Shown here: piece after piece, positions 1 through 64,000 of the stretch | Numbering within the stretch: the first letter of the stretch is position 1 | How the letters are laid out: every line of letters begins with the position of its first letter | Virus record (IMG/VR): IMGVR_UViG_3300047494_000112 | Coordinates: 123,325-187,324 of that record | Origin: a virus | Length of the DNA: 64,000 nucleotides | Reading direction: 5' to 3' (one strand) | Made by a program: the position numbers and the translations under genes | The notes under the pieces: model-generated | Told to the model about the DNA's origin: nothing | The model's database searches: none | What the model saw: only the letters and a program-made list of their open reading frames with translations

Positions 1-219
1 TACAGCAAAGGTAGCTGCGCTGTAAATTATAAAGCCTCTGCTGACATTGAGGGGTCTTATGTCGTCGATGAAAACAACGTTTGCAAGTTGACTATCGACA
101 ATATCACATGGAATGGGCCTGACGAAGATGCTGATGAAGATGATGACGATTCCGACGAAGATGCTGATGAAGATGATGACGATTCCGACGAAGATTCGGA
201 TGAGGACGATGATGACTAG
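1..219 (+). CDS. Partial (5'-truncated) protein with Asp/Glu-rich tail
   Basis: Frame 1 is open to TAG at 217-219. It ends DEDADEDDDDSDEDADEDDDDSDEDSDEDDDD, with a tandem 33-bp duplication at 121-186. Confidence 0.7.
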   Translation, partial: YSKGSCAVNYKASADIEGSYVVDENNVCKLTIDNITWNGPDEDADEDDDDSDEDADEDDDDSDEDSDEDDDD

Positions 220-265
220 TTCCCGTGAAAAAGGCGAGTCAATCGATAGTTGAATAGCTAGACAT

Positions 266-291
266 TGTAGGGAGGCAATTGCCTCCCTACA
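266..291. terminator. Perfect 26-bp palindrome (hairpin, terminator or operator)
   Basis: tgtagggaggcaattgcctccctaca is intergenic; only a weak U-tract follows. Confidence 0.5.
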
Positions 292-313
292 CCTTATTAT
301 GGAGAGAAAATGT

Positions 314-820
314 ATGACCTACTACATTCAACGTAAAGCACCGCGCTTGAACGAAATTTGGGAGGCGTTTACTCGCGACGAAATAAGGGACCTTGAGGTA
401 GAATTTCAACCTTGCTATGACCCACCCAAGAACCGCAAGGGCGACAAAATGGATGTAATGTTTCTTTTCGGTGATAGTGTAACAGTGGTTGAGACCACCA
501 ATGACGAGAAAAGATTTTGGGTTACGTCAAACAGCTTAGATCCATTTGGTACTGTAGCGCCGGTTGCTGATATAATTGCCAACACAAAGGGCGTAGATGA
601 CATGATGGATGCGCTGAGACCAAAAGGATCGTACAAGCATCTAGGCAAATATTGCGCTACCTGGGAAGAAATATGGGCTGCTGCTTGCTATATTGAGAAT
701 GAGCCGCCAGAGAAATGGCCGACTGATGATGAACACCCTCGTGTTCCGTATGCTTTGCGTGATATAGAGCCGGACGATGATGACGATACCGGCTCTGATA
801 TGGATGATGACGATGAGTAA
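314..820 (+). CDS. Hypothetical protein, acidic C-terminus
   Basis: ORF 299..820; GGAGAG RBS precedes the ATG at 314. Confidence 0.75.
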   Translation: MTYYIQRKAPRLNEIWEAFTRDEIRDLEVEFQPCYDPPKNRKGDKMDVMFLFGDSVTVVETTNDEKRFWVTSNSLDPFGTVAPVADIIANTKGVDDMMDALRPKGSYKHLGKYCATWEEIWAAACYIENEPPEKWPTDDEHPRVPYALRDIEPDDDDDTGSDMDDDDE

Positions 821-1220
821 AGCTCTAGAAATACCTGATAAGACTTGCACTATCCGAAAGCTTGAGCATGACATGTGGCGCGGTGAATTTTCGCCTGGAT
901 TGCCGTATGATCCAATGACAAAAGGCTGCAAACACAATGCAGCCGACATTGAGATAATTGAGATACAGAGTCCTACAACGCATCAGGCCAATGTTTATTT
1001 GTCCATTCATGAGGTCGGCAAGCACGGCTTACGGTACATGCACTACCTATTTCACTTGATGGGTACGCGTGATACTGCTTTGACCGCCAAGCGCCTAACT
1101 AGCTTACTGAAAACCCACTTGGGCTACACTGTGATTGATCATGATAAAAAAGTAGCGTTAAACGCTTTGAAAAAACTCACCGAAGAAGAGATACGCGCAT
1201 TGCGTATCAGCGGCGTATAA
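813..1220 (+). CDS. Hypothetical protein
   Basis: ORF 777..1220; ATG at 813 overlaps the previous stop. Confidence 0.7.
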   Translation: MSKALEIPDKTCTIRKLEHDMWRGEFSPGLPYDPMTKGCKHNAADIEIIEIQSPTTHQANVYLSIHEVGKHGLRYMHYLFHLMGTRDTALTAKRLTSLLKTHLGYTVIDHDKKVALNALKKLTEEEIRALRISGV

Positions 1221-1253
1221 AGTAAACCTGACCGAAAAACAAGGAGCCATCAA

Positions 1254-1523
1254 ATGCAGGTATTTAAAGATCTAGAAACTCTGGTTGCACTAGTACCTGA
1301 AGAAAAGGCAATGGCTATTAGCTTCAAAATTCTTCAAGAGGAGCTTAATCGAAGTGTAGATTCAGTGGTTGAAGAGCTTCGATCCAAAGGATTCTTTTTA
1401 GCTGAAGACAATGTCTCGCTATTGATTGCACGCTCTGAGAATATAATTGATGCTGCCTGTAATGGTGCGGAAATTTTGGAATTGAATGAAATTGCTCTAG
1501 AATCTCCAAGATATTTGTCCTAA
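1254..1523 (+). CDS. Hypothetical protein
   Basis: ORF with AAGGAG RBS. Confidence 0.75.
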   Translation: MQVFKDLETLVALVPEEKAMAISFKILQEELNRSVDSVVEELRSKGFFLAEDNVSLLIARSENIIDAACNGAEILELNEIALESPRYLS

Positions 1524-1533
1524 TACCAGGAGA

Positions 1534-1956
1534 ATGAAAATGGCTACTCCGATAAAAGATAGGATTGAGATAGCAGCTGTACTAGGTATTTCTATTGGAA
1601 CATATGTAAACTATGATAATTTTGATGACGGAGACGAAGAAGCAGAAGGTAGCTGTGAAAACGGAGAACAAATTTTTGTAGGCTTTGAGCCCAATAAAAC
1701 ATTCAAAATGTACCTACCTGATAACTGGTTAGAAAATATTTCAAAGTGGAAGAAACAAAAGATTAATCAAATAGAACCTGCTTGGTTTTTGAAGCTTTTC
1801 CACGAGACGGGCTCAATTAAGCTAATCAATTACGAGACAGGCATAGATGAAGACACCTTCGAGGAAGAAATTGATGGTGAACAGCTACAATGGCTAGATA
1901 TTTTGATGCACTTGGTAAGTGCTGATGAAGATATGAATGAGGAAGGCGAGGAATGA
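1534..1956 (+). CDS. Hypothetical acidic protein
   Basis: ORF with AGGAG RBS, coupled to the next gene. Confidence 0.75.
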   Translation: MKMATPIKDRIEIAAVLGISIGTYVNYDNFDDGDEEAEGSCENGEQIFVGFEPNKTFKMYLPDNWLENISKWKKQKINQIEPAWFLKLFHETGSIKLINYETGIDEDTFEEEIDGEQLQWLDILMHLVSADEDMNEEGEE

Positions 1957-2348
1957 AACTCAAATTGGTTCTGACTTGCGGGGCTTGCCCTGAGCAGTAT
2001 GATGTCTTTGATCCAGATAATACAAGAATTGGATACTTGCGTCTAAGGCATGGGCATTTTAGTGCAGAATATCTTGGTGATACACATGTTGCTGATGACG
2101 AAGGATGGCTAGGTGAGATAGTGTATGAAGCAAGACCAAAAGGTGACGGCATATTTGATTCTGAAGAACGTGATTATTATCTGCGCTGGGCTGTATACAA
2201 GCTGCTAGAAAGAATTAAAAAAGGTGAACCTTTTTCAAAAGAAAAGCCTAAAGCTCCTGATGTAGAATATGAAATTGAAGGTGACGCAGAAGAATGGGGT
2301 GGCTGGGGAAATTACTTGCAGGATAAAGGCGACGATGATAATGTCTAA
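1953..2348 (+). CDS. Hypothetical phage protein (CGACPEQYD motif)
   Basis: ORF with GAGGA RBS and ATGA overlap. Confidence 0.75.
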   Translation: MKLKLVLTCGACPEQYDVFDPDNTRIGYLRLRHGHFSAEYLGDTHVADDEGWLGEIVYEARPKGDGIFDSEERDYYLRWAVYKLLERIKKGEPFSKEKPKAPDVEYEIEGDAEEWGGWGNYLQDKGDDDNV

Positions 2349-2577
2349 TCTATATAAACCGTCGCAAGAAGAAATTATGAATATAGCATTGGATATCACT
2401 GCTCCTAATCACAGCGTTCAGATTGAGATTCGTGAGGATGGGCAAGTGATATGGGTGAACATAGATGGTGTTTGTGCCTTAAGAGTTTGCCGTATCCCTA
2501 AGCTGGAATTAAATGACAGTAGAAAACGTATCTTAGATACGCATGTTACGCACTTGTCAGGTGGTGAACTTAGGTAG
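2341..2577 (+). CDS. Hypothetical protein
   Basis: ORF 2269..2577; likely ATG at 2341 overlaps the upstream stop. Confidence 0.65.
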   Translation: MSNLYKPSQEEIMNIALDITAPNHSVQIEIREDGQVIWVNIDGVCALRVCRIPKLELNDSRKRILDTHVTHLSGGELR

Positions 2578-2586
2578 GAAAAATCA

Positions 2587-2790
2587 ATGACTGAATATAG
2601 ATGGAAAAACGGCGGGCTATGCTTTAAATCAAGTTTGCCAAACGCAAAATGGCGCCCATGCTCTTTGGGACAAACTATTTTTTATCTAAAAGGCAAGATT
2701 CGTAGCACTGCAAGAAAATTGGCTACCAATCATGATGTTTCAGCAATAGACTTGCTAGAGTTAATAGGTGAGCATGATGCCTCAGCTTGA
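2587..2790 (+). CDS. Hypothetical protein
   Basis: ORF with AGGA RBS. Confidence 0.6.
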   Translation: MTEYRWKNGGLCFKSSLPNAKWRPCSLGQTIFYLKGKIRSTARKLATNHDVSAIDLLELIGEHDASA

Positions 2791-3100
2791 GTGGACAGTA
2801 AAACCGTTTGTATCTCGTTTTCATTGGATTTGGCATAATTGGGAACGCTGGCAAGATCAAGGCGACGAGACTCAGCGTAGAGAGTGCCTAGTTTGTGGTA
2901 AATTACAGGTTCGATCTACTTCACTATGTCAGCATACTTGGTTGGATAGAGGAATTACAAGAGTAATACATTTTGTTGACGAAAAACCGACAAAGGAACT
3001 GGGTATCAAATATGAATATGGCTGTATGAGATGTGCCAGGCACAAAACTGTCTTTAGTCCTCACGATATTAATCAGCGTACAAAAGTCACAATTACTTAG
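2768..3100 (+). CDS. Hypothetical Cys/His-rich (zinc-binding?) protein
   Basis: Repeated H-x-W...C-x2-C motifs. Confidence 0.6.
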   Translation: MSMMPQLEWTVKPFVSRFHWIWHNWERWQDQGDETQRRECLVCGKLQVRSTSLCQHTWLDRGITRVIHFVDEKPTKELGIKYEYGCMRCARHKTVFSPHDINQRTKVTIT

Positions 3101-3109
3101 GAGATTGAG

Positions 3110-3553
3110 ATGATCGATCTACGCCACGTTCAAGGTGACGCTCAAAGAGCAATCAAGTTGTATTGCACTATCTGTCAAAAAAACGAAGCTGTAATGTTCC
3201 TTGAACAAGTATACCGTAATCTGTGCGACAGGCTAAACCTGGATCCTGCTGTAGATCTTACAACCGCATACGTTGATAGCGCGCTGTATCAGCGATTAAT
3301 TATCTCAGAAACAATTATCATACTTTTGTCTTTAGATGAGATTCATTTGAATCTGGTAAATTCTGATTTGCAAGAAGCTTGCGATACTCTAATCGCACTT
3401 GAAGAACCTGAACAGGTGGGGTTTGAACAGTCTCTTGAGGAAGAAGATGATAGCAATAGGCGCATCATTGAATCCAATGACGTTTTTGATGTTGAAGAAG
3501 TCGGTAGCGATTTCGATAATGTTTTCCTGGAAGATCCCTATGACGATGAATAG
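3110..3553 (+). CDS. Hypothetical protein, acidic C-terminus
   Basis: ORF with AGGAG RBS. Confidence 0.75.
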   Translation: MIDLRHVQGDAQRAIKLYCTICQKNEAVMFLEQVYRNLCDRLNLDPAVDLTTAYVDSALYQRLIISETIIILLSLDEIHLNLVNSDLQEACDTLIALEEPEQVGFEQSLEEEDDSNRRIIESNDVFDVEEVGSDFDNVFLEDPYDDE

Positions 3554-3556
3554 AAA

Positions 3557-3700
3557 TTGCAGGCTATCCAGTGATAGCGCAACACTTACACAGCCTCATT
3601 ATCTTGAGGCTGGGTAAGACTGGTAAATCACACCAGTCTAGTAGACGCGGACACGCTAGGCGCAATTGCGTGAGCTGTACGGCAAGGACATTGCGCGTAT
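3557..3700 (+). ncRNA. Putative structured ncRNA or 5' leader (4 or more consecutive hairpins)
   Basis: Stems gctatc/gatagc, cttac-cagcctca/tgaggctg-gtaag, agactggt/accagtct and gcgcaat/attgcgc fill a GC-rich 170-nt intergenic gap. Confidence 0.45.
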
Positions 3701-3723
3701 TTTAACACCGTAAAGGGTAAAAA

Positions 3724-4296
3724 ATGGCTTCTATCAAGAAAATGAAGAGTGAAATTGCTGCAAAGTTGGATGAGCTTTCGGACGAGCTTGTAACTGCTCA
3801 CCATACTTTGATTATGGCAGCCGGAACCGATGACGATGATACTTCATCCGATGACGATGACGATGACGATGTTGTATCTGACGATGACGATGACGATGAT
3901 GACTCTTCGTCTGATGATGACGATGATAGCAACGATGACGATGACGATGATACTTCATCTGATGACGATGACGATGATACTTCATCTGATGACGATGACG
4001 ATGACGATGATGACTCTTCGTCTGATGATGACGATGATGACGATGATAGCACTGATGACGATGACGATGATAGCACCGATGACGATGACGATGATGAACC
4101 CGCGCCGAAGCGTACCAAAAAAGTAAAGCCGGGAAAAAAGGCAGCTAAACCTGCCAAAAAAGTCAAGAAACCCGCAAAGGTGAAAAAGCCTGCAGCAAAG
4201 GTAAAAGCTGCCAAAGGTAAGGCAGTAAAGAAGACAGCTAAAGCTAAGCCTGGACCTAAGGCTGGCAAAAAGAAGACCACCAAAAAGACACGTTAA
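3724..4296 (+). CDS. Histone H1-like polyampholyte (Asp/Ser tract followed by PAKK-type Lys tail)
   Basis: About 90 aa of D/S/T followed by K/A/P-rich repeats; followed by a terminator. Confidence 0.8.
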   Translation: MASIKKMKSEIAAKLDELSDELVTAHHTLIMAAGTDDDDTSSDDDDDDDVVSDDDDDDDDSSSDDDDDSNDDDDDDTSSDDDDDDTSSDDDDDDDDDSSSDDDDDDDDSTDDDDDDSTDDDDDDEPAPKRTKKVKPGKKAAKPAKKVKKPAKVKKPAAKVKAAKGKAVKKTAKAKPGPKAGKKKTTKKTR

Positions 4297-4302
4297 TCAG
4301 GT

Positions 4303-4330
4303 AATGGGGGTGTAACAGCCCCCATTTTCT
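4303..4330 (+). terminator. Rho-independent terminator
   Basis: aatggggg-tgtaacag-cccccatt then ttct. Confidence 0.75.
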
Positions 4331-4346
4331 GTTTAGGAAAAAATTA

Positions 4347-4778
4347 ATGGCAACAGAATATCACGTTGCTGTTAACAGCAACGGAATTAGACATTTGATA
4401 GGAGAAATTATCTCCACAAATGAAAACGGCATTGTGTTCCAATTCAAACAACCTCGTTCTTCTAAGAGGTTAAGAGTAACGGTTCCTTCTTATGCAATTA
4501 TCTTGATCAAAGAAAATGGCATCAAGAGTGAGTTAATTTTTCAGTCTCCTAGCTATGAAGTGGTAAGATTTACCGGAGTAACAAACGTAAGACAATCAAA
4601 AATTGTAGGACTCTCTGTAGGTGAAGCTAAAAAGGGAGAAACACTGCATTTTTCTTCCGACCGAGCTTTTGTTGCTTCATTACATGAGAAAACTAAAAGA
4701 GAAAGAAAAGCAACAAAATCTTCAAATACTGCTGTAAAAAAGAGTAAAGGTAAGCCAATCAAGGCACAAGCTTGGTGA
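4347..4778 (+). CDS. Hypothetical protein with basic tail
   Basis: ORF with AGGA RBS. Confidence 0.7.
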   Translation: MATEYHVAVNSNGIRHLIGEIISTNENGIVFQFKQPRSSKRLRVTVPSYAIILIKENGIKSELIFQSPSYEVVRFTGVTNVRQSKIVGLSVGEAKKGETLHFSSDRAFVASLHEKTKRERKATKSSNTAVKKSKGKPIKAQAW

Positions 4779-4789
4779 AAGGAAATTAA

Positions 4790-5152
4790 ATGACAATGTA
4801 TCGTGACGCAGAAAGAGAGTTCTTGCGTGAGCCTTCTTTGGAAGGCTTGTCCTATCTATTGCGTAATTTGAGTAGACTTCGTCCTGATTGGAAATGGAAT
4901 TTTGAAAAAGAAAATAGCTGTGCTTATGGATTGTTTTATGATCAATGGCCTACCGAGGAAGAGAAATTCTTTAGTGGTCCATGTGGCATGGGTTTTTGGA
5001 GTAGCCTAAACATATTCTTTGGCTGGGGTATCAGACACATGCCGAATCGTCATGTTAGGCCATATCATATTGCTTATCTGATTGATAAGTATTTGGAAAA
5101 ACATCCTGAGATGTCAAAAAGTCAAAGACTGTACGCTTTTTTGAATAGCTAA
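4790..5152 (+). CDS. Hypothetical protein
   Basis: ORF with AAGGA RBS. Confidence 0.7.
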   Translation: MTMYRDAEREFLREPSLEGLSYLLRNLSRLRPDWKWNFEKENSCAYGLFYDQWPTEEEKFFSGPCGMGFWSSLNIFFGWGIRHMPNRHVRPYHIAYLIDKYLEKHPEMSKSQRLYAFLNS

Positions 5153-5158
5153 CTAAAT

Positions 5159-5236
5159 GGGGCCGTGGACTAATGGATAAGTCAACTGCCTTCTAAGCAG
5201 TTCATCATGTGAGTTCGACTCTCACCGGTCCCGCCA
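5159..5236 (+). tRNA. tRNA-Arg (TCT)
   Basis: Acceptor GGGGCCG/CGGTCCC; anticodon arm actgc-cTTCTaa-gcagt (loop cttctaa); TTCGA T-loop; encoded CCA. Confidence 0.93.
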
Positions 5237-5238
5237 TA

Positions 5239-5316
5239 GGAAGGTTAGCTCAGCCTGGTTAGAGCGGCCCGCTCATAACGGGTTGGTCACTGGTTCAAAT
5301 CCAGTACCTTCCACCA
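5239..5316 (+). tRNA. tRNA with CAT anticodon (elongator Met or Ile2; not initiator)
   Basis: Acceptor GGAAGGT/ACCTTCC with G1-C72; loop ctCATaa; TTCAA T-loop; encoded CCA. The variable/T region resembles Ile2 tRNAs. Confidence 0.9.
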
Positions 5317-5354
5317 TTTATAATGATGCAGACTAAACCACAACGGAGAGTAAA

Positions 5355-6338
5355 ATGAAACGCTTACTAGCAGTAGCTTTAATTGCTTTTGGGTTTGCAA
5401 CACATGCAAACGCTCAATCGACCCCTAGTCTAGATTCGCTTGATAATTCAACCGTTCAAACGGTGACAATTACCGTTGCTTGCGGTGATCTGAAAAAAGC
5501 AAATTGTGCAGAAATACTGCCGCACATAGCTCAATATACTTCAGCAAGCAACGTGCAAATTCAGCCAGTTGCTTCACGAGGCAGCGTTCAATCAGCTGAA
5601 GGACTTTGCAAAGGTCTAATTAATGCAGCGGTTGGGCAGCATGATGCTTTTGCGGAAGTCGAACAACAAACTTTATGTGCTAATACGTTTACGTCTGTTG
5701 GACATCCATTGTATCCATACTTTGGCTACCTAATTGTAGCCGCCAGTAATAAGGCAAACAGCCTAAATGATATGGTTGATAATTTGCCAACTGGAAAGGA
5801 TGTTCAGATTGCAGACGGCAAGGTCGGCTCTGGTGGTCAGATAACGTTTGATAATATTCGACAGTACGGTACAGACGACAACGGCAATTCGTATCAAACA
5901 ACAGTTTCAGCTTTGCCTGAAGACTGGACCATTGCTCAGGAACAAATTTCATCAGGCCAGCTTGATGGATACTTTATCATGGATGCTCCTGGCTCGCCTT
6001 TGATTGCACAAATCAAGAGTATCATTGATCCAAATACTAAAAAGCCAGCGTTCAAATTTTTGGATGTTCGCCCCGGTGACAAGTTTTATGATCTTCAAGA
6101 TTGGAAAGGCGTTCCCTTGTATCAAGAAGTCACAATTAACGGTGGAGGTTGGTTTTCAAACGCTACAAAAACTGTAAGCACTTGGGCTGAGCTGTATGCA
6201 AACACTACTTGGACTAATTCGGATACAAACGAGCAAGCGTTTAGTGTATTGCAGCAATCAGCCGATCAAGCTGATGCAGCAATTCGAGCGTCAACTTTGA
6301 CGCCTAAGGACTGGACAGGCGACATTCCTAAAAACTAA
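5355..6338 (+). CDS. Secreted TAXI-family TRAP-like substrate-binding protein
   Basis: N-terminal signal peptide (MKRLLAVALIAFGFATHANA); S-x-GS-x-x-S-x-x-x-L and GSGG motifs typical of TAXI SBPs. Confidence 0.7.
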   Translation: MKRLLAVALIAFGFATHANAQSTPSLDSLDNSTVQTVTITVACGDLKKANCAEILPHIAQYTSASNVQIQPVASRGSVQSAEGLCKGLINAAVGQHDAFAEVEQQTLCANTFTSVGHPLYPYFGYLIVAASNKANSLNDMVDNLPTGKDVQIADGKVGSGGQITFDNIRQYGTDDNGNSYQTTVSALPEDWTIAQEQISSGQLDGYFIMDAPGSPLIAQIKSIIDPNTKKPAFKFLDVRPGDKFYDLQDWKGVPLYQEVTINGGGWFSNATKTVSTWAELYANTTWTNSDTNEQAFSVLQQSADQADAAIRASTLTPKDWTGDIPKN

Positions 6339-6341
6339 TAG

Positions 6342-6460
6342 AGCTTGCCGCGCCGAGTAGGGGCAAGAGGCGACGATCCGGGTGCCATGAGTATCGCCGC
6401 GTGGAGCTAGATAATGCTACAGTTATCCCCTCAGTGAAGTAGCCACTACGGATCACAGTT
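6342..6460 (+). ncRNA. Putative structured RNA in a GC-rich intergenic gap
   Basis: Stems cttgcc/ggcaag, ggcga/tcgcc, gataa/ttatc, gtgg..gcta/tagccac, and the longer-range pair gatccg/cggatc. Confidence 0.35.
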
Positions 6461-6474
6461 TACTGGAGAAAGAC

Positions 6475-6708
6475 ATGAGATGGCTAAGTGAAAAATTTGG
6501 TGCATTTATCCTAAAATGGAAAATATCTCTATGGTTATCTATACTGGCACTAATCTACAGTGCGGCTTGTATGCACGTTACACTATGGGAACCTGTAATT
6601 ATAATGTTTCTGATTATTGTTTTGTACCTAGCTCGCATTTTTGCTCACATTGAAGGCGAGGAAAAATACAAAGTAAAGTTGGCTAATAAGTTAGGAGAAA
6701 AGAAATGA
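6475..6708 (+). CDS. Small membrane protein (2 TM)
   Basis: Two hydrophobic segments; GGAG RBS. Confidence 0.7.
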   Translation: MRWLSEKFGAFILKWKISLWLSILALIYSAACMHVTLWEPVIIMFLIIVLYLARIFAHIEGEEKYKVKLANKLGEKK

Positions 6709-6935
6709 GTGAGCTTGCTGATAACCGTCGCGAAAAAAATGATACCAAAAAACAAGCTTCAATTCATCCAAATAAACGGAGTGCAAAGACAATTGCAAGA
6801 CGTAGGCAAAATTATCTGCGTAATAAACAGATAAGAGCTGAGTTATATAAAGCTCATAGGTCCAGTGGATGGAATAACCAGGTTAGTACCTGGCACGAAA
6901 CGCTAAAAGCTTTGTCTAACGGAAGCGCTGGTTAG
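6705..6935 (+). CDS. Small basic hypothetical protein
   Basis: AGGAG RBS; ATGA overlap. Confidence 0.65.
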   Translation: MSELADNRREKNDTKKQASIHPNKRSAKTIARRRQNYLRNKQIRAELYKAHRSSGWNNQVSTWHETLKALSNGSAG

Positions 6936-6983
6936 ATTTGCAGCTATTACTAAATCGATAAACCAATATTAACGGAGATTGTT

Positions 6984-7610
6984 GTGCTTGAATTGATAAA
7001 AGTTTTTAAGATTAAAGACTTGGTTGAAAAAGATAACATGTTTCGTAGGTTAATAGTATCCAAGCTAATATCTCAGCTTGAGACAAAAGAGACCTATGAA
7101 TTTGTTGAGAATGACCGTTCTATTCCGAGCAATATGAATGGCATGATTAGAGCAGCTTTAGAGAAAAGTAAAAACAGACTACCAGAGTTGCAAGATTGTT
7201 GGATTTTATCCTCACATATTGGTTTCATGAATACTGAGGATGAGGAAGAAAATCCTTGGGATATAATGCACATTCACTGTAGGCTTGTAGATAATAAGCT
7301 AGTTACAGTTGAAAAAGCTCCAGAGGGGTACGAACTACACCGAATTTTTGAGGTGTGCATCAAGTATGATCTAATTTTTTCGCAAGTTCAAACTTTGGAT
7401 ATAAAATTAGACATTAAATTTAAAGATATTGAAATTGAAGATGAAGAGCTGATTAACGGTATGGAATTGGCTGGCTTAGTTGAAGAAGAGTTGGATGAGC
7501 TGGGCTACACTGATGACGATGATGACGAATATGAGGATGAAGATCCAGTTGAAGATTACAAAGGCTTCTTGCCTGGTGAGTTGCCTTTGAAGGATGATAC
7601 TCTTACATAA
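6984..7610 (+). CDS. Hypothetical protein with acidic tail
   Basis: ORF with GGAG RBS and GTG start. Confidence 0.7.
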   Translation: MLELIKVFKIKDLVEKDNMFRRLIVSKLISQLETKETYEFVENDRSIPSNMNGMIRAALEKSKNRLPELQDCWILSSHIGFMNTEDEEENPWDIMHIHCRLVDNKLVTVEKAPEGYELHRIFEVCIKYDLIFSQVQTLDIKLDIKFKDIEIEDEELINGMELAGLVEEELDELGYTDDDDDEYEDEDPVEDYKGFLPGELPLKDDTLT

Positions 7611-7696
7611 ACAGGCGCCAGACACTTTTTGGCTTGCTGTTTGCTCCTGCTGTAATCCGTAGTCCTGGTTATAAGATCAATTTTGGAGTTACAGGT

Positions 7697-7936
7697 ATGG
7701 CAAAAGTTTTGATCATTGCAAAGTATGCTGATGAGAGTGCGCGTGAATGTTTGGGTAGGCTTTTGGAGGATTTTTGTCTTCAAGACAGCATTTGGGACTC
7801 TTACACTGGTAAACAATTAGGAGTTGCTGAATACTATGAAGCGGACAAGAGAAATTTTGCTGAATCTGTGTTGTCAGAATGTAGGAAATTAAATCCTTCA
7901 GTTGGTTATGACATTGTTGAGGTAAACAAGGCATGA
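7697..7936 (+). CDS. Hypothetical protein
   Basis: ORF 7634..7936; likely ATG at 7697. Confidence 0.6.
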   Translation: MAKVLIIAKYADESARECLGRLLEDFCLQDSIWDSYTGKQLGVAEYYEADKRNFAESVLSECRKLNPSVGYDIVEVNKA

Positions 7937-8127
7937 TGAAATATTCAGCTTCAATTACTGTTGGTGAACACGACCTTTCTTATCCTGAAGGAACTAACAC
8001 TCTACAAATGCTGGAGATACATCGAGACATTGACAAGATTCAGGATACTGTCACAATTTGGATTGATCAGCAAAGAATTAAGCTGACTTTTGAAGAGTTT
8101 CAGAGCATTGTACGAGAAATAATGTAA
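7933..8127 (+). CDS. Hypothetical protein
   Basis: ATGA coupling with the previous gene. Confidence 0.6.
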   Translation: MMKYSASITVGEHDLSYPEGTNTLQMLEIHRDIDKIQDTVTIWIDQQRIKLTFEEFQSIVREIM

Positions 8128-8141
8128 TTGGCCGGTTAGCT
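8128..8141 (+). repeat. 14-bp direct repeat of the tRNA-Val 5' end
   Basis: ttggccggttagct is identical to 9406-9419. Confidence 0.8.
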
Positions 8142-8152
8142 GGGAGTCTAGC

Positions 8153-9400
8153 TTGAACAAAAAGCAGAAAAGATTCTACAACTTACTAATCAAGAAAACT
8201 AGGGGCGCGTTCTTAGTGCGAGGTCATGCAGGTACAGGTAAAACTTATCTTGCCTGTCGTATAATTGAAAAGTTTTTAGACGATGGAAAAACTGTCACTG
8301 TTTTATGCCCTACGCATCAAGCCAAATATCAGTTTTCAGCCAAACTAGAACAAAATAAGCGTCTTGAAATCGATACTGTAGCCAGTTTTCTTACACAATT
8401 TCCTATAGTAGATAAAGCTACAGGTGAATTGGTGTTTCAAAGAGGTGGCTACGGTGGGTGTGATTCTGATTTGTTGGTAATTGATGAAACTTCAATGGTC
8501 TCTGAATATGAAATGAGTGAACTCCTAATAGCCAAAGAATTTGTATTAGTCATTTTCTTAGGAGATTTTGAGCAACTTCGACCAGTAATGAAAAAACAAG
8601 GAGATCTGTACAAACAGCTAAAAACTTTTACTTTAACACAACAACAGCGCAATGCAGGACCCATTCTTGAAATGTGTTCTGAATTGCGAGAACGCTTATT
8701 TTATCCAGTCAAGTCTGTAGTTAAAGACAACGGGAGCATTATCGTTCACCATACTAGGGAACAACTGATAGAAAAATTTTTAGAAGACTTGCAAAAAGAA
8801 AAAGTAAAATATAACCTGTGCTATTTAGCATACCGAAATGCGACAGTAGAGCAAGTTAGAATAAAAGCACACCGATTACTATATGGCTCTGCCTCGTTTA
8901 CAAAGGGGCAGTACTTACGTTTAGACGGGCGATCTCATGCAGGTAATAATGGCTCAATACTAAAAGTGTTAAAAGTTGAAGCGAGTGAAAAAGTCAAAAT
9001 AGCTGGACTGCTTGTTAGGCTCTTTACACTCAAGATTCGTAATCTTGATTTAAAGCAAGCTTTCCATGTTGATATGGTAGGACCTAAAACTCAGATAAAG
9101 CTAAAAAATCTACTACAAGATTTGTATAATCAATCTGCAAAGTGGTTTCGGAAAAATCATATCAAATGGAAAATATGCCAAGAAGAGATCAAAGAAATAA
9201 GGCAAGTGGTAATGTATAGTTGTCCATATGTTTCTACTGTACACAAGTCTCAAGGTAGATCAATACCTCGTGTTTATGTAGACACTTTGGATATTAATAG
9301 TGGAAACGATCGCAAACGTTTAATGTACGTCGGTTGTTCTCGAGCCATTGATAAAGTACATACGGTTCGAGTACCTGATAAATCTAAAAAGAAAAGATAG
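8153..9400 (+). CDS. SF1B DNA helicase, Dda/RecD-like
   Basis: Walker A GHAGTGKT; Walker B VIDETSM; LGDFEQL; TQQQRN; TVHKSQGRS; LMYVGCSRA. Confidence 0.9.
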   Translation: MNKKQKRFYNLLIKKTRGAFLVRGHAGTGKTYLACRIIEKFLDDGKTVTVLCPTHQAKYQFSAKLEQNKRLEIDTVASFLTQFPIVDKATGELVFQRGGYGGCDSDLLVIDETSMVSEYEMSELLIAKEFVLVIFLGDFEQLRPVMKKQGDLYKQLKTFTLTQQQRNAGPILEMCSELRERLFYPVKSVVKDNGSIIVHHTREQLIEKFLEDLQKEKVKYNLCYLAYRNATVEQVRIKAHRLLYGSASFTKGQYLRLDGRSHAGNNGSILKVLKVEASEKVKIAGLLVRLFTLKIRNLDLKQAFHVDMVGPKTQIKLKNLLQDLYNQSAKWFRKNHIKWKICQEEIKEIRQVVMYSCPYVSTVHKSQGRSIPRVYVDTLDINSGNDRKRLMYVGCSRAIDKVHTVRVPDKSKKKR

Positions 9401-9407
9401 TATGTTT

Positions 9408-9482
9408 GGCCGGTTAGCTCAGCGGTAGAGCATTCCCTTTACACGGGACAGGTCGGCGGTTCAATCCCGTCACCGGCTACCA
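9408..9482 (+). tRNA. tRNA-Val (TAC)
   Basis: Acceptor GGCCGGT/ACCGGCT; loop ttTACac; TTCAA T-loop; encoded CCA. Confidence 0.93.
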
Positions 9483-9487
9483 AAATA

Positions 9488-9563
9488 TACGCCTTGGTGG
9501 AATTGGTAACACCCCAAATTTTGATTTTGGAGATTCCTGGTTCGAGCCCAGGAGGCGTAACCA
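9488..9563 (+). tRNA. tRNA-Gln (TTG)
   Basis: Acceptor TACGCCT/AGGCGTA (U1-A72, typical of Gln); ccaaa-ttTTGat-tttgg; TTCGA; encoded CCA. Confidence 0.9.
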
Positions 9564-9567
9564 GTAT

Positions 9568-9652
9568 GGGGTCGTGGAGGAATGGCATACTCTTCAGACT
9601 TAAAATCTGACGCCCGTAGGGATTGTGGGTTCGAGTCCCACCGGCCCCACCA
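9568..9652 (+). tRNA. tRNA-Leu (TAA)
   Basis: Acceptor GGGGTCG/CGGCCCC; tcaga-ctTAAaa-tctga; long variable arm; encoded CCA. Confidence 0.93.
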
Positions 9653-9675
9653 AAATTTATAACAAAGGAAAACAA

Positions 9676-9909
9676 ATGAAAAATCTATACGTGCATACAG
9701 TGTCTGTGCCCAAGTTTGCTTTTTGGTACGACGGAGAAGGAATGAAGTATCGTACTGGGCCATATCTGTTTTGGGAAAAACTAATTCGAGACTATGGACC
9801 AGCAGGTGGCAAATGGTCGGCTCTACTAGGAGGTTTTACTCCTTCAATTAGGTTCAAGAACAAGACGGATGCAAATAATTTATCAGTATATTTGTCGTTG
9901 TTCAAATGA
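9676..9909 (+). CDS. Hypothetical protein
   Basis: AAGGA RBS before the ATG at 9676. Confidence 0.65.
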   Translation: MKNLYVHTVSVPKFAFWYDGEGMKYRTGPYLFWEKLIRDYGPAGGKWSALLGGFTPSIRFKNKTDANNLSVYLSLFK

Positions 9910-9943
9910 AGGTAACTCTATCACAGTTAAAAAGTGAGATGCT

Positions 9944-10141
9944 ATGGGTCTCAGTTACGGAGAGTGGCTACGCAAGTCTAATGAAACAGCGGACATTAGA
10001 CAAGCATATGAGATGTTTGACCAAATGACCTTGTCGATTGGTAAAAGTTATAGAACTGAAATTTTCAACGCTATCTATCATGAAGCTGAACGTCGTTGGA
10101 AAGAAAGAAAAGAGCAATATGACACAGAAGACGGGAATTAG
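9944..10141 (+). CDS. Hypothetical protein
   Basis: Short ORF overlapping the topoisomerase start. Confidence 0.5.
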   Translation: MGLSYGEWLRKSNETADIRQAYEMFDQMTLSIGKSYRTEIFNAIYHEAERRWKERKEQYDTEDGN

Positions 10142-12029
10142 GTTAACGCAATCAGAAAAAGATGTCTCCTACTTTAAAGACGATCTGCACAAAATTCGAG
10201 CTAAGCCACAAATGTACGCTGGTGCGACAGACGTCACTGGCGTTTTTACGCTTCTACGTGAGATATTAGATAATGCAGTAGATGAAGCTAGAGCAGGACG
10301 AAATAATCAGATTGATATTTGGCTTACTGAAAAAGCATTTTGGGTTCGTGATTTGGGTACCGGAATACCTGTCAAAAAACATCCTGAGGCAAAAATTAGC
10401 ACACTCACTCACATTCTGACTAGCTTACAGTCATCAGCAAAAATGACCTCAGGCAAAGCTTACAAGACTGCTATCGGAACCCACGGGGCAGGACTGAAAG
10501 TTACCAATGCTCTTAGCAAACTATATAGAGTATGGACTTACAGGCCTGATGCTGATGGCTGGCACCATACTGAATTTCAAAGTGGCGTTGAAAAAGTAAA
10601 AGTACAAAAAAGTAACGCTCCAAAGTTACCTGACGGAACAAAGCCAAAATCTGGCACTGTAATGATGTTCATTCCAGATGAGGTAATATTTGGCAAGTTT
10701 ACCAAAGCTTGGTTAGGCTCTGATACTCAAAAGATAAAAACCCACTGTAAGATTATAGAACAGTGGAGTGAGATGGCTGCGTATATGAACGCAGGGCTAC
10801 AGGTTACTTTTACTTTTCGAGATCAAAAACCCAAGGTTTGGAAATTTAAAGACGGTATTTATGCCTATACAACAAAGCGCCTATCTGATCTAAACGCTGA
10901 GCCTATTAACAAGAAGCCAATCTTTCATACGTCTCAAAACATGGACTTGGTTCTTTCCTTTGCCGATGTTGAAGGATGTGAAATAGAGTTTTTTACCAAC
11001 ACTATCAGAAACATTGAACAGGGAGTTCATGCGGATGCTTTGTATAAAGCTATGTTTGACTCCCTAAAACCGTTTCAAAAGAAGCTAAAATACACTCCTA
11101 CTGACCTCCGGGACGGATGTGTCGGTTTGCTAAATTATAAGATTGATGCTCCACAATTCGATAGTCAGACTAAGGAAAAACTTGTTGACGGGAGAGTAAA
11201 GGAGTCCTGCTACAAAGAATGTTTAGATACTTTGGAGGAATACTGGAAAAAGAACAAATCTATAGCTCAACAAATTGTCAAACGAGCTTCAGAACTACGG
11301 AGCATGACGGCTGATTTCTTGAAAGATAAAAAGCTGATAAAAAACGTCAATGCAGCTAAAAAGAAAATGAGCGCCAAGCTTGCTGATATTGTGGGAAATA
11401 CACCAGTTGAAAAGACTGAGCTGTACCTAGTTGAGGGCGACAGTGCAGGCGGCCAAGCAAAGGCTGCTCGCAATAAATCTTTCCAAGCCGTTTTTCCTTT
11501 AAAAGGGAAACCATTGAATGTAATGACTGCAAAAAAAGATAAAATTAACAACAATAAAGAGATTGCAGGAATACTTGCTGCCATTGGTCTGGACATGAAT
11601 GCCAAAACTCCTACTGATAAAGTTAGATACGGAAAGATTATATTTCTAGCTGATGGTGATGATGACGGTCACCACATTAATGCTTTACTGATTGGCTTAT
11701 TTTGGAAATATTTGCCAGGCTTGTTCAAACAAGGTCGAATATATCTAGTTGATAGTCCAAAATACATCACTCGATATAAAGGCAAAGTTCACTTTGCTCA
11801 TACAAAAGAAAAGCTGTATAAAAGACTAGGAACTCAAAACTTGACTATAACCTATTTGAAGGGCTGGGGGGAACTTAATGCTATTGACATGAAACCTCTT
11901 GTGTTTGATACAGAGAGTAGAAAATTAATCAGACTAACTGTACCGAATGATAAAAAAAGCATCAAAGATTTTGAAGCTATGCTGAGTAAAGACAAAGAAC
12001 TTCTTAGAGAAGATTTAGGGCTTAGCTAA
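10119..12029 (+). CDS. Type IIA DNA topoisomerase, ATPase/TOPRIM subunit (GyrB/ParE-like)
   Basis: EILDNAVDE; DLGTGIP; GTHGAGLKVTNALS; EGDSAGG; PLKGK; DGDDDG; YLKGWGE. Confidence 0.95.
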   Translation: MTQKTGIRLTQSEKDVSYFKDDLHKIRAKPQMYAGATDVTGVFTLLREILDNAVDEARAGRNNQIDIWLTEKAFWVRDLGTGIPVKKHPEAKISTLTHILTSLQSSAKMTSGKAYKTAIGTHGAGLKVTNALSKLYRVWTYRPDADGWHHTEFQSGVEKVKVQKSNAPKLPDGTKPKSGTVMMFIPDEVIFGKFTKAWLGSDTQKIKTHCKIIEQWSEMAAYMNAGLQVTFTFRDQKPKVWKFKDGIYAYTTKRLSDLNAEPINKKPIFHTSQNMDLVLSFADVEGCEIEFFTNTIRNIEQGVHADALYKAMFDSLKPFQKKLKYTPTDLRDGCVGLLNYKIDAPQFDSQTKEKLVDGRVKESCYKECLDTLEEYWKKNKSIAQQIVKRASELRSMTADFLKDKKLIKNVNAAKKKMSAKLADIVGNTPVEKTELYLVEGDSAGGQAKAARNKSFQAVFPLKGKPLNVMTAKKDKINNNKEIAGILAAIGLDMNAKTPTDKVRYGKIIFLADGDDDGHHINALLIGLFWKYLPGLFKQGRIYLVDSPKYITRYKGKVHFAHTKEKLYKRLGTQNLTITYLKGWGELNAIDMKPLVFDTESRKLIRLTVPNDKKSIKDFEAMLSKDKELLREDLGLS

Positions 12030-13465
12030 TGGAAAAAATCAGAGAAAAGTATTTTACTGTTGCGGGTAAAGAAGCCTACTATACATACTCTAATATGGTC
12101 AATGAGGATCGTTCCATTCCTACTGCATTAGAAGGTCTCAAACCCAGTGGACGAAGAGCCTTGTGGACTTTGCATACCTTGGGGCTTACTAGTAAAGCCG
12201 GGTATATGAAAACGGCAAGAGCAATTGGAGAGTGTCTTGGAAAATTTCATCCCCATGGTGACAAAAGTTTACACGATACATATGTTACCTTAGTTCAAAG
12301 TCCACTGTCAATGGCTGACGGTTCCGGCGGCTGGGGCAGCTTTGCGAATCCAAAAGGCATTGCTGCCATGAGGTATTCTGAAATTCGCATGTCGCTTTAT
12401 AGCGAAAAGGTTTTCTTTGACAAATTTTATCTTCCAACTGTAAAGCTATATCCAAACTATGACGGTAAAGAAGTTGAGCCGTTGATCCTACCCTCTTTGG
12501 TACCTAATCTTCTAGTAAATGGAAGCTTTGGTATCGGCGTAGGTGTAAGTACAAGCAATCCTAGCTTTACCTTTGCAAGTGTTGTAAAAGTTCTGATAAA
12601 GACTTTAACTAGTAAAGAACCCTGTACGCCAAAAACTTGTATGGACTTGGTGTTTACTTCAAAGTACGAAGGTATACCCGTATTTAGTAAAGACGAATTT
12701 TTACGACTACATAGAACAGGAAAAGGTAAGGTAAAATTTGTATCTAAATACACTTTGGATCCCAAGAAAAAAGAAATGCGAATAACGCAGTTTGCACCTT
12801 TTGGTAGCTTAGAAAAATGCTTAGAAAAAGCATTAGCAATGAAGACTGTTGCGTCTGTTAATGAGATATCAGACGTGACTGATAAGCACGGGACAATTTT
12901 AGTCAAATTACGCATGACTGGTAGCGAAGCAGAGTTAAAGAAAGAAGCAGATAGAATAATTGACCAGGCTTTTTCAGCACAAAAAAGCTACAATATTAAG
13001 GTGCTTGATCGAGAACTAGATGAAGATAAACAGGATACAAAACGTAAATTGCGAGACGCAATTACTCCTGAGTTGATTAACGGCTGGATAAAATATCGAA
13101 TAGCAATGGAAATTGAAGCTTGCCAATATTGGATAATTCAGGTTCAAAAAGAAATTGATTACCGTTTGCTTTTAATTAAAGCTGTTGACCAACTTGAAGT
13201 CATCATTAAAGCTTTACGTCAAAAATTTTCAAAGGACGAATTGCGTGCCTACGTTGCCAAGCACATGAGGATAACCTCTGATGAAGCTGAAGTTATTATC
13301 AATCTAAAAGTGTATCAATTGCGTCGGCTTGAAGCTAATCAGCTAAAACAGGAAATTGAAGAGAGAAAAAAGACAATTGCCGGTTACAAAGAGAGGATAA
13401 AAAATCCTGCTACCTATATCGCAACCCAACTAGATGGTTTTGCAAAAACTTTTGCCAAAACCTAA
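12029..13465 (+). CDS. Type IIA DNA topoisomerase, cleavage subunit (GyrA/ParC-like, no C-terminal pinwheel)
   Basis: EGLKPSGRR; GKFHPHGD; catalytic AAMRYSE; LVNGSFGIGVG; only 478 aa. Confidence 0.95.
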   Translation: MEKIREKYFTVAGKEAYYTYSNMVNEDRSIPTALEGLKPSGRRALWTLHTLGLTSKAGYMKTARAIGECLGKFHPHGDKSLHDTYVTLVQSPLSMADGSGGWGSFANPKGIAAMRYSEIRMSLYSEKVFFDKFYLPTVKLYPNYDGKEVEPLILPSLVPNLLVNGSFGIGVGVSTSNPSFTFASVVKVLIKTLTSKEPCTPKTCMDLVFTSKYEGIPVFSKDEFLRLHRTGKGKVKFVSKYTLDPKKKEMRITQFAPFGSLEKCLEKALAMKTVASVNEISDVTDKHGTILVKLRMTGSEAELKKEADRIIDQAFSAQKSYNIKVLDRELDEDKQDTKRKLRDAITPELINGWIKYRIAMEIEACQYWIIQVQKEIDYRLLLIKAVDQLEVIIKALRQKFSKDELRAYVAKHMRITSDEAEVIINLKVYQLRRLEANQLKQEIEERKKTIAGYKERIKNPATYIATQLDGFAKTFAKT

Positions 13466-13498
13466 TCTGGTAAAATATACATGAAGGGGTTACTCTAG

Positions 13499-13729
13499 AT
13501 GGAAAAAGAAATATTAACCTTTGCTCAAGCAATTGAAATAATGGACAAAGGCGGAGTAGTCTGTCTTGGAAAAGAGGCAAACGTTATCTACAAAAAAATT
13601 TTTGGTCTGTACGTTAAACGTTTCGGCTGGTTCAGCGTAGAGAATGCCGTCTTTCAAGGCGAACATTTTAACTTGCCTTGGTACGAAGTTAAATCCGTCG
13701 ATGTAGCAAAGGGAGAGGCTCGTGTCTGA
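13499..13729 (+). CDS. Hypothetical protein
   Basis: ORF in operon context. Confidence 0.6.
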   Translation: MEKEILTFAQAIEIMDKGGVVCLGKEANVIYKKIFGLYVKRFGWFSVENAVFQGEHFNLPWYEVKSVDVAKGEARV

Positions 13730-14567
13730 TAATCAAGAAGTATCACTAGAAGTAAAGAACGCATTGCAGAGCGCTTTGGATGACGTCTCAGATAACCCTC
13801 TTACAGAAATGCGCTTATATGTCTTTGAACAAATGATGGAGCTACTTAAAAATGTACCCGATCAATTTGAAACGTTGGCTGTTGCTCGTTTAGCATTGAT
13901 AGGCAATGTAACGGGTTTGGTTCAGCAAAACGCTAACTTAATGTCACTTGTACAAAGTGTCTGTGAGTGGTTTGGCGTTACTGTAAGAGTAACTGCTTAC
14001 AACGGCACTCAAGTATTTGAGCAAGATTTAGCTATTGTTGCAGATTCAAGATACGATATTAAAACTTTGCAGCAAGCCATGATTTCACTAAAGGCAAAAA
14101 TCAATATTATTGTCAGTGAAGCCGAAGCTAAAGGCAAACTGCACGATGAATTGAACAACAAAATTATCAACATGACCGAAGAAACGGTTAGACTGCAAAA
14201 TCGAATAAAAGAATTTGCAAACGCTCCGCCTCCTTTGACAATTGAAAAACCCTTTCGTTTAGCGCGCTCATTCATTAAAGATGGACAAGTGCGCTTTTTG
14301 TACATTTGCAAAGACGAGACTGGTGATCAAGGATACAAAGTCACTAAGCATTTAAGCAAGGCACTAGCTTGGGATGATGCTGGTAAGGCAGCAGAACGTT
14401 TGGTGCATCTAATGCAAAACGCTTTGGAATATCCAATACCCAAAATTTACGATTACAATGTTTTGTCTCTTCATGTCATGAACCCTTCTACAAAGATCTC
14501 GACTGAGACCCAACTAGCTCTCTCTCAAGCTCGAATTAGAGCTGAGAAAAACTTGAAAGCTAAATGA
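13722..14567 (+). CDS. Hypothetical protein with central coiled coil
   Basis: 281-aa ORF with GGAG RBS. Confidence 0.75.
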   Translation: MSDNQEVSLEVKNALQSALDDVSDNPLTEMRLYVFEQMMELLKNVPDQFETLAVARLALIGNVTGLVQQNANLMSLVQSVCEWFGVTVRVTAYNGTQVFEQDLAIVADSRYDIKTLQQAMISLKAKINIIVSEAEAKGKLHDELNNKIINMTEETVRLQNRIKEFANAPPPLTIEKPFRLARSFIKDGQVRFLYICKDETGDQGYKVTKHLSKALAWDDAGKAAERLVHLMQNALEYPIPKIYDYNVLSLHVMNPSTKISTETQLALSQARIRAEKNLKAK

Positions 14568-14568
14568 A

Positions 14569-16302
14569 ATGAGATTAATAGACCTACTTTCAGCACTCAA
14601 AAAGGAACTAGAAGCTGCTAGAGCTTCCGATGGTTCTGAAGAGCAGCTTGAGCAACACTATCATACTTTGACTGCTAGATTTGATGAGTTAAATAAATAC
14701 AAGTTATCAGATGATGTTGTAGTCGTGGGTATCAATATTGCTGAAGTTAAATCGGATTTAAAGAACGTTAAAAACGTTTTTTATTCAGTACACTCTGGTC
14801 TACTTGATGATGAGATAAATAAAGGAAAATATTCACGCGAATTGGGAATATTGGCTGTCAAGGTAGGTGAAGCTGTCGATAGAATTAGTAAAGAATACCT
14901 AAAGACGGCAATGATAAAATTTACAGAAAAAGCCTCTCCTGCAGTTGCTTTGCAAGTTGAAGCTGCTACAGATTCAAAAAAGACTTTCAAGGCTCTAGTT
15001 GATATGAGCCAAGAATTGCAGGAAGCCAAGCATGATATAGAAGAAGCAGGGAAAATTCAAATAGGCCTCAATATAGAAGATCCTTTGCATGTTAAATACC
15101 TGCGTGAAACGCAATCAGCTCCTTCCACGCCAGAGGGTTTTCGAGCCTTGCAGGACAAGGACAAAATTAGTCATGATCCAAAGGAAGCTGAAAAAGATCA
15201 AAGAGTAAGGCTAAACAATCTGAATCAAGACGACAGAGCTTATTCTGTTCTTGAAAATTACCAAGACGGTGTACGCAAATTAGCTGCAACCCATTGTTTG
15301 CCTAATATGAACTGGACAATAGGGCGAGGTCCAGTTTGGTTCATGTCAAAACCTGCATTAAAAGAATTTCAAATCAAGGGGTTAAAAGTTAGATTTGATC
15401 CTTTCTTTCCTGGTTGGATAGTAGCAGATCAATATCTGTTAGGCATAAAGCCAAGTTTGTTAAAAGACAAAAAAGAGCTTCTGCATTCACTAAGGCACAT
15501 TCGTGAAGCTTTTAGTCAGAGGTTTTACACTCCTTTTGTATATGTTACCTTGCCGCATGTAAATTTAAACAATAAAGAAATTTCAAAAAATAAAACAAAG
15601 GAAGAGACTAATCAATACGGTCAGCTTGTGATCAATAAAAAGAAGCAGCGATCTGATCCTGGACTAAAAGAAGACATTAGTGTGGAGATTCCAAAATTTA
15701 AACCATTACCAGGCAGTAGTTTAATCTGGACCTGGTTGATGCCCGAAAACAAATATAATGCTTTGCCTTTTCTAAAAATACAAGATTTTGGATTTCCAGT
15801 AGCGCAATCAATGCGTAAATTGGATGAGCGAATGGCTAACAGCATTATTCCTTCCCTAAAAGAAGATGCTGCAAAACGAGATGCTTTGATGCGTGAATAT
15901 AGCATTAAAGTAGACAAGGAGTATTATGAACAGGTTAAACCTTTAACCGCTCAGATTAAAGAGATTGAGGAGAAAGTTACCTCAATGGAATTGACAAAAA
16001 CTGATCTGGCAACACGTTATGTCAAGCTAGAAGAGCATCTGAAAGAGTTGCAGCAAAGTTTAGCGCTGGCAGGTATAGGCTCTTTGCGAGAAAAGCTAAG
16101 CCTTGAGATTCAAGCACAAGAAGACAAAATAGCTGCTCTAAATGGACAAATTGAAGGCCATAGAGCAATTATTAAATCCTTGGGCAAAGAGTCAAAGTCA
16201 ATTAAAGCTCAAATGGCGGCTTTGCAATCTCGTATTCGTCAAGAGCAAATGAGCGCGATAAAAGCTATAAAAGAAGGGAAAAAACCGGAGGATCCAAAAT
16301 AG
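14569..16302 (+). CDS. Large hypothetical protein with C-terminal coiled coil
   Basis: 577 aa; heptad-rich last ~130 aa; no Walker A seen. Confidence 0.8.
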   Translation: MRLIDLLSALKKELEAARASDGSEEQLEQHYHTLTARFDELNKYKLSDDVVVVGINIAEVKSDLKNVKNVFYSVHSGLLDDEINKGKYSRELGILAVKVGEAVDRISKEYLKTAMIKFTEKASPAVALQVEAATDSKKTFKALVDMSQELQEAKHDIEEAGKIQIGLNIEDPLHVKYLRETQSAPSTPEGFRALQDKDKISHDPKEAEKDQRVRLNNLNQDDRAYSVLENYQDGVRKLAATHCLPNMNWTIGRGPVWFMSKPALKEFQIKGLKVRFDPFFPGWIVADQYLLGIKPSLLKDKKELLHSLRHIREAFSQRFYTPFVYVTLPHVNLNNKEISKNKTKEETNQYGQLVINKKKQRSDPGLKEDISVEIPKFKPLPGSSLIWTWLMPENKYNALPFLKIQDFGFPVAQSMRKLDERMANSIIPSLKEDAAKRDALMREYSIKVDKEYYEQVKPLTAQIKEIEEKVTSMELTKTDLATRYVKLEEHLKELQQSLALAGIGSLREKLSLEIQAQEDKIAALNGQIEGHRAIIKSLGKESKSIKAQMAALQSRIRQEQMSAIKAIKEGKKPEDPK

Positions 16303-16373
16303 TGGCTAAATTTGCTTAATGCGATCCAGACTGTAGAATACACGTGCCTAAAAATTTAAAACAGGAGAACACA

Positions 16374-17042
16374 ATGGACTTTGGTTTCGATAGCACAAAA
16401 TTAATGAACCGCTTCTTTCGCAAAGTTGATGGAGTGGTTTGGGACTTGCTTTCCGGTAATGTAGGGGTTAGGACAAACGAAGGTATTGCTAGCTTAACTG
16501 AGGAAATTGAGGAAGTTCCTTCTACCAAAGCTGGAAAAATTGTTCCAGGCACCATTAGTTATGGCGTAACCATTAACCCAATGGAGAGCATGGGATTTCC
16601 TTTGCCTGCATTTGCACAAAACACTCCTGCTTCTTCAGTAAAGCCGGGTGATCTTATCAGTGGTGCAAAAGGATTAATGGGTTGGGTTACAGACATTAAG
16701 CCCAAATCTTACAGCATAATGAAGGCTGACGGAACCATTACAAATTGGTTCCCGCCAAAGGTTCAGTTCTTTGGACCGGAAAGCGGAATTATGGTTGTAA
16801 GGTCTTTGACTAACCTAATGGGCGGCAGCAAGGACGGTGTTGCTAATCTTGGCAATATGCTTTTGCCTATGCTAATGATGAATGAAGGCAAAATTGATTC
16901 TAGCATGGAAAAAATGTTGCCGTTGATGCTGTTTGGAGGCATTGGCGGAATGACAGGTGCAGGTTCCACTGCTGGTGGTATGAATAACATGATGCCCATG
17001 CTAATGATGATGAGCATGATGAAAGGTGGAAAGTCTTTTTAA
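16374..17042 (+). CDS. Hypothetical protein with Met/Gly-rich C-terminus
   Basis: AGGAG RBS before the ATG at 16374; ends MNNMMPMLMMMSMMKGGKSF. Confidence 0.8.
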   Translation: MDFGFDSTKLMNRFFRKVDGVVWDLLSGNVGVRTNEGIASLTEEIEEVPSTKAGKIVPGTISYGVTINPMESMGFPLPAFAQNTPASSVKPGDLISGAKGLMGWVTDIKPKSYSIMKADGTITNWFPPKVQFFGPESGIMVVRSLTNLMGGSKDGVANLGNMLLPMLMMNEGKIDSSMEKMLPLMLFGGIGGMTGAGSTAGGMNNMMPMLMMMSMMKGGKSF

Positions 17043-17129
17043 CTCAGGAGAGGGGAGGGTCGACCTCCTCTCCGTCTACATTTAATCGACGTAAAAAAAG
17101 CTGGTTTGACGAATAATAGGAGAAAGTAA

Positions 17130-18041
17130 ATGGGTAATAGTAGCTGGACAGCCGTAGATAATGTTACCGGGGTAACTGCAAGCATGGCTTATGCTTCAAA
17201 TGCCAATCTGCGTAGCAACAAACGTCTTGAGGATATTTTTGTCAATAATACTATCCAAAAGACAATGGATCCCATTCATATCACATTTCGTGAATCGCGT
17301 GATTCAGAAGCTAATCCTAATTCGTTGGCTATTATTCTGGGATTGGATGTCACCGGTAGCATGGGTATGATCGCTGATGACATGGCAAAACGTAGTCTCG
17401 GAGTCTTGATGGATGAGATTCATAAGCGCAAAAATGAATATGATCCACATATCATGATCATGGGTATAGGTGACGTGGAGTACGATCAATCTTTTCTGCA
17501 AGTTAGCCAATTTGAAGCTGACTTGAGGATTGATGATGAGCTGCAAAAGCTACACATTGAAAAAGGTGGTGGCGGTAATAATTCTGAGTCTTATAATCTA
17601 GCTTGGTGGTTTGCGGCCAACAAGACAAAAATTGACTGCTGGGAAAAACGTTCACAAAAAGGTTTGGTGTTCACAATTGGTGATGAATTGCCTCCACCAG
17701 AGGTAAGTAAGACATCTTTTCGCCGCCTTTCTCATCCTGTTCAAGCTGACATTGACTCTAAAGAGCTTCTTTTAGAAGCTCAGAAAACCTATGATGTATT
17801 TCACATTATTGTTGAGGAAGGGAGTTACGCTTTATCAAGAAAAAAGCCTGTCATTGCAGCATGGACTGAATTACTAGGTAAACGCGCACTACCCTTGTCC
17901 GATTACAAGCGTTTGCCTGTTGTAATTTTATCTGCAATTGAAGTAAACCAAGGAGCTGATCCTCTTGAGGTAGCAAATTCTTGGCAAGACAAAAAAGACA
18001 AAGTCGTTGTTTTACATGCTTTCGGTTTAGACAAACAGTAA
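17130..18041 (+). CDS. von Willebrand A (vWA) domain protein
   Basis: MIDAS-like LDVTGSM; GIGD; QVSQFE; GGGGN; FTIGDE. Confidence 0.85.
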   Translation: MGNSSWTAVDNVTGVTASMAYASNANLRSNKRLEDIFVNNTIQKTMDPIHITFRESRDSEANPNSLAIILGLDVTGSMGMIADDMAKRSLGVLMDEIHKRKNEYDPHIMIMGIGDVEYDQSFLQVSQFEADLRIDDELQKLHIEKGGGGNNSESYNLAWWFAANKTKIDCWEKRSQKGLVFTIGDELPPPEVSKTSFRRLSHPVQADIDSKELLLEAQKTYDVFHIIVEEGSYALSRKKPVIAAWTELLGKRALPLSDYKRLPVVILSAIEVNQGADPLEVANSWQDKKDKVVVLHAFGLDKQ

Positions 18042-18057
18042 AAAAGGAGTTTTGAAA

Positions 18058-18285
18058 ATGAGTAACGAATTAAAGAAACACTACTATGTCAAATCTGACA
18101 ACTATTTCTTTTTCTTGACAGATCAAGAAGAGTACTGCTGGCTAGAAGAACAAGATGAAGCTACAGTATTTGATATGGATGATGCTATGACATTAGGACG
18201 AATGATCAAAAAATATAATCCTAAAGCCAAAATAACCCTATGTGTTCAAGAGATGATTGAAATTACTTTACAAGAGGGAGAATAG
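18058..18285 (+). CDS. Small hypothetical protein (paralog 1)
   Basis: YYVKS...W...DEAT.F...A pattern shared with the next ORF. Confidence 0.65.
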   Translation: MSNELKKHYYVKSDNYFFFLTDQEEYCWLEEQDEATVFDMDDAMTLGRMIKKYNPKAKITLCVQEMIEITLQEGE

Positions 18286-18286
18286 T

Positions 18287-18529
18287 ATGAATAAATACTA
18301 CGTTAAATCTGGTGTCATGTATCTTTCATTGAGTAAATCAGGTGAAAATTATACGATGTGGGAATCAGATACAGATGACGCAACTTGGTTTTCAAAAGAA
18401 AATGCTATTGTTATGGCTACACTTTTAAAGACTCGCTTTCCAAAAGAAAGTATTCGAGTTGTGGGTTTAGAGATTTCTGAGATTGACATAGACGAGCCGG
18501 AAGAAAAACGTCCAACACGACTCCGTTAA
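18287..18529 (+). CDS. Small hypothetical protein (paralog 2)
   Basis: YYVKS...W...DDAT.F...A pattern; GGGAG RBS. Confidence 0.65.
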   Translation: MNKYYVKSGVMYLSLSKSGENYTMWESDTDDATWFSKENAIVMATLLKTRFPKESIRVVGLEISEIDIDEPEEKRPTRLR

Positions 18530-18543
18530 AGTGTTTCAACCTG

Positions 18544-18570
18544 GGAGGGGGTGCAGAAATTACCCCCTCC
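18544..18570 (+). terminator. Intergenic hairpin upstream of the PurA-like gene
   Basis: ggagggggt-gcagaaatt-accccctcc. Confidence 0.5.
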
Positions 18571-18593
18571 AATTCTTTGTGGGAGAGCTGAAA

Positions 18594-19808
18594 ATGGTAC
18601 TCGAAGGCCATGCTATCATCGGAGCAGGCTACGGAGATGAGGGAAAAGGTTTAATTACTCACTACAAATGCAGATCAATTAAAAAACAATTGGGTAGAGT
18701 TATAAACGTTAGGTTCAACGGCGGGGCTCAGGCGGGCCATACAACATACAGCGAAAAAACTAATACTCGCCATGTATTTAATACATTCGGTTCAGGTACA
18801 ATGGCAGGAGTAAAAACTCACCTATCAGAATTCTTTCTCTTTGATCCTTTAATGTTTGAGCGTGAGAGAACTACTCTTCGTGAAAAAAACATTCCTTTTC
18901 AGCGACCAACCATTAGTCCACTTTGTTACATGGTAACCTTTATAGATATTATTCTAAATCAATCTGCTGAGATATTGAGAGGCTCTAATAGACATGGGTC
19001 TTGCGGCATGGGAATTGGAGAAACTGTCGAACGCTCTGAAAATTCAGATTACGATTTTGTTGTTGGAAATCTTGCCGGTGATAACAAAGGACATCTGCTA
19101 GAGATTTTAATGGACTGTTGGAAAAACTACCTACCTGAAAGAGCCGAAAAATTAGGCGTTACTTCGGATAAATATGAAGAATTAGAAATGAAGCTCTTTT
19201 TTGAAGACAAAGACTATGCTCATTTCATGTTGTCTAAATGGTACGATAGTGCTAAACAAGCATTACGCCATATTACTTTGGTTCCTGATGAACAGCTTGA
19301 AGCTGAAGGAGTTGTATTTGAAGGAGCGCAAGGCTTAAAATTAGATATGGATAATGGAACTTTTCCATACGTCACTCGGTCAAATACAGGATTGACTAAC
19401 GTTGCTAAACTCTGTGAAAAAATGAATGTAGGCGTGTTGAATACAACCTATGTTTCTCGTACTTATAAAACCCGACACGGAGAGGGTCCAATGCTACATG
19501 AATTAGAAGGCCCTCCTTCTATGCAGTTTGCAGATCAAACCAATAAACCAAATCCGTATCAAGGCTCGCTACGATTTGGCTTACTTGACTTAGATGAGCT
19601 AATGCAAGATATATTGGCAGATGCAAGTAAAGCACGGACAACTGTATCTGTTGCACTTACCTGTTGTGATCAGATACCTGATGGCACTTTTGTCGTTACT
19701 AATGGAAAAGCTGAAAAAATGACAGCAATGGAAATAGCCAAAAAAATTGGCATTACAAAGCTAATGTCATATGGTCCAACGGTAAAGGACATTAAGAAAG
19801 TTTGCTAA
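18594..19808 (+). CDS. Adenylosuccinate synthetase (PurA)-like protein, divergent clade
   Basis: GAGYGDEGKG; RFNGGAQAGHT; FEGAQG; YVTRSNTG; TRHGEGP. Lacks the canonical TTGRxR and TKLD motifs. Confidence 0.85.
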   Translation: MVLEGHAIIGAGYGDEGKGLITHYKCRSIKKQLGRVINVRFNGGAQAGHTTYSEKTNTRHVFNTFGSGTMAGVKTHLSEFFLFDPLMFERERTTLREKNIPFQRPTISPLCYMVTFIDIILNQSAEILRGSNRHGSCGMGIGETVERSENSDYDFVVGNLAGDNKGHLLEILMDCWKNYLPERAEKLGVTSDKYEELEMKLFFEDKDYAHFMLSKWYDSAKQALRHITLVPDEQLEAEGVVFEGAQGLKLDMDNGTFPYVTRSNTGLTNVAKLCEKMNVGVLNTTYVSRTYKTRHGEGPMLHELEGPPSMQFADQTNKPNPYQGSLRFGLLDLDELMQDILADASKARTTVSVALTCCDQIPDGTFVVTNGKAEKMTAMEIAKKIGITKLMSYGPTVKDIKKVC

Positions 19809-19809
19809 C

Positions 19810-20253
19810 GTGCCAATAGATTTAATTGAAAGAGGTAAAGCTCTTTGTAAGCATTTTCCGGACTCTGAATCATGTGGAATCTGTAACACAACAATTGAAG
19901 TTCAACAGCATCACTTGTGGCCTAGACATCTTCATGGTCCTGAAGATGGGCCACTATTTCCTATATGCTCAGCTCACCATCTAATGATACATCATTTAGC
20001 AGGTAAGGAAAAAGAAATTCCACCTGGTTTTAATGAGAACCAAATCAAACTAATTAAACTGCTTGTGCAATTTATCAATATTGCCAAGGTACAAGCTGAA
20101 GATTTAGATCCGACTATGCTTGATCGAAAAATAATGTTCACAGTACCTCAAGCTCTACTTAAAAGAGCGCATAAACGCAAGCAGGATAAAGGCTACAGTC
20201 GTCTTCAAGATTATTTGACTGACCTGATACTTCAAGATACAATGGAGCTCTAA
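19810..20253 (+). CDS. HNH endonuclease-like domain with C-terminal ribbon-helix-helix-like segment
   Basis: CGIC...HHLWPRHLHG...CSAHHLMIH; C-terminal IMFTVPQALLKRA...YSRLQDYLTDLI. Confidence 0.6.
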   Translation: MPIDLIERGKALCKHFPDSESCGICNTTIEVQQHHLWPRHLHGPEDGPLFPICSAHHLMIHHLAGKEKEIPPGFNENQIKLIKLLVQFINIAKVQAEDLDPTMLDRKIMFTVPQALLKRAHKRKQDKGYSRLQDYLTDLILQDTMEL

Positions 20254-20360
20254 TTTAGGTAAAAAAATGTACTTTGTAGTAAAAGTGTGTATAACAACAA
20301 TTTGTTGTAGTCTAATCCTTAAACAAATGAAACGTCTGATCTAAAAATCTGAAATACCAA

Positions 20361-20389
20361 TTGCAGATTTTTGTAAGGTTTGTTATAAT
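20361..20389 (+). promoter_or_regulatory. Sigma70-type promoter with extended -10
   Basis: TTGCAG-N17-TATAAT with TG immediately upstream (TGnTATAAT). Confidence 0.7.
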
Positions 20390-20438
20390 TTAGGTACACC
20401 AACTATGCGTAAATTTTGGTGAACAAAAGGGGTGAGGT

Positions 20439-21107
20439 ATGAATGAAAAAACTGAGTCGCCACTAGAAAATAAAGATAAACGCCGACAACCTATTGCTTT
20501 AAACGTTAGGTGTGGTAGCTGTATCTTTTTTGAGGATCGGGCGCATCAAGCGTTCAAAAAACCTTGCTCAACGTTGGGAGTAAAAAAGTTTAGTCGGCCC
20601 TGCATCAAATTCTTTGCCAACCCTTTTCATTTTCTTCAAGATGATCCTGAGTACAAGCTTGTTAATCGATTATTGGTAAAATACGGGAAGCAACTGCCTA
20701 CTTTGGTAGCTTGGTTAAATCAAGAATCCTCCACAAAGAAAACAGGATTTACATTTGGACAGACTGTGTACGTCCGAATGCTAGGTGATGATTATCTATT
20801 AAATTATGCTAAAGCAACAGTAATATCTTCAAGCAAAGAACAGGTTTATGTTCAAGGCAAAAAGTTAGGCAAGGGTGGCACTTATTTACATGATTCAGTT
20901 TTAACTGAAGAGCAATGGAGTCGCAAAAAGAAAAATTTGATAAAGCATAAACGGATACGAGATCCAAAAGAAAAGGAATACTACAAGATAACAGTCACAC
21001 CTAAAAAAGCTGTTGATTACGAAATTCCTACAATTGATCAGTTTGCAAAAACAATGAGCAAAGTCAAAGATAAAAAGACAAATAGTCGAGTCATTATTGT
21101 CAAGTGA
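20439..21107 (+). CDS. Hypothetical protein with N-terminal Cys cluster
   Basis: CGSC...C...C; 222 aa; downstream of the promoter. Confidence 0.75.
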   Translation: MNEKTESPLENKDKRRQPIALNVRCGSCIFFEDRAHQAFKKPCSTLGVKKFSRPCIKFFANPFHFLQDDPEYKLVNRLLVKYGKQLPTLVAWLNQESSTKKTGFTFGQTVYVRMLGDDYLLNYAKATVISSSKEQVYVQGKKLGKGGTYLHDSVLTEEQWSRKKKNLIKHKRIRDPKEKEYYKITVTPKKAVDYEIPTIDQFAKTMSKVKDKKTNSRVIIVK

Positions 21108-21113
21108 TTTCAT

Positions 21114-22283
21114 TTGCAGGATATTGTTCCTGTAAATCTTCCAAAGAGGGCTCAAGCTTTGACACAGATAAGAGTAAGCGATAGCACATGGAAACAGCTA
21201 TCAAAAGACAATGATTCCTCATTGGCAACAGTGTTGCTACAATCAATACCCAATTCAACAAATTTATCTTCTGACGCAGTTACCGATATAAAAGTTGCAA
21301 TGCTTGGCTATATAATGCACGTTAACGATTTCAATGATCTAAAGAGGGTAGTTAGATATTGGGATTTAGAGACCAATGACAGCTATAAATTACTACATGG
21401 AATCTTGGAAAACTTTGAGACAAACTTGGGTCTCAAACAAGCATTGCTAATCTGTTTGAATAAGATGAGAGATAAAGAACGTATCAACTACACTAGCTTA
21501 ATGCGAACCTGTGACATTACTGCTGGGAATGAGGTGTGGCTTACAGCTCTAAAAGGAATCAATTTCAAAGGCAACTTGCTCACAAAGGTAAAAGAAAGAC
21601 CTTTGTTGATACCTAAACAAGTAAAGCGCAACTGTCAAGAAACGATGAAAAATTTAGAACAGTACGTTACTAGATTCGTGTATCATTCTCTGCATTTTGT
21701 GGTAAAATATAATCAGATGGATCACAAAGACATGATCTCTGATTTGATGCGTAAAGGGGTTGAAACGTATTACCGAGTTACACCTATGCAGGTTGATTTA
21801 CATAGAGAAAACAGCGTAAAGCGGTCAATTCATAATCAAGGCATGAAAGAAATTTCCTTTTTTACCAGCAAGAAGCGTGCTCGCATTGTGAAAACAGGAG
21901 AAGGGGAATACGAGACTAAAGAGCAGTCTCTCCACAATAAGGAGGGTTTTATCAATGATTCTAAAATGGGCGATGCTAATTGGCAATTACCTACTCTAAG
22001 ATTTGAGACTGAGCGAGTAATGCAGCAATACATTGAAGCTAATCGCAAGCAAGCACATATTGTCCTTAAGCTAATGTTTAAGGACAATGATGCGTATTTT
22101 GAAAAATACGTTCGTACTAAAATGAGAGCTAGTGAAGATCACAGCATAGAAAATCTAGCAGCTAGTCGTCCTAAAAACTACACAAAATTTATTGCCGACT
22201 ATCACGATATTCCAGAACTTACAGTTCGTAGAATTGCCTATGAGCTACTAAGAGCCTTTAACGGCGAACAAACAACCTCTTAA
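21114..22283 (+). CDS. Hypothetical protein, possibly a divergent sigma-factor-like protein
   Basis: Segment EQYVTRFVYHSLHFVVKYNQMDHKDMISDLMRKGVETY...KRSIHNQ resembles sigma70 region 2. Weak call. Confidence 0.4.
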   Translation: MQDIVPVNLPKRAQALTQIRVSDSTWKQLSKDNDSSLATVLLQSIPNSTNLSSDAVTDIKVAMLGYIMHVNDFNDLKRVVRYWDLETNDSYKLLHGILENFETNLGLKQALLICLNKMRDKERINYTSLMRTCDITAGNEVWLTALKGINFKGNLLTKVKERPLLIPKQVKRNCQETMKNLEQYVTRFVYHSLHFVVKYNQMDHKDMISDLMRKGVETYYRVTPMQVDLHRENSVKRSIHNQGMKEISFFTSKKRARIVKTGEGEYETKEQSLHNKEGFINDSKMGDANWQLPTLRFETERVMQQYIEANRKQAHIVLKLMFKDNDAYFEKYVRTKMRASEDHSIENLAASRPKNYTKFIADYHDIPELTVRRIAYELLRAFNGEQTTS

Positions 22284-22309
22284 CTCACTCACAAAAGGAC
22301 AAAAAGTAA

Positions 22310-23017
22310 ATGGCAAAGATTGCTTGCAAACACACTGGGCATGTTTTCTATACTACCTCTGATCTAAAAATTGTGCCACTGGTTTCATTTAGTTTGATCT
22401 CGGTGCTATCACCAGCTCTACCTTCTTCCGAAGAAGGCCGTACGGCATTTCAGATCACTGAGCGTGTCGAAGCCAAAGTGTTGGCGCAGTTTAACTCGAA
22501 TAGTTTCATGCTATCAAGTGCAAAAAAGACAAAGAAACGTGTCAAGAATGAGGATGATAACGAAGCTGAAGACGAGGAAATGCACATTCCTTCTTTGGGT
22601 CAATACAGCGAAATTATTCACGAAGCAACAGTAGATTCGTTTTCTGAAATTAATGCTGTTGGCGTTGAGAGTAGCCAAGTGTACGCTATGATGGGCGACA
22701 AAAACAAGAAGAAGCTTCAAATGCGTTTACGCAACCTAATCAGCGCTGTTGCTGAAAAAGAAGCAATTGCAACAAATGCTGAATTGCTTGCTGACAACAC
22801 AACACTAGCAGCAGCTGAGGCAAAGATTGACGAGCTTTCTTTTAAGATTAATCGTCTCCTGTTGGCGTATTCGACAAAGCCTTTCATCGCATTAAAGCCT
22901 CTTGGTGAAGCGGTAGACGAGTATGCTACAAAGTACGGCGTTTCAGATGAGGACAAAGCCAAATTGTCTAGTTCTCTACTCAAACAGTATCATGATGGCT
23001 TTTCTGTAACAGGCTAA
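22310..23017 (+). CDS. Hypothetical protein
   Basis: 235-aa ORF with AAGGA RBS, followed by a terminator. Confidence 0.8.
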   Translation: MAKIACKHTGHVFYTTSDLKIVPLVSFSLISVLSPALPSSEEGRTAFQITERVEAKVLAQFNSNSFMLSSAKKTKKRVKNEDDNEAEDEEMHIPSLGQYSEIIHEATVDSFSEINAVGVESSQVYAMMGDKNKKKLQMRLRNLISAVAEKEAIATNAELLADNTTLAAAEAKIDELSFKINRLLLAYSTKPFIALKPLGEAVDEYATKYGVSDEDKAKLSSSLLKQYHDGFSVTG

Positions 23018-23036
23018 TACGCTAAAATTAGGCATG

Positions 23037-23069
23037 AGGCCCATTGGCGAAAGCTAGTGGGCCTTTTTT
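23037..23069 (+). terminator. Rho-independent terminator
   Basis: aggcccattggc-gaaa-gctagtgggcct then tttttt. Confidence 0.85.
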
Positions 23070-23090
23070 CATATCAGAACTTGCTCGGAT

Positions 23091-23270
23091 TCTTTTACTA
23101 TGTGGATAGCAAAGCAAAATGCCTACAAACACCCAGGATTTGTACAGTTTATCTGTATTGTAGTTTGTAGTAATAACAAAAATCCACTGTTTCCTATTAA
23201 ATCCAAAGAGTTGTAGGTATAGAGTTGAGTCAATCCAATGGATTTTGCATACCTGCTATGCAGTAAAAGA
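23091..23270. other. 180-bp nested imperfect inverted repeat, AT-rich and non-coding
   Basis: Nested arms tcttttact/agtaaaaga, atagc/gctat, gcaaaat/attttgc, cctacaa/ttgtagg, ggattt/aaatcc, tacag/ctgta. Confidence 0.55.
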
Positions 23271-23293
23271 TGGTAAAATGTAGTCAGATGCCA

Positions 23294-23322
23294 TTTACAG
23301 ACCTCTCCTAGTCGTGTAAAAT
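23294..23322 (+). promoter_or_regulatory. Sigma70-type (early) promoter
   Basis: TTTACA-N17-TAAAAT, followed by a leader hairpin acgttcacc/ggtgaacgt. Confidence 0.7.
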
Positions 23323-23401
23323 TGGGACACGTTCACCATGCGCGGATTTCAGCAGGTGAACGTTTCACTCAAAACAACTGATATGGAATGGAGATACTGA
23401 C

Positions 23402-23698
23402 ATGACGACACTTACCAACAAAAACATTGCCACCGTGCTGCCCGCTTTCATGGCGCAGGCTGATCAGCTTGGCTTGAAGCGCATGAAGGTCGAAAAGGCA
23501 CATGTCATCGGCCCTGTGTTTCATGCTGGTCCCAAGGTGGCTGTGTACTTTACGCGCCGTGAAGGCGAGGAATTGGCACTGAACCTGATGTTCAGGGGCC
23601 GAGTGGTTCGGCAGTACAGCGGCAAGCTGAATGACGAAAAGGTTGCAAAGAAGCTCGCTCGGTGGGGCCGCCGCGCCGCTTTCAGCAAGGCCAACTAA
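23402..23698 (+). CDS. Hypothetical early protein
   Basis: GGAG RBS; higher GC than upstream genes. Confidence 0.75.
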   Translation: MTTLTNKNIATVLPAFMAQADQLGLKRMKVEKAHVIGPVFHAGPKVAVYFTRREGEELALNLMFRGRVVRQYSGKLNDEKVAKKLARWGRRAAFSKAN

Positions 23699-23706
23699 TC
23701 GGCACA

Positions 23707-23737
23707 AAGTGGGACACTTCAAGTGTCCCACTTTTCC
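23707..23737 (+). terminator. Rho-independent terminator
   Basis: aagtgggacact-tca-agtgtcccactt then ttcc. Confidence 0.75.
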
Positions 23738-23763
23738 TTCCCTCATGATAACGGAGAATAGGC

Positions 23764-24084
23764 ATGTATCCTTATGTTCACTCAGGCCGCAAGTCGCCTT
23801 ATCAGCTTCGGAAAGAACTGGCGGCTGCGCTGAAAGCTGAGAAAAAAGCTGAGGCTGCCTCAGCACGAGGCAAGTGGCGAATAATTTTTGGCCAAACTTA
23901 CTGTCGCGTGTTCAGTAACGTGCTGAAAAACGGTCAACAGCGTGTCAAGTTGTACGGCCACGTTCGCCTTACACCTAAACAGGTCAAAAAGAAGCTGGAG
24001 GGCGCGGGCTACATTGTAGCTAAATGTGAAAATACTTTTGGCGGCTCGGTTACCGCCTACGTACAACCAAGAGCGGGAGAATAA
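23764..24084 (+). CDS. Hypothetical basic protein
   Basis: GGAG RBS. Confidence 0.7.
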   Translation: MYPYVHSGRKSPYQLRKELAAALKAEKKAEAASARGKWRIIFGQTYCRVFSNVLKNGQQRVKLYGHVRLTPKQVKKKLEGAGYIVAKCENTFGGSVTAYVQPRAGE

Positions 24085-24086
24085 GC

Positions 24087-24848
24087 ATGTCAAAAATTAA
24101 AGCAATTTATGGCTGCGTGATCGTAAAAGGCAAAGAATACTCGGATGATGAAATCCGAAAGCTTGTCGGAAAAAATGTAAAGGGCTGGCGTTACGGCGGC
24201 GATCAGTCAAACGAGGAAAGTAATATCTGCATCGTATTTAAATCCGGTGACAGTATCGAATATGGCTGGCCGGATTCAAATGCACTTGAGGAATGTTTGG
24301 CCTGTATTGAAAGGTTCGATCCTTCCCCTTTTGCAAAGGCAACGCAAATCCTGTCCGAAAAGAATTTTGCAAAGTTGCTGCCTAACTTTGCAGCTAAGCT
24401 GAAAGAGCTTGGCTTCCGGCAGCAGGCGGACAAGTCATCCATACTGAATTTCTACCACAAGAACCCCAGCGTGTGCTTTACGTTTGAGCGCATTGACGGT
24501 CAATTGCGTTTCATGTGTTACGGCAATATTCTCTGTGCCGGCCCGATGACCGAACAGCAGCTACTTAACGCGCTGGAAAAGTTTACTCGGGCGCGTAAGC
24601 CAATGAAAGCGCTGAAGCACAAAGAGGCAACACAGGAGGAATTGGAGGAAGCTTTCAACCTGGTGAAAAACAATAAGCATTGGAAAAATCCAATCAACAA
24701 AACGATCAAGGACCCTGGCCGCGAAATGCAAGGCTTGATTGTTGAGGCAGTGGCACATTATACTGGCTCTTTTCCCGAAATCAGCACGTTGCCTGGCGGC
24801 AAAATTAACGTGCGTGCCGCCGGCTACTATTCAACAATAGGAGCGTAG
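24087..24848 (+). CDS. Hypothetical multi-domain protein
   Basis: 253-aa ORF with GGAG RBS. Confidence 0.75.
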   Translation: MSKIKAIYGCVIVKGKEYSDDEIRKLVGKNVKGWRYGGDQSNEESNICIVFKSGDSIEYGWPDSNALEECLACIERFDPSPFAKATQILSEKNFAKLLPNFAAKLKELGFRQQADKSSILNFYHKNPSVCFTFERIDGQLRFMCYGNILCAGPMTEQQLLNALEKFTRARKPMKALKHKEATQEELEEAFNLVKNNKHWKNPINKTIKDPGREMQGLIVEAVAHYTGSFPEISTLPGGKINVRAAGYYSTIGA

Positions 24849-24965
24849 TAGTGTCCTGCAAACAAAGGCTACTTGCAACCGTGTTGTTGCCTTCAGCATT
24901 GGCTGCTTGGGGATACGTTGCCTACATGTTTTGGACAATTATTAACTAAAGGGATTAAGGCAATC

Positions 24966-25253
24966 ATGAAAGAAACGCTAAAGTCTTTTAATTCTTGGCT
25001 GGCCGATGAGAAAGCCAAAGAAAGTTCACTCTATGATTGTTGGGAAACAACTTGTAACACCTTTGGCGAACAAAAGGCTCGATACTTTTTATCGACGATA
25101 GACTTTCCTGTCCTTCACACACACCAGGTTTGGTGTGAGGTGTTGACACAGATAATGATTGATTGTGTGCATGATTTTCAGGACAACAAAAGAACAAAAC
25201 AGTCAATTGTTCCGGCAAAATCAAACGTTGTCCCTTTCAAGCCAAAAATTTGA
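24966..25253 (+). CDS. Hypothetical protein
   Basis: ORF 24873..25253; likely ATG at 24966. Confidence 0.65.
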   Translation: MKETLKSFNSWLADEKAKESSLYDCWETTCNTFGEQKARYFLSTIDFPVLHTHQVWCEVLTQIMIDCVHDFQDNKRTKQSIVPAKSNVVPFKPKI

Positions 25254-25333
25254 AACTAATGCCTACCGGGCGAGATTGTAAATTGGTCTCGCTAGGCAGA
25301 CAATAGTTGTCTGGATTCAAAGGAGAAATTCAA

Positions 25334-25570
25334 ATGGCTCAACGTTGCAATTTTCCCGGCCGTCGTCGCATTCGTCAACAAAGTGCCATTGCGCGCAAAG
25401 AGGCGCAGCTGAAAACCTATCAAATCTTTTTGGAAGCTGAGATTGCCGATATCAAGGCAGGAAAAGGAGTTAAGCATCTTCACGAGGAATCGCGCGATGC
25501 GTTAATATCAACCATTAGCAAAACAATTGCCGACATTGGCTTTTCAAAAGCCAAACTAACCGCAGTCTAA
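25334..25570 (+). CDS. Hypothetical protein
   Basis: AAGGAG RBS before the ATG at 25334. Confidence 0.7.
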   Translation: MAQRCNFPGRRRIRQQSAIARKEAQLKTYQIFLEAEIADIKAGKGVKHLHEESRDALISTISKTIADIGFSKAKLTAV

Positions 25571-25578
25571 AAAACTGT

Positions 25579-26472
25579 ATGTACTATCATGTTACCTCAA
25601 AGTATTATGGGCCTGAGGTAACTTTTACACCTCGAGTCCCAACAGGTTCTGATCCTGATTTAGAGGATAGGAAAACGCCACGCATTTGTTTTGCACCTAC
25701 TGTCAAACAGTGCTTAATGGGCGCAGTAGGCCATCCAAATTGGCAAGTTGCTTGGACCGACATGTGTGGCTTGAGGAGTCAACGTCAAGTATTCCTGTAC
25801 TCAATACCGGGCAATAGCAAGGTGTACAGGCCAACAAAAAGAAAAGTGTTCGATGTCGATAGAACAGGGGAGGTGTGGCGTCTAGTAAGTACAAAGCTAA
25901 CCTTGGTAGGCGAGATCGTCTGCCAGGACGGAGATCTTAAAATTATCAAACAAAAGGAACATACAATGCGTGTAGCAGACAAAATTGCAGCCAAAAAGGC
26001 TCAGGCGAAAAGCAACAAGGCTCCAGCCAAGGTCGCCAAGCCAGCCAAACCGGCTGCCAAAGGCAAGCCTGCCAAGGTCGTCAAGAAAAAGCGGGCAGCA
26101 AAGCCCGCGATCGTGTACACTCCGATAAAGGAGGAAATGAACAAGTCGGCGTTGCTCAATTATCTTTCCGAGGAAACGGAGGTTGAGCTGAAAGCTGTCA
26201 AGGCGATCATGCTAAAACTGGAAGAGACAATTTGCGGCTCGTTGGCGCCAAAGGGCGTGGGCGTGTTTACGCTGCCTGGCGTGTGCAAGTTTGTCACCAA
26301 GAAAATTCCGGCCAAAAAGGTACCGGCTCGCAAGGCAGGCACAATGGTTCGGAACCCGCGCACCGGCGAGGAATCTCCCGCTGAGGCACGTGCTGCCTAC
26401 ACCAAGCCTGCAACGGTAAAGGTTAAAGTTAAGGCGCTGACCAAGCCACGCAAGGCAGCCATTCCTGCATAG
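25579..26472 (+). CDS. ART-fold-like N-terminal domain in frame with a PAKK-extended HU/IHF-like DNA-binding protein (internal start at 25966)
   Basis: N-terminus YHVT...RICFAPT...TGEVW; C-terminus MNKSALL...FTLPGVCKF...RNPRTGE...VKVKALTK is HU-like; AAGGA RBS before the in-frame ATG at 25966. Confidence 0.7.
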   Translation: MYYHVTSKYYGPEVTFTPRVPTGSDPDLEDRKTPRICFAPTVKQCLMGAVGHPNWQVAWTDMCGLRSQRQVFLYSIPGNSKVYRPTKRKVFDVDRTGEVWRLVSTKLTLVGEIVCQDGDLKIIKQKEHTMRVADKIAAKKAQAKSNKAPAKVAKPAKPAAKGKPAKVVKKKRAAKPAIVYTPIKEEMNKSALLNYLSEETEVELKAVKAIMLKLEETICGSLAPKGVGVFTLPGVCKFVTKKIPAKKVPARKAGTMVRNPRTGEESPAEARAAYTKPATVKVKVKALTKPRKAAIPA

Positions 26473-26484
26473 TTAGGAGAAAGC

Positions 26485-27051
26485 ATGACTGACTACAACA
26501 AATTGGTGGGCTATGACGTGTACGCAGGTATTCGTGATAGCTCAGCGCTGGAAAAGGTTGGCGAGTGGTGTGCCACATATCATAAAGGAGTGATATGTGG
26601 CAGCGCGGCGGTTGCTATCCACTTGGGCAAGGAAGTCAGGCCAGTTACTCCTGATTTAGACGTGTTGATCAGCCGTGATGAATCTACCATTGCAAGTGTT
26701 TTGGCGGCTTTTGGCAAAAAGGGACTGGCTAAAAACCGGTTTGGATTTTCCAATGTTGTCGATAACATGGATACTGATTGGTTGATTGCTAAGGACCGCT
26801 GGCAGGTTGCGGCAATTACAAAGCCTGTAATGTGGAAAGGCTTGGCTGTAATGGCTCTGCCTTTTCTGATAATTAGCAAGTTGGTCAGCGGTAGAGATAA
26901 AGACGCAAATGACCTTCAGCTGATTTTCAATCACAAGGGTCAGTCATACTTTGACAAATCTATAATGTTTATGCGTCAACTGGGAATGGATAAGGAAATT
27001 GAGGACTTGCAGTCTGATATGCACATTTTCAAACTGGTGAAACCTGATTAG
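26485..27051 (+). CDS. Pol-beta-superfamily nucleotidyltransferase-like protein
   Basis: ICGSAAVAIH...TPDLDVLI (GS...DxD); C-terminal KL.SGR.KD.NDL. Confidence 0.7.
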   Translation: MTDYNKLVGYDVYAGIRDSSALEKVGEWCATYHKGVICGSAAVAIHLGKEVRPVTPDLDVLISRDESTIASVLAAFGKKGLAKNRFGFSNVVDNMDTDWLIAKDRWQVAAITKPVMWKGLAVMALPFLIISKLVSGRDKDANDLQLIFNHKGQSYFDKSIMFMRQLGMDKEIEDLQSDMHIFKLVKPD

Positions 27052-27059
27052 GAGGTTAC

Positions 27060-27242
27060 ATGTCACCTGACGAAAGCAACTACAAAGCCACGGAAACAGT
27101 TACTTTGACACCTTACGAGGTTCAGATGATCATGACCATGGCTGAATATTATGTTGACTGTGAAGCTGAGGCACATGAATTGGGTTGTATTCAATCTGTG
27201 CTGAACAAGATGAAGGGGTGCAAGCAACCCGCATTTAGCTAA
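27060..27242 (+). CDS. Small hypothetical protein
   Basis: GGAGG RBS. Confidence 0.6.
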   Translation: MSPDESNYKATETVTLTPYEVQMIMTMAEYYVDCEAEAHELGCIQSVLNKMKGCKQPAFS

Positions 27243-27305
27243 TACGAAACCAGAGCCCAGGGATAACACCAATAATCCTGGGCTCGCGCTTCGCATTGGG
27301 CGAAG
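27239..27305 (+). promoter_or_regulatory. Repeated structured intergenic motif, copy A
   Basis: CTAATACGAAAC-[9-bp hairpin]-CGCTTCGCATTGGGCGAAG; same flanks as 33814-33875. Confidence 0.65.
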
Positions 27306-27343
27306 ATACTAGCATAGAATATCTATAGCAAAAGGAAAAACAC

Positions 27344-27517
27344 ATGCCGAAAGAGCTGACTGTCGATGAAATGATCGATCAAGCCGAAAAAGTGTTGGCT
27401 GAAAATGGGAGGACGCCGCCATCTCCGTCCACAATGTTCATTGCTTTTGACTACGCGGATGCAATGGAGGACTGTGTCGATGATGGCTACGATTACAGCG
27501 TAAAGTATCTGATGTAA
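27344..27517 (+). CDS. Small acidic hypothetical protein (57 aa; below the ORF-track cutoff)
   Basis: AAGGA RBS; MPKELTVDEMIDQAEKVLAENG...YSVKYLM. Confidence 0.6.
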   Translation: MPKELTVDEMIDQAEKVLAENGRTPPSPSTMFIAFDYADAMEDCVDDGYDYSVKYLM

Positions 27518-27527
27518 CTATTCACTG

Positions 27528-27562
27528 GGTGAGGATCAACTGTTGATCCTCACCTTTCTTTT
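27528..27562 (+). terminator. Rho-independent terminator
   Basis: ggtgaggatcaac-t-gttgatcctcacc then tttctttt. Confidence 0.75.
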
Positions 27563-27583
27563 CATCATTCTCAGGAGAGAATA

Positions 27584-27805
27584 ATGAGTAAAGTATTTTT
27601 AATCTTTGTGGCTTGCGTTCTCTTGTTCGCTTTTATCTTTGTGACCTGGACACAGGATGAGCTGGGCTACGTGCTAACTTTGATCAAAGGGCATACTGTA
27701 CATGTTCCCTTCTTGATCGCTCTTATTTGTAATCTGTTCCTAAACGTTGCAACCTTTTGGTTTGACGTTGTAGTCTGGGCTCTGCGTGTTTGCTCTATTA
27801 TCTAA
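27584..27805 (+). CDS. Small membrane protein
   Basis: Two hydrophobic segments; AGGAG RBS. Confidence 0.65.
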   Translation: MSKVFLIFVACVLLFAFIFVTWTQDELGYVLTLIKGHTVHVPFLIALICNLFLNVATFWFDVVVWALRVCSII

Positions 27806-28157
27806 GAAAGGATAATTGATGACAATTTCAAATTGGAGTTTATGCGCCGCAGCAATTGGCGCATTGATTATAGTTGGCATACTGCTGTTCTGGTATGCTT
27901 TGTGGGTATATGCGGTAACTGTAGATAATTAGGAGGATGGATACCAATGAATATTTGGGCAATACTACTGATCGCATATGCGTTGCTTGATGTAATCGGC
28001 TACGTTTACATACGGCACAATTATGTCCTCACGCGCCTTGATGCAAAGCTGCAGCGTGAGATTCAAACCGAGATTGGTAGGAGATAAGATGCCAGATAAA
28101 AAATGTTCCACATTGAGACAGCTCGGTTAGTATCAACTACTACCAAGGAGTAAGGTC

Positions 28158-28538
28158 ATGGCCAATATAGTCAACATTAACGCCAAGGTTAACGACAAGG
28201 GCAAGCTGGTCCTTTTCATTGACCCAAAACAAAACGGTGAATTGTCAGGGACCGGCAAGTCCTTTGTCATTGCCTCAGCCAGGTGGTATGACTTGTCTGA
28301 CCTACCTGGCTGTGAAGGCTTGGCTATAAATTGCCAAGTGATCCGCAAACTTGCAAAAAAGAAAGTCAAAAAAGTTGAACCTGATGACGACGATGATACG
28401 GACGAAGGTCCGGTTGAAACCAAGACCAAAAACAAAGGCAAAAAGCCCAAATTGAATCGTGACAAGGATGGCAAAGTGAAGCCAATTGCGACTAGCACGC
28501 GCGTTGCAGATAAGCTTCGCGTCAAACGATCCAAGTAG
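28158..28538 (+). CDS. Hypothetical protein with acidic/basic tail
   Basis: AAGGAG RBS; SGTGKSFVIASA motif. Confidence 0.75.
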   Translation: MANIVNINAKVNDKGKLVLFIDPKQNGELSGTGKSFVIASARWYDLSDLPGCEGLAINCQVIRKLAKKKVKKVEPDDDDDTDEGPVETKTKNKGKKPKLNRDKDGKVKPIATSTRVADKLRVKRSK

Positions 28539-28547
28539 GAGAACATT

Positions 28548-29132
28548 ATGAGTGTAGTTCGCGTTGAAATGGTCCATCGGGTTATAGCTGAAATTAAAGA
28601 TGTGGCCTTAAAGGTGACCAAGCTGACAAATGGTGTTGAGATTTTTATGGAAGGAGGCAATTACAGCGGTGATAGCATAATTTTAGACAACAAGCAATTT
28701 GCCGGCTTGCTAAATGAGCTGCAACTTATGCTAGTTGATGGCGTTCTGCCTATCAAAACAGAAGTGATGCAGCTATCACCGTCGGTTCGCAATGATGAGG
28801 ATTTATCAATCTCATTAAAGCTTGCAAAGCAAGCAGAACCTGAAAATAAGCCAAAGAAGAGAATTGAACCTCGCGGACCAAACGCAAGGCCGACCAAAAA
28901 GAAGCCAGGTTTCAAACGGCTGAATACAAAGCAACAGGTTAACTCACATACAAAGTGGTCGGAAGAGGAGAAAAAAGAAGTTGCAGAGTTCCTTAATAAT
29001 AAAGGGACATGGTTGGCAGCATCCAAAAAGTATGGCCGCACAGTCAAAGCGATCGTAGTTGCGGCACAACTAAAACGTCTTCCCAACGTTGACTACCGAG
29101 CAGTTTGTTTGACTGCTGGCTCACCCCAATAA
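28548..29132 (+). CDS. Hypothetical protein with C-terminal HTH/Myb-like segment
   Basis: KWSEEEKKEV...YGRTVKAIV. Confidence 0.7.
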   Translation: MSVVRVEMVHRVIAEIKDVALKVTKLTNGVEIFMEGGNYSGDSIILDNKQFAGLLNELQLMLVDGVLPIKTEVMQLSPSVRNDEDLSISLKLAKQAEPENKPKKRIEPRGPNARPTKKKPGFKRLNTKQQVNSHTKWSEEEKKEVAEFLNNKGTWLAASKKYGRTVKAIVVAAQLKRLPNVDYRAVCLTAGSPQ

Positions 29133-29144
29133 CAGGAGATTAGC

Positions 29145-29585
29145 ATGACCGACACAGCCAACATTGCAAATATCGCCAACACGGTAACGTCAACCATCAC
29201 AGCTTTGGCAACCAAGGCCGGGGCAGCAATTTCAGCCTACGGCCCACAAACCGTTGACTTTGCCGCTCACTATCTACACGTCATTGCTCTGATCACGGCT
29301 GCCACCGATATCCTTGGTCTAGTCTCTGTCCCAATTTTGGGATATATAGCCTACCGATTCTGTAAATATTTTATCATCAAGGTAATTGACGGCGGCGATG
29401 GCCCAGAATGGCTGATACCTATTGTTGTTGGGATGTTCACCGCATTTTATATTATCATCGCAAGCTTTACTTGTCTAGAAAGCCTACTTTCAACCCAAGA
29501 GCTTTTGGGTCTTTTTGCACCAAAAATTGCAGTTGTGCAATACGCGCTAAATGCGGTTACACCCAATACTGGTAATAGCAACTAA
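29145..29585 (+). CDS. Membrane protein
   Basis: Two to three hydrophobic helices; AGGAG RBS. Confidence 0.7.
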   Translation: MTDTANIANIANTVTSTITALATKAGAAISAYGPQTVDFAAHYLHVIALITAATDILGLVSVPILGYIAYRFCKYFIIKVIDGGDGPEWLIPIVVGMFTAFYIIIASFTCLESLLSTQELLGLFAPKIAVVQYALNAVTPNTGNSN

Positions 29586-29600
29586 TCAAAGGAGAGGCGA

Positions 29601-29795
29601 ATGTATTATGTCGTGTTTGAGGGAAACGGCAAAACCCTGTATCGGACAAAGTTGGGAGACTGGACACAGATCAAGAACGTTGCGTTTCCTCACAAGTGCA
29701 AGGCTCGAGCCTTAAACGTTGCCAGTCAGGCGCATGATGCCTATATGAAAAAATTCAAAACCGCGAATGGGATTCGCTTTCTTGTAAAGGAGTAA
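29601..29795 (+). CDS. Small hypothetical protein
   Basis: AAGGAG RBS. Confidence 0.6.
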   Translation: MYYVVFEGNGKTLYRTKLGDWTQIKNVAFPHKCKARALNVASQAHDAYMKKFKTANGIRFLVKE

Positions 29796-29799
29796 GGTT

Positions 29800-30249
29800 A
29801 TGGAAAAGATAATGGTTCGGCCACCTGGCGCTTTAAACCTGGCTGATTTGCAGGATTTGCTTGCTCTGGCAAAAATGGAAAAGGTCATCCTGTATAAGGT
29901 TTATGGCCTTGGCAAGGCGTCAAGTATAGGTATAATTGAACTAGACGAAAGATCTCTGATCAAGGAGCACAAGTACGATTCTGGAGACTCAAGCCAGTTT
30001 CTACATTACTATCGCACCAACAGCTTTACATCTATAGATTTTTCTACAAGCGCTAGCATTGTTGATGCCAATGTGATTGAAAATGGCTACAATGATCACT
30101 ACTGGTTCAGCAATAAGCTGATTGCAGAGAGATATCTCAATCTTTGCCGAAACTCGGCTCGACTAGAGTGTAATACCCAGCGTCACTGGGAGGACTGTCG
30201 TCGCTGGGAAGATTCATTTGATGACAATTGGGAGGATTATGAGGATTAA
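29800..30249 (+). CDS. Hypothetical protein
   Basis: ORF in operon context. Confidence 0.7.
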   Translation: MEKIMVRPPGALNLADLQDLLALAKMEKVILYKVYGLGKASSIGIIELDERSLIKEHKYDSGDSSQFLHYYRTNSFTSIDFSTSASIVDANVIENGYNDHYWFSNKLIAERYLNLCRNSARLECNTQRHWEDCRRWEDSFDDNWEDYED

Positions 30250-30252
30250 AAG

Positions 30253-30528
30253 GTGCCCAAGCTAGTTGAAAACTCAGATTACAGGTTAACGATCTACAAT
30301 CGGTATGGGCCAAAAACTAGACAAGAGTTGTATCAAGTAAAAGGCAGAAATTATTTTCGTATTAGCGAGATGACAAAGCCTGGACTGATACGGTGTTTGG
30401 CGCATCTGTCAGAAAAGACCCGAAGGCAATACCTGACTGACATTTGCCGAGAACTTCGAGTACGCCAAATACTTGGCAAAAACGGTGTCACGTACTATTT
30501 TCTATCAAAGAAGAGGAAAAAGCAATGA
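30253..30528 (+). CDS. Hypothetical basic protein
   Basis: GTG-start ORF coupled to the next gene. Confidence 0.55.
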   Translation: MPKLVENSDYRLTIYNRYGPKTRQELYQVKGRNYFRISEMTKPGLIRCLAHLSEKTRRQYLTDICRELRVRQILGKNGVTYYFLSKKRKKQ

Positions 30529-31232
30529 TTAATAATCAACAAGCTTCTGAAAACATACTTGCCTACTTGAATGAAGGTAGGTTGGTTAAGCGTTATTGGA
30601 AAATAGAAAGAGAGGGGCGTTATTACGCCTGCTTGTTAGGTGCAGCATTTGGGATACCTTCAGTAGCTGATTGTCCCAATGAAGCCATGCCAAAATGGAT
30701 GGCTGAATGCACCGTCACGCTGGTTGATGGTATTAGTAATGAAGATTTAAACAATGGATTGATACGTAGGTATGCAGATCTGCTGTCAAAATGGACAGTG
30801 TTGTCAAAAGAACAATGGGCTAATGTACTAGCGCGATGGCTAGTTAGGTTGATCGATCAAGCAATTGACTCGATTCCTAAGCCTGTAAGAGATGAAGGGC
30901 TTATACTTGTAAAGGTTTGCGAACAATGCAAATCAGCTGTGATTTGCAAAAATGAATCAGATTATGCTAAAGTTACTGCAGCTGTTAAAGCTGCGGCTTC
31001 AGCGCATGAAGCTGTGTGCAGGCTTAATGCACATTCAGCTGTGCATGTTGCTAATGCTGCAGCTTATGCTGCTCATGCGATTGTTGATCCAACTTCATAT
31101 GCAGCTTATGCTGCACATTATGCTGCAAAGGTGGCTTCCAATGTTGCCAATGATGAATATTCAGCATATAAATCTCTTTTTCAAGCTTTACTTGATGAGA
31201 TTGAAAAAGAGATTTTCGGAGTTCAATCATGA
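30525..31232 (+). CDS. Hypothetical protein with Ala-rich repeats
   Basis: GAGG RBS; ATG at 30525; AAYAA-type repeats. Confidence 0.75.
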   Translation: MINNQQASENILAYLNEGRLVKRYWKIEREGRYYACLLGAAFGIPSVADCPNEAMPKWMAECTVTLVDGISNEDLNNGLIRRYADLLSKWTVLSKEQWANVLARWLVRLIDQAIDSIPKPVRDEGLILVKVCEQCKSAVICKNESDYAKVTAAVKAAASAHEAVCRLNAHSAVHVANAAAYAAHAIVDPTSYAAYAAHYAAKVASNVANDEYSAYKSLFQALLDEIEKEIFGVQS

Positions 31233-31663
31233 TTGAACTCAATGAATGGAAAAGTGACAAATGGGAAGAAGCCGTTTTTAAAGTAATGGCTACTTTTCGC
31301 CAAAAATACGGAGTTAGCTACACCAGCGGTGTTGTACTTGGTGGCCACGACATGAAACCTGCTGCAATAAACCATGAATGGCCAGAGTTTTTAATTTCGT
31401 GGGAAAAAGGCAGTATGCTAGATTATTGCATTCGAGTTCAATCTCCAGCACCAAAAGGTTATGACCACCTGGTGCCCGTTCGAGCAGTGGTTTGGTTCAA
31501 CCATGATCAAGTAACCTACTTGGCAGCATTTGAATACATGGATGAATTGTATCAAGAGCTAATTTCAATTGAAAGGAGCAATAGGTGCCCAGAGCAATAT
31601 GCACAGGATGTGGAGAGGAGTATTCAGAAAAACGTGCCGCACTTGGTTACAACAAATGTTTAG
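31229..31663 (+). CDS. Hypothetical protein
   Basis: ATGA coupling. Confidence 0.7.
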   Translation: MIELNEWKSDKWEEAVFKVMATFRQKYGVSYTSGVVLGGHDMKPAAINHEWPEFLISWEKGSMLDYCIRVQSPAPKGYDHLVPVRAVVWFNHDQVTYLAAFEYMDELYQELISIERSNRCPEQYAQDVERSIQKNVPHLVTTNV

Positions 31664-31821
31664 CTTGTGGTGATGCTGTTGCTCAGAAACAAATACAAGC
31701 AAAGCAGAAGCGTATTCTCCCAGCTTTCAACAAAGGAGGCTATACGCTTTTATCTGGTGACTACGAAACTGCAAAGTCAGAGGCTCGAGGTATGGCTCGA
31801 AAAACGGAGAATGAAAAATGA
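31585..31821 (+). CDS. C4 zinc-finger protein (TraR/DksA-like finger)
   Basis: CTGCGEE...R...G...CLACGD. Confidence 0.55.
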   Translation: MPRAICTGCGEEYSEKRAALGYNKCLACGDAVAQKQIQAKQKRILPAFNKGGYTLLSGDYETAKSEARGMARKTENEK

Positions 31822-32006
31822 CACCAACAGATAAGGACATTTGGGCTGCTTTGGCAATAAGCATGTCACTGTTCAAGCTGCAGGAAGAAGAAACGGAACA
31901 GAAGCAGTCATTTCAGGACTGGGTTAAAAAAGAAAATTTGCCTAAACTGGATGACGAAGAACCGTATACCTATTAATTTTTAACCAAATGAGAGAGGACA
32001 TGTAAC

Positions 32007-32258
32007 ATGGATATGCCGGTAACTCTTCAGAGCCTGATGATAAAAGACATTCGTGCGTCTCACTTTGAGACCAAAAAGCAGGTTTGGTTTCGCTGCAAGC
32101 GTAATTGGACAGATGTTTATTTTGAAATTTTGGATTACTATTTTCCAGAAGATTCAGAAACCTATGAAGGCGTACCTTACCTTTGTGGCGCCGCCCACAT
32201 TGACGGGACTTGGATAATCGGCTTCCTAAATCCTTCTTGTGAATTTATTCCTTTGTGA
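32007..32258 (+). CDS. Hypothetical protein
   Basis: GAGG RBS. Confidence 0.6.
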   Translation: MDMPVTLQSLMIKDIRASHFETKKQVWFRCKRNWTDVYFEILDYYFPEDSETYEGVPYLCGAAHIDGTWIIGFLNPSCEFIPL

Positions 32259-32270
32259 TAGGAGAGTTAG

Positions 32271-32684
32271 ATGAAATATGATTCTTGGAAAGCTGATATC
32301 AGGCCAGTAGATCCTGATCCTGACAATGAGTTACATCTTACGGTTAACGAGGTTAGAAATTGTATGGAGGTTGTGGCAAGCGTGCTTTATAGGCACGCCA
32401 AAGCTGCGGCCATCCAACACAATGATGGTCTGTATGATGAATTTTCTCGTTTGAAAGCTGATTTGAATATGCTTTCAGATCGCTTGTTTAGCGCAAGCAA
32501 TGATGCTTCGATGCATCGAGTGAACGCCAGTATTTCTCAAGGTGAGAAGAGCATGGCGGCCATTATGAGTGGTCTTTTAAAATCAGTGGGTACTGATAAA
32601 GACCCACTGACAACGGTCGCCGTTGAGTTGATGAAAGTCCACTATGACATGGCTGATGAGCTGAAGGAGTTGAAGGATGACTGA
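32271..32684 (+). CDS. Hypothetical helical protein
   Basis: AGGAG RBS. Confidence 0.7.
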   Translation: MKYDSWKADIRPVDPDPDNELHLTVNEVRNCMEVVASVLYRHAKAAAIQHNDGLYDEFSRLKADLNMLSDRLFSASNDASMHRVNASISQGEKSMAAIMSGLLKSVGTDKDPLTTVAVELMKVHYDMADELKELKDD

Positions 32685-32964
32685 CTTTACTCCTGGCAAC
32701 TTGGTCTTCCATGCTGAAAAAGTGTATAGCTGTTCCAAACTAGACTACCTATTCTGTGAGGATAGGTTTGTGGGCACAGTTGTTACTCTGAGTGATGCTC
32801 ACTCAGATGAGCATATAATTGACTTGCCTAATTTTCGATGCGAAAGGGACATTACCAGTCCTCATTGTCAGTATCAAAACGTTGAGGCACCTAGCACAGT
32901 TGCACCTGCAATCAAGCATTGGGTATCAAAGTTGAGTTCATTTTTGAAGGGAGACTTGCAATGA
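32677..32964 (+). CDS. Hypothetical protein
   Basis: Coupled start and stop. Confidence 0.6.
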   Translation: MTDFTPGNLVFHAEKVYSCSKLDYLFCEDRFVGTVVTLSDAHSDEHIIDLPNFRCERDITSPHCQYQNVEAPSTVAPAIKHWVSKLSSFLKGDLQ

Positions 32965-33134
32965 AGTACGAATACCACGTCCTAATTCGGCATGACACTT
33001 TGCCACATTCTAGTCTCCAGGCTTTGGGAAAAGAGGGTTGGTTACTATGCAGCGTTGTCTCCCAAAGAATTGGAATTGGAGGAGACACTCGACATACTTT
33101 TTACTTTACTCGGCCGTTGAAAGAGCAAGTGTAA
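32961..33134 (+). CDS. Small hypothetical protein (MKYEY...LGKEGWLL...FYF.R pattern)
   Basis: GGAG RBS; ATG at 32961. Confidence 0.65.
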   Translation: MKYEYHVLIRHDTLPHSSLQALGKEGWLLCSVVSQRIGIGGDTRHTFYFTRPLKEQV

Positions 33135-33541
33135 TGGGACTTGTGCTGGTACCTCTTTGGTTCATGTTTACTTTACCTGGGCGATGGCAACAATGGCGTA
33201 ATTTCTACTTTCCCAGCAACAGTCGTCAGAGCATTGTTGCATCAGCTCGTGACTACAATTCTAAAGGCGTAATGTTTATCTTTTGTCTACGTTTTTGGAG
33301 TTTTTGGCTGTGCGTATGGGCAATTTTTCCAGGTTTGATTTTACTTGGAATGGCATGGATTGCAAACAACAGTACAGAGTCAGCAGCAACGTGCCCAGTT
33401 TTTATCACAAACCTGTACTATTGGATTCACACTAGCGCATTGTGTCGCATATCGCTTCACTTTGATCTAAAGGTAACGTTGGCTTTTTTGACGTGGATTA
33501 ACGAAGCAGTAACCTGGCTAAACACTCCTCACAATCATTGA
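33134..33541 (+). CDS. Membrane protein
   Basis: Hydrophobic segments; TAATG coupling. Confidence 0.6.
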   Translation: MGLVLVPLWFMFTLPGRWQQWRNFYFPSNSRQSIVASARDYNSKGVMFIFCLRFWSFWLCVWAIFPGLILLGMAWIANNSTESAATCPVFITNLYYWIHTSALCRISLHFDLKVTLAFLTWINEAVTWLNTPHNH

Positions 33542-33553
33542 TAAGGAAAGCTA

Positions 33554-33817
33554 ATGCAAACTATGAACAAATTTTTGGATTTGGTACTTAGGTTTCAGAA
33601 TCTTTCAGTAAAATTTGGAACGAGCAAATCTTCTTCGTATCAAGTCTCTTTGACTATAGGTCAGGATAAAAAATGGTGTCTAAATTTAGGCTGTTATGAT
33701 ATAGAAGACTGGCCTAGGAATTTATTGCTAGGCCCATTTTTGAATATAGAAGAAGTGTTGGAGGCTTTTGAAACGAAGGTAAAGGAAGCGGAAGCAATTC
33801 CAGATAATTTCGTCTAA
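33554..33817 (+). CDS. Hypothetical protein
   Basis: AAGGA RBS. Confidence 0.65.
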   Translation: MQTMNKFLDLVLRFQNLSVKFGTSKSSSYQVSLTIGQDKKWCLNLGCYDIEDWPRNLLLGPFLNIEEVLEAFETKVKEAEAIPDNFV

Positions 33818-33875
33818 TACGAAACGAGAAGGGTGGGCAGGGTTTCCACCCTTTACGCTTCGCATTGGAGCGGAG
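33814..33875 (+). promoter_or_regulatory. Repeated structured intergenic motif, copy B
   Basis: CTAATACGAAAC-[8-bp hairpin aagggtgg/ccaccctt]-CGCTTCGCATTGGAGCGGAG. Confidence 0.65.
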
Positions 33876-33903
33876 AAACAACCAAAATGAAAGTTATCAT
33901 AAC

Positions 33904-34221
33904 ATGGCGAAAAACATTGAAGCACGTCTGGCTCTCTTGCAGCAGGCAGTATTGGCACTTTTGCCGGCGACAGGAACTCACGCCAAAGTGATCAAGGAAA
34001 CAGAGGAAGCTTTTCCTTTGATCACTGAGAAGAAGCGTTTGGCTTTTGCATCCAGCGTTAGCAAGAAGCTTTCCAAGGCTGAAAAGCCGGCCAAGGATTC
34101 CAAAAAAGAGACCAAAAAATCGGAAAAGAAAGTCGAGAAAAAGGTAGCCAAGAAGAGCAAAAAGCTCGAAAAGAAGCTGGCAAAAAAGGCAGGCAAAAAA
34201 GCAAAGCAGCTTTCGGACTAA
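33904..34221 (+). CDS. Lys-rich histone-like small protein
   Basis: C-terminal half is K/A/E-rich (KKSEKKVEKKVAKKSKK). Confidence 0.75.
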   Translation: MAKNIEARLALLQQAVLALLPATGTHAKVIKETEEAFPLITEKKRLAFASSVSKKLSKAEKPAKDSKKETKKSEKKVEKKVAKKSKKLEKKLAKKAGKKAKQLSD

Positions 34222-34233
34222 TTGTTTAACATT

Positions 34234-34257
34234 GAGGGTGGCAATATTGCCACCCTC
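34234..34257. terminator. Perfect 24-bp palindrome
   Basis: gagggtggcaatattgccaccctc. Confidence 0.55.
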
Positions 34258-34470
34258 CTAACTTAGGAAAATAAAATGGAAAAAGGACCAACACAGGAGA
34301 TATTAGATCAATACACTGAGCTGTTGCGTAAAGCAGCTCGGCCTCGGCTAACTATTGCTGATGCAGGAGCAGCAGTACGAGAAAACGTTGATTTGGTTTT
34401 ATTCGTGACGCAAAATGCGCCTGCGATACTCACCGGACTTCAAAATTAACTTAACCACAGGAGAGTAAAA

Positions 34471-34947
34471 ATGAGCAGCAAGAAAACCAAGCGTCAGATC
34501 AATGAGATCATGGAGGCGCTTGAATACATGGACGGAGATTATATTGATGCCTTCCATTCTTCCGTAATGTCAATGCGTGCCGAAGGCGAATTGGATAATG
34601 AACCGGTTCAGGTTGTCGTCAAGCGTCCCAAAAAGACAAACCCGGCTAAGGTTGAGAAGCCCAAAGCAAAGCGAACTGTCAAAGTTGCTGAGGATGCTCC
34701 AAAGTTTTCAGACATGTCTGAGCGTGAACAACGCGCCTATATCCGGGCTTTGAATGTCAAACCTAACGATGCTGGTGAAAATTTGGCGCGTTTTCTGAAA
34801 AAGGTTGCCAAAATGGCTTCTGAGCATACGGAAAAGCAACTACTCCGAATGGGGAAGGAAGCCGAAATCAAATTTGTGTTTGGCAAAGGTCGCCAAGATC
34901 CATACGTTAAAAAGGAGAAAATGGCTGCACAAATTCTTATTCAGTAA
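34471..34947 (+). CDS. Hypothetical basic protein
   Basis: AGGAG RBS, followed by a terminator. Confidence 0.75.
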   Translation: MSSKKTKRQINEIMEALEYMDGDYIDAFHSSVMSMRAEGELDNEPVQVVVKRPKKTNPAKVEKPKAKRTVKVAEDAPKFSDMSEREQRAYIRALNVKPNDAGENLARFLKKVAKMASEHTEKQLLRMGKEAEIKFVFGKGRQDPYVKKEKMAAQILIQ

Positions 34948-34962
34948 TTGGTAAATTGTAAT

Positions 34963-34998
34963 GTGAAGGCTGGCGTAAAACCCAGCCTTTCACTTTTT
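34963..34998 (+). terminator. Rho-independent terminator
   Basis: gtgaaggctgg-cgtaaaac-ccagcctttcac then ttttt. Confidence 0.8.
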
Positions 34999-35006
34999 AT
35001 AGGAGA

Positions 35007-35483
35007 GTGAACATGTCAGCTTGTAAAAAAGACAGCGTGTTGATTGACCTTGATCAAAACTTTGGATACAGGTTTGTGCGTTTCAATTCACCTGAGTTGA
35101 CTGGTAAGGTGTGGCAACTGGCATTTCAAATGTTGGTTGCAGGCGTGGGTTTTTATCAACCAAAGTCTTATCAAGAGACCGGAGTAGAGCCAAATATTAC
35201 ACGCGAGATTGTACCGGCACACTATTGGGTATTCTCTCATTATGGCGATGAGATTGGTCGCATACAGGTCAATGTTGTAAATGGGCTTATCCATCGTTTG
35301 AGAGCAAACTATCAGACGTGTCATTGGTCTGGAAAGATATGCTATCAAAAAATAAATCCAAAGAAATATGTTCACTTGGCCGATATAACTTTTGGCTGGG
35401 AGAAAGGAATGAACGACTACGTTCCTATCCTAATACAAAAATTTCAACGTGAGCCCGTTAAAGAAATGCTAATGGGGAATTAA
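35007..35483 (+). CDS. Hypothetical protein
   Basis: AGGAG RBS. Confidence 0.7.
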   Translation: MNMSACKKDSVLIDLDQNFGYRFVRFNSPELTGKVWQLAFQMLVAGVGFYQPKSYQETGVEPNITREIVPAHYWVFSHYGDEIGRIQVNVVNGLIHRLRANYQTCHWSGKICYQKINPKKYVHLADITFGWEKGMNDYVPILIQKFQREPVKEMLMGN

Positions 35484-35495
35484 TAGGAGAGTGAC

Positions 35496-35990
35496 ATGGA
35501 TTTCTTTTCAAAAGGTTTGACAGCAAAAGATTATCAAAACTTGGACAAGAAAGGCTGCATTGTATTACCGGATCGAAAAATTGAAAGCGTCTTGAATCTA
35601 AAAGATTTTTGGATAGTTGTATTGCGTGATGCCGATGAACCAGCTTATGTGCAAGTCTTTGCAACGCAGAATCTGCATGGGATGATGACCTCTCTCCTTG
35701 ATCTGGAACGCTCGCAAGGGGCATACGAAAACATAGCGGGTTCTCTATCTCAAGATGATTTGAATACAGATTTTAACAAAATGATATCTGACTTGATGCA
35801 GCGTTCAAATGTTTTAATTAGGCAAGTTAAAACCAGTCCTATAAACCCTGAAAGGACGATCGGTACTTGGCAAGCTCCAGATGAAAAACTTACGTCTAAA
35901 GACGCATACAACAAATATATTCTAAACTGTTTCATAGATTTTGATAAAATTCAGTCTACGGAAGAAATGCAAGAAAACGAGAAATTCTAA
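35496..35990 (+). CDS. Hypothetical protein
   Basis: AGGAG RBS; coupled to the ligase. Confidence 0.7.
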   Translation: MDFFSKGLTAKDYQNLDKKGCIVLPDRKIESVLNLKDFWIVVLRDADEPAYVQVFATQNLHGMMTSLLDLERSQGAYENIAGSLSQDDLNTDFNKMISDLMQRSNVLIRQVKTSPINPERTIGTWQAPDEKLTSKDAYNKYILNCFIDFDKIQSTEEMQENEKF

Positions 35991-37987
35991 TGGCACAAAC
36001 TATAGACCAAATGATCACAACACTAAAACTGTGGGATAAAGCTTACGCCAAAGGCAAGCCCATTGTAACTGACGCCATTTACGACGCCTTGCGTGAAAAA
36101 GCTAAAAAGCAAGCACCAAAGCATGAGTATTTCAAACTGCTCTCAACCAGGGACGCGCCTGGCGAAAAGGTAAAGTTGCCGACCCCAATGATGTCTCTGG
36201 ATAAAACTAGACCGTCTAGCATTGTTGAATGGGCCAAGTGGGATACCGAATATTTAATAGGTCCCAAACTGGATGGGTTGTCGGGCAAGTTAAAATTTGT
36301 CAAAGGCAGGCTGCAAATGGCTTTTACTCGTGGTGATGGTATCATTGGCCGTAACGTTACAGCGACAGCCAAATTGGTCAACGGCGTCATGCAAAACTTG
36401 CCAACAAAGGATTCATTGGAGATCAATGGCGAGTTTATCGTGCACAATTCAGTGTTTGCAGCGTTAAAAGAAAAAATGGCACAGAATCCAAAGCTAAAGC
36501 AATACAAAGCTGCACGCAATTTTGTTGTTGGTATGCTGAATACCAAGGAAGCTGATCCTGAGCTATTAAAGCATGTAACGTTCATTGTGTACTCGGTTGA
36601 TTGTCCTACAGCGAATTTCAAACACAAATTAGACCAACTAAATCTGGCTGCCAAACTAGGCTTTATCACAATTACAAACTGTGGCCGATGGAACGCTGAA
36701 ACCTATGTGGCCTATCAAGCCGGCAAAGCACCGGTAGTGTCAGGCTACAATTGCGTTGCAAATTTAGGAAAGTATCATTTCACCAAAGACGAAATTACAG
36801 AAAAGCTAGCTAGCTATTATTTGGCAACATGGCGTAAGGCCGTTGACATTGATCAGGATGGGCTAGTAATTGAAGTCGCTGACATGGCAAAGCGCAAAAA
36901 GATTGGAGCGGATGAGACTCCAAACTATGCTATCGCCATTAAGCCAGAGATATTAGACCACGCCTATTGTGACGTGCCTTTGAAAGAAAAAGAGTGGGCC
37001 ATATCAGGCAGAGGCTTGTACAAAATTACTCTGGTCTTGGCTAAACCAGCAGTGTTTAATGGCGTTGAAGTTACTCGCTGCAATGGCTTCAATGCCAAGG
37101 CAATCAAAGATGCTGGTGGGTTAGGCAAAGGATCCTTACTCCGCATTATTCGCTCAGGTGACGTTATTCCTCGTTGGATCGATACCATTAAAAATGTGCC
37201 TGATCAATTGCCTACGCACTGTATGCACTGCAAAAATAAATTGAAATGGACAAATTCAAACACTGATCTTTGGTGCGATAATACAAACTGTGTTGGGTTT
37301 CAGACCGAGCGTGTACATCACTTTTTTAGCTCATTCAAAATTGATCAGCTGGGTCCAGGCATCATTACAAAGCTAATTAAGAAAGGCTACAATACGGTCC
37401 CGCGTATTTTGCGAGTACCGGAAGATGAGCTAGCAAAAATTGAAGGGCTTGGCCCAAAGTCAGCCAAAACCATTATGACCAACATGAAGAAAAAGCTTGA
37501 AAAGGTATCACTGGCAAAAGTGATGGCTGCTAGCTTCATGTTCACCGATGAAAATGCAGGGTTGGGTGAACGCAGAGCAAAGGCAATCATTAACCATGTT
37601 GGCGAGAAAGCTTTGCTTGATGGACCAATTGATGAAAAGTTAGGTCGTACTTTGGCTCTAGAAATTGACGGCATTGGCACAACGTTGGCTGATATCGTAG
37701 TTGAAAACTTGCCAGCGTTCAGAACGTTTTACCGAGAGCTGCCAATTGGTAGCATTGAAAAGCAAAAGAAAACCAACGGCATGATTGCTGCCTGGAGTGG
37801 TTATCGTTCACAAGAGGAAGAAGAGTTATGGACAAGCAGAGGCGGTGAGGTTGGGTCAGTGACCAAAAAAACAACTGTCCTATTCACTAGCACTCCAGGT
37901 TCAACAAAGAGCACCAAGGCTAGAAACTACGGCATCAAGATTATCGACAAAAAAGATGCCATGCAATTTCTTCACAACTGGAAATAA
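35990..37987 (+). CDS. ligA: NAD-dependent DNA ligase
   Basis: Domain Ia (AYAKGKPIVTDAIYD); KLDG adenylation motif; TRGDG; IDQDGLV; RSGDVIP; zinc finger; HhH; BRCT-like tail. Confidence 0.95.
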   Translation: MAQTIDQMITTLKLWDKAYAKGKPIVTDAIYDALREKAKKQAPKHEYFKLLSTRDAPGEKVKLPTPMMSLDKTRPSSIVEWAKWDTEYLIGPKLDGLSGKLKFVKGRLQMAFTRGDGIIGRNVTATAKLVNGVMQNLPTKDSLEINGEFIVHNSVFAALKEKMAQNPKLKQYKAARNFVVGMLNTKEADPELLKHVTFIVYSVDCPTANFKHKLDQLNLAAKLGFITITNCGRWNAETYVAYQAGKAPVVSGYNCVANLGKYHFTKDEITEKLASYYLATWRKAVDIDQDGLVIEVADMAKRKKIGADETPNYAIAIKPEILDHAYCDVPLKEKEWAISGRGLYKITLVLAKPAVFNGVEVTRCNGFNAKAIKDAGGLGKGSLLRIIRSGDVIPRWIDTIKNVPDQLPTHCMHCKNKLKWTNSNTDLWCDNTNCVGFQTERVHHFFSSFKIDQLGPGIITKLIKKGYNTVPRILRVPEDELAKIEGLGPKSAKTIMTNMKKKLEKVSLAKVMAASFMFTDENAGLGERRAKAIINHVGEKALLDGPIDEKLGRTLALEIDGIGTTLADIVVENLPAFRTFYRELPIGSIEKQKKTNGMIAAWSGYRSQEEEELWTSRGGEVGSVTKKTTVLFTSTPGSTKSTKARNYGIKIIDKKDAMQFLHNWK

Positions 37988-38117
37988 GAGGGTCTGAATT
38001 AATTTTTTAGCTGTGTTTGTAATCGTTACAATTGGATTTTGGGCTGCGGAATATATTCGTCAACAGTTGAGTATCTTAATAACGCTTGCGTTCAACAACA
38101 AAAGTAAGGAGATTATC

Positions 38118-38711
38118 ATGTCAAAGACAATTGAATTTGTGGACGTTGACTGCCTAAAAGTTGGTCAGCTAAAAGACGGCGCTAAGATTATGGTCATGTG
38201 TCGAGAAAGAAATGACATTTTGACCGTAACCTGGAATAGACTTGAACGAGAGTTTCAGACCTATAGTGGCTTGACTCTTGACGTGGATGACATTACGCAT
38301 TGGTGTCCTTTGCTTGACCAAAGCAGTAGCCAATTGAAGGCTCAGGAAAAGCCTTTGACCAAGCTACAGCTTAAAGCCAGAGAAAAGGCAGAGGCGGATA
38401 TTAAAGCAATTATTGCTGAAATGAACGAGTTTGAAAAGTTTAAAGAAACCCAAGAAAAAACTATCAATTCGTTTATTGAAGACCTGGATAAAAAGGGTAC
38501 AGCTTTGTATGACAAAATTCATAAAATGAAGGGTGAATTGAAGGGAAACTTTGCCGAGTTTGTGGAGGAAGCAACTGAACACACAAGCTATTTTGGATAC
38601 AATTATCCTGATAATGATCTAGATGAATGTGAATACAAGGCAAATAATCCTGTAACCTTTGAAGCATTCCAGCTGTGGATAGAAAATGAGGATGAGGATT
38701 ACAATGACTAG
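38118..38711 (+). CDS. Hypothetical protein with coiled coil
   Basis: AAGGAG RBS before the ATG at 38118. Confidence 0.7.
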   Translation: MSKTIEFVDVDCLKVGQLKDGAKIMVMCRERNDILTVTWNRLEREFQTYSGLTLDVDDITHWCPLLDQSSSQLKAQEKPLTKLQLKAREKAEADIKAIIAEMNEFEKFKETQEKTINSFIEDLDKKGTALYDKIHKMKGELKGNFAEFVEEATEHTSYFGYNYPDNDLDECEYKANNPVTFEAFQLWIENEDEDYND

Positions 38712-38886
38712 TGAGGATCAAGTATTAGTCATGGAGAAAAGATCTGACGGAGTATGGTGGCTGGTTGAGGAACCAACTCCGGACTTTGAAATTGAAGGTA
38801 GTGTAACCCATGCAGTTGTAGTTATGCTTCTCTTTTTCTTTAGCTGTTGGGCGGTAAGCCACATTCTATCGTTATTTCACTTTTAG
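38704..38886 (+). CDS. Small membrane protein
   Basis: C-terminal hydrophobic helix. Confidence 0.55.
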   Translation: MTSEDQVLVMEKRSDGVWWLVEEPTPDFEIEGSVTHAVVVMLLFFFSCWAVSHILSLFHF

Positions 38887-38896
38887 GAGGGCAAAA

Positions 38897-39721
38897 ATGA
38901 TTTCGGTACACGGTAAACAGATAAATAGTTTTAACTATCCCGGTGGTGAGGTTCACATTTCATCTGAAACCGCAATACTAGGCGCAACAGTACGCGCTGA
39001 TTTACGGTCATCAAACGACATTATGGAGCTGCTAATTTTTGCAGATGCTTACCATCGCCGGTTTAATGGTATTCCGTTGAAACTAAAAATTCCGTACCTG
39101 CCCTATGCTAGGCAAGATCGAGTAGCCAATAATGGAGATCCTTTGTCAGTCAAGGTAATGGCAGATTTGATCAACTCGTGCAAAGCAGAATCTGTTGAGA
39201 TATGGGACTGCCATTCAGACGTGGGTCTGGCATTGATCAACAATGTTGTGCATGTTCCTCAGCATCATTTTGTTCGGGTGTTTCAAGATGGTCCAGCAGT
39301 AATGATTGCGCCTGATGCCGGAGCACAAAAGAAGACTTTAAAGTGTGCTCAAGAATTTGAAACCACTCAGGTGGTGATGGCAACCAAACACCGAGATACA
39401 AGAACAGGAGAGATTACAAATACCACCATTGACGGAGTAATTCCGGCTTCTGGCCATCTCATGGTTGTCGATGACATTTGCGATGGAGGTCGAACATTCA
39501 TTGAATTGGCTAAAGCGATATATAATCGAGGTCTTTTTACAAAAGGTCTCAATGCGCTTAGCCTGTACGTCACTCATGGAATTTTTTCAAAGGGTGTAAC
39601 GGAGCTATTTCAATACTACGATCACATTTACACGGCCAATCCTTGGTCAAGCGTTACTGTAAAAGTGCCAGCGATTGAAAATTTGGTGTTTGAGGTATCG
39701 CGTAATCAATCCGTTTCCTAA
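38897..39721 (+). CDS. Ribose-phosphate pyrophosphokinase-like protein (candidate NARP1 Adps)
   Basis: YPGGE; PYLPYARQDR; D.HS; APDAGA; K.RD; VVDDICDGGRTF; YVTHGIFS. Confidence 0.9.
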   Translation: MISVHGKQINSFNYPGGEVHISSETAILGATVRADLRSSNDIMELLIFADAYHRRFNGIPLKLKIPYLPYARQDRVANNGDPLSVKVMADLINSCKAESVEIWDCHSDVGLALINNVVHVPQHHFVRVFQDGPAVMIAPDAGAQKKTLKCAQEFETTQVVMATKHRDTRTGEITNTTIDGVIPASGHLMVVDDICDGGRTFIELAKAIYNRGLFTKGLNALSLYVTHGIFSKGVTELFQYYDHIYTANPWSSVTVKVPAIENLVFEVSRNQSVS

Positions 39722-39780
39722 TTGCTACCCAAGACTACAACACGAAACCTATACATTCTTCGCAGAAAGGAAGAAATCAA

Positions 39781-41274
39781 ATGCGTATTTTCCCGCCACA
39801 TGCTACTGACGTTTACAAAACCGGTCATATCTATCAGTACCCGCCAGGCACCACTCAGGTGTACAGCAACTTTACGCCCCGCTCTGATAAGCTGGCAAAG
39901 GTTGGTCTGGGCTTTGATCACAAGGTAGTTTTCTTTGGCCTCCAAGGCTTTTTGAAGGAACACTTGCATGATCTTTGGGGCGGCAATTTCTTTGCTCAGC
40001 CAAAAGAATACGTCCTAGAGCAATACAAGCGCCGAATGGATGGAGCTTTAGGAGAAGGCGCTGTAGGGGTTGAGCATTTTGCAGCTTTGCACGATCTAGG
40101 GTATATGCCTTTGCATATCAAGGCTTTGCCTGAAGGAGCGCGTGTCAATATCAAGGTACCGCTGCTTACAGTGACCAACACTCATCCAGATTTCTTTTGG
40201 CTGACAAACTACATTGAGACAGCAATGTCAGCTGAGCTGTGGAAACCAATTACTTCCGCAACAACAGCGTTTGAACTTAAGCGCATCCTTATGAGGTATG
40301 CATCTAAAACGGGTTCTGCAAAAGAATTTGTGCAATGGCAAGGTCATGATTTTTCATTCCGAGGCTTGAGCGGTATTCATGACGCAGCAGTTTCCGGTGC
40401 AGGACATTTGCTATCCTTTAACGGTACTGATACAATTGTTGCAATGGATTATTTGGATCAATATTATCGAGGAGCCGAAACTTTTATCGGTGGTTCAGTT
40501 CCAGCTACAGAACACAGCGTAATGTGTATGGGAGGCCAAGACGATGAGGTGGAGACATTCCGTCGTCTAATCCGCACTTACCCGTCAGGCATTCTTAGCG
40601 TCGTGTCTGACACCTGGGACTTTTGGAAAGTGATTACTGAAACGGCCACCACATTGAAAGATGAGATAATGGCTCGTCAACCAGATGCTTTGGGTAATGC
40701 AAAGCTGGTATTTCGTCCTGACTCTGGTGATCCTGTCAAAATTATCTGTGGTGATTCAGGAGCAGAAAGGGACACTCCTGCGTATTGGGGTGCCATTGCA
40801 ACTCTTTGGGACGTGTTTGGTGGTACGACGACAAGTACAGGTCACAAGCTATTAGATTCTCACGTTGGTCTGATCTACGGTGACAGCATTGACTTGCAGA
40901 AAGCTGAAACCATCCTGGGACGATTGGAACGGCAGGGTTATTCTTCTGGCAACGTTGTGTTCGGTGTAGGCTCGTTTACCTATCAATATGTGACGCGAGA
41001 CAGCTATGGAACAGCCATGAAGGCTACCTTTGGAGTGGTAAATGGTGAGGATAGAGAGTTGTTTAAAGATCCAATTACCGATAGTGGTGTCAAGAAATCG
41101 GCAAAAGGCTTATTGCGAGTTGAGCTGGAAGACGGAGAGTATGTACTGTATGACCAGCAAACTCGTGAACAAGAGAAGCAAGGAGAACTAAAGACTGTTT
41201 ATGCAAACGGTGAGATAATCAACAAGAATTCTCTCGCTAAAATTCGCGAACGCTTAAACAGCTTTTTTGAATGA
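39781..41274 (+). CDS. Nicotinamide phosphoribosyltransferase-like protein (candidate NARP1 Namat)
   Basis: TDVYKTGH; HDFSFRG; GTDT; VPATEHS; SVVSDTWD; RPDSGDP; IYGDSI; FGVGS; FKDPITD; KKSAKG. Confidence 0.93.
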   Translation: MRIFPPHATDVYKTGHIYQYPPGTTQVYSNFTPRSDKLAKVGLGFDHKVVFFGLQGFLKEHLHDLWGGNFFAQPKEYVLEQYKRRMDGALGEGAVGVEHFAALHDLGYMPLHIKALPEGARVNIKVPLLTVTNTHPDFFWLTNYIETAMSAELWKPITSATTAFELKRILMRYASKTGSAKEFVQWQGHDFSFRGLSGIHDAAVSGAGHLLSFNGTDTIVAMDYLDQYYRGAETFIGGSVPATEHSVMCMGGQDDEVETFRRLIRTYPSGILSVVSDTWDFWKVITETATTLKDEIMARQPDALGNAKLVFRPDSGDPVKIICGDSGAERDTPAYWGAIATLWDVFGGTTTSTGHKLLDSHVGLIYGDSIDLQKAETILGRLERQGYSSGNVVFGVGSFTYQYVTRDSYGTAMKATFGVVNGEDRELFKDPITDSGVKKSAKGLLRVELEDGEYVLYDQQTREQEKQGELKTVYANGEIINKNSLAKIRERLNSFFE

Positions 41275-41558
41275 TTAACCTTGGAGGGGAGCTTAGAGCT
41301 CCTCTCCATCTCTTGATGGAGAGTTTTATGAGGCAGCTTTCAGCCCTTGAAAAAGAACAAAAGCTAATTGATATTGGCTTTTCAATTGCAATGATAATAA
41401 CTGACAAAAGGTATAGCAAAAAATTTAGTAACATGACCCAAGAAAAAATTGCTGAATGGGTTGCTGAACAATATAAAGGCTGTGGATTTCCAACAGTACC
41501 TTGTGGCATGTCATGGGGTGTTTTGACAAGGGAGTATTGTGATGACCGAGTTTCATAA
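41271..41558 (+). CDS. Hypothetical protein
   Basis: ATGA coupling. Confidence 0.55.
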   Translation: MINLGGELRAPLHLLMESFMRQLSALEKEQKLIDIGFSIAMIITDKRYSKKFSNMTQEKIAEWVAEQYKGCGFPTVPCGMSWGVLTREYCDDRVS

Positions 41559-41817
41559 GATACCAGATACTGAGCATTATGCAATATTGACTACTCGCAG
41601 AGTCTATATTCCTGGTGATGAAAGGTCACAAACTAATCCTGGACACGGTTATCCTGCTTCCACAGAGACATTTATCAATTATGAATCATTCTCTGATCGA
41701 AAAGCTTGGGAAGCAAAGATTGATTTTCTTGCTAAGAGGCAAGATACATTTAAGGCACTACACGTTGTTCCTGCTGAAATTACGGTGACTACTCAGGTAA
41801 AGGTAAAGACACCATGA
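41539..41817 (+). CDS. Hypothetical protein
   Basis: ORF in operon context. Confidence 0.65.
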   Translation: MMTEFHKIPDTEHYAILTTRRVYIPGDERSQTNPGHGYPASTETFINYESFSDRKAWEAKIDFLAKRQDTFKALHVVPAEITVTTQVKVKTP

Positions 41818-41880
41818 TAGGAAATGTAATCGACCCAGGCTCAATTCTTGAGACGAGGAATAAGCAGCGTTTGGAAAGGA

Positions 41881-43059
41881 ATGCAAATGAGCAAAGTGCT
41901 TGACCTGAATACTACTGTCAAAAAGATTGGTTGCATTTACGAAGAGTTTCTGCTAGAGAATTGGGGTAAAGTTAAGCTGAGCGAAATGCAAGATTTGATA
42001 ATAAAAGAATTACGTGAAGCGAATGTAAGGCTAAGAGAGGATTTTGGATATAAGACCAGGTATTACCAGCCTAAAAAGATGAGAGGCCGACCTGCTCCTT
42101 CTAATGCTACAATTGAACGTGCTGCCCAAATGGCTGACATGAAGCTAAATGAACGCATGACCTTGGAAGAAATTGGTGCTCATTATGGCATGACACGCGA
42201 ACGTGTGCGTCAAATTCTAAACAAATTTTCCAAAGAGCAGTATCAGGCTTACCGAGCAGATGTTTCTGAAGCTGCTCAGCGTAAACGAGAGGCGTTAAAG
42301 GATGAAATTGAACAGCGTAAAATTGAGCGGCAAAAATATTGGGATCAATGTCACGACATTGCAAAGCAAGATTTTGCAAATGGCTTGACTTGGGATCAGG
42401 TTTTGGAAAAGAATGGTTGGACCAGAACCATCCAGCATCAACTACTCGACAAATATGTGGATCTAATTCGATTTCCCAGAGTAAGAATTGCAGCAAAAAT
42501 GACAGACGAAATTTGGAATGAAAGATACGAGATAGCCAAAAGAGTCCTGTCTGATGGAGGATCTTCGGAGGAAATTGCGTCAAAGCTGCACATATCAATT
42601 AGCTGCATTACTGCTATATATAAAAAGTTTCCTGATCTTAAACAGTTGGTTAAAGACCAAAGAGATAAAAAGAAGCAAAAAAGAAAGTGTCCTACTTTTA
42701 AGATCTATGATAAGGTTTGGGAACAGAGATACACTATTGCAAAAGAAATGCTAGACCAAGGAAAAAGTTGGGATGAGGTGAAAAAAGCTTTAAATTTGAA
42801 AGGCTATTCTAGTATCATTCTTCTTCAAAATCACTATCCTGATTTAAAGAAAAAGCCAGGCCATCGTAAAATAGGAAAAGGAAATCATGCCTTATCACCT
42901 GACGTTTGGCAGTTTAGGTATGATACAGCAAGGCAGATTTTATTCTACGACAAGGGTACGTGGAATGACGTTGCTCGTAAATTAGATTTGAAAATATCTT
43001 CAATGAATCGACTCAAAGTCAAGTTTCCTGATTTGAAAAACGCAAGGACAAATAGGTAG
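41881..43059 (+). CDS. Multi-HTH protein: sigma70 region-4-like HTH followed by four tandem HTH-like repeats
   Basis: MTLEEIGAHYGMTRERVRQIL; four copies of W..RY..AK..L..G.(S/T)W..(V/I)..(K)L.......(F/Y)PDLK. Confidence 0.8.
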   Translation: MQMSKVLDLNTTVKKIGCIYEEFLLENWGKVKLSEMQDLIIKELREANVRLREDFGYKTRYYQPKKMRGRPAPSNATIERAAQMADMKLNERMTLEEIGAHYGMTRERVRQILNKFSKEQYQAYRADVSEAAQRKREALKDEIEQRKIERQKYWDQCHDIAKQDFANGLTWDQVLEKNGWTRTIQHQLLDKYVDLIRFPRVRIAAKMTDEIWNERYEIAKRVLSDGGSSEEIASKLHISISCITAIYKKFPDLKQLVKDQRDKKKQKRKCPTFKIYDKVWEQRYTIAKEMLDQGKSWDEVKKALNLKGYSSIILLQNHYPDLKKKPGHRKIGKGNHALSPDVWQFRYDTARQILFYDKGTWNDVARKLDLKISSMNRLKVKFPDLKNARTNR

Positions 43060-43566
43060 ATGCAAAACACCTGGCAGTGGCGGAGCTTGGTTGCTCTAAA
43101 AACTCTATCAGAGAGCAAACTTGTAAAATTGTTCAAGCTGCCAGAGTTTAGAGTGATTATGCAAGATAAACCGTACTACAAGTCTCTAAGACTAGAAAAC
43201 TATGTCAAAGTAGAATACAGCAAAAAACGAGGAAATTTGCTGTTACTACATGCTGATCTAAGCCATCAAACAGCCAGTCCAAATTACATGGAATGGCTGT
43301 GGTACTCTCAAGCTAGAGGAGGCTCAGCTGCAAACTATGGCCCTTCATTTAAAATTTCACCACAAGTTGTAGCTCAACAGCATGCTTTTTGGGTACCTTT
43401 AGAGCAATGGTGTGAATTTCCTGACAAGTGGAAAAGCTTTAAATCTGACTTTACAATTGCAATTCGTTTGGATGAAGATGAGGTTCCAATAAAGGTAAAA
43501 CGCCTCTGGTTCAAGAAATACTTTGCTGAGTTTAACCGATTACGAAAAGAGGGGTTAGAGTTATGA
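43060..43566 (+). CDS. Hypothetical protein
   Basis: ATG directly after the upstream TAG. Confidence 0.7.
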   Translation: MQNTWQWRSLVALKTLSESKLVKLFKLPEFRVIMQDKPYYKSLRLENYVKVEYSKKRGNLLLLHADLSHQTASPNYMEWLWYSQARGGSAANYGPSFKISPQVVAQQHAFWVPLEQWCEFPDKWKSFKSDFTIAIRLDEDEVPIKVKRLWFKKYFAEFNRLRKEGLEL

Positions 43567-43892
43567 CAACCTGGCGCTATCAGCTAGTCTATGAAATTCA
43601 TTTGATAGGCGAAGAAGAAGAACGTGTGTATTCCTTCTGTGAAGTGTAGCCAGATAAAGATGAAAAATTATCTGGCTACACTGATCCTCAAAGGCCGGTA
43701 TCGGCTGAAGATGTAATGGGGATATTGTGGACGTTGGCCAAGATGAGAGACTCTGTGATAAAGTACGGTGCAGTTGAATACAAAAAATTAGAATCGGGAA
43801 TGAAATTCCAAATCCAGGAGAAGAAAAATGGACCATTGGATAATCAACAAGCTGGAAACATTGTGGATGAAGGTCCCGGTCTCACCATATGA
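43563..43892 (+). pseudogene. Small phage gene interrupted by an in-frame TAG at 43647
   Basis: MTTWRYQLVYE...FCEV*PDKDEKLSGYTDPQRPVSAEDV...; the frame stays open for 81 codons after the stop. Confidence 0.55.
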
Positions 43893-44301
43893 GGTTTCAA
43901 GATTCTTGATAGTAGGTGCCGCATTTCCAATGAGCTTTGGTTCAGGATTTCAGATTTACCAAGGTGACAAAATAGCTTTAATACTATTGTTTATCTGGGC
44001 TTTGATTATCCGAAGCGATTATTTGGCAACAATTCAAGCTGAGAGAGAAAATTTAAGACAACACTACAATTCTCAAAAGATCAGCCAATTCATTTGGAGA
44101 ATTTGGCTAATTGTTTTGACTTTTCAAACAGTGTTTGTAATTGCATTAGATATTAAATGGAATCACTTTGATTTCTATGATCTATATTCTTTGGGATATC
44201 CAATGCTGGCAATTGCTGCCTACCTACGTGCCATTAATTGGATAAAGCCTCCGCCTAAGACGGTGCAAGTAAAGATTCCAGAAGGAGCAGTATTTACCTA
44301 A
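43828..44301 (+). CDS. Multi-pass membrane protein
   Basis: About four hydrophobic segments; AGGAG RBS. Confidence 0.75.
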   Translation: MDHWIINKLETLWMKVPVSPYEVSRFLIVGAAFPMSFGSGFQIYQGDKIALILLFIWALIIRSDYLATIQAERENLRQHYNSQKISQFIWRIWLIVLTFQTVFVIALDIKWNHFDFYDLYSLGYPMLAIAAYLRAINWIKPPPKTVQVKIPEGAVFT

Positions 44302-44332
44302 TTCTGGTAAAGTAAAACGAAGGAGAATAAAA

Positions 44333-44611
44333 TTGAATTGTCAATTTCCGTTTGGTGATCCGCGAGACAGAGAACATTTTCACTTTTGCGGAAAGCCCAC
44401 TTGTGAAAACAACAGTAATGTTCCCTATTGTGAAGAATGCTACAACCTTGCTTATGATAGCAATCGAACCAAACACTATAACAATAGGGCAAATATTAAT
44501 CCTCAACCAAAGGTTTTGGCAGTAAAGCCTGTCAAAGAAGCTCCGCAAAAAAAGATCAAAACTCCCGCCATCGCACCTAAGCGAATGGGCATAACTATAG
44601 AGGTAGATTAG
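44333..44611 (+). CDS. Stand-alone GcrA C-terminal-like domain
   Basis: CQFPFGDP...HFHFCG.P...PYCEEC...AY matches the GcrA CTD Cys motif; AAGGAG RBS with TTG start; no N-terminal HTH. Confidence 0.75.
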   Translation: MNCQFPFGDPRDREHFHFCGKPTCENNSNVPYCEECYNLAYDSNRTKHYNNRANINPQPKVLAVKPVKEAPQKKIKTPAIAPKRMGITIEVD

Positions 44612-44612
44612 A

Positions 44613-45458
44613 ATGTTTGGACATAACCGTATAATGGTTCCAAAATCTTATTCCGAGGAACCAAAAGAATCTCTAATGATAACTAGTCTATTTAAGACCA
44701 TGCAAGGAGAAGGCCCATTTGCAGGTCGTTCATGCGTTTTTTTGCGCCTTACTGGTTGTAATCTAAAATGCAGCTTCTGCGACACTTTCTTTGACTCTGG
44801 AGACACACTCTCTTTTCAAGAGATTATTGTTCGAATCCACGAAGCAGAATTAAGATTTTATCGTAGTAGAAATATTGACATACGAAGCACTGCACTTGAA
44901 ACGCAAAAAAGACTCCTGGTAATTACAGGAGGCGAACCAACAGCTCAACCAAACCTTACCGGGTTTATTGACCAGATTATTGGTCTTGGTTGGGATGTTC
45001 AGATTGAGAGTAACGGGTTGATTAAACGTCACCTTCATCCCGATGCTTATTATGTTGTAAGCCCAAAGGTAAATGAAAAAACCAAGCAATTCATCAAGCT
45101 TAATACAGATATGCTGATGAGAGCTAATTGCTTAAAGTTTGTAATCAGCAAGACAGAACCTGGCTATACAGACATTCCAGAATTTGCACTAGAATGGCGT
45201 AAAGAAGCTGATGAACGTGGAGTAGAAAAACGTATCTATGTTTCTCCTATGAACATGTATGCTACTCAGCCAGTAAAGCTAGGAGCTAATGGAACCTTGG
45301 AAGGTAGAAGTGAGGTTGATGAACGAATCTCATTCTGGACTCCAGGATTACTTGATATGAAAAAGAACCAGGAGAACCACGAATGGGCAGCTGAAATTGC
45401 TCTTAAGCATAGAGCGTACCTGACACTACAAACTCATCTGATGGCATCACTACCATAA
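44613..45458 (+). CDS. queE: 7-carboxy-7-deazaguanine synthase (radical SAM)
   Basis: F.TMQGEGPFAG..CVFLRLTGCNLKCSFCDT; VITGGEP; IESNG; VSPK; LQTH. Confidence 0.92.
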   Translation: MFGHNRIMVPKSYSEEPKESLMITSLFKTMQGEGPFAGRSCVFLRLTGCNLKCSFCDTFFDSGDTLSFQEIIVRIHEAELRFYRSRNIDIRSTALETQKRLLVITGGEPTAQPNLTGFIDQIIGLGWDVQIESNGLIKRHLHPDAYYVVSPKVNEKTKQFIKLNTDMLMRANCLKFVISKTEPGYTDIPEFALEWRKEADERGVEKRIYVSPMNMYATQPVKLGANGTLEGRSEVDERISFWTPGLLDMKKNQENHEWAAEIALKHRAYLTLQTHLMASLP

Positions 45459-45471
45459 CAAGGAGAATAAA

Positions 45472-46419
45472 ATGTCTGCAACACAAACTGAGACTAAAGT
45501 GTCAAACGTCGCAATGAAGCGTTTGATTGCTAATACTATTAGCCGAGCTCTCGAAAAGATGGGCAGCAAAATCTTTACTTTTACTGACGTAAATAACGCC
45601 ATTGTTTCTGACGGAAAATATAATGGTGGAGCAACAAATGATGAAATTCAGCACGCGCTTGATTGGCGTGTAAAAGCTTACAAATTATACAAGTTGCCTG
45701 ATGGTTCGTACACAAGGTCAAAAGGCCGTGCAAGGTTGGCTAAGACCAAAAATGAAGATAAGGTAGTGAAAACTATCTTTACACCTGCTGCCAAATTGGC
45801 AAAAAATGAAGTGCTGGCCAAAAACGCAAAGCCTGGAGATGGCCGTCCTGGTGGTCGTAAGATTATCCAAAGCCCTAAAAAGGTCAAGAGAAACAAGAAA
45901 CTTGTTCAAAGTAGCATAGGCCCAACGAAGCTTGGATTTGCAATAGGTAAAGCTATTAAAGCTTCAAACAACTTTTTGTCAGCCGACATTTTGCGAGCCG
46001 TTCAAATTGACTGGCCAAAAGCCACAATTCAGGACGTTAACAAAGCTCTAAATTGGCGTATTGCAAACAAGAGCTTAAAATTCGTTGATGGGTTTCTGGT
46101 TCATAGCGTCTGGAATGGCTCCAAGAGCCATGTACGCTCTGCCAAAAACGTTATCGTGCAAAAGAGCAATTTACCTGTAGAAACAAAGACTATAACAGAC
46201 GAAACTTTAACAGCACAGATAAAACGCTTAAACGATATTCCCCACACTATTGCTGACACCTCAATCAAGATAACCAAGACTTTTGATTTTACCGCTGATG
46301 CTCTTGGTATTGCTCAATTTGAAAGCTATTGCAAAATTTATGAAATGCTGAATGACAAGCACCAAGACATTTTGTATGGTAAAGTAATGGACTACATTAA
46401 TAGCATAATGGGAAGCTAA
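45472..46419 (+). CDS. Protein with two winged-helix-like repeats and a basic linker
   Basis: ATNDEIQHALDWRVKAYKL vs ATIQDVNKALNWRIANKSL. Confidence 0.7.
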   Translation: MSATQTETKVSNVAMKRLIANTISRALEKMGSKIFTFTDVNNAIVSDGKYNGGATNDEIQHALDWRVKAYKLYKLPDGSYTRSKGRARLAKTKNEDKVVKTIFTPAAKLAKNEVLAKNAKPGDGRPGGRKIIQSPKKVKRNKKLVQSSIGPTKLGFAIGKAIKASNNFLSADILRAVQIDWPKATIQDVNKALNWRIANKSLKFVDGFLVHSVWNGSKSHVRSAKNVIVQKSNLPVETKTITDETLTAQIKRLNDIPHTIADTSIKITKTFDFTADALGIAQFESYCKIYEMLNDKHQDILYGKVMDYINSIMGS

Positions 46420-46421
46420 AC

Positions 46422-47435
46422 TTGAGTTGGCTTGTACTAGGTGATCTACACCTTCAATGTTACCCGAAGGGAGTTCCTGCGTCGTTCTCCTATATCAAAA
46501 ATATCTTTAATCAGGTAGAAGAGTATGCACGTAAAAACGCTGTAGACACCGTAGTACAAGTTGGAGATGTTCATGATGGTGCGGGGGTCGATGAGGCCAC
46601 CCGCATCTTTCTTTTGGATCAGTTGCATAATTCTAAACTACAGTGGCGATTGCTAATGGGCAATCATGATTACACAGACTCAGAATACAACACGCTTAAA
46701 TACTATCAAGCACTACAAAAACGCTTAGGCATTTTGCCGAATGTTCAATTTTACACTGAACCTACTCCGGACAAATTGAAGGGAAAATTTGTTGCCTTTC
46801 TACCTTGGCCTCACAACAAGATAAAATTTTCGGAGCCTTTGATCTGTTTTGCTCACTTTGCAGCGGCTGGAGCCAAAGGAGATAATGGCTATGTCTTAAA
46901 AGGTGATCGTTATATCTCAAAAAATCACTATTGGGAGATAGGTGATTTACATACACCGCAGCGTGGTAGTAATTGGAATTACATAGGAGCACCACTCCAA
47001 TTCAAATACGGTGACACTGACAAAAGGTTTTTTGGCCATTTTACTGGTACAGCTATCAAACCAAAGACAACCAAGATACCAATCCAATTGCCTTATAGGA
47101 TTGAACAAGGTACCTACACTAATCCAAAAGATTTAGATATGCTTTTCAAACACTTAGGTAAACGTGAGACCAATGAATATACTCTCCTAAAATTAGGAGA
47201 AGAAATATTAGTTGATCATCGTTATGACGAGCTTAGTAAACAGCCTAGATTAACAATTGAATATGCTGGCAAGAAGCAAAAAGATGAAGAACAACAGGAT
47301 ACAATTGTGTTAATTGACTCCAAGTCCGTCAGAGAATCTTTGGTTCGTAAGCGTTTAAAGAAAAAAGGCCATGACAAAAAAACTATAGATAAAGCCATGT
47401 CGATCGTCAATTCTTTGGAGAAAGAAAATGGATGA
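46422..47435 (+). CDS. SbcD/Mre11-like metallophosphoesterase nuclease
   Basis: GDLH; VGDVHD; MGNHD; FAH; GDLHTPQ; YIGAPLQ..YGD. Confidence 0.85.
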   Translation: MSWLVLGDLHLQCYPKGVPASFSYIKNIFNQVEEYARKNAVDTVVQVGDVHDGAGVDEATRIFLLDQLHNSKLQWRLLMGNHDYTDSEYNTLKYYQALQKRLGILPNVQFYTEPTPDKLKGKFVAFLPWPHNKIKFSEPLICFAHFAAAGAKGDNGYVLKGDRYISKNHYWEIGDLHTPQRGSNWNYIGAPLQFKYGDTDKRFFGHFTGTAIKPKTTKIPIQLPYRIEQGTYTNPKDLDMLFKHLGKRETNEYTLLKLGEEILVDHRYDELSKQPRLTIEYAGKKQKDEEQQDTIVLIDSKSVRESLVRKRLKKKGHDKKTIDKAMSIVNSLEKENG

Positions 47436-47655
47436 AATTAAGCTGTGCAAGGACTGCCAATGGGTAAAAGTTGGCTGGATTGATAAATTGCTTGTTGGAT
47501 GGAGATTTGCTAAATGTACACACCCAGATTCGGAACAAGAAGAAGAAATAGACTACTCAACAGGAAAGATAGAGCCCAAACATTTTTACTATTGCTCTAC
47601 CATGAGAATGGGCAGTTGTGGAAAAGAAGCTAACCTCTTTGAGCCCAAATCATGA
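47428..47655 (+). CDS. Small Cys-rich protein
   Basis: CKDC...C.HP...C...R...CG.EA.LF. Confidence 0.65.
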   Translation: MDEIKLCKDCQWVKVGWIDKLLVGWRFAKCTHPDSEQEEEIDYSTGKIEPKHFYYCSTMRMGSCGKEANLFEPKS

Positions 47656-47978
47656 CAAAACGCTTACCTGAAGCTGTAAAGCTAATTCGTCGGGCTAAAA
47701 GATATTTACGAAAGGGCTGGACTAAAGGATATTCAGCTAGAGACAAAGACAACCATTGGGCTCCTCCTACAGAAAAAAGTGCTGTTTGCTGGTGCCTAGT
47801 TGGAGCTTTAGACAAAGCAGTCAAAGGTGGAGATTGGTATCAGCATTTAGGTAAGGAAGAGCTGTACAAAGTCTTTGGTCGGCAGCCTTTACATAAATTT
47901 AATGACGCTGCTGAATCTGTTGATGAGGTAATTGGCAAGTTAGACCATTTGGAGGCTCTATATGTATCAAGTAAATAA
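47652..47978 (+). CDS. Hypothetical phage protein (GW..G..ARD...WCLVGAL...FND pattern)
   Basis: Conserved-looking motif set; ATGA coupling. Confidence 0.7.
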   Translation: MTKRLPEAVKLIRRAKRYLRKGWTKGYSARDKDNHWAPPTEKSAVCWCLVGALDKAVKGGDWYQHLGKEELYKVFGRQPLHKFNDAAESVDEVIGKLDHLEALYVSSK

Positions 47979-48330
47979 AGAGAATGCTTTTGCTACAATG
48001 CGTGAATGCTTTTACAATCAAAGAACAATATGGATTGATGGTGCTGGGCCTTACAAAGTTGGTGCATTTGACCCCAACAACAATCAGGTATTATTAATCA
48101 AATATCGTAATTCAGATTTATACGAAAGCTATCTAAAACTAATTGAACAGCTTTCAAAAAGGCGTTATGATCCTTTTAACATGGAGAGCATGAAACTATT
48201 TCATAAAGAAATGGAAGAAAAAGAGGGTGAATATTGGCACCTTTTGCAAGATTTTAAACTGTGGGTATCCTCTGACTTTTTTAGACTAAACACAGTGACT
48301 TTAGGACATCTGAAATCAGACCATGAATAG
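47962..48330 (+). CDS. Hypothetical protein
   Basis: Coupled ORF. Confidence 0.6.
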   Translation: MYQVNKENAFATMRECFYNQRTIWIDGAGPYKVGAFDPNNNQVLLIKYRNSDLYESYLKLIEQLSKRRYDPFNMESMKLFHKEMEEKEGEYWHLLQDFKLWVSSDFFRLNTVTLGHLKSDHE

Positions 48331-49315
48331 AGAAGCTCTTGTTGCAGCCTTACATTCGGTACCAGATCGAGGCTTTGAATTGCGAGGAGAAAAAGGCTGG
48401 ATAAAATGTCCTTGGCATCGCGATGGCAATGAGTCTACTCCATCACTTTGCATTACCTTAGATAGCGGGCAGTATCCTGCGGGTAGTTGGGTATGCTTTG
48501 GCTGTAGCCCTAGAAAATCAGGCAATTGGAATGTACTAGCAGTTAAACTTTCTTTAAAAAAGAAAGGCCAAGAGGACGAAGACGAACTCTATGCTTCTGA
48601 GCTGCCTGAAAAGATGCTGCAAAAAATGCTGGAAGAAGAAGATGAGCAAGCTAATAACCTGCACGAAATGATCTTAAAAGAGCCAATTGTACAGATAAGC
48701 CAAAATTGGAGGGGAATCAAAGGTTGGCTATTGAATGAGATTGGCGCTAGAGTGTCTATGCTTTCTTCCTCAGGAAAAACCATTAATTCCAGCAGAGTCT
48801 ATTTACCTGTTAGAGTAAATGGAAAATGGCAAGGTGGCATTTTTTGTTCTTGGTCAGAACAAAGCGGTCTTAAATACGAAAATGAGAAGATGGAATCGCA
48901 AAATTTACTCTTTCCATATGACTGGGTAAAAGAACAGCTATTAAAGCTTCCGCCTAAAAGAAGAAAATGCTTGTTTGTAGAGGGACCAAGAGATGCTCTC
49001 AACATGTGTCAAAACGGGATTATGGCTCTGGCTAATTTGGGTGGTGATACAGTTTGGAGTGAGTCTAAGTCTGAATTGCTTCAAGAGCTAAATTTATCTG
49101 TCTTGGTAATTGCAACCGATCCCGATCACATGGGTAATAAATTGGCAAATATAATTAAGCGTTCATTGGGTAACATTATCCCTAACATTAAAAGATTCAA
49201 AATGAAGGTAAAATGGAACGAAGCTAGAACAAAGATTTTGGAAAAAGAAGATCCAGGTAATTTATCTCCTGATAGAATAGATTATCTGCGTAAACAGATG
49301 GAAGGGTTTAGTTGA
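48323..49315 (+). CDS. DNA primase (CHC2 zinc finger + TOPRIM)
   Basis: CPWH...CFGC; FVEGPRD; ATDPDHMG; EDPG. Confidence 0.85.
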   Translation: MNREALVAALHSVPDRGFELRGEKGWIKCPWHRDGNESTPSLCITLDSGQYPAGSWVCFGCSPRKSGNWNVLAVKLSLKKKGQEDEDELYASELPEKMLQKMLEEEDEQANNLHEMILKEPIVQISQNWRGIKGWLLNEIGARVSMLSSSGKTINSSRVYLPVRVNGKWQGGIFCSWSEQSGLKYENEKMESQNLLFPYDWVKEQLLKLPPKRRKCLFVEGPRDALNMCQNGIMALANLGGDTVWSESKSELLQELNLSVLVIATDPDHMGNKLANIIKRSLGNIIPNIKRFKMKVKWNEARTKILEKEDPGNLSPDRIDYLRKQMEGFS

Positions 49316-49662
49316 TGGACGAAACAACCACTCCAACAAGTGAGGATTTGAAAAAAGAAGTAGAATCTCACTTTAATGAGGTAATGTTGTCTCACAGTAG
49401 ATTAGGTAGATGTATAGGCTATGCAGAAGATGATACAGATTGCTATATCATTGTATTGTTTGAACGCAGAAAAATTGTCTGGCATACAATGGTGGGAGGC
49501 TACACGTGGCTAAAATGTTTAGAACAACAAAATGTCATTAAAATAAAAGACACAGACAAAATTTGGAATGATTATTCTAGATTAGATTCTCTTTTAAGTT
49601 TGAATGAGGCTCCAAAGCAAGACAAATTTTTAGTTGTTCTTGAGGAAAAAGAGAATGTTTAA
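49312..49662 (+). CDS. Hypothetical protein
   Basis: Coupled ORF. Confidence 0.65.
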   Translation: MMDETTTPTSEDLKKEVESHFNEVMLSHSRLGRCIGYAEDDTDCYIIVLFERRKIVWHTMVGGYTWLKCLEQQNVIKIKDTDKIWNDYSRLDSLLSLNEAPKQDKFLVVLEEKENV

Positions 49663-49945
49663 TAAATTTTTAGGGGTTATTATTCTAATATTTTTTATAT
49701 TTGTAATTACCTCACTATTGGCTTTTAACCAGTTAAAAATAAATCCGGTTGCAAACTTTAATCCAACTTTAATACAAGATCAACAAATGGCGCGTGACTG
49801 TATCTTGTCAGAGGTAAAATGGGCTGATAGCCAAACCAAGCCCTCCAATCAAGAAATTAATGCTTGGAGCGACAATTGTCTTGGTATTGCCACCGCTGAA
49901 TATAGGGTACTATTACAGGAGAAAATAGATGAAAACCGCAATTGA
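49655..49945 (+). CDS. Membrane-anchored hypothetical protein
   Basis: N-terminal TM helix; ATG at 49655. Confidence 0.65.
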   Translation: MFNKFLGVIILIFFIFVITSLLAFNQLKINPVANFNPTLIQDQQMARDCILSEVKWADSQTKPSNQEINAWSDNCLGIATAEYRVLLQEKIDENRN

Positions 49946-50339
49946 AAAATTGGCTGAACGTGATGAAGATAAAGGGCTAATAAAGCGCCATGTTTCATGG
50001 GGGCCTGAAGGCCACAAAATGACCCAAGAAGAAAAAGCTGAGTATATTCTTCAGATTGAAGATCAAGTAGCTGCAGAACTGGCAAACACTGTATCTATTC
50101 CAGTGTCAGTGTTGACTGACATTTCAGACGCTTTACATAATCTACATAAACTAGGTCAAGCTACCATTGATGAATGGACGCATATGAGTGAAAGTGAACG
50201 TTTTCTTCGTCATAAAGTAGGCGAACTTGCCGAGTTTCCAGCAATGTTTGCAGAGCAATATCTACCGGCAAATATTCAGATTGAGCGGCGTAAGGATCGT
50301 TTAAGACGAGAACGGGCACCAGCAACAGAGCGAGAATAA
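49929..50339 (+). CDS. Hypothetical protein
   Basis: AGGAG RBS. Confidence 0.7.
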   Translation: MKTAIEKLAERDEDKGLIKRHVSWGPEGHKMTQEEKAEYILQIEDQVAAELANTVSIPVSVLTDISDALHNLHKLGQATIDEWTHMSESERFLRHKVGELAEFPAMFAEQYLPANIQIERRKDRLRRERAPATERE

Positions 50340-50363
50340 TGACACAATTTAGGAGGATATCTA

Positions 50364-50600
50364 ATGAATGAATACTGGCGCAAACCTAACTGGTCAGCAA
50401 ATGCTACAGGCGAACAGCTTCGCAATGCTCTAAAAGAAGCTATAGACTATATTGATAGGTGTGAAAAAACTTTGGCAGAGGCAGCAATCCCACTTGAAAC
50501 AATGAACATTGTAGGTCAAAAAACAATGGGAATAAGCGATGACTTGTGGCAAGGAATACATCGAGCCATCATGTCTATCCGACAAATTTTTACGCCATGA
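50364..50600 (+). CDS. Hypothetical protein
   Basis: AGGAGG RBS. Confidence 0.65.
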   Translation: MNEYWRKPNWSANATGEQLRNALKEAIDYIDRCEKTLAEAAIPLETMNIVGQKTMGISDDLWQGIHRAIMSIRQIFTP

Positions 50601-50797
50601 ATATATTTAATGAATTGGTAGATCAAAACCAAATGGCTGCAGGATTAAAAGAAATTATGACTCATAGTACAATAATTGCTCTCAGCAACTCACCTGCCAT
50701 TTATACTGAGTTGATCAACAAAGGATACGCCTACAAATGGAGTAATAGGTGGCATGTTACGCCAAAAGGCTCAGACTTTATAAGTCATCAATTATAA
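50597..50797 (+). CDS. Small winged-helix-like protein
   Basis: ELINKGYA...W.VTPKG; ATGA coupling. Confidence 0.5.
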   Translation: MNIFNELVDQNQMAAGLKEIMTHSTIIALSNSPAIYTELINKGYAYKWSNRWHVTPKGSDFISHQL

Positions 50798-50851
50798 ACA
50801 AAAACTTTCAGCTATCTGATAGATCATGTGGAAATAATACGGAGATTAAAA

Positions 50852-51445
50852 ATGGCTCGCACTTATTGGCTTTACGGAGATTTGCATTTTCAACATGAGA
50901 ATATGTCGTCATTTTTATTAGATGACGGTTCAATAGCTAGACCCAATCCTTTTACAAAAGAAAAATTTTCTGGTTCAGAAGAACATGATGAATTTCTAAT
51001 TGAGCAATGGAACTCAGTTGTAAAATCGGAAGGTCACACAGTTTATCTTCTGGGCGATATCTGTATTAACCAAAAAGGTCTATTCAAGCTTAATAGATTA
51101 AATGGCCGCAAAATTTTGGTGCCAGGTAACCACGATATCTTTCCAATGAAAGATTATATGCCGTATTTTTCAGATGTACGCGGATACATTGTACGCAATA
51201 AAATTATCTACACGCACATCCCAATTCATAAAGACTGCATGGCAAGATTTGGCTGTAACGTGCATGCTCATACACATAATAATGTAATGAAAGACATTCA
51301 CGGTCTACCTGATAGAAGGTATTTTTGTGTTTCTGTCGAACAGTGCCCTGGGTACAAGCCAATTTCAATGGATATAATTCATGCTCATCGTGACAAGTTA
51401 AAAGCTGATGGCTTAATTGACGAAAAAGCAAAGGGAAATGCCTAA
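50852..51445 (+). CDS. Calcineurin-like metallophosphoesterase
   Basis: GDLHFQH; YLLGD; PGNHD; THIPIH; NVHAHTH. Confidence 0.88.
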   Translation: MARTYWLYGDLHFQHENMSSFLLDDGSIARPNPFTKEKFSGSEEHDEFLIEQWNSVVKSEGHTVYLLGDICINQKGLFKLNRLNGRKILVPGNHDIFPMKDYMPYFSDVRGYIVRNKIIYTHIPIHKDCMARFGCNVHAHTHNNVMKDIHGLPDRRYFCVSVEQCPGYKPISMDIIHAHRDKLKADGLIDEKAKGNA

Positions 51446-51636
51446 TGACTTTGCCAAAGGATGAATTTTTAAGAGATCAGATTGCTGATACTATCAAACG
51501 GAGTACATCAATAATAGACCCAACAAATCTAGCAGCAAAGATTATTCGAGAGTTACAAGATATGGGTTACCACATTTTGTATTGTCCTGGTTTGCCTAAA
51601 CATAAGATTAGTGGTGTTAAGCGAAAACAAAATTAG
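51445..51636 (+). CDS. Small hypothetical protein
   Basis: TAATG coupling. Confidence 0.55.
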   Translation: MTLPKDEFLRDQIADTIKRSTSIIDPTNLAAKIIRELQDMGYHILYCPGLPKHKISGVKRKQN

Positions 51637-51916
51637 GAGAAAAGTTGTGCCTGCAATTTATGAACCAAAGATAATTGATGAGGTTGTCGGTATAGAGTGC
51701 GATAATTGTCATGAAGAATACCATGATGGAGTGAATGATTTTTATGTTGATTATACTTTTGGCTATGGAACAGCTCTTGATGGAACTCAATTGCATTTAG
51801 CTCTATGTGATAAATGCTTAGCGGTAATGGTTGCTACTTTTGTTCAAAATCCAGTGTTCAAGACTGAACAAGGGCTATTGTCAGGCAATGATGTTTTGAC
51901 TTTATTGAAAGCTTAG
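51611..51916 (+). CDS. Zinc-ribbon-like hypothetical protein
   Basis: CDNC...FGYGT..DG...LCDKC. Confidence 0.7.
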   Translation: MVLSENKIRRKVVPAIYEPKIIDEVVGIECDNCHEEYHDGVNDFYVDYTFGYGTALDGTQLHLALCDKCLAVMVATFVQNPVFKTEQGLLSGNDVLTLLKA

Positions 51917-51937
51917 ATAATAGATAATCCAACCGTA

Positions 51938-51976
51938 GAAAAAGGCCAGGCGGCATTTTGCTTCCTGGCCTTTTTC
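51938..51976. terminator. Bidirectional terminator between convergent blocks
   Basis: gaaaaaggccagg...cctggcctttttc (13-bp stem with A/T tracts on both sides). Confidence 0.85.
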
Positions 51977-52033
51977 GCCTCAAGATTCGGTATTTAGATG
52001 TGTTAGTATAACTAACACATCTTTAGTATCAAT

Positions 52034-52627
52034 TTACCTATGATTTGCAAGTATTTTGTTGACTTTATCAGTACGTGCAGCACCGCCAAGGTTCTTGTTC
52101 AAATAAGCCCAATCTTCCTTACTTAAGGTTTTTTCACTGCTACGCAAGCGTGAATATATTTCAATAGGGTCAATGTCATCTCTAGCACAAATGTCCTTGA
52201 TCATTGAGGAAACGTTTGGGTGATCATCAGCACTCATTTCAGTGATAATATCACGAGGCATAATTGGAGCAGCGTCTAAATCTTTAGTTGCTGAATTGTA
52301 TTTGTTTTTTAGACGAGTAGCTTCAATTACAGCATCTTCTTCAGCTAAAATTTTCTCAGCGTCGGGATCAGGAACCAATTCAATTAAGCCACGATTGATG
52401 GCTTGACGAAAATCAGGAGAGGCTAAAATTACCTCTTTTGGAGCTTGCGCGGTTAGATCTTGAGGAATCCAGCTATCTTGTACCAAAATGGACCGGATTT
52501 GATTATTGTAGCTAATTTCAAAGGAAACATTGGTTGATCTTTTATGTTTTGAAACAGAAATTGAAGTATTAAGCACAAATATTGATTCTGAAGGTGATTT
52601 GGTTAATTGGGTAATTGTGTAGGGCAT
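52034..52627 (-). CDS. Hypothetical protein
   Basis: 197-aa ORF with AAGGA RBS on the minus strand. Confidence 0.75.
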   Translation of the reverse strand: MPYTITQLTKSPSESIFVLNTSISVSKHKRSTNVSFEISYNNQIRSILVQDSWIPQDLTAQAPKEVILASPDFRQAINRGLIELVPDPDAEKILAEEDAVIEATRLKNKYNSATKDLDAAPIMPRDIITEMSADDHPNVSSMIKDICARDDIDPIEIYSRLRSSEKTLSKEDWAYLNKNLGGAARTDKVNKILANHR

Positions 52628-52688
52628 TTTTGTATTCCTTATGCTGTAATCGTTAAAGTTAATTCTAGTTTTCTAAGATTATTGATAC

Positions 52689-53060
52689 TTACCTCCGCAT
52701 TTGTAAAGACCAATCTGTCCTTACGTTAAATAACATTACTTGATCTCCTGTAATTGTTGCTACTGTATCGGAATCTACAATTGTAGGACAGTTCCAATAA
52801 GCGTCTGTTAAAACTTTAATGCCATTAATTTCTCCAGATATTCCATTCAATAATTCTACATAATCAACACAAGTTTGAAAATTTTCATCAGGCAATAGCC
52901 ATTTAATATAAGCTCCTCTACCAACAAGCAAAAAATCAGCATTTGGATTAGTTTGGATTATATCTCCAATATCTGCCACATCTTGTGATAATAATTCAGT
53001 GGTTGACTTTTGAACTTTTTGGTATATCTTCTTTTGAAGATCTGTAGGTTGAATTTCCAT
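52689..53060 (-). CDS. Hypothetical protein
   Basis: AAGGAG RBS before the ATG at 53060. Confidence 0.7.
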   Translation of the reverse strand: MEIQPTDLQKKIYQKVQKSTTELLSQDVADIGDIIQTNPNADFLLVGRGAYIKWLLPDENFQTCVDYVELLNGISGEINGIKVLTDAYWNCPTIVDSDTVATITGDQVMLFNVRTDWSLQMRR

Positions 53061-53150
53061 TTGTCTACTCCTTAAAAGCACTGTTCATTTAGACTATTTT
53101 ACTCTAAAAAAATAAATCCAAAGCTAATATCTATTCGATATGCTACTAAT

Positions 53151-53732
53151 TCATTTTCGTTCAAGTTCTAACTCCTTTAAAATCAAAGGTGGTAGTAAGT
53201 CCCAGAGAGTATCTGCAAAATATACTCCTAGTTTTTGTCTAATTTCTGTTTTTGTCATAGTTTTAACAAAAAGCCAAATGTCCATTCTTCTAATACCTAG
53301 TCCAGGCAAAGAAAAGGGGCTTCTAGATTTTTGTTTATTAACCAATTTGGCTCGATGTGAGCATTTATCTTGGTTCAGACACGCTGAATAGTTTGCCTCC
53401 AATGGAGAGCCACAATTAGAACAAGAATACTGCCATTTGGATTTTTCTCTTAGTTCTTGCAATAACTGATACAGTTTTGTCATTTTTTCTAATTGGGAAA
53501 CAGAATTAGAGTAAGCAGCTTGAGCAGTTTTTTGGTCAACACCAAAAACAATTGCAAAATCTTGAATACTAGCTGTATATTTTTTGTAAAAACATCCAGT
53601 CTTTTTTCCTCCTGTTAGTCTAACAAGATTAGCTGGGCATTCATAAACTTGGCAATCTCCAATTACACGAATACTAGATATAGGACAAACGTGTATCTGT
53701 GTCTTATCCTTTCCTTTTAGTTTTACTTCCAC
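53151..53732 (-). CDS. Cys-rich hypothetical protein (zinc ribbons)
   Basis: CPIS...CQVYEC...CFYK; CSNCG...C....C. Confidence 0.7.
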   Translation of the reverse strand: MEVKLKGKDKTQIHVCPISSIRVIGDCQVYECPANLVRLTGGKKTGCFYKKYTASIQDFAIVFGVDQKTAQAAYSNSVSQLEKMTKLYQLLQELREKSKWQYSCSNCGSPLEANYSACLNQDKCSHRAKLVNKQKSRSPFSLPGLGIRRMDIWLFVKTMTKTEIRQKLGVYFADTLWDLLPPLILKELELERK

Positions 53733-54375
53733 GTTTATTTTCCTTTATCCATTTTTTTGCAAAAGCTTGAATTTGATTAGGCTTCCAAGATTCATATGGA
53801 TTTTTGTCCCACAAATTTGCTAAATAAACTGCTTGAAGATGAGCATCAATCATATGATCTGGAAAAGGCTTTAAGCTATCATAGAAACCTTCCAAAGGCC
53901 TTAAAATTTTCTCTGCTGGTACTAGTTTACCTTTCACACGTTTATTTACCATTATTGTCTTAGCGTATTGAGGATTTTGTTTAGTCCATCGGTTTTTCCA
54001 CTGTGATGCTGATATTAAATATATGTATATCTTATTCTGCAAACAGATAGAAGATATAATACCAATCATAATATTTAAATATTCGGAAGAATTTCCATTA
54101 AACCTCCCTCGATTCTGAAATCGCTCTAACAAGACAACATTTGGTTTATGCTTGTTTAGCAGTGTTTTAAATTCTAACTCGAAGGAAATTAGACAAGGCA
54201 AGAAAGCTGGATCAATTAATGTCTGAATAGTATTTGTTATAAATCCTAATTCAATTAATTTTTTACTTACGGTTAACCCGTACGCTAAATTCTTGCTACC
54301 CATGTCCAAACTTAAAATACGCTTGAATTTCTTTTTTGTTTTGATTAGCTTTGGCAGCTTAGGTTTCTTTGCCAT
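53704..54375 (-). CDS. RuvC-like Holliday junction resolvase
   Basis: ILSLDMGSKNLAYG; VLLERFQ; I.ASQWK; DHMIDA (RNase H fold D-E-D-D). Confidence 0.8.
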   Translation of the reverse strand: MAKKPKLPKLIKTKKKFKRILSLDMGSKNLAYGLTVSKKLIELGFITNTIQTLIDPAFLPCLISFELEFKTLLNKHKPNVVLLERFQNRGRFNGNSSEYLNIMIGIISSICLQNKIYIYLISASQWKNRWTKQNPQYAKTIMVNKRVKGKLVPAEKILRPLEGFYDSLKPFPDHMIDAHLQAVYLANLWDKNPYESWKPNQIQAFAKKWIKENKRGSKTKRKG

Positions 54376-54489
54376 CTATTACCTAAAATGAATAATTTGG
54401 TTTGTAGACTACCAGTAATGATTAATTGACTAACATACTAACACTATTTACCAGATTTGTCAATCTTCACAGATTTTAGGATAAAGACC

Positions 54490-55125
54490 ATGAATACTAA
54501 ACAACGTCAAGCTTTAGCTGAAATTGGTCATCCTAAGCATTTAGATAAGCTAGTTTCAGATAAAGATTCAGATGTAAGATATGCAGTAGCTATAAGTGGA
54601 AACGACTCTCATAGAGACAAGCTAATTTCAGATAAAGATTTAGATGTAAGACAAGCAGTAGCTGAGAATGGAAATGATTCCCATAAAGACAAGCTAATTT
54701 CAGATCACGATGAAGATGTAAGACAAGCAGTAGCTGAGAATGGAAACGATTCTCACAGAGATGAGCTAATATCAGATCCAAATAAATATGTAAGATATGC
54801 AGTAGCTAGGTACGGAAACGATTCTCATAGAGACAAGCTAGTTTCAGATAAAGATGAGAATGTAAGATGTGCAGTAGCTTGGAAGGGAAATGATTCCCAT
54901 AGGGACAAATTAATGTCAGATCCAAGTGAGTTTGTAAGACGGGCGATAGCTAAGCATGGAAATGACTCCCATAGAGACAAGCTAGTTTCAGATCCAGAGG
55001 AATATGTAAGATATGCAGTAGCTCAGCATGGAAATGTTAGTCATGCAAGATCTTTACTAAAAGATAAAGATAAAGAAGTTAGATTTGCTGCAAAACAAAG
55101 ACTAAAAGAGTTAGGAGAAAAATAA
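54490..55125 (+). CDS. HEAT/LRV-like repeat protein 1 (N-cap, 7 x 24-aa repeats, C-cap)
   Basis: DSHRDKLVSD-xxxx-VR-x-AVA-xx-GN repeats, 72 nt each. Confidence 0.9.
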   Translation: MNTKQRQALAEIGHPKHLDKLVSDKDSDVRYAVAISGNDSHRDKLISDKDLDVRQAVAENGNDSHKDKLISDHDEDVRQAVAENGNDSHRDELISDPNKYVRYAVARYGNDSHRDKLVSDKDENVRCAVAWKGNDSHRDKLMSDPSEFVRRAIAKHGNDSHRDKLVSDPEEYVRYAVAQHGNVSHARSLLKDKDKEVRFAAKQRLKELGEK

Positions 55126-55127
55126 AA

Positions 55128-55766
55128 ATGACACCTAACCAACGCCAAGCTCTAGCTTCAATTAGCCATCCTAAGCATTTAGACAAGCTAGTTTCAGATA
55201 AAGATTCAGATGTAAGACAAGCAGTAGCTGAGCATGGAAACGATTCCCATAAGGATAAGCTAATTAAAGATAAAGATTCAGATGTAAGACATGCAGTAGC
55301 TCAGCATGGAAATGACTCTCACAGAGATAAGCTAGTATCAGATCCAAGTGAGTATGTAAGACATGCAGTAGCTCAGCATGGAAATGACTCTCACAGAGAC
55401 AAGCTAGTTTCAGATCCAAATTCAGGTGTAAGATATGCAGTAGCTGAGAATGGAAATGACTCTCATAGAGACAAGCTAGTTTCAGATCCAAGTGAGTATG
55501 TAAGATATGTAGTAGCTAAGCATGGAAACGATTCTCACAGAGATAAGCTAGTAAAAGATAAAGATCTAGATGTAAGATATGCAGTAGCTGAGCATGGAAA
55601 TGATTCTCATAGAGACAAGCTAATTTCAGATCCAGATTGGCATGTAAGACGTGCAGTAGCTGAGAATGGAAATGTTAATCATGCAAAAGCTTTACTAGAC
55701 GATAAAGATAAAAAAGTTAGACTTGCTGCAAGACATAGACTAAAAGCATTAGGAGTTAAATCTTGA
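55128..55766 (+). CDS. HEAT/LRV-like repeat protein 2 (7 repeats)
   Basis: Same scaffold and caps as 54490..55125. Confidence 0.9.
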   Translation: MTPNQRQALASISHPKHLDKLVSDKDSDVRQAVAEHGNDSHKDKLIKDKDSDVRHAVAQHGNDSHRDKLVSDPSEYVRHAVAQHGNDSHRDKLVSDPNSGVRYAVAENGNDSHRDKLVSDPSEYVRYVVAKHGNDSHRDKLVKDKDLDVRYAVAEHGNDSHRDKLISDPDWHVRRAVAENGNVNHAKALLDDKDKKVRLAARHRLKALGVKS

Positions 55767-57370
55767 GTTTTACATTTAACGGTAACAGCGCAGATTACTC
55801 GAATACGGCAGGTTACGAAGCAATAGCTCCAGAAAACACAGGGATTGGCTGGATTGCACAAACACGATTAAATGGCTTAGTAGCTCGTGCTAATCAAAAA
55901 TTAATTAATGCTATGAAAGTTGATGGCGTGCCTTTGACTGTATGGGTAAAGACTCAGACAGGTTATCCATGTACGTGCTGTGCATCAGATAAAGTCACGT
56001 CGGGCCTTTTATCCTCTTCAGTTGAAAATGCTCAATCTACAAATCATTTTTATACTGATCTCGACGCCTCAGCTTTGCCTGATCCAACCGAACAAAAATT
56101 TAAAGCTGTTAGATTAAAAAGTGTAGATTTAGTCAACGATATCTCAGATCCAATTTGGGCCAGCTTAGCTAATCCAACAAGTAACAAGATAATTACTCCT
56201 GAAATAAATGAAACCAACCAATTAAATCAAGGAGTACAGGTTAATCTAAATCAAAACGAAGATTTAGATATTTTTGTACCTAATGCAAATCAAGTTGAAG
56301 GTCAATCTGAATACGGTGATTTTGAATTAGATGATTTCTTTGCAGGTGGAGATTCTGGAGCCGTATTTGGCGGTGATAAAACTGCTTGTGGAATTTGTTT
56401 TACCTCAGGTTTTACTCAAGGCTATTCACTATTAAATGGTCAGCGCATTGTTTTAGATGCTTCAGGTTCAGTGCCTTTTTCTTTACAAGGGGCTGATTTA
56501 ATTTCCAGCACCTATCCTAACTCTTTTAATCTACCAGTGAATAACACCGGCGTGTTTTGGCAATTAGAGCTACCTGTATTCTGCAAAGAATGGATAAACG
56601 TTAGAGCTAGGAATAATTTAAAACCAGCTCAATGGGTAATAATTGAATATAGCCTTGATGCTGTAAATTGGAATTTATTAACGTTAGATATTTTGAACGG
56701 AACTAGTAATTCTTATACACGCTTATGGTACATTCGCGCTAGAAGAGACCCTGCAGCAACACAGGTTTCACAGGTAACTTTTACACACTTGGAATTGATG
56801 GTCATTACCTCTGATCCAATTCCTTCACAAACACCAAATTTTTCCTACAACACAGATTTTAATCAGTATGATGCCATTGTAAATACAACTTTTGACGTTG
56901 CACCCACTGTAAATATGATTCCCCGAGAATCCGTTTTTAGCGATAACAAATATGGACTATTTTGGAAAGTAATAGATATTACGCCTCAAATGACCTCAGG
57001 CCAACAAATCTTTGGATTTACAGTTAATGCTAGGCTAGTACAAAGACACGAACAGCTCTATAACCTACACTCTCTATACGTTGAGGTTCCAACTTATATG
57101 TCTGTATTGGGGGCATCTGGTACAAATCTTAGTGGCTATAATTCTACTCTACCTAACCAGTTAAACGAAATCGCTGCAACTACAGCACCGTTTACTGGAT
57201 TAGAACAGGTTCAAGGTGGGTACTCTATCGTTAATTCAGAGGAACAACAAGGTGGACAACAAGTAGATAATATAGGATTAGATGACACCCAACCAATTGA
57301 ATATGATATTCAGGATACAGCTACAGTAGAATCTGGTTATCATCCTCCTGACAATCAAGGTACGTCATGA
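55763..57370 (+). CDS. Probable virion structural protein (neck/head-closure-like; CTCC and CGIC.TSGFT.GY motifs)
   Basis: 535 aa; N/Q/T/S-rich; Cys motifs; coupled to LRV genes on both sides; located in the structural module. Confidence 0.55.
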   Translation: MSFTFNGNSADYSNTAGYEAIAPENTGIGWIAQTRLNGLVARANQKLINAMKVDGVPLTVWVKTQTGYPCTCCASDKVTSGLLSSSVENAQSTNHFYTDLDASALPDPTEQKFKAVRLKSVDLVNDISDPIWASLANPTSNKIITPEINETNQLNQGVQVNLNQNEDLDIFVPNANQVEGQSEYGDFELDDFFAGGDSGAVFGGDKTACGICFTSGFTQGYSLLNGQRIVLDASGSVPFSLQGADLISSTYPNSFNLPVNNTGVFWQLELPVFCKEWINVRARNNLKPAQWVIIEYSLDAVNWNLLTLDILNGTSNSYTRLWYIRARRDPAATQVSQVTFTHLELMVITSDPIPSQTPNFSYNTDFNQYDAIVNTTFDVAPTVNMIPRESVFSDNKYGLFWKVIDITPQMTSGQQIFGFTVNARLVQRHEQLYNLHSLYVEVPTYMSVLGASGTNLSGYNSTLPNQLNEIAATTAPFTGLEQVQGGYSIVNSEEQQGGQQVDNIGLDDTQPIEYDIQDTATVESGYHPPDNQGTS

Positions 57371-57858
57371 CACCTAACCAACGCAAAGCTTTAGCTTCAA
57401 TTAGCCATCCTAAGCATTTAGATAAGCTAATTAAAGATTCACATGTAGGTGTAAGATATGCAGTAGCTGAGAATGGAAACGATTACCATAGAGACAAGCT
57501 AGTTTCAGATCCAAATTGGTATGTAAGACAAGCAGTAGCTGAGAATGGAAACGATTACCATAGAGACAAGCTAGTTTCAGATCCAAATTGGTATGTAAGA
57601 CAAGCAGTAGCTTGGAATGGAAATGACTCTCACAGAGACAAGCTAGTTAAAGATACAGATTGGATTGTAAGACAAGCAGTAGCTGAGCATGGAAATGATT
57701 CTTATAGAGACAAGCTTGTCTCAGATCCAGATTGGCATGTAAGACAAGCAGTAGCTAGGAATGGAAATGCTAACCATGCTAAAGCTTTGCTAAAAGATAA
57801 AGATAAAAATGTTAGAGATATTGCAAAAAATAGACTAAAAGATTTAGGAGCACAGTAA
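57367..57858 (+). CDS. HEAT/LRV-like repeat protein 3 (5 repeats)
   Basis: Same scaffold; exact 72-nt tandem duplication at 57469-57540 and 57541-57612. Confidence 0.9.
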   Translation: MTPNQRKALASISHPKHLDKLIKDSHVGVRYAVAENGNDYHRDKLVSDPNWYVRQAVAENGNDYHRDKLVSDPNWYVRQAVAWNGNDSHRDKLVKDTDWIVRQAVAEHGNDSYRDKLVSDPDWHVRQAVARNGNANHAKALLKDKDKNVRDIAKNRLKDLGAQ

Positions 57859-58181
57859 TGATTAGAATAAATTTACCTCCAGCTGCAAAAATAAACAGAC
57901 AACAACGTTATGCAGCAATTAAAAATGTTGACCCAAAACCTTCGTTTATGCAAAAGCCTCTTCCGCCTACTTCTAGTACGGAAATTCGCACTCGATTACC
58001 TACAATGGAAACTGCATCAACCTGCAGACGCAACCCTAGAATTTCAACGGTGCGATAATGGATGTGTGGTAATAAAGACCACGCTAAAGCTCTATTAAAA
58101 GACACTGACCCGGATGTTCGTAAACGTGCTAAATATAAACTTGATCAGTTAAATTCAAAAAAATCTAATTCAAATTCATAA
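57858..58181 (+). pseudogene. Degenerate LRV-family paralog (in-frame TAA at 58056, then an intact C-cap)
   Basis: ...ISTVR*WMCGNKDHAKALLKDTDPDVRKRAKYKLDQL matches the C-cap of the paralogs. Confidence 0.55.
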
Positions 58182-58233
58182 TTACTTTTTGAGAGTCTAA
58201 AAAGACCTCATTCACTACACTTAGGAGAAAGTC

Positions 58234-58871
58234 ATGTTTGGTCTACGCCGTAGAAAAACCAATATGACCAGAGACAAGAAAACGGGTAGGATGCGAAGAA
58301 AAGACCCAAAACGTTCTAGAGCTGCCAAAAAAGCAGCTCGAAAGCGTATTGGTAAGCATTTATCAGCAGCTACTCGTCGAAAAATTGCACGTTCAGAACA
58401 ACGTGCAAGAAAAACCGGAAGAACCAAAGCAGGCCGTAGAGTAATCAAGGCTGCCGTAGTGCCGGTAATTGGACCCAACGCTAAACGTAAAAGGATATCA
58501 CTTGTGACTAAAGCTAAAAAAGCGGCTGCGAAAACAGCCTTGAAGCCGGCGAAACTAATTGCAGTTACAGCTAGTACAAAAAAGAAAGTAAAAGCTGTCA
58601 AGGCTGTAAAGCCTGCCAAAGGCACAAAAGCTGCTCCGAAGAAAGAAACCAAAGCTAAAGCTGTAAAGGTTGTTAAGGCCAAGAAGGCGGGACTGCAAAG
58701 GTCAAAGCCACAAAAGTTAAGGCTGCAACAAAGACTTCGCCTAAGACTGCACGTACAAAGGTAACAGCTTCCGCCAAAAAGACGACCCCTAAAGGAAAGA
58801 CCAAAAATTTGGTCAAGGCCAAAGGTACACGTATCAAGAAAGCAACGCCTTCCGTTATTACAGTTAAATAA
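58234..58871 (+). CDS. Arg/Lys/Ala-rich histone/protamine-like protein, apparently frameshifted near 58690
   Basis: Annotated frame ends at 58764. The -1 frame from 58692 continues TAKVKATKVKAATKTSPKTARTK...VITVK to TAA at 58871, just before a terminator. Confidence 0.75.
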
Positions 58872-58885
58872 ACTAATAGAGTATT

Positions 58886-58913
58886 GGTGAGAGTGTAAAA
58901 ACTCTCACCTTTT
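58886..58913 (+). terminator. Rho-independent terminator
   Basis: ggtgagagt-gtaaaa-actctcacc then tttt. Confidence 0.8.
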
Positions 58914-58928
58914 CTAGGAGGCAAGTCA

Positions 58929-60086
58929 TTGCCGTCGACTGCAAATATTCGTAAGTATCAAAACCTTCGTGCTGTATCTTTACATTTAGTTGAGATTAAT
59001 AAACAGCACCAAGCTCTCGCGAAAACCATTGATAAGATTGTCAAAGCCAACGATAAAGTTATTACCGTTGGTCCTTCTGCACGACAAAAAATTACTGTAA
59101 AACAAGCACTACCTCAGCCGATAGTTGATAAAATTGCAAACAATAGCAAGGTAATTGACAAGCTTAGCCAGCAATATGCTGCGCTATCAAACATGATTCT
59201 TAATCTAAATACTCAATTCAAGACTTCAAATGTTGATCCCAAATTGGTTGATCTATTAACGTCTAAAATTGCTGAATTACAAAATCAAATTCGGTCACAA
59301 AGAGATATAGCCAATAAAGCAGCTACCCACTATGGTCAGTCTTACGCATCTAATGTTGGGATTAGCTATGCCAAAAAAATCATGAATTTTTTAAACAAAA
59401 AATTCAGCACCAAAGGTACAATGATTACTACCTCAGGTATGATTGACGGTCAGCCTTGTATTACTCATTTTGTAAAATACGAAAACATTAAGAATGATAA
59501 AGATGAAATTGAACCGATGGTTACGGTAGCAATTTCGGAGTATCAAGGTCATCATTGGATTAATCCTAATTCAGTTCAGCCTCGCTCTGTAGGAAAATTT
59601 AGATTAGGTTTTCAATTAGATGATGATGAAAAGAAAGCTCTCATTCAGATTCAACGCTACGTTCAAGAACAAATGGCTGCTGATTCTTTATCATCAACTC
59701 ATTCTTTGAAGCTAATACCGATTACCAAAAAGCAGGCAGGACTACAAAAATATAATAATGCTGTCTTTACTGACAAGTCGATAGTTGTTACTTTTCCTAA
59801 AAAAGAGATTAAGACAGAAGCTCAAGCCAAAGAAAGAGCGGAAGCAATTTATCGCAACATCCATCATGCTTATGTTGCTTCACATCCAGGAAAGAGATCT
59901 TTTGATCGGATTGTTTATCCTATTAAACAAGTGGGTGATAACTGGGTTGTAACGTACATGTTTGTCACTGGTGATAAATTTACAGGACGAACAATGACCA
60001 ATGATGAACATCAAAAATTAAATAACATTTTTGATCCTCATGAAGTAGCTGTTTTGAAAAAAGCTCTTAACAGCATGTTTGATTAA
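58929..60086 (+). CDS. Hypothetical protein (possibly structural), N-terminal coiled coil
   Basis: 385 aa; AGGAGG RBS with TTG start. Confidence 0.75.
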   Translation: MPSTANIRKYQNLRAVSLHLVEINKQHQALAKTIDKIVKANDKVITVGPSARQKITVKQALPQPIVDKIANNSKVIDKLSQQYAALSNMILNLNTQFKTSNVDPKLVDLLTSKIAELQNQIRSQRDIANKAATHYGQSYASNVGISYAKKIMNFLNKKFSTKGTMITTSGMIDGQPCITHFVKYENIKNDKDEIEPMVTVAISEYQGHHWINPNSVQPRSVGKFRLGFQLDDDEKKALIQIQRYVQEQMAADSLSSTHSLKLIPITKKQAGLQKYNNAVFTDKSIVVTFPKKEIKTEAQAKERAEAIYRNIHHAYVASHPGKRSFDRIVYPIKQVGDNWVVTYMFVTGDKFTGRTMTNDEHQKLNNIFDPHEVAVLKKALNSMFD

Positions 60087-60090
60087 CAGA

Positions 60091-60583
60091 ATGAACACAC
60101 TTGAACAACGCATAGCTTTAGCTAAAATTGGTCATCCTAAACATTTAGACAAGCTAGTCTCAGATCCAAGTAAGCATGTAAGACATGCAGTAGCTGAGAA
60201 TGGAAATGATTCTCATAGAGACAAGCTAGTTTCAGATCCAGATTGGAGTGTAAGATATGCAGTAGCTATAGAGGGGAATGACTCTCATAGAGACAAGCTA
60301 GTTTCAGATAAAGATTGGCATGTAAGACATGCAGTAGCTGAGAATGGAAATGATTCTCATAGAGACAAGCTAGTAAAAGATCCAAATGGATATGTAAGAT
60401 ATGCAGTAGCTAGGTATGGAAACGACTCATAGAGACAAGCTAATTTCGGATCCAAGTGAGTTTGTAAGACGTGCAGTAGCTTGGAAAGGAAATGCTAACC
60501 ATGCTAAAGCTTTGCTAAATGATAAAGATAAAAATGTTAGAGATGCTGCAAAAGGTAGACTAAAAAAGTTAGGAGTACGGTAA
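60091..60583 (+). pseudogene. HEAT/LRV-like repeat protein 4 (5 repeats) with a 2-nt deletion near 60427
   Basis: aacgactcataga instead of aacgactctcataga; the shifted frame carries repeat 5 and the C-cap to TAA at 60583. Confidence 0.8.
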
Positions 60584-61051
60584 ATGAAAGAATTAAACGG
60601 CGTACCTATATTTGATACTAGCATGCCCAGTCAAGGCAAGAAAATAGGTGGGTCACCTCCTAATACTAGCTTTTTTCCTAGTGGTCTGGCTGATACTTCT
60701 TCAATGCGAAATGCTTCAAAATCTTACACCGAAGAAAAACGTATGCACTTTATTCGTCGCATGTTGAAAAATGTATCTATACCCGAACATAAGGAAAAAG
60801 ATATTCAGATTCAAATGTACAACGGACAACCTATGATGAGTAATCCTCCTTATGGTTTTTTACCTTTTATGTTAATGTCAGAAAGAGGTGAAGTTAGTAA
60901 GGAAGCTTTAATTAAAGCCATAAACTGGTGCGGAGATCGTAAAAAAGAATACGAAAAATCTGGTGATTATTTTCGCATGTGGCTTTTTGCTCAACGTCAA
61001 AGCATGTTGTCCGGAATACTGACTCACCTTGTTAAATTCTCTCTAGCCTAA
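60584..61051 (+). CDS. Hypothetical protein
   Basis: TAAATG coupling; 155 aa. Confidence 0.7.
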   Translation: MKELNGVPIFDTSMPSQGKKIGGSPPNTSFFPSGLADTSSMRNASKSYTEEKRMHFIRRMLKNVSIPEHKEKDIQIQMYNGQPMMSNPPYGFLPFMLMSERGEVSKEALIKAINWCGDRKKEYEKSGDYFRMWLFAQRQSMLSGILTHLVKFSLA

Positions 61052-61108
61052 ATTTATATAACAGACAATTTTATATTAACAATACTTTTTCATAAGGAAT
61101 TAAACATT

Positions 61109-61555
61109 ATGCCTAAATCAGGTGCTCTCGAAACTGGCGTCCTTAACCTTGTTCTTAACGCCACAGGTATTGCAAATATTGCAGATAATACCGCAACTTC
61201 TCCTTTGACCAATCTATACTTTGCTCTTCATACAGCTTCTCCTGGCGCTTCTGGCAATCAAAGTGCTAACGAAATATCTTACACTGGTTATTCTAGAGTA
61301 GCTGTTCTTCGTAACACAGGTTCACCTGCTTGGACCTTGACAGGTACTAATCCTGTTTCCGCTTCACCAAACTCTAACGTTACTTTTGGCACTAGCACTG
61401 GCGGTACTGGTGGTACAATTACCTATTTTTCACTTGGCTCTTTAGCAAGTGGTGCTGGCGTAATTTATTACTATGGTACTGTTACTCCTAATATCACAGT
61501 TACTACCGGTGTTGCTCCTCAGCTAACAACGGCTTCAACCATCACGGAAACCTAA
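61109..61555 (+). CDS. Phage tail/tail-fibre-associated structural protein
   Basis: LYFALHTASPG...EISYTGYSRVAV...VTF...GTITYF pattern typical of phage tail-fibre-associated proteins. Confidence 0.75.
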   Translation: MPKSGALETGVLNLVLNATGIANIADNTATSPLTNLYFALHTASPGASGNQSANEISYTGYSRVAVLRNTGSPAWTLTGTNPVSASPNSNVTFGTSTGGTGGTITYFSLGSLASGAGVIYYYGTVTPNITVTTGVAPQLTTASTITET

Positions 61556-61557
61556 TT

Positions 61558-62400
61558 ATGGCTGGAGGTTGGCCTATACTACCCGAGTTTAGTAATGCTA
61601 ACGACCAAGGTACTGTACTATCTGTTAGTTCTGGTACCTTGGTCACATCTAGCTCAACAGCAAAAACTAAAGGAGCTTACACACAGTTAGTGGCTTCAAC
61701 GCCATATGATGCTATAGGATTCTTGCTAATCGTAAACGTTACTCCAATTACTACAGGCGTTAGTGCAATTACAGTTGATATTGCAATTGGTCCTTCAGGT
61801 TCTGAATTAAATATTTTAACGGATTTTTATATTCCTAATGTGGGCATCCAAGAAACTAACGACGTAATGATCTATCTTCCTTGCTTGATACCTGCAGGAA
61901 CTAGAATTTCTAGTAGAGTTGCAGGCTTACAAGCTTCAAAGTCTGCAACTATTAGCCTGGTAATGTTCGATAGTGATTTTATAGACGTAGATACTTCTAG
62001 TACTTATGATACCTTAGGTTTTAGTGAAGCTAATTTGAATGGAACAGCAGTCACTAATAGCAGCACGGTAAATCAAAAAGGAGCATTTACAACCATTGTA
62101 TCAGCTACAAGTTATGATTACAGCGGATTTGTTGTTGTATTTGATGCTAGAAATACATCAAATTCAAATGCTCCTATTAATCTTTTAGTTGACATTGCTA
62201 TCGGCCCAGCCGGTTCTGAAGTTGTAATTTTACCGAATCTGCAGATTACAATCAAATCACCGACAAACTCTAGCGCAAGTCCTACAAACACTCCTTTTTT
62301 ACCAATTCCTATACCTGCAGGCTTACGAGTATCTGCCAGAACTTCTGGCGCGGTAGCTAGTACAGCTTTAGGCGTAACCATTATAGCAGCGAGGTTTTAA
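61558..62400 (+). CDS. Virion protein with an internally duplicated beta-rich domain
   Basis: KGAYTQLVAST.YD...DIAIGPSGSE vs KGAFTTIVSATSYD...DIAIGPAGSE. Confidence 0.7.
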   Translation: MAGGWPILPEFSNANDQGTVLSVSSGTLVTSSSTAKTKGAYTQLVASTPYDAIGFLLIVNVTPITTGVSAITVDIAIGPSGSELNILTDFYIPNVGIQETNDVMIYLPCLIPAGTRISSRVAGLQASKSATISLVMFDSDFIDVDTSSTYDTLGFSEANLNGTAVTNSSTVNQKGAFTTIVSATSYDYSGFVVVFDARNTSNSNAPINLLVDIAIGPAGSEVVILPNLQITIKSPTNSSASPTNTPFLPIPIPAGLRVSARTSGAVASTALGVTIIAARF

Positions 62401-62732
62401 TGACTTGGACAATTGATCAGTCTGGTACAACCAGCACATTAACAATTGGTGCCTCAGCACAGTTGGGTACAAATAGCACCACAAATGCTACATATGTTTT
62501 AAAGTTTAATGCTTCAAATTTGGCATTAGGTGATGTATTAGAAGCTAGAATCTTTACACAAGATCTTTCATCAGGGTCTTTGGTTCAGGTTTGGAAAGCT
62601 TCATTTTCAAATTCACAAATTAATCCACTAAAGCTTAGTCCTCCGGTATCTTCTGATATAGCTTTAGCTTGCTATTTAACTCAAGTTGCCGGTACAGGTA
62701 GAACCTTTACTTGGGAGATTTTGCGTATCTAA
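62400..62732 (+). CDS. Small virion structural protein
   Basis: T/S-rich beta protein ending LTQVAGTGRTFTWEI; coupled to the previous gene. Confidence 0.65.
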   Translation: MTWTIDQSGTTSTLTIGASAQLGTNSTTNATYVLKFNASNLALGDVLEARIFTQDLSSGSLVQVWKASFSNSQINPLKLSPPVSSDIALACYLTQVAGTGRTFTWEILRI

Positions 62733-62747
62733 AAAAGGTAGACCTAA

Positions 62748-64000
62748 ATGTATTTCTACTATGGACTAACGCAGGAAATTCCCAGTACAATTGTTTCCTC
62801 AGCCAGTGCTTTTACCGCTGGTTCGTCCTTAGTAATAGGTAAAGGCGTAACACAGACAAAAATTGTAGGTACAGCTTCTGGCATTGCAAATGTATCTGGT
62901 TCAAGTAGCTCAACTACCTACGTTACAGCTCCCGGTTCCGCAATTGGTATAGCAACAGCATCAGGAGCTGCTTTAGCTAATGTGTCTAGTGCATTTAGTG
63001 CTGTAGGCATAACAAATGTTATAGGTTCAGTCTACCAAATAAATAACAGTTTATTTTTGGCTAGTGGTTCTTCTGTAGCTATAGGTGGTAGTAACTCTAC
63101 AACTTATATATCAGCATCCGGATCCGCTTTAGGTATGGGTTCTGCATCAAGTGTCGGAGTAGCTGAAAGCTTTGGCTTATTCTCAGCTGATAGTTTTTCA
63201 AATGTTTTTGCTACAGCAATCGAACAGCAAAATAGCACTGGCGTTGCATCAGGTTTTGGAGATTCTGCATTTGTAGGTGTATCTACAAATTCAGCGTCAG
63301 CTGCAACAAATGGAACATCGGCGGTATCTGGTACTTCTCTATCTACTTTCTTTGCTTCTGGTTCAGCTGATGGCTTTGGAGATGGCTTAGGTTCTGGAGT
63401 AAGTTTAGATCAAGCTATAGCATCAAGTGATAGCGCAACTAACGTTAGTGGAATTGGTTATTCTACCACTTTTATTTCAGCCACAGGAACCTCAGACAGT
63501 ATCGGAGAGGGTTTAGGTAGTGGTGTTGGATTAACAAATTCTACCTTATCTTGTGATAGCTTTTCTAGCGCGTAACTGGTCAAATTTATGCTTTAGCAAC
63601 TTTTCAAGCTTCTGCTTCGGGTTCAGCAGTTGTCAATGCTCCTAGTTTACAGCTGTCTCCTGCATTAGCATCAAGTGATGGTATAAGTAATGCTTTAGGC
63701 TTAGGATTTAGCATTAATCAAGCTATTGCAAGCTCTAACGGCTTAACTGAAGTATCAGGCTCTAGCACTTCTACAAAATATCTGTCTGGTGTAGCTGAAT
63801 CTACTGGGATAAGCTTAGCTTTATTTGTTGGTACTGAAATAACAGTAGCCACAGGTCTAAGCAATGGCTTGGGAGACGGCTTAGGATCAGGCGTAGCTAA
63901 TACATTTATTTCAGGTGAATCTGATAGTATAGCTACCGTACAAGCTAACTCTATAGCTTTATTCAATTCAGCTTTTGAAGCTGATGGTATTACTCTAGTT
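62748..64000 (+). CDS. Ser/Gly/Ala-rich repetitive virion (tail-fibre-like) protein, frameshifted near 63570, running off the window
   Basis: Annotated frame stops at 63575. The -1 frame from 63572 (VTGQIYALATFQASASGSA...) stays open with the same repeat character to 64000. Confidence 0.7.

Follow-up and report, generated by a model that had tools for sequence, protein, structure and literature searches.

A two-copy intercistronic stem-loop element with mutually pairing flanks in a large uncultured phage, a candidate RNA processing or stability signal

What might be the role of a sequence of about 70 bases that appears twice in a phage genome, where it begins each time at the stop codon of a small gene and retains identical ends while its central hairpin is replaced by another? 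This question is raised by two sites in a window of 64 kb (the whole stretch of DNA analyzed here), which is the terminal part of a 187,324-bp IMG/VR phage record that is about 81% complete. The phage is large and myovirus-like, carries tRNAs and an NAD-dependent ligase, and has only distant relatives. Comparison of the two sites indicates that they carry a real structured element that is private to this phage lineage. Its sequence family is new, and its general kind is already known from phage intercistronic stem-loop elements.

Location of the element and its neighboring genes

Copy A spans positions 27239-27309 of the window and copy B spans positions 33814-33879. The two are direct repeats located 6.5 kb apart in a region populated by small ORFans. 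Each is intercistronic and lies between genes of the same strand, with no promoter-like site within the element, and all genes that neighbor either copy are on the + strand. Both copies read as the preliminary description had reported, beginning at the upstream stop codon, whose TAA is located inside the 5' flank (27240-27242 in copy A and 33815-33817 in copy B).

The gene that ends in copy A (27060..27242, + strand) codes for a 60-aa ORFan, has a strong Shine-Dalgarno (SD) sequence, and is a singleton in the protein collection. Downstream of this copy is a gene for a 57-aa acidic ORFan (27344..27517, + strand), after which a terminator scan identifies a canonical terminator with a U-tract (27527-27555). 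The gene that ends in copy B (33554..33817, + strand) codes for an 87-aa ORFan. The gene downstream of it (33904..34221, + strand) codes for a 105-aa Lys-rich protein and is followed by a hairpin at positions 34234-34257. Downstream of both copies, the order is therefore a single small gene and then a further strong hairpin. No paralogy was found among the flanking genes.

Conserved flanks and a compensated central stem

The element opens with a 5' flank of 12 nucleotides (27239..27250 and 33814..33825, + strand) that is identical in both copies and whose bases 2-4 are the TAA of the upstream gene. This is followed by the P2 hairpin, which in copy A (27253..27285, + strand) has arms at 27253-27262 and 27276-27285 and a loop of 13 nucleotides, and in copy B (33828..33854, + strand) has arms at 33828-33837 and 33845-33854 and a loop of 7 nucleotides. 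The 3' flank (27287..27299 and 33856..33868, + strand) comprises 13 nucleotides that are again identical. Spacing is also common to the two copies, with the stem beginning 2 nucleotides past the 5' flank and the 3' flank lying 1 nucleotide past the stem. A 10-nucleotide tail completes the element (27300..27309 and 33870..33879, + strand), and the two tails differ by the insertion of a base and by two substitutions, A/G and T/A.

The preliminary description regarded the two internal hairpins as unrelated. Their sequences do differ and both form stems, but the 10-bp P2 stems align in exact register. Five pairs are changed on both sides, one is changed on one side only (G-C to G·U), and four are unchanged. 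The flanks therefore carry no changes among 25 positions, whereas 10 of the 20 stem positions are changed, all of them compensated, and the P2 loops are free in both length and sequence. This combination of exact flanks and a compensated, in-register stem suggests that the flanks are under a sequence-specific constraint and that the stem is constrained in shape only, with both constraints acting in the transcript. The covariation must be considered anecdotal, since two sequences cannot carry covariation statistics and none of the relatives recovered carries the element.

Competing pairings and the choice of strand

On the + strand, the 5' flank (the 5' strand of P1) can pair with the 3' flank (the 3' strand of P1) across the P2 hairpin. 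A flank-flank pairing interrupted by a single A-C mismatch had been proposed previously. The pairing itself holds, but P1 has 10 of 12 positions paired and includes two A·C mismatches and one U·G pair. In each copy, P1, the junction and P2 combine into a single irregular helix that spans about 24 positions, and when the P1 plus P2 structure is applied to the two copies, 40 of 40 cells (100%) are standard pairs. Among 20,000 trials with shuffled flanks, 10 of 12 pairs were reached in only 17. Both copies also fold more stably than their shuffled counterparts, with z-scores of -4.3 and -4.7.

The 3' flank has an alternative partner. Six of its bases (27289-27294 in copy A and 33858-33863 in copy B) can instead pair with the tail (27300-27305 and 33870-33875, in each copy followed by a conserved end that is 4 nucleotides long in copy A), creating a 6-bp hairpin called P3 with a loop of 5 or 6 nucleotides. 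This substructure exists in both copies, and a U-A pair in copy A becomes U·G in copy B, in agreement with the G-U covariation noted before. The 3' parts of the two copies differ by one additional base in the P3 loop and by a substitution of A to G, which retains pairing, as U·G, on the + strand only. Both of these differences are better accommodated by an RNA hairpin than by a DNA operator.

P1 and P3 had been described as mutually exclusive pairings that could function as a switch. Constrained folding of copy A is consistent with this proposal, as P1 plus P2 (-26.2 kcal/mol) and P2 plus P3 (-26.8 kcal/mol) are nearly isoenergetic. For copy B, the corresponding values are -27.9 and -22.8 kcal/mol, and so P1 is favored by about 5 kcal/mol and the balance expected of a switch is seen in one copy only.

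A related proposal, that the GGAG located within the P3 strand of copy B is an SD sequence sequestered by pairing, has been weakened. This GGAG precedes the ATG at 33887 by 11 nucleotides, but this codon is in a different reading frame from the actual downstream gene. The Lys-rich gene starts at the ATG at 33904, as judged from the alignment with its L056 homolog (a protein from the syntenic contig described below), which runs from residue 1. No recognizable SD sequence is found near this start codon. The ATG at 33887, which lies 17 nucleotides upstream of 33904, opens an overlapping frame of 34 codons (33887-33991). In copy A, no start codon lies close to the P3 strand.

Thermodynamics alone leaves the strand unfixed. 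The - strand folds are the more stable, at -34.1 and -30.6 kcal/mol compared to -26.8 and -27.9 kcal/mol for the + strand, because the two A·C mismatches of P1 become G·U pairs there. Conversely, four G·U pairs of the + strand turn into A·C on the reverse strand. We have assigned the element to the + strand by gene orientation, given that its neighbors are all encoded on this strand.

Search for additional representatives

Exactly two full copies were identified in the 187,324-bp record, whether the search used mismatch-tolerant patterns or a covariance model derived from the two sites. The copies score 97.6 and 88.6 bits with this model, which finds nothing else apart from their own reverse strands. 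A covariance-model search of the genome, its relatives and Rfam had been recommended as a check for more copies or covariation, and none of either was found as far as public data reach, which is an outcome that the preliminary description had named as counting against its proposal. When IMG/VR was scanned with three gapped patterns, 0, 46 and 13 stretches were recovered, none of them credible under the model, and the best stretch (E 1.3) lacks the central hairpin. The 3' motif yielded 46 matches in JGI metagenomes, mostly in GC-rich contigs and none with the flank-hairpin architecture, and blastn against GenBank phages produced only fragments. A permissive Rfam scan returned only microRNA-precursor noise (14-18 bits against thresholds of at least 70). 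Membership in an Rfam family is rejected, as there is no match at the gathering threshold, and tRNAs are the sole Rfam families that pass threshold in the window. The original impression that the element belongs to no known riboswitch or ribozyme class is thus upheld by the Rfam comparison.

Scans of IMG/VR with the flanking 188-aa and 167-aa proteins, with the ligase and with a four-sequence alignment also found no relatives. The nearest relatives are 23 contigs (L056-L078, ~141 kb), which were recovered from large protein collections by using the proteins of neighboring genes, and the element is absent from all 23. One of these contigs, L056, is syntenic with the window: six window genes have homologs there in conserved order, with 27-63% amino acid identity. 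Genes located farther from the copies keep their order in L056. Three genes, namely the two that end in the copies and the one that follows copy A, are singleton ORFans missing from this contig, and the position equivalent to copy B is occupied by unrelated DNA.

Ahead of the Lys-rich gene, positions 6348-6431 of L056 carry a promoter-like site (TTGACA-N17-TACGCT, with TGG before the -10) followed by an 8-bp hairpin. Thus, the same junction bears different regulatory DNA in L056 and in this phage.

A sequence matching the 5' flank with one mismatch is present at positions 30354-30365 of the window (- strand), immediately ahead of a possible gene start. Chance alone would be expected to yield about 0.3 matches of this kind, and so this site may be a half-element or nothing.

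A possible RNA processing or stability signal

In its helix length, its internal mismatches, its lack of a U-tract and its placement between cistrons, the element matches RNase III-type processing or stabilizer hairpins. Our preferred reading, which we hold tentatively and at somewhat short of an even chance, is that the element is a cis-acting structure of the + strand mRNA, namely a long and irregular intercistronic hairpin of the RNase III-processing or 3'-stabilizer type. RNase III substrates are about 20-22 bp in length, and mismatches can lead to single-strand cuts that leave a stabilizing 3' hairpin (PMC3867540). An irregular, loop-capped helix of this length is present in both copies.

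If this reading is correct, P1 would be formed from the conserved flanks and would stack on the variable P2 stem to create one irregular helix in a + strand polycistronic mRNA, starting on the upstream stop codon and ending without a U-tract. We infer that transcription passes through the site, and that cleavage or blockage of an exonuclease at the element would give the message of the upstream ORFan and that of the downstream small gene separate fates. Translation might also influence the structure. The stop codon and the next 10 nucleotides provide the 5' strand of P1, and so a terminating ribosome would cover this strand and would have to melt P1. The freed 3' strand could then re-pair to form the alternative 6-bp P3.

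The stronger claim, that the element is an RNA switch gated by translation termination in which melting of P1 gives way to P3, is modeled from the competing pairings and strikes us as quite improbable. With such a switch, the translation load of the upstream ORF would set the timing of either processing by a nuclease or accessibility of the leader downstream, and its sequence family would be new and confined to one lineage of uncultured phages.

Several observations argue against the RNase III reading. A generic RNase III site would not need exact flanks of 12 and 13 nucleotides. The two A·C mismatches of P1 on the + strand, the more stable - strand, and the unequal balance of conformers in copies A and B also count against it, as does our failure to find an RNase III gene of the phage's own.

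This genome tends in general to carry long composite hairpins. Among 49 other hairpins of its intergenic regions, 5 had 10 of 12 pairs in the lower stem. A further example at positions 25253-25308 of the window is a long irregular hairpin of about 21 pairs, interrupted by single-base mismatches and lacking a U-tract. It begins 2 nucleotides after a stop codon and ends before the SD sequence of the next gene. Its architecture is that of the element, to which it is not homologous.

Alternative explanations

The location of the element invites a different interpretation, in which the copies are linkers for recombination, or regulatory cassettes, of the type called PeSL, and mainly provide a patch of homology at the borders of ORFans for the shuffling of accessory genes, regardless of any role in the transcript. 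In its favor, the copies are direct repeats 6.5 kb apart in a small-ORFan region, the adjoining ORFans are absent from L056 while genes farther away remain in order, and L056 has different DNA at the copy B-equivalent position. PeSLs similarly combine a variable stem-loop with conserved flanking sequence beside ORFans (PMC4122927). However, neither a -35/-10 pair nor a Mot-box/-10 pair is present at consistent spacing in both copies, and two copies are few compared to the dozens of PeSLs per T4-type genome. We consider this explanation possible but unlikely. A simpler history, in which an intergenic segment without dedicated function was duplicated or gene-converted and its hairpin was later replaced, would make the identity of the flanks a mark of recent events. 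That there are just two copies, private to one genome, fits such a history, as do the presence in that genome of at least one further intergenic repeat with two copies (30 or more nucleotides) and the frequent occurrence of GC-rich hairpins between its genes. It leaves unexplained why no flank position has changed beside a stem with half of its positions replaced in register and with compensation, and why both copies are placed in the same way on the upstream stop codon. This explanation is distinctly unlikely in our estimation, and we rank it behind the linker.

The element could alternatively act as DNA, either as an imperfect palindrome that extrudes as a cruciform or single-strand hairpin, as a set of half-sites for a phage protein, or as what remains of a small mobile element whose terminal inverted repeats are imperfect. 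As DNA, the flanks constitute a 9/12 inverted repeat, the reverse strand scores with the model and folds more stably, and exact conservation of 12 plus 13 nucleotides suggests sequence-specific recognition. Against this, there is no target-site duplication, conservation runs asymmetrically beyond the right arm, and a dimeric operator would be impaired by the spacing and half-site changes seen in the short palindrome on the 3' side. The further copies usual for a mobile element are absent, and neither a tyrosine recombinase nor a reverse transcriptase was found in the record. A DNA-level role is rather improbable and comes after a lack of function in our ranking. Finally, the existence of alternative pairings is a feature expected of a ligand-sensing riboswitch, but there is no multi-helix junction and no conserved unpaired core. 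The conserved bases lie mostly within helices, the loops vary freely (13 versus 7 nucleotides), Rfam yields only noise, and the downstream genes are unrelated and share no metabolic theme. These characteristics make a riboswitch or a ribozyme the least probable of the identities weighed, and a very remote one.

The processing or stability signal is our preferred reading, and we regard the element at present as a well-defined candidate for a bench test and not as a discovery. If functional, it would provide a small system, readily altered by mutation, for studying how the fates of neighboring small genes are set post-transcriptionally in a large uncultured phage, and it might reveal how ribosome termination feeds back on mRNA structure. 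Because it marks the borders of ORFans, the element also bears on how phages swap accessory genes.

Other repeated motifs in the phage genome

A second two-copy intergenic repeat, exact over more than 30 nucleotides, is found at positions 23320-23353 of the window and elsewhere in the genome (C1:122694-122727; L055 3294-3327). Each copy is located about 50 nucleotides upstream of a + strand gene and follows a shorter motif that is also shared. The copy in the window partly forms a hairpin, and the repeat may be a shared leader or regulatory site.

The sequence TGG-TAAA(A/G/T)T is enriched in intergenic regions throughout the genome, often after TC, with examples at window positions 13468, 23271 and 34949. 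It resembles an extended -10 promoter with no clear -35, and in contigs L056 and L072 of the relatives a motif like it is found after TTGAC(A/G) boxes. Two nearly identical terminator hairpins of 13 bp, with GNRA-like loops and U-tracts, are present at window positions 23036-23071 and at genome position C1:30879 (- strand), one in each replichore-like half of the genome.

Comparison with known systems

Several identities were considered and rejected. A T7-like promoter was examined as the first 8 nucleotides of the flank match the start of the T7 promoter, but no match to a single-subunit RNA polymerase was obtained (control genomes also gave none). A diversity-generating retroelement or retron is disfavored by the failure to find a reverse transcriptase, and a MITE by the absence of target duplication and the asymmetric conservation. 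Translational bypass or readthrough does not fit copy A, where the downstream frames close within a few codons. For a small antisense ORF or sRNA on the - strand, there is neither an SD sequence nor a shared promoter.

Like an intrinsic terminator, the element is a GC-rich hairpin located just after a gene. Identity as an intrinsic (Rho-independent) terminator is rejected, given that no U-tract follows either copy and that the terminator scan omits both while reporting the hairpin at 27527-27555. Canonical U-tract terminators occur 220 nucleotides downstream of copy A and elsewhere.

The element also shares with the attC sites of integrons an imperfect palindrome that overlaps the stop codon of a small accessory ORF, with outer parts that pair and a center that is variable but paired. 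Unlike attC sites, its flanks lack the RYYYAAC and GTTRRRY core sites, and it is found in a phage context and in two copies. The absence of core sites, together with the lack of a match to PF00589 (tyrosine recombinase) in the 187-kb, ~81% complete record, led us to reject this identity.

The early polycistronic mRNA of phage T7 carries RNase III processing signals between its genes (R0.3 to R1.3 type). These sites resemble the element in being irregular hairpins of about two helical turns that are intercistronic, reside on the coding strand and lack a U-tract. In these sites, a lower and an upper stem are separated by mismatches or an internal loop (PMC3867540). The element shares this architecture, with the lower part more conserved and the upper part variable. 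The element differs from the T7 sites in its exact flanks of 12 and 13 nucleotides, its competing P3 and its presence in two copies. The likeness is one of architecture, with cleavage only predicted. RNase III sites are further characterized by site-specific cutting and by a proximal box free of antideterminant pairs, features that the element would be expected to share.

The PeSL and PmSL modules of T4-type phages (PMC2839356, PMC4122927) are likewise repeated intergenic modules in which a variable stem-loop is combined with conserved sequence, and both they and the element adjoin ORFans in regions of myovirus genomes that are plastic in T4-type phages and may be so here. In PeSLs, the stem-loop is followed by a promoter of the sigma-70 or Mot type, and the copies are numerous, whereas the element has no promoter and two copies. 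A promoter cassette is accordingly rejected: the promoter scan is silent in both copies, reading by hand reveals no -10 at a consistent distance, and the extended -10-like motif enriched in this genome is absent from the element. A middle promoter is rejected as well, with no -10 at the distance from a Mot box that would be required in either copy. The element is further distinguished from PeSLs by its conserved flanks, which pair with each other across the stem-loop.

Follow-up and report, generated by a model that had tools for sequence, protein, structure and literature searches.

Capped LRV-type repeat proteins with a variable helix face form a lineage-specific family in the structural operons of a large T4-like phage

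The window analysed here, a stretch of 64,000 nucleotides, belongs to record IMGVR_UViG_3300047494_000112 (187 kb, 81% complete), which represents a large T4-like phage. Its plus strand harbours four genes whose products are built from an N-cap, a series of 24-residue units and a C-cap. W1 (54490-55125; 211 aa, seven units) is the first plus-strand gene of its operon and is preceded by a divergent RuvC-like gene; its product matches HEAT (1.8e-22) and phrog_20647 (1.4e-58) profiles. W2 (55128-55766; 212 aa, seven units) comes next, and a gene for a 535-aa protein separates it from W3 (57367-57858; 163 aa, five units). W4 (60091-60583, five units) lies between a 385-aa gene (58929-60086) and a 155-aa gene (60584-61051), all on the plus strand. 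Pfam LRV (PF01816) scores above its cut-off for W2 (34.9 bits vs 21.6), W3 and the 5' part of W4, and Tandem Repeats Finder reports 72-nt arrays in all four genes (scores 405-889). The 24-aa register is gap-free throughout the units and the C-cap. The unit numbers, the 72-nt unit and the cap consensus sequences are those given by the first-pass annotation, and we found again the recurrent PSEF/R, RY/WK and PDWH units that it had listed, together with an exact tandem duplication inside W3 (57460-57612, plus strand), in which 81 nt are identical at a lag of 72.

W4, annotated at first as a fourth gene of this kind, does possess five units and a C-cap but no intact ORF. Its 5' part (60091-60432) encodes the N-cap and four units and ends at a premature TAG (60430-60432), and its 3' part (60433-60583) encodes the last unit and the C-cap in the +1 frame; the latter can also be read as a 55-aa ORF, with an internal ATG at 60416. 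The sequence 'gat tct cat ag' of the other units has become 'gac tca tag' in W4: the loss of 2 nt in a TCTC run creates the TAG and puts the rest of the gene out of frame. As for the 535-aa gene (55763-57370, plus strand; phrog_21298), which codes for a structural-module protein, it overlaps both the W2 stop (TTGA) and the W3 start (ATGA). The proposed coupling of W2 and W3 to this gene stands, but nothing pointed to a neck protein: the sole confident domain, at residues 217-350, is a beta-sandwich similar to those of carbohydrate-binding modules (CBM), with a middling Z of 7.4. The neighbours in the window also include a Gp80 fibre-family protein.

The family is much larger than the four or five genes first recognized. 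The whole record contains at least 17 capped copies, 16 of which are intact, plus two or three diverged ones, about 19 in total, and the family sums to ~4.5% of the record. All copies sit within late structural operons and are translationally coupled, in agreement with the virion context proposed for the window. They lie between gp7-like, gp6-like, gp25-like and gp5-like baseplate genes, beside the portal gene, near the large terminase gene or directly after an Alt-like ADP-ribosyltransferase gene. A second T4-like phage, IMGVR_UViG_3300050132_000084, unrelated to the first, has 17 arrays with 99 units, some of which flank a gp6-like gene on both sides or adjoin other baseplate wedge genes. 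In the cultured Vibrio phage vB_VmeM-32, the copies have small genes of early type and of nucleotide metabolism as neighbours, with terminators at the boundaries. As repetitive DNA from a metagenome assembly, the arrays might be artefacts, i.e., collapsed, expanded or chimeric repeat joins, and the 2-nt frameshift in the TCTC run of W4 could be a sequencing error. We give this explanation hardly any credence, since all arrays keep a perfect 24-aa register and intact caps, different copies share only short stretches of exact sequence (116 nt at most, with no more than about a dozen of 50 nt or longer), and the same family is present in the independently assembled second phage as well as in a PacBio-assembled cultured phage.

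Variation is concentrated at unit positions 10, 11, 12, 15, 19 and 20 (2.0-3.1 bits), with positions 6, 7, 9 and 16 being semi-variable; the caps vary too, at homologous positions. E, N, H, D, Y, W and R are enriched at the variable positions. The near-invariance of scaffold codons noticed in the window extends to the 88 non-cap units of the whole genome (CTA 81/88, GTA 79/82, AGA 84/86, GGA 87/88), except at position 3, given as a constant GAC in the first-pass annotation, where GAC (49) and GAT (37) coexist. Even the Ala codons are split by position, with GCA at position 16 (70/73) and GCT at position 18 (84/87) in the same units. Codon bias is excluded as the cause, since CTA represents 19% of Leu codons and GGA 26% of Gly codons genome-wide and neither is preferred. 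In the variable codons, bases 1 and 2 are near saturation while base 3 is almost frozen (pi of 0.73, 0.42 and 0.05 for codon 12), and synonymous sites do not all behave alike along the unit. In the second phage, the protein scaffold and the variable positions are identical, with position 16 variable as well, and the caps and synonymous codons differ (VR is encoded by GTT CGT vs GTA AGA here). The frozen third bases could suggest that the variation is written not by ordinary mutation and selection but by a diversity-generating retroelement or another targeted mutator. We consider this very doubtful. No reverse transcriptase was found in the record, at 81% completeness, and the third-position adenines of variable codons are invariant in the second phage, so that the mutation pattern is not adenine-specific. 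To our knowledge, a target of ~90 units in 17 genes would also be unlike that of any known retroelement.

The AlphaFold2 model of the W2 protein (pLDDT 97.2) places helix A at unit positions 11-20 and helix B at positions 23-5. Among PDB entries, 1LRV, which is the LRV protein of Azotobacter vinelandii, ranks first (TM 0.78, rmsd 2.5 Å, 27% identity), and alphaRep binders match the model at TM ~0.7. By this model, and in line with the Pfam HEAT/LRV matches, the repeat proteins are LRV-type alpha-solenoids, which supports the capped HEAT/LRV-repeat design read from the sequence in the first place. Like the phage units, 1LRV has a 24-residue repeat with a VRxAVA-type helix. However, it represents just one protein of a cell, with an N-terminal Fe-S domain, whereas the phage has ~19 short, capped, stand-alone paralogues with a hypervariable stripe. 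Structure prediction followed by mapping, the check initially proposed for the variable residues, assigns positions 11, 15, 19 and 12 of helix A to one arc of ~100 degrees, on the other side of the helix from the conserved V13 and V17. Helix periodicity on the model and homology, from which both the face and its solvent exposure are deduced, thus support a location of the variable residues on one side of the VR helix. The likeness to alphaRep extends to individual positions: its variable positions 18, 19, 22, 23 and 26, which form the binding face (PMC3754942), correspond one-to-one to positions 11, 12, 15, 16 and 19 of the phage unit. The small side chains at alphaRep position 23 resemble the Ala, Thr or Val of phage position 16, and alphaRep and its natural HEAT-like source family share with the phage family the cap-repeat-cap organization and a variable repeat number. 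Nevertheless, alphaRep has a 31-aa repeat, is man-made and binds demonstrably, whereas the phage family has a 24-aa repeat and natural diversity, and its binding is presumed.

Nucleotide comparisons indicate that the scaffold is under strong purifying selection (pN 0.026 vs pS 0.23, i.e., pN/pS ~0.1), with a pN of 0.45 for variable codons. Dividing the dN of variable codons by the dS of the scaffold gives 2.5 for the present phage (bootstrap 1.95-3.35) and 3.1 for the second one (bootstrap 2.2-4.5), both being crude values from pairwise Nei-Gojobori counts, with non-independent pairs and copies that undergo gene conversion. This signature, replicated in the second phage, supports the idea of a diversifying binding surface. 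Whole units had been proposed to swap between genes. Only one of the 88 72-mers is common to different genes, 85 of the 88 variable signatures are unique, and the three variable patches of a unit are statistically independent of one another; judging from these sequences, it is the patches inside the unit that re-assort, not whole units. Recombination is also indicated by the 5' and 3' ends of genes, which have different nearest neighbours, and by tracts of 116 nt and 82 nt that distant copies have in common.

The repeat genes are lineage-specific insertions, since four relatives with orthologous flanks (L019, L020, L023 and L024, whose 535-aa orthologues are 59-72% identical) lack a repeat gene at each of the junctions that hold W1/W2, W3 and W4 here. 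In relatives, the 385-aa gene is followed immediately by the 155-aa gene orthologue, which leaves the W4 site empty. Insertion has thus taken place in the lineage of IMGVR_UViG_3300047494_000112. In every copy, the C-cap holds an AGGAG that serves the next gene. On the plus strand of the window, it is found at 55113-55117 in W1 (in Leu-Gly-Glu codons, 10 nt before the W2 ATG), at 55751-55755 in W2 (7 nt before the TTG with which the 535-aa gene starts), at 57846-57850 in W3 (7 nt before the next ATG, at 57858) and at 60571-60575 in W4 (8 nt before the 155-aa gene, whose ATG is at 60584). The family probably spread through the copying of whole cassettes into the junctions of late structural operons. 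The start of the cassette, usually ATGA, stops the upstream gene and its terminal Leu-Gly-x codons provide an AGGAG for the downstream one, so that translation of the operon would survive the insertion.

Cassettes of this type could mainly be selfish DNA, spreading because their ends render insertion harmless to operons and encoding proteins that add little to the phage. The lineage-specific insertions at gene junctions, missing in relatives, the stop and AGGAG signals of the cassette ends, the broken W4 copy and the share of the record taken up by the family would all fit. We find this distinctly improbable given the purifying selection on the scaffold and the intactness of 16 of the 17 capped copies. 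Furthermore, two unrelated phages concentrate substitutions at identical structural positions, which would not be the outcome of neutral decay, and the flanking genes scanned reveal neither a transposase nor a homing nuclease linked to the copies.

The explanation that we favour, with a probability of roughly 55%, is that these small, soluble, LRV-type alpha-solenoids form a lineage-specific family that serves as a diversifying repertoire of target binders. In proteins with an N-cap, four to seven units of 24 aa and a C-cap, the stacked helix A stripes (positions 10-12, 15 and 19-20) would create one continuous variable surface along the solenoid, with which each paralogue might bind a different target. 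Such targets would most likely be host proteins, for instance those involved in defence or in host take-over, and the repertoire would take part in an arms race. Diversity would arise mainly by amino-acid substitution at the variable codons, with contributions of patch re-assortment, occasional duplication or loss of units and gene conversion between copies. The data establish the fold, the sites of variation, the signature of selection on them, the expansion in both phages and the insertion into this lineage; binding, its targets and its timing are inferred. Two observations speak against parts of this reading. Counter-defence genes are usually early genes, whereas all copies of this genome sit in late structural operons. 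The limited vocabulary of each variable patch, for its part, could mean that the proteins read a polymer written in a small alphabet rather than bind other proteins.

The proteins would then be modular readers of RNA, DNA or a polysaccharide, with one monomer per unit as in TALE, PUF or PPR proteins. Near-identical units with few variable residues at fixed positions, unit numbers ranging from 4 to 7, the mildly basic character of the proteins (pI mostly 8.6-9.7) and the patch vocabulary, with four residue pairs accounting for 82% of positions 19-20 in the second phage, are consistent with such a role. However, the variable positions are 25% acidic with only ~9.5% Arg/Lys, the PUF Pfam match remains under its cut-off (19.3 vs 26.3 bits), and a few founder variants combined with recombination would also give a limited vocabulary. 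We know of no LRV protein that reads nucleic acid, and we consider this role improbable.

Alternatively, the repeat proteins might be associated with the virion, as adaptors or decorations of the baseplate, fibres or head, as assembly chaperones of the adjacent structural proteins or as head cargo injected along with the DNA, in which case the variable surface would be turned towards structures of the host or proteins of the phage itself. Coupling within late structural operons here, baseplate wedge neighbours in the second phage, and the Gp80 fibre-family and CBM-like neighbours in the window argue for this possibility, which we nevertheless regard as rather unlikely. The four relatives retain the structural neighbours with no intervening repeat gene, indicating that these neighbours assemble without a repeat partner, and the early-type context in vB_VmeM-32 further weakens the virion-adaptor role that had been proposed on the basis of gene neighbourhood. 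Moreover, the proteins consist of the solenoid only, with no second domain for anchoring to the virion, and a T4-type capsid-targeting cleavage motif (L/I-x-E) is found in only 5 of 15 N-caps. Taken as a whole, the first-pass interpretation is partly supported.

Multigene accessory families are also known from other viruses. The internal-protein locus and the mobile regulatory cassettes of T4-type phages comprise hyperplastic small accessory genes with a shared N-terminus, which pass from one genome to another by way of short regulatory repeats and are believed to act against the defences of the host. T4 internal proteins have no sequence relation to the phage family, and their cleavage motif is not conserved here; furthermore, the repeated element of the present family is the coding cassette itself rather than a short regulatory sequence. 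The ankyrin families of poxviruses and giant viruses and the ankyrins of sponge-associated phages are lineage-specific solenoid expansions thought to bind host proteins, and giant-virus ankyrin proteins are weak structural neighbours of our model. Nevertheless, they have a different fold, less regular per-position variability and no coupled cassettes inside structural operons. On the host side, repeat arrays serve as sensor domains of bacterial immune proteins, an analogy that favours the binder reading: LRV arrays homologous to the phage family occur in fusion with a NACHT NTPase (P0056), and DSR2 uses its HEAT domain to bind a tail tube protein and an inhibitor, both from phages (PMC11263360). 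These arrays are encoded by the host and belong to larger proteins with effector or NTPase domains, unlike the stand-alone phage solenoids.

Four genes of the window, all on the plus strand, consist of an N-terminal cap, a series of 24-residue (72-nt) units and a C-terminal cap. The ORF listing and Tandem Repeats Finder place seven units before the C-cap in W1 (54490-55125) and W2 (55128-55766), and five in W3 (57367-57858) and W4 (60091-60583). When the conserved N-cap HPKH is taken as the starting point for cutting each protein into units, the 24-residue register is free of gaps in all four. The period found by Tandem Repeats Finder is 72 nt, and the unit counts of the first-pass annotation are borne out. 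The C-cap is itself a modified repeat unit. The four arrays described in that annotation are thus confirmed, but it had overlooked that W4 is broken: 2 nt are missing from a TCTC run, so that the 'gat tct cat ag' of other units has become 'gac tca tag' at 60424-60432, with a TAG stop and with the last unit and the C-cap in the +1 frame. W3 contains a tandem 72-nt duplication. In the PHROGs database, the repeat genes match phrog_20647, of unassigned function (1.4e-58).

The family had been put at four to five genes, which proved too low. The window is the final 64 kb of a 187,324-bp IMG/VR virus record (CheckV completeness 81%), and motif extraction after a search over the full record yielded 13 further capped genes on the minus strand, between 8 and 52 kb, as well as diverged family members at 44451, 44755-45768 and 50598-50942. 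The total is at least 17 capped genes with 88 non-cap units, all in gap-free 24-residue register, covering 4.5% of the record (about 8.4 kb). Gene products lengthen by steps of 24 residues (139, 163, 187 and 211-212 aa).

W1-W3 match the Pfam HEAT family (PF02985, cut-off 23.5 bits) at 70-78 bits (E 1e-20 to 1e-22), although the phage unit, with 24 residues, is shorter than classical HEAT repeats. In the Pfam LRV family (cut-off 21.6 bits), the scores are 34.9 for W2, 25.4 for W3, 23.6 for the 5' part of W4 and, just under the threshold, 19.7 for W1. An AlphaFold2 model built on an alignment of 15 paralogues (pLDDT 97.2, pTM 0.89) alternates a predicted 10-residue helix, helix A (unit positions 11-20), with a predicted 7-residue helix (positions 23-5). 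When this predicted structure was compared with 350,542 PDB chains, the top match was the original leucine-rich repeat variant protein, 1LRV (191 aligned columns, TM 0.78, rmsd 2.5 A), followed by alphaRep proteins, man-made HEAT-like binders (TM ~0.7). As for the TALE, PUF and PPR families, the sole Pfam match was a sub-threshold PUF hit for W2 (19.3 vs 26.3 bits). Regarding a T4-type internal-protein signal, the N-cap is conserved but has Glu at the candidate L/I-x-E cleavage site in only five of 15 copies; in the model, it appears as a structural capping helix.

The unit reads H1-R-D-K-L5 ... V13-R14 ... G21-N-D-S24. Over the 88 units, amino-acid entropy reaches 2.0-3.1 bits at positions 10, 11, 12, 15, 19 and 20, is about 1-1.5 bits at positions 6, 7, 9 and 16, and is near zero elsewhere. 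Judging from helix periodicity on the predicted helix A, positions 11, 15, 19 and 12 would share an arc of some 100 degrees, with V13 and V17 facing the core on the opposite side, which supports the earlier proposal that the variable residues lie on one helix face. The caps vary at homologous positions (15 and 19 in the N-cap; 11, 12, 15, 16 and 19 in the C-cap), so that the variable stripe is continuous from cap to cap. In alphaRep, the randomised positions 18, 19, 22, 23 and 26 follow the pattern i, i+1, i+4, (i+5), i+8 around VR, as in the phage units, whose entropy peaks at 11, 12, 15 and 19 (and 16 in a second phage described below) agree with it; binding through the face that bears these positions has been demonstrated for alphaRep (PMC3754942). 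The variable positions hold 25% Asp/Glu vs about 9.5% Arg/Lys, and this acidic-leaning surface disfavours the idea that the repeats read a polymer code.

Scaffold codons are near-fixed in a position-specific manner: Ala16 is GCA in 70 of 73 cases, Ala18 is GCT in 84 of 87, and CTA encodes Leu5 in 81 and GGA Gly21 in 87 of the 88 units. The codon usage of the phage rules out codon bias as the source, since codons of the scaffold type are in the minority elsewhere in its genome (CTA 19%, GGA 26%, CCA 30%, AAG 32%, GAG 30%); their near-fixation is thus put down to shared descent or homogenisation. Synonymous sites are almost frozen in codons 5-21, and the C/T synonymous sites of the linker (codons 22-24, 1 and 3) show high polymorphism and assort freely, in the window as in the rest of the record.

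An expansion of the same kind was found in an unrelated phage, IMGVR_UViG_3300050132_000084 (150,145 bp, terminal repeats, rated 100% complete), which harbours 17 arrays with 99 units. The protein scaffold of its unit is almost identical, GNDSHRDKL included, and varies at the same positions plus position 16, with different caps. The consensus 72-mers of the two phages differ at 29 of 72 bases, mostly synonymously; VR, for instance, is encoded by GTT CGT in the second phage vs GTA AGA in the first. As the same scaffold is encoded by other codons, a nucleotide-level constraint behind the frozen synonymous sites is excluded. The set of polymorphic synonymous sites also differs between the two. 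Units are homogeneous within each genome, which reflects either a recent burst or concerted evolution. Both phages possess T4-type baseplate genes and their gp6-like proteins match phrog_219; direct protein searches detected no homologue in the second phage of the first phage's gp6-like protein or of the 535-aa protein encoded between W2 and W3.

In both phages, the LRV solenoid scaffold is under purifying selection, and a cap-to-cap stripe on one predicted helix face has evolved fast in two independent expansions. For the first phage, scaffold pN is 0.026, scaffold pS 0.233 and variable-codon pN 0.45, giving a crude estimate of 2.5 for dN(variable)/dS(scaffold) (bootstrap range 1.95-3.35). 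The second phage has corresponding values of 0.018, 0.163 and 0.40, and a similarly crude ratio of 3.1 (2.2-4.5). The direction of this excess of non-synonymous change at variable codons is clear and replicated in both phages, and its size is crude. Within the variable codons, bases 1 and 2 are near saturation and base 3 is almost fixed. A diversity-generating retroelement is an unlikely source of this pattern: no reverse transcriptase (PF00078) was matched in the 187-kb record, which is 81% complete, whereas control genomes were matched, and the third-position adenines are invariant. In codons 15 and 19 of the second phage (NNA), bases 1 and 2 vary and the final A is fixed (pi 0.02-0.04).

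The patches formed by positions 10-12, 15 and 19-20 assort independently of one another, with residues inside a patch linked, the 5' and 3' ends of genes have different nearest neighbours, and five synonymous C/T linker sites define 16 haplotypes among 48 junctions; together, these features establish that inter-copy recombination is real. That part of the shuffling scenario in the first-pass annotation holds. Its swappable units, however, are overstated, since recombination acts below the unit level and whole units are seldom shared: variable signatures are unique in 85 of 88 units, and a single 72-mer is common to different genes. Occasional gain and loss of units is indicated by the tandem duplication in W3 and by the range of four to seven units. 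Could the arrays be assembly artefacts? This is unlikely in view of their perfect registers, of the shortness of exact matches (the longest between non-adjacent copies are 116 and 82 nt) and of the presence of the same family in independent assemblies.

The location of the copies sheds light on how the family spread. Every copy in the record has the orientation of the late genes on either side, and most overlap these neighbours by a few bases. Some lie between the gp7-like, gp6-like, gp25-like and gp5-like baseplate genes, others around the portal gene, between portal and large terminase genes, or directly after the gene of an Alt-like ADP-ribosyltransferase. Most copies start with ATGA, which doubles as the stop of the upstream gene, and in all four window copies AGGAG occurs within the Leu-Gly-x codons of the C-cap, 7-10 nt 5' of the next start codon. 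Relatives were located by protein search and an alignment-based metagenome scan; viral-contig searches with the 535-aa protein (55763-57370, +) and with the portal returned none, and a nucleotide search of the phage collection gave no match. Four relatives (contigs L019, L020, L023 and L024) encode 535-aa orthologues at 59-72% identity with the same flanking genes, and none has a repeat gene at the W1/W2, W3 or W4 sites. In L019, L020 and L023, no gene separates the 535-aa orthologue from a RuvC-like gene (53704-54375, - in the window) of opposite orientation, nothing repeat-like is found downstream of that orthologue in any of the four, and the orthologues of the 385-aa (58929-60086) and 155-aa (60584-61051) genes that flank W4 adjoin each other in L020 (4-nt gap) and L024. 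These empty sites identify W1/W2, W3 and W4 as insertions in the lineage of the first phage. The gene content of the relatives also argues against an obligate pairing of the repeat proteins with the neighbouring proteins.

The same 11 nt, caaggtacgtc, stand before the ATG of W3 (57356-57366) and before that of gene 50182-50601 of the whole record (flank at G000:C1:50602-50612), and W3 ends in the same C-cap sequence as gene 49760-50179; by its sequence, W3 looks like a chimera of this tandem pair. The W1-W2 junction is found again at two other tandem pairs of the record. It follows from these shared flanks, ends and junctions that copies were made from one another, and the family has spread by cassette insertion. 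Purely selfish spread is disfavoured, since purifying selection is strong and diversification position-specific. On the closest relative contig, one mini repeat gene (L019:586-771), made of one unit and a cap-like sequence, lies several kb 5' of the 535-aa orthologue; this gene may be a remnant of the family or its founder.

In the phage collection, the only record with a match was the cultured Vibrio phage vB_VmeM-32 (Straboviridae, 199,912 bp), which has five to six copies, one of them annotated 'HEAT repeat protein'; the paper on this phage is silent on them (PMC6483233). Predicted terminators delimit them, and their neighbours are small early-type and nucleotide-metabolism genes, outside the structural operons. 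A virion-associated role, as adaptor, decoration, chaperone or injected cargo, would fit the placement in late operons in two phages, and is weakened both by this early-type context and by the relatives that are devoid of repeat genes. Metagenomic homologues with 40-55% identity occur on contigs of 168-250 kb, and homologues also include very long LRV arrays and one NACHT-LRV fusion. Long homologues also matched PF22270 (MlrA_helical), in regions overlapping the repeats, and these matches were dismissed as spurious. The ESM Atlas has many clusters of small HEAT/LRV proteins, mostly from Uroviricota, and the sole matches in a viral structure library were uncharacterised phage LRV proteins. No repeat protein was found by exact look-up in the cluster collection, and our literature searches on LRV/HEAT expansions in phages found no description of them. 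Given the two unrelated phages, the cultured Vibrio phage and the mostly tailed-phage clusters, this class of proteins appears widespread.

The most likely reading is that each paralogue binds its own target through the variable stripe, and that the repertoire serves the arms race between phage and host, most plausibly against host proteins. The observations behind the binder library first proposed for this locus are confirmed and extended, and its interpretation is supported in part, binding being what we infer. We give a probability of roughly one in four to a more specific scenario: large T4-like phages would keep a self-expanding set of LRV-solenoid binders that are programmable, slotted into late operons in a translation-neutral manner, produced alongside the virion and perhaps packaged and delivered together with the DNA, each neutralising a different immune sensor or effector of the host. 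As tailed phages commonly encode small HEAT/LRV proteins, such a repertoire, if real, would define a widespread and so far uncharacterised class of phage counter-defence proteins and a natural 24-residue binder scaffold. If the proteins are binders, a single phage devotes about 4.5% of its genome to some 19 affinity proteins, and the repertoire evolves like designed repeat-protein libraries, with a fixed scaffold, one variable helix face and a variable number of modules. Virus multigene families of solenoid binders are already known, as are natural HEAT-like repeats with hypervariable positions; the translation-neutral cassette design and the parallel expansion in unrelated T4-like phages are unusual. 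The cassettes exemplify coding units that spread in operons with their own translational coupling signals, and possible openings include a new class of phage-host interaction proteins and a compact natural scaffold for binder engineering. Since vB_VmeM-32 is in culture (DSM 29703), function is directly testable.

As for the neighbouring genes, the virion-module setting of the repeat genes is upheld by structural neighbours and by a 148-aa protein (61109-61555, +) of the Gp80 family (Pfam Gp80, podophage GP4 fibre I protein, 3.9e-13; phrog_240). The three following ORFs (to 63575, +) are rich in Ser, Thr, Gly and Ala and fibre-like in appearance, with no family match. The designation 'neck protein' for the 535-aa gene finds no such backing. 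Its product has no Pfam match, an ESM Atlas search was empty, and the PHROG that it matches has no assigned function. The model is poor (pLDDT 46 overall), with residues 210-430 alone usable; there, residues 217-350 are predicted to form a beta-sandwich resembling carbohydrate-binding modules (Z 7.4) and a short segment (residues 372-435) resembles tail-tip or baseplate proteins (Z 5-6), both middling matches that yield no firm alternative name. The module looks more similar to baseplate/fibre genes than to neck genes. Two Cys pairs of the 535-aa protein (C70, C72, C209 and C212) are invariant in 11 homologues. Its final 21 residues cannot be aligned with the orthologues; possibly, the insertion of W3 altered this C-terminal end.

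The 176-aa product of 58234-58764 (+), in which Lys, Arg and Ala abound, is extremely basic and has no Pfam or PHROG match, and its homologues hold the same place in the operon in L019, L020 and L024. The RuvC-like Holliday junction resolvase gene (phrog_18317, 1.9e-15) is divergent from the repeat/structural operon, an arrangement kept in L019, L020 and L023. Contig L018 (GCA_028866335.1, 37 kb, labelled as a Rhodospirillales MAG) is phage-like and carries at least five LRV repeat genes; their units have a GH-x-KHLDKL linker resembling the N-cap junction of the first phage's family, and one gene has similar N- and C-caps, next to a gene unrelated to those of that phage. Outside the window, the T4 Alt-like protein of 572 aa with an ADP-ribosyltransferase exoenzyme domain (G000:C1:41079-42797, L017:1079-2797, -; Pfam 2.3e-14) is encoded immediately 5' of a repeat gene, with a 4-nt overlap, and in vB_VmeM-32 an ADP-ribosyltransferase gene lies about 1.2 kb from a family member.

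Follow-up and report, generated by a model that had tools for sequence, protein, structure and literature searches.

Among the closest described systems are the fungal NOD-like receptors, whose repeats (WD40 in HET-E/HET-D; also ANK, TPR, and HEAT) show high internal conservation (PMC11761791, PMC4986451). Their near-identical DNA units carry a few hypervariable codons that are under diversifying selection on the interaction surface, and the units vary in number and move both within a paralog and from one paralog to another (PMC11761791, PMC4986451). Our literature searches found this mode of evolution in fungal immune receptors, returned no description of it for any virus, and yielded no paper linking the leucine rich repeat variant (LRV) with phage. 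Here we describe a T4-like large phage that carries a multigene family of 16 genes and 89 units in its 187-kb record. Four of these genes (paralogs A-D) lie at 54,490-60,583 of the 64,000-nucleotide window. The features are as follows, all on the + strand.

54490..55125 (+): paralog A; N-cap, 7 units of 72 nt (first at 54559), and C-cap; 211 aa.
55128..55766 (+): paralog B; N-cap, 7 units (first at 55197), and C-cap; 212 aa; the protein chosen for modeling.
55763..57370 (+): a 535-aa gene of unknown function between paralogs B and C; context, not a family member.
57367..57858 (+): paralog C; N-cap, 5 units (first at 57436), and C-cap; 163 aa.
60091..60583 (+): paralog D; 5 units (60163 onward, last at 60449); a broken gene.
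54559..60520 (+): 24 in-register 72-nt units (24 pattern matches versus 0 expected), used for per-column base counts.

The reading frame of paralog A is open from a TTG at 54457. Paralog D has suffered a 2-nt deletion at ~60429 that creates a TAG at 60430-60432 and leaves pieces at 60079-60432 and 60416-60583. The start and stop of the 535-aa gene overlap the adjoining genes, and its product matches phrog_21298 (1e-13; function unknown). Family genes carry 4-7 units each and encode stand-alone proteins of 113-219 aa that consist of an N-cap, repeats, and a C-cap alone; Pfam searches and gene architecture revealed neither a NOD/STAND NTPase nor an effector domain in the family proteins. Many of the genes are wedged among structural genes, within structural-gene operons.

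Each of the 24 units at 54559-60520 combines variable blocks (codons 2-5, 8, and 12-13) with invariant spacers (GTAAGA, GCAGTAGCT, and GGAAA). A distant phage, G001, carries 95 units with the same amino-acid scaffold. The window phage and G001 are T4-like and only distantly related (22-34% identity between their baseplate proteins); each devotes ~6-8% of its genome to 16-25 near-identical LRV-repeat genes, with a mean unit identity of 78% nt and 69% aa in the window phage and 85% nt and 77% aa in G001. A megablast search against the phage collection gave no match, and a search of viral contigs recovered one related genome alone. Among public runs, the stretch is present in the contigs of one moss-metagenome study only, and these contigs fragment within the repeats and cross-map between paralogs.

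In the AlphaFold2 model of paralog B (pLDDT 96.4), every unit folds into two helices, of 10 and 7 residues. The model's best fold match is 1LRV (TM 0.79, rmsd 2.5 Å over 191 columns, 27% identity); artificial alphaRep binders come next, with the alphaRep complexes 6bzx, 4xl5, and 4zv6 among the top matches. Paralogs A, B, and C score 70-78 bits against Pfam HEAT (PF02985; 77.7 for A and 70.2 for B; cut-off 23.5). Pfam LRV (PF01816; cut-off 21.6) is exceeded by paralog B (34.9 bits) and paralog C (25.4 bits), whereas paralog A falls under it (19.7 bits). Paralog B also matches PHROG 20647 (1e-60). A 24-residue period (72 nt), two helices per repeat, and solenoid stacking all mark the proteins as LRV/HEAT-like. 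In the model, helix A spans unit residues 4-13 and contains the variable residues 4, 5, 8, 12, and 13, and our reading of helix periodicity suggests that these share one exposed face. W, Y, H, N, D, E, and R abound among the variable residues, which would make up a paratope-like surface, and the residue sets at each position are similar in the window phage and G001.

The earlier note had drawn attention to an unusual codon signature in these units, and its counts were reproduced exactly on the 24 units at 54559-60520. The codon before VR (unit codon 5) specifies any of eight amino acids (D, Y, N, F, G, H, I, and S) and is NNT in 24/24 units. At codon 12, 22/24 units have NNG (GAG, AGG, TGG, AAG, and CAG, with ATA in the remaining two), and codon 13 is NNT in 20/24. 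Across the 89 units of the whole record, the corresponding counts are 82/89, 76/89, and 82/89. Codon bias fails to explain this third-base pattern, because two-fold purine-ending codons at codon 12 (GAG/AAG/CAG/AGG versus their A-ending synonyms) show G:A = 60:4 (binomial 4e-26, with units treated as independent), while the genome background of 134 other ORFs favors GAA, AAA, and CAA by ~69:31. Similarly, T outnumbers C by 67:0 at codon 5 and by 77:2 at codon 13, compared to 184:129 at scaffold codons 15, 16, 18, and 20.

Codons 5, 12, and 13 do combine a frozen third base with variation at positions 1-2, but the freeze is not specific to hypervariable codons. Scaffold third positions are all monomorphic in codons 1-14 (GTA, AGA, GCA, GTA, GCT, GGA), whereas 9/10 are polymorphic in codons 15-24 (P=4e-4), and the third position does vary at variable codons 4 and 8 of the window phage. 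Synonymous diversity is likewise uneven, with a few sites near 50:50 (pi ~0.5 at codons 15, 16, and 20) and the rest fixed.

Moreover, the frozen third base is lineage-specific. G001 uses GTT-CGT, GGT, and AAA in place of the GTA-AGA, GGA, and AAG of the window phage, and has NNA at codon 12 in 95/95 units (NNG in the window phage), NNA at codon 8 in 94/95, and NNT at codon 5 in 94/95. In the Vibrio phage vB_VmeM-32 (~5 copies), which serves as a control without homogenization, third positions are scrambled. Mean third-position diversity at codons for invariant residues is 0.44 in vB_VmeM-32, 0.19 in the window phage, and 0.08 in G001.

These comparisons bear on the idea that the third bases are kept in place by a nucleotide-level constraint, whether from codon bias, RNA structure, an antisense gene, or a DNA motif. 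The contrast between codons 1-14 and 15-24 would fit such a constraint, as would the open antisense frames across the repeats and an RNA fold z-score of -1.85. Nevertheless, we judge this to be very unlikely given that the frozen bases differ between phages and are scrambled in the Vibrio phage, that background codon usage favors the opposite base at codon 12, that no Rfam match was found, and that 10/200 shuffles fold equally well.

A second proposal is that the positions are targets of hypermutation, either by a diversity-generating retroelement (DGR) that error-copies an adenine-rich template or by another enzyme that hits positions 1-2. The NNT/NNG codons do resemble the AAY-to-NNY outcome of DGRs, and the window's record is just ~81% complete. 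The earlier note had considered a classical DGR a poor fit, and this assessment was borne out. The search for a reverse transcriptase (RVT_1) that it had suggested carrying beyond the window gave no match in the 187-kb record or in a complete 150-kb relative with the same signature, whereas control genomes matched. No non-coding template repeat was found in the record, as all 89 copies recovered with a loose pattern lie within family reading frames. Adenine specificity is also absent: in the window phage, 12/24 consensus-A columns are frozen, including those in synonymous GTA, GCA, and GGA, and in 20/23 highly variable columns the consensus base is C, G, or T. Diversity at position 1 exceeds that at position 2 (0.73 versus 0.46 at codon 5), and the targets are 16 dispersed alpha-solenoid genes rather than a lectin-fold tip. 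We reject a DGR, and of all the explanations weighed here we give targeted hypermutation the least credence; the codon signature itself gives no indication of a novel mutagenic system. The ancestral AAT/AAG codons that had been invoked are not needed as an explanation.

Between sister units of the window phage, third positions account for 12-16% of amino-acid-changing differences, compared to 12-21% expected from the genetic code alone. The corresponding share at codons 5, 8, and 12 of G001 is 1/94, below the code-based expectation of 11-18%; this shortfall calls for an argument from residue preference (see below), which we infer.

The variable blocks also have a distinctive pattern of association. 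Alleles are strongly associated within blocks (z 17-22 in G001) and have approximately zero association between blocks, and for quartets of multi-nucleotide alleles, all four combinations occur in 34-39 cases in G001 and in 6 cases in the window phage. The three small blocks, separated by 6-9 nt, thus reassort between units, with reshuffling on a scale of ~10 nt. Units differ by a mean of 14.8 within a gene versus 15.9 between genes, and same-gene units are no closer than units from different genes or from the two genome arms. The mode of exchange is probably short-tract gene conversion. A search for selection against local identity at polymorphic synonymous sites gave a null result (2.27 differences between adjacent units versus 2.21 between random pairs; P=0.38). 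Synonymous diversity in the caps is as low as in the units, a clock that does not discriminate between a burst and gene conversion.

The earlier note had proposed either diversifying selection or targeted mutagenesis, and the first of these is favored by per-codon substitution ratios. The second is not supported, given that neither the record nor the complete relative yielded a reverse transcriptase and that variation is not A-specific. Parsimony on a tree of the units puts the nonsynonymous/synonymous ratio at 2.4-3.2 for codons 5, 8, and 12 in two independent genomes and at 0-0.3 for the scaffold; because exchange between units produces homoplasy, such tree- and pair-based ratios compare levels of diversity rather than mutation events. 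The ratio also varies with the reference, from ~2-3 against all synonymous sites to at least 5 against synonymous sites inside variable codons. Per-codon Nei-Gojobori ratios are distorted by multi-step paths and near-zero synonymous site counts, and were replaced by per-column diversity, nearest-neighbor pairs, and parsimony counts. Independent nearest-neighbor pairs show nonsynonymous differences in variable codons of 29/16/6 and 38/22/4 at the three codon positions, against scaffold synonymous counts of 16 and 28, in the same direction as the tree ratios.

Relaxed constraint might produce a similar picture if the family expanded recently from one gene, leaving exposed positions free (omega ~1) while the scaffold was conserved. 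The synonymous diversity noted above is not negligible, change counts are inflated by recombination, and heterozygosity alone gives a borderline contrast in the window genome (9/12 versus 5/14, P=0.06), all of which would be compatible with this account. In contrast, a cross-validated test, in which variable positions were defined in one genome and tested in the other, found at least 3 common alleles at 9/12 variable sites versus 0/14 neutral third positions in the window genome (P=7e-5), and at 7/16 versus 0/17 in the second comparison (P=0.003). The 9 first or second positions in the window genome have 3-4 common alleles, whereas neutral third positions have at most 2. Furthermore, nonsynonymous changes greatly outnumber synonymous ones within the variable codons (224 versus 8 at codons 4, 5, 8, 12, and 13 of the window phage; 119 versus 0 at codons 5, 8, 9, and 12 of G001), and the same positions and similar residues recur in two phages with such dissimilar baseplates. 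We therefore regard relaxed constraint as improbable.

It is also necessary to consider whether short-read assembly collapsed or mixed paralogous units, creating false uniformity or mosaics. Misassembly of highly conserved repeats from Illumina data has been documented (PMC11761791). The two expanded genomes were both assembled from short-read metagenomes, their unit order could be partly chimeric, and short-word contigs fragment inside the repeats. However, the variable blocks of a unit span 36 nt and fit inside one read, and per-unit codon counts are therefore independent of unit order. In addition, an independent assembly from the same sample matches 54826-54985, 55188-55311, and 60355-60517 (the last within paralog D) without a difference, all 88 intact units of the record are distinct in DNA, and the second sample and genome (G001) shows the same pattern. 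An assembly artifact is accordingly even harder to credit than a nucleotide-level constraint.

The explanation that we consider likely is that the family is young or homogenized, that its exposed helix face is under diversifying selection, and that copy homogenization combined with selection generates the codon pattern. Each gene is predicted to produce a small capped alpha-solenoid of 24-residue LRV/HEAT-type repeats. The copies within a genome would descend from a single founder or be kept alike through inter-copy exchange, and for either reason synonymous positions would be nearly fixed at the lineage's own base. Amino-acid variation is limited to three blocks: unit codons 2-5, codon 8 (together with codon 9 in the relative), and codons 12-13. 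These blocks probably lie along the exposed side of the first helix; diversifying selection would render them multi-allelic, and very short exchanges would reassort them between units.

Under the genetic code, most amino-acid changes require a substitution at position 1 or 2, and the residues accepted at each site would dictate a purine or pyrimidine third base. For example, position 12 appears to accept E/K/Q/R/I/T, which would impose NNR, and position 5 appears to accept Y/N/D/H/S/G, which would impose NNY. The choice among purines or pyrimidines would then be inherited and homogenized. Thus, code structure, per-position residue sets, and an inherited, homogenized third base would together yield variable positions 1-2 and a frozen position 3, and the codon signature is the expected footprint of homogenized repeats with selected surface positions. 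The diversity is probably maintained by selection rather than mutation, and the variable face may bind a ligand. We propose that the proteins form a repertoire of binders.

We speculate further, although we think this rather doubtful, that the phage keeps a combinatorial repertoire in which ~90 units in ~16 genes swap three specificity blocks via exchanges of a few bases. If true, recognition surfaces would be renewed far faster than by point mutation. Such a repertoire could be directed against variable host molecules (defense proteins, receptors) or could serve modular peptide or nucleic-acid recognition, which would make it the viral analog of immune receptors assembled from cassettes. Should the proteins bind host factors, the family would be a binder scaffold that is both natural and evolvable, and would open a route to study phage recognition diversity without a retroelement.

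Like the fungal NLR repeats, the phage family has units with closely similar DNA, few selected surface codons, variable unit number, and exchange. The phage proteins differ in being viral, stand-alone capped solenoids that lack an NTPase or effector and that are in many cases encoded within structural-gene operons, and in reassorting below the level of the unit. Their inter-unit aa identity (69-77%) is lower than the 85% over 100 aa of the Dyrka et al. criterion, because ~7/24 residues are variable while the scaffold is almost invariant. DGRs, which also occur in phages, similarly vary positions 1-2 of selected codons with a fixed third base; the phage family is distinguished from them by having no reverse transcriptase in the 187-kb record or the complete relative, and no template repeat, adenine specificity, or lectin/Ig-fold target.

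The HEAT proteins of vB_VmeM-32 (KU160494; PHROG 20647), also a T4-like phage, belong to the same family and have the motif VRxxVAxYGNDxHRDILVN, and go unmentioned in that phage's genome paper. They differ in being encoded by ~5 copies among small genes of unknown function, and lack the codon signature because their synonymous sites are scrambled. The Azotobacter vinelandii protein 1LRV (PF01816) shares the 24-residue two-helix repeat, but is a single bacterial protein with diverged repeats, neither part of a multigene family nor homogenized at the DNA level.

TAL effectors and PUF proteins are built from repeats that are almost the same except at two or three specificity residues. The phage variable residues, at i, i+1, and i+4 on one helix, recall this arrangement, but repeat length and fold differ and the PUF Pfam profile scores 19.3 bits, short of its 26.3 cut-off. 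Finally, alphaRep/DARPin-type libraries likewise hold a capped helical-repeat scaffold constant while varying few surface positions per repeat, whereas the phage family is natural and has shorter repeats (24 aa). That its NNT/NNG codons look like those of a designed library is a coincidence arising from descent.

Positions 54490-60583 of the window carry four paralogous plus-strand genes, in each of which four to seven units, every one precisely 72 nt long, stand between an N-cap and a C-cap:

Paralog A, 54490-55125, + strand: N-cap, 72-nt units, C-cap
Paralog B, 55128-55766, + strand: N-cap, 72-nt units, C-cap
Paralog C, 57367-57858, + strand: N-cap, 72-nt units, C-cap
Paralog D, 60091-60583, + strand: reading frame broken near 60429

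The unit consensus is D-[P/K]-x-x-x-V-R-x-A-V-A-x-x-G-N-D-S-H-R-D-K-L-V-S, and the family corresponds to PHROG 20647, whose function is unknown. The virus record is 187,324 bp long, with the window as its final 64 kb, and across this entire record the family comprises 16 genes and 89 units; the 12 genes outside the window are on the minus strand, between 8 and 52 kb of the record. Paralog D is interrupted by a 2-nt deletion at 60427-60432 that creates a TAG codon and a frameshift, and the same sequence is present in an independent contig from the same moss-associated sample.

Many family genes run into a neighboring structural gene, overlapping its start or its stop. A gene directly downstream of the array (61109-61555) matches head protein family phrog_240 (4e-11), and thus the repeat genes of the window are embedded among virion genes. 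The first repeat gene is immediately preceded by an opposite-strand gene for a RuvC-like Holliday junction resolvase (53704-54375, - strand; phrog_18317, 2e-15). The independent contig also carries one extra T after position 58690, within a lysine-rich ORF (58234-58764), so beyond that point the window may show this ORF in an incorrect frame. Antisense frames are open through the repeat arrays at 54590-54781, 55264-55491, and 57431-57586 (- strand), most likely as a by-product of repeating a single stop-free unit.

An earlier note on this DNA reported that, among 24 window units, codons 5 and 13 almost always conform to NNT and codon 12 to NNG. All three counts were reproduced exactly, and the pattern extends genome-wide (82/89, 82/89, and 76/89 for codons 5, 13, and 12, respectively). 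Codon bias, which might have accounted for the pattern in full, fails to do so. In 134 other ORFs, two-fold purine codons favor A over G (about 69:31) and T is preferred to C (about 67:33), but the G:A ratio at codon 12 is 60:4, against the preference for A. T:C is 67:0 at codon 5 and 77:2 at codon 13, compared to 184:129 at scaffold codons 15, 16, 18, and 20. These ratios indicate that codon bias cannot explain the frozen third bases. The freeze also extends beyond the variable codons to the scaffold of codons 1-14, where all scaffold third positions are monomorphic, versus 9/10 polymorphic in codons 15-24 (P = 4e-4). At variable codons 4 and 8, the third position does vary.

A comparable expansion is found in one other viral contig, IMGVR_UViG_3300050132_000084 (150 kb, terminal repeats, complete; hereafter "the relative"), which gave about 25 matches and from which 95 units were extracted. 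Its scaffold is almost identical (D-S-x-x-x-V-R-x-x-V-A-x-x-G-N-D-S-H-R-D-K-L-V-N), but its synonymous codons differ from those of this phage (GTT-CGT vs. GTA-AGA, GGT vs. GGA, and AAA vs. AAG, this phage second) and a different set of bases is frozen at its variable codons (codon 12 NNA 95/95, codon 8 NNA 94/95, codon 5 NNT 94/95). It also carries one broken family gene (unit at 112526, with stops). The two phages are only distantly related, their gp6-like baseplate proteins being 22% identical and their gp25-like proteins 34%. Both share the gene order gp25-[repeat gene]-gp6-[repeat gene], a baseplate-operon placement (loci L001, 8409-13947, and L004, 675-5055) kept despite this 22-34% identity.

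The cultured T4-like Vibrio phage vB_VmeM-32 has about five family genes, one annotated as "HEAT repeat protein," among small genes of unknown function, and more distant homologues are present in other large T4-like contigs. The vB_VmeM-32 units retain the scaffold residues with synonymous positions scrambled; codons for invariant residues have a mean third-position diversity of 0.44, versus 0.19 in this phage and 0.08 in the relative. Given this scrambling and the different bases frozen in the two expanded phages, the frozen third base is lineage-specific. It accompanies large, homogeneous expansions.

Two explanations had been proposed for the signature: targeted mutagenesis and diversifying selection. 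The earlier note considered a classical diversity-generating retroelement (DGR) a poor fit, in part for want of a reverse transcriptase in the window, and our data bear this out. No reverse transcriptase match was found in the 187,324-bp record, which covers about 81% of its genome, or in the complete relative, although control genomes did match, and the record contains no non-coding copy of the unit that could represent a template. Moreover, 12 of 24 consensus-A columns are frozen, including those of synonymous GTA, GCA, and GGA, the highly variable columns have mostly C, G, or T as consensus, and variability is higher at codon position 1 than at position 2. On these grounds, a DGR is rejected.

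Targeted mutagenesis more generally is rejected on the same absence of enzyme and template, on the frozen A columns, and on the share of differences falling at third positions. Among independent nearest-neighbor units of this genome, this share is 12-16% in amino-acid-changing codons; for these codons, 12-21% is expected from the genetic code alone, the figure varying with the transition bias. The relative's share (6-8%) is below its code-based expectation (11-18%), which we attribute to position-specific residue sets that are similar in both phages, such as E/K/Q/R/I/T at position 12 and Y/N/D/S/G at position 5. The residue set at a position would decide between a purine and a pyrimidine as third base, and descent would determine which purine or pyrimidine it is.

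Diversifying selection is supported. On a unit tree scored by parsimony, the nonsynonymous rates per site, with the global synonymous rate as reference, are 3.1, 2.5, 3.1, and 2.4 at codons 4, 5, 8, and 12 in this genome and 2.7, 3.0, 2.1, and 3.2 at codons 5, 8, 9, and 12 in the relative, with 0-0.3 at scaffold codons; because exchange between units is rife, these figures are comparisons of diversity rather than counts of mutations. Under the same reading, 8 synonymous versus 224 nonsynonymous changes fall within codons 4, 5, 8, 12, and 13 of this genome, and 0 versus 119 within codons 5, 8, 9, and 12 of the relative. To guard against circularity, variable positions were defined in one genome and tested in the other. 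Sites with at least three common alleles numbered 9/12 versus 0/14 neutral third positions in this genome (P = 7e-5) and 7/16 versus 0/17 in the relative (P = 0.003).

The variable codons fall into three blocks (2-5, 8-9, and 12-13). Codons of the same block are strongly associated (z = 17-22, relative), and the association drops almost to zero from one block to the next, across gaps of just 6-9 nt. All four combinations occur for 34-39 quartets of multi-nucleotide alleles in the relative and for six in this genome, and codon 24 switches 18 times between TCA and AAA, a two-base alternation, along the unit tree. Units sharing a gene resemble one another no more closely than units from different genes or from the two genome arms. 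Synonymous C/T sites in codons 15, 16, 17, 18, and 20 are near 50:50 across the 24 window units and the record's other 65, and are essentially unlinked (r2 ≤ 0.12 even 3 nt apart; 19 haplotypes). Very short exchange tracts are the only explanation we can offer for these sites. The hot synonymous sites of the relative are different ones. The absent neutral diversity in the first half of the unit might reflect hitch-hiking with the selected blocks or, alternatively, a requirement that the spacers stay identical to serve as homology anchors. With caps and units equally homogeneous, a recent burst from a single founder cannot be distinguished from ongoing gene conversion.

All three intact genes (A, B, and C) match Pfam HEAT with 70-78 bits, and paralogs B and C exceed the cut-off for Pfam LRV. 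In the AlphaFold2 model of paralog B (pLDDT 96.4), every unit forms two helices, one of 10 residues (unit residues 4-13) and one of 7 (16-22). The closest solved structure is 1LRV, the leucine-rich repeat variant protein of Azotobacter vinelandii (TM 0.79), followed by artificial alphaRep binders. Reasoning from helix periodicity, variable residues 4, 5, 8, and 12 (plus 9 and 13) are predicted to lie opposite conserved V6, V10, and A11 on the first helix. W, Y, H, N, D, E, and R are abundant at the variable positions, a composition common in binding surfaces, and the proteins are mostly mildly basic (pI ~9). We infer that the family may be a binder repertoire engaged in an arms race.

In fungal NOD-like receptors, highly conserved repeats each have a few codons under diversifying selection and are exchanged between paralogs (PMC11761791, PMC4986451). 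The evolutionary mode of the phage family matches this, and the codon signature is its expected footprint. The same literature reports that highly conserved repeats misassemble from short reads, a caveat that applies to unit order in the phage family. The codon counts of single units escape it, since all variable blocks of a unit fit within 36 nt. A known evolutionary mode is placed in a viral setting, of which no earlier description was found in the literature searched. Unlike the fungal receptors, the phage proteins are hosted by a virus and are stand-alone capped repeats without an NTPase, their genes sit inside structural operons, and their reassortment acts below the level of the unit.
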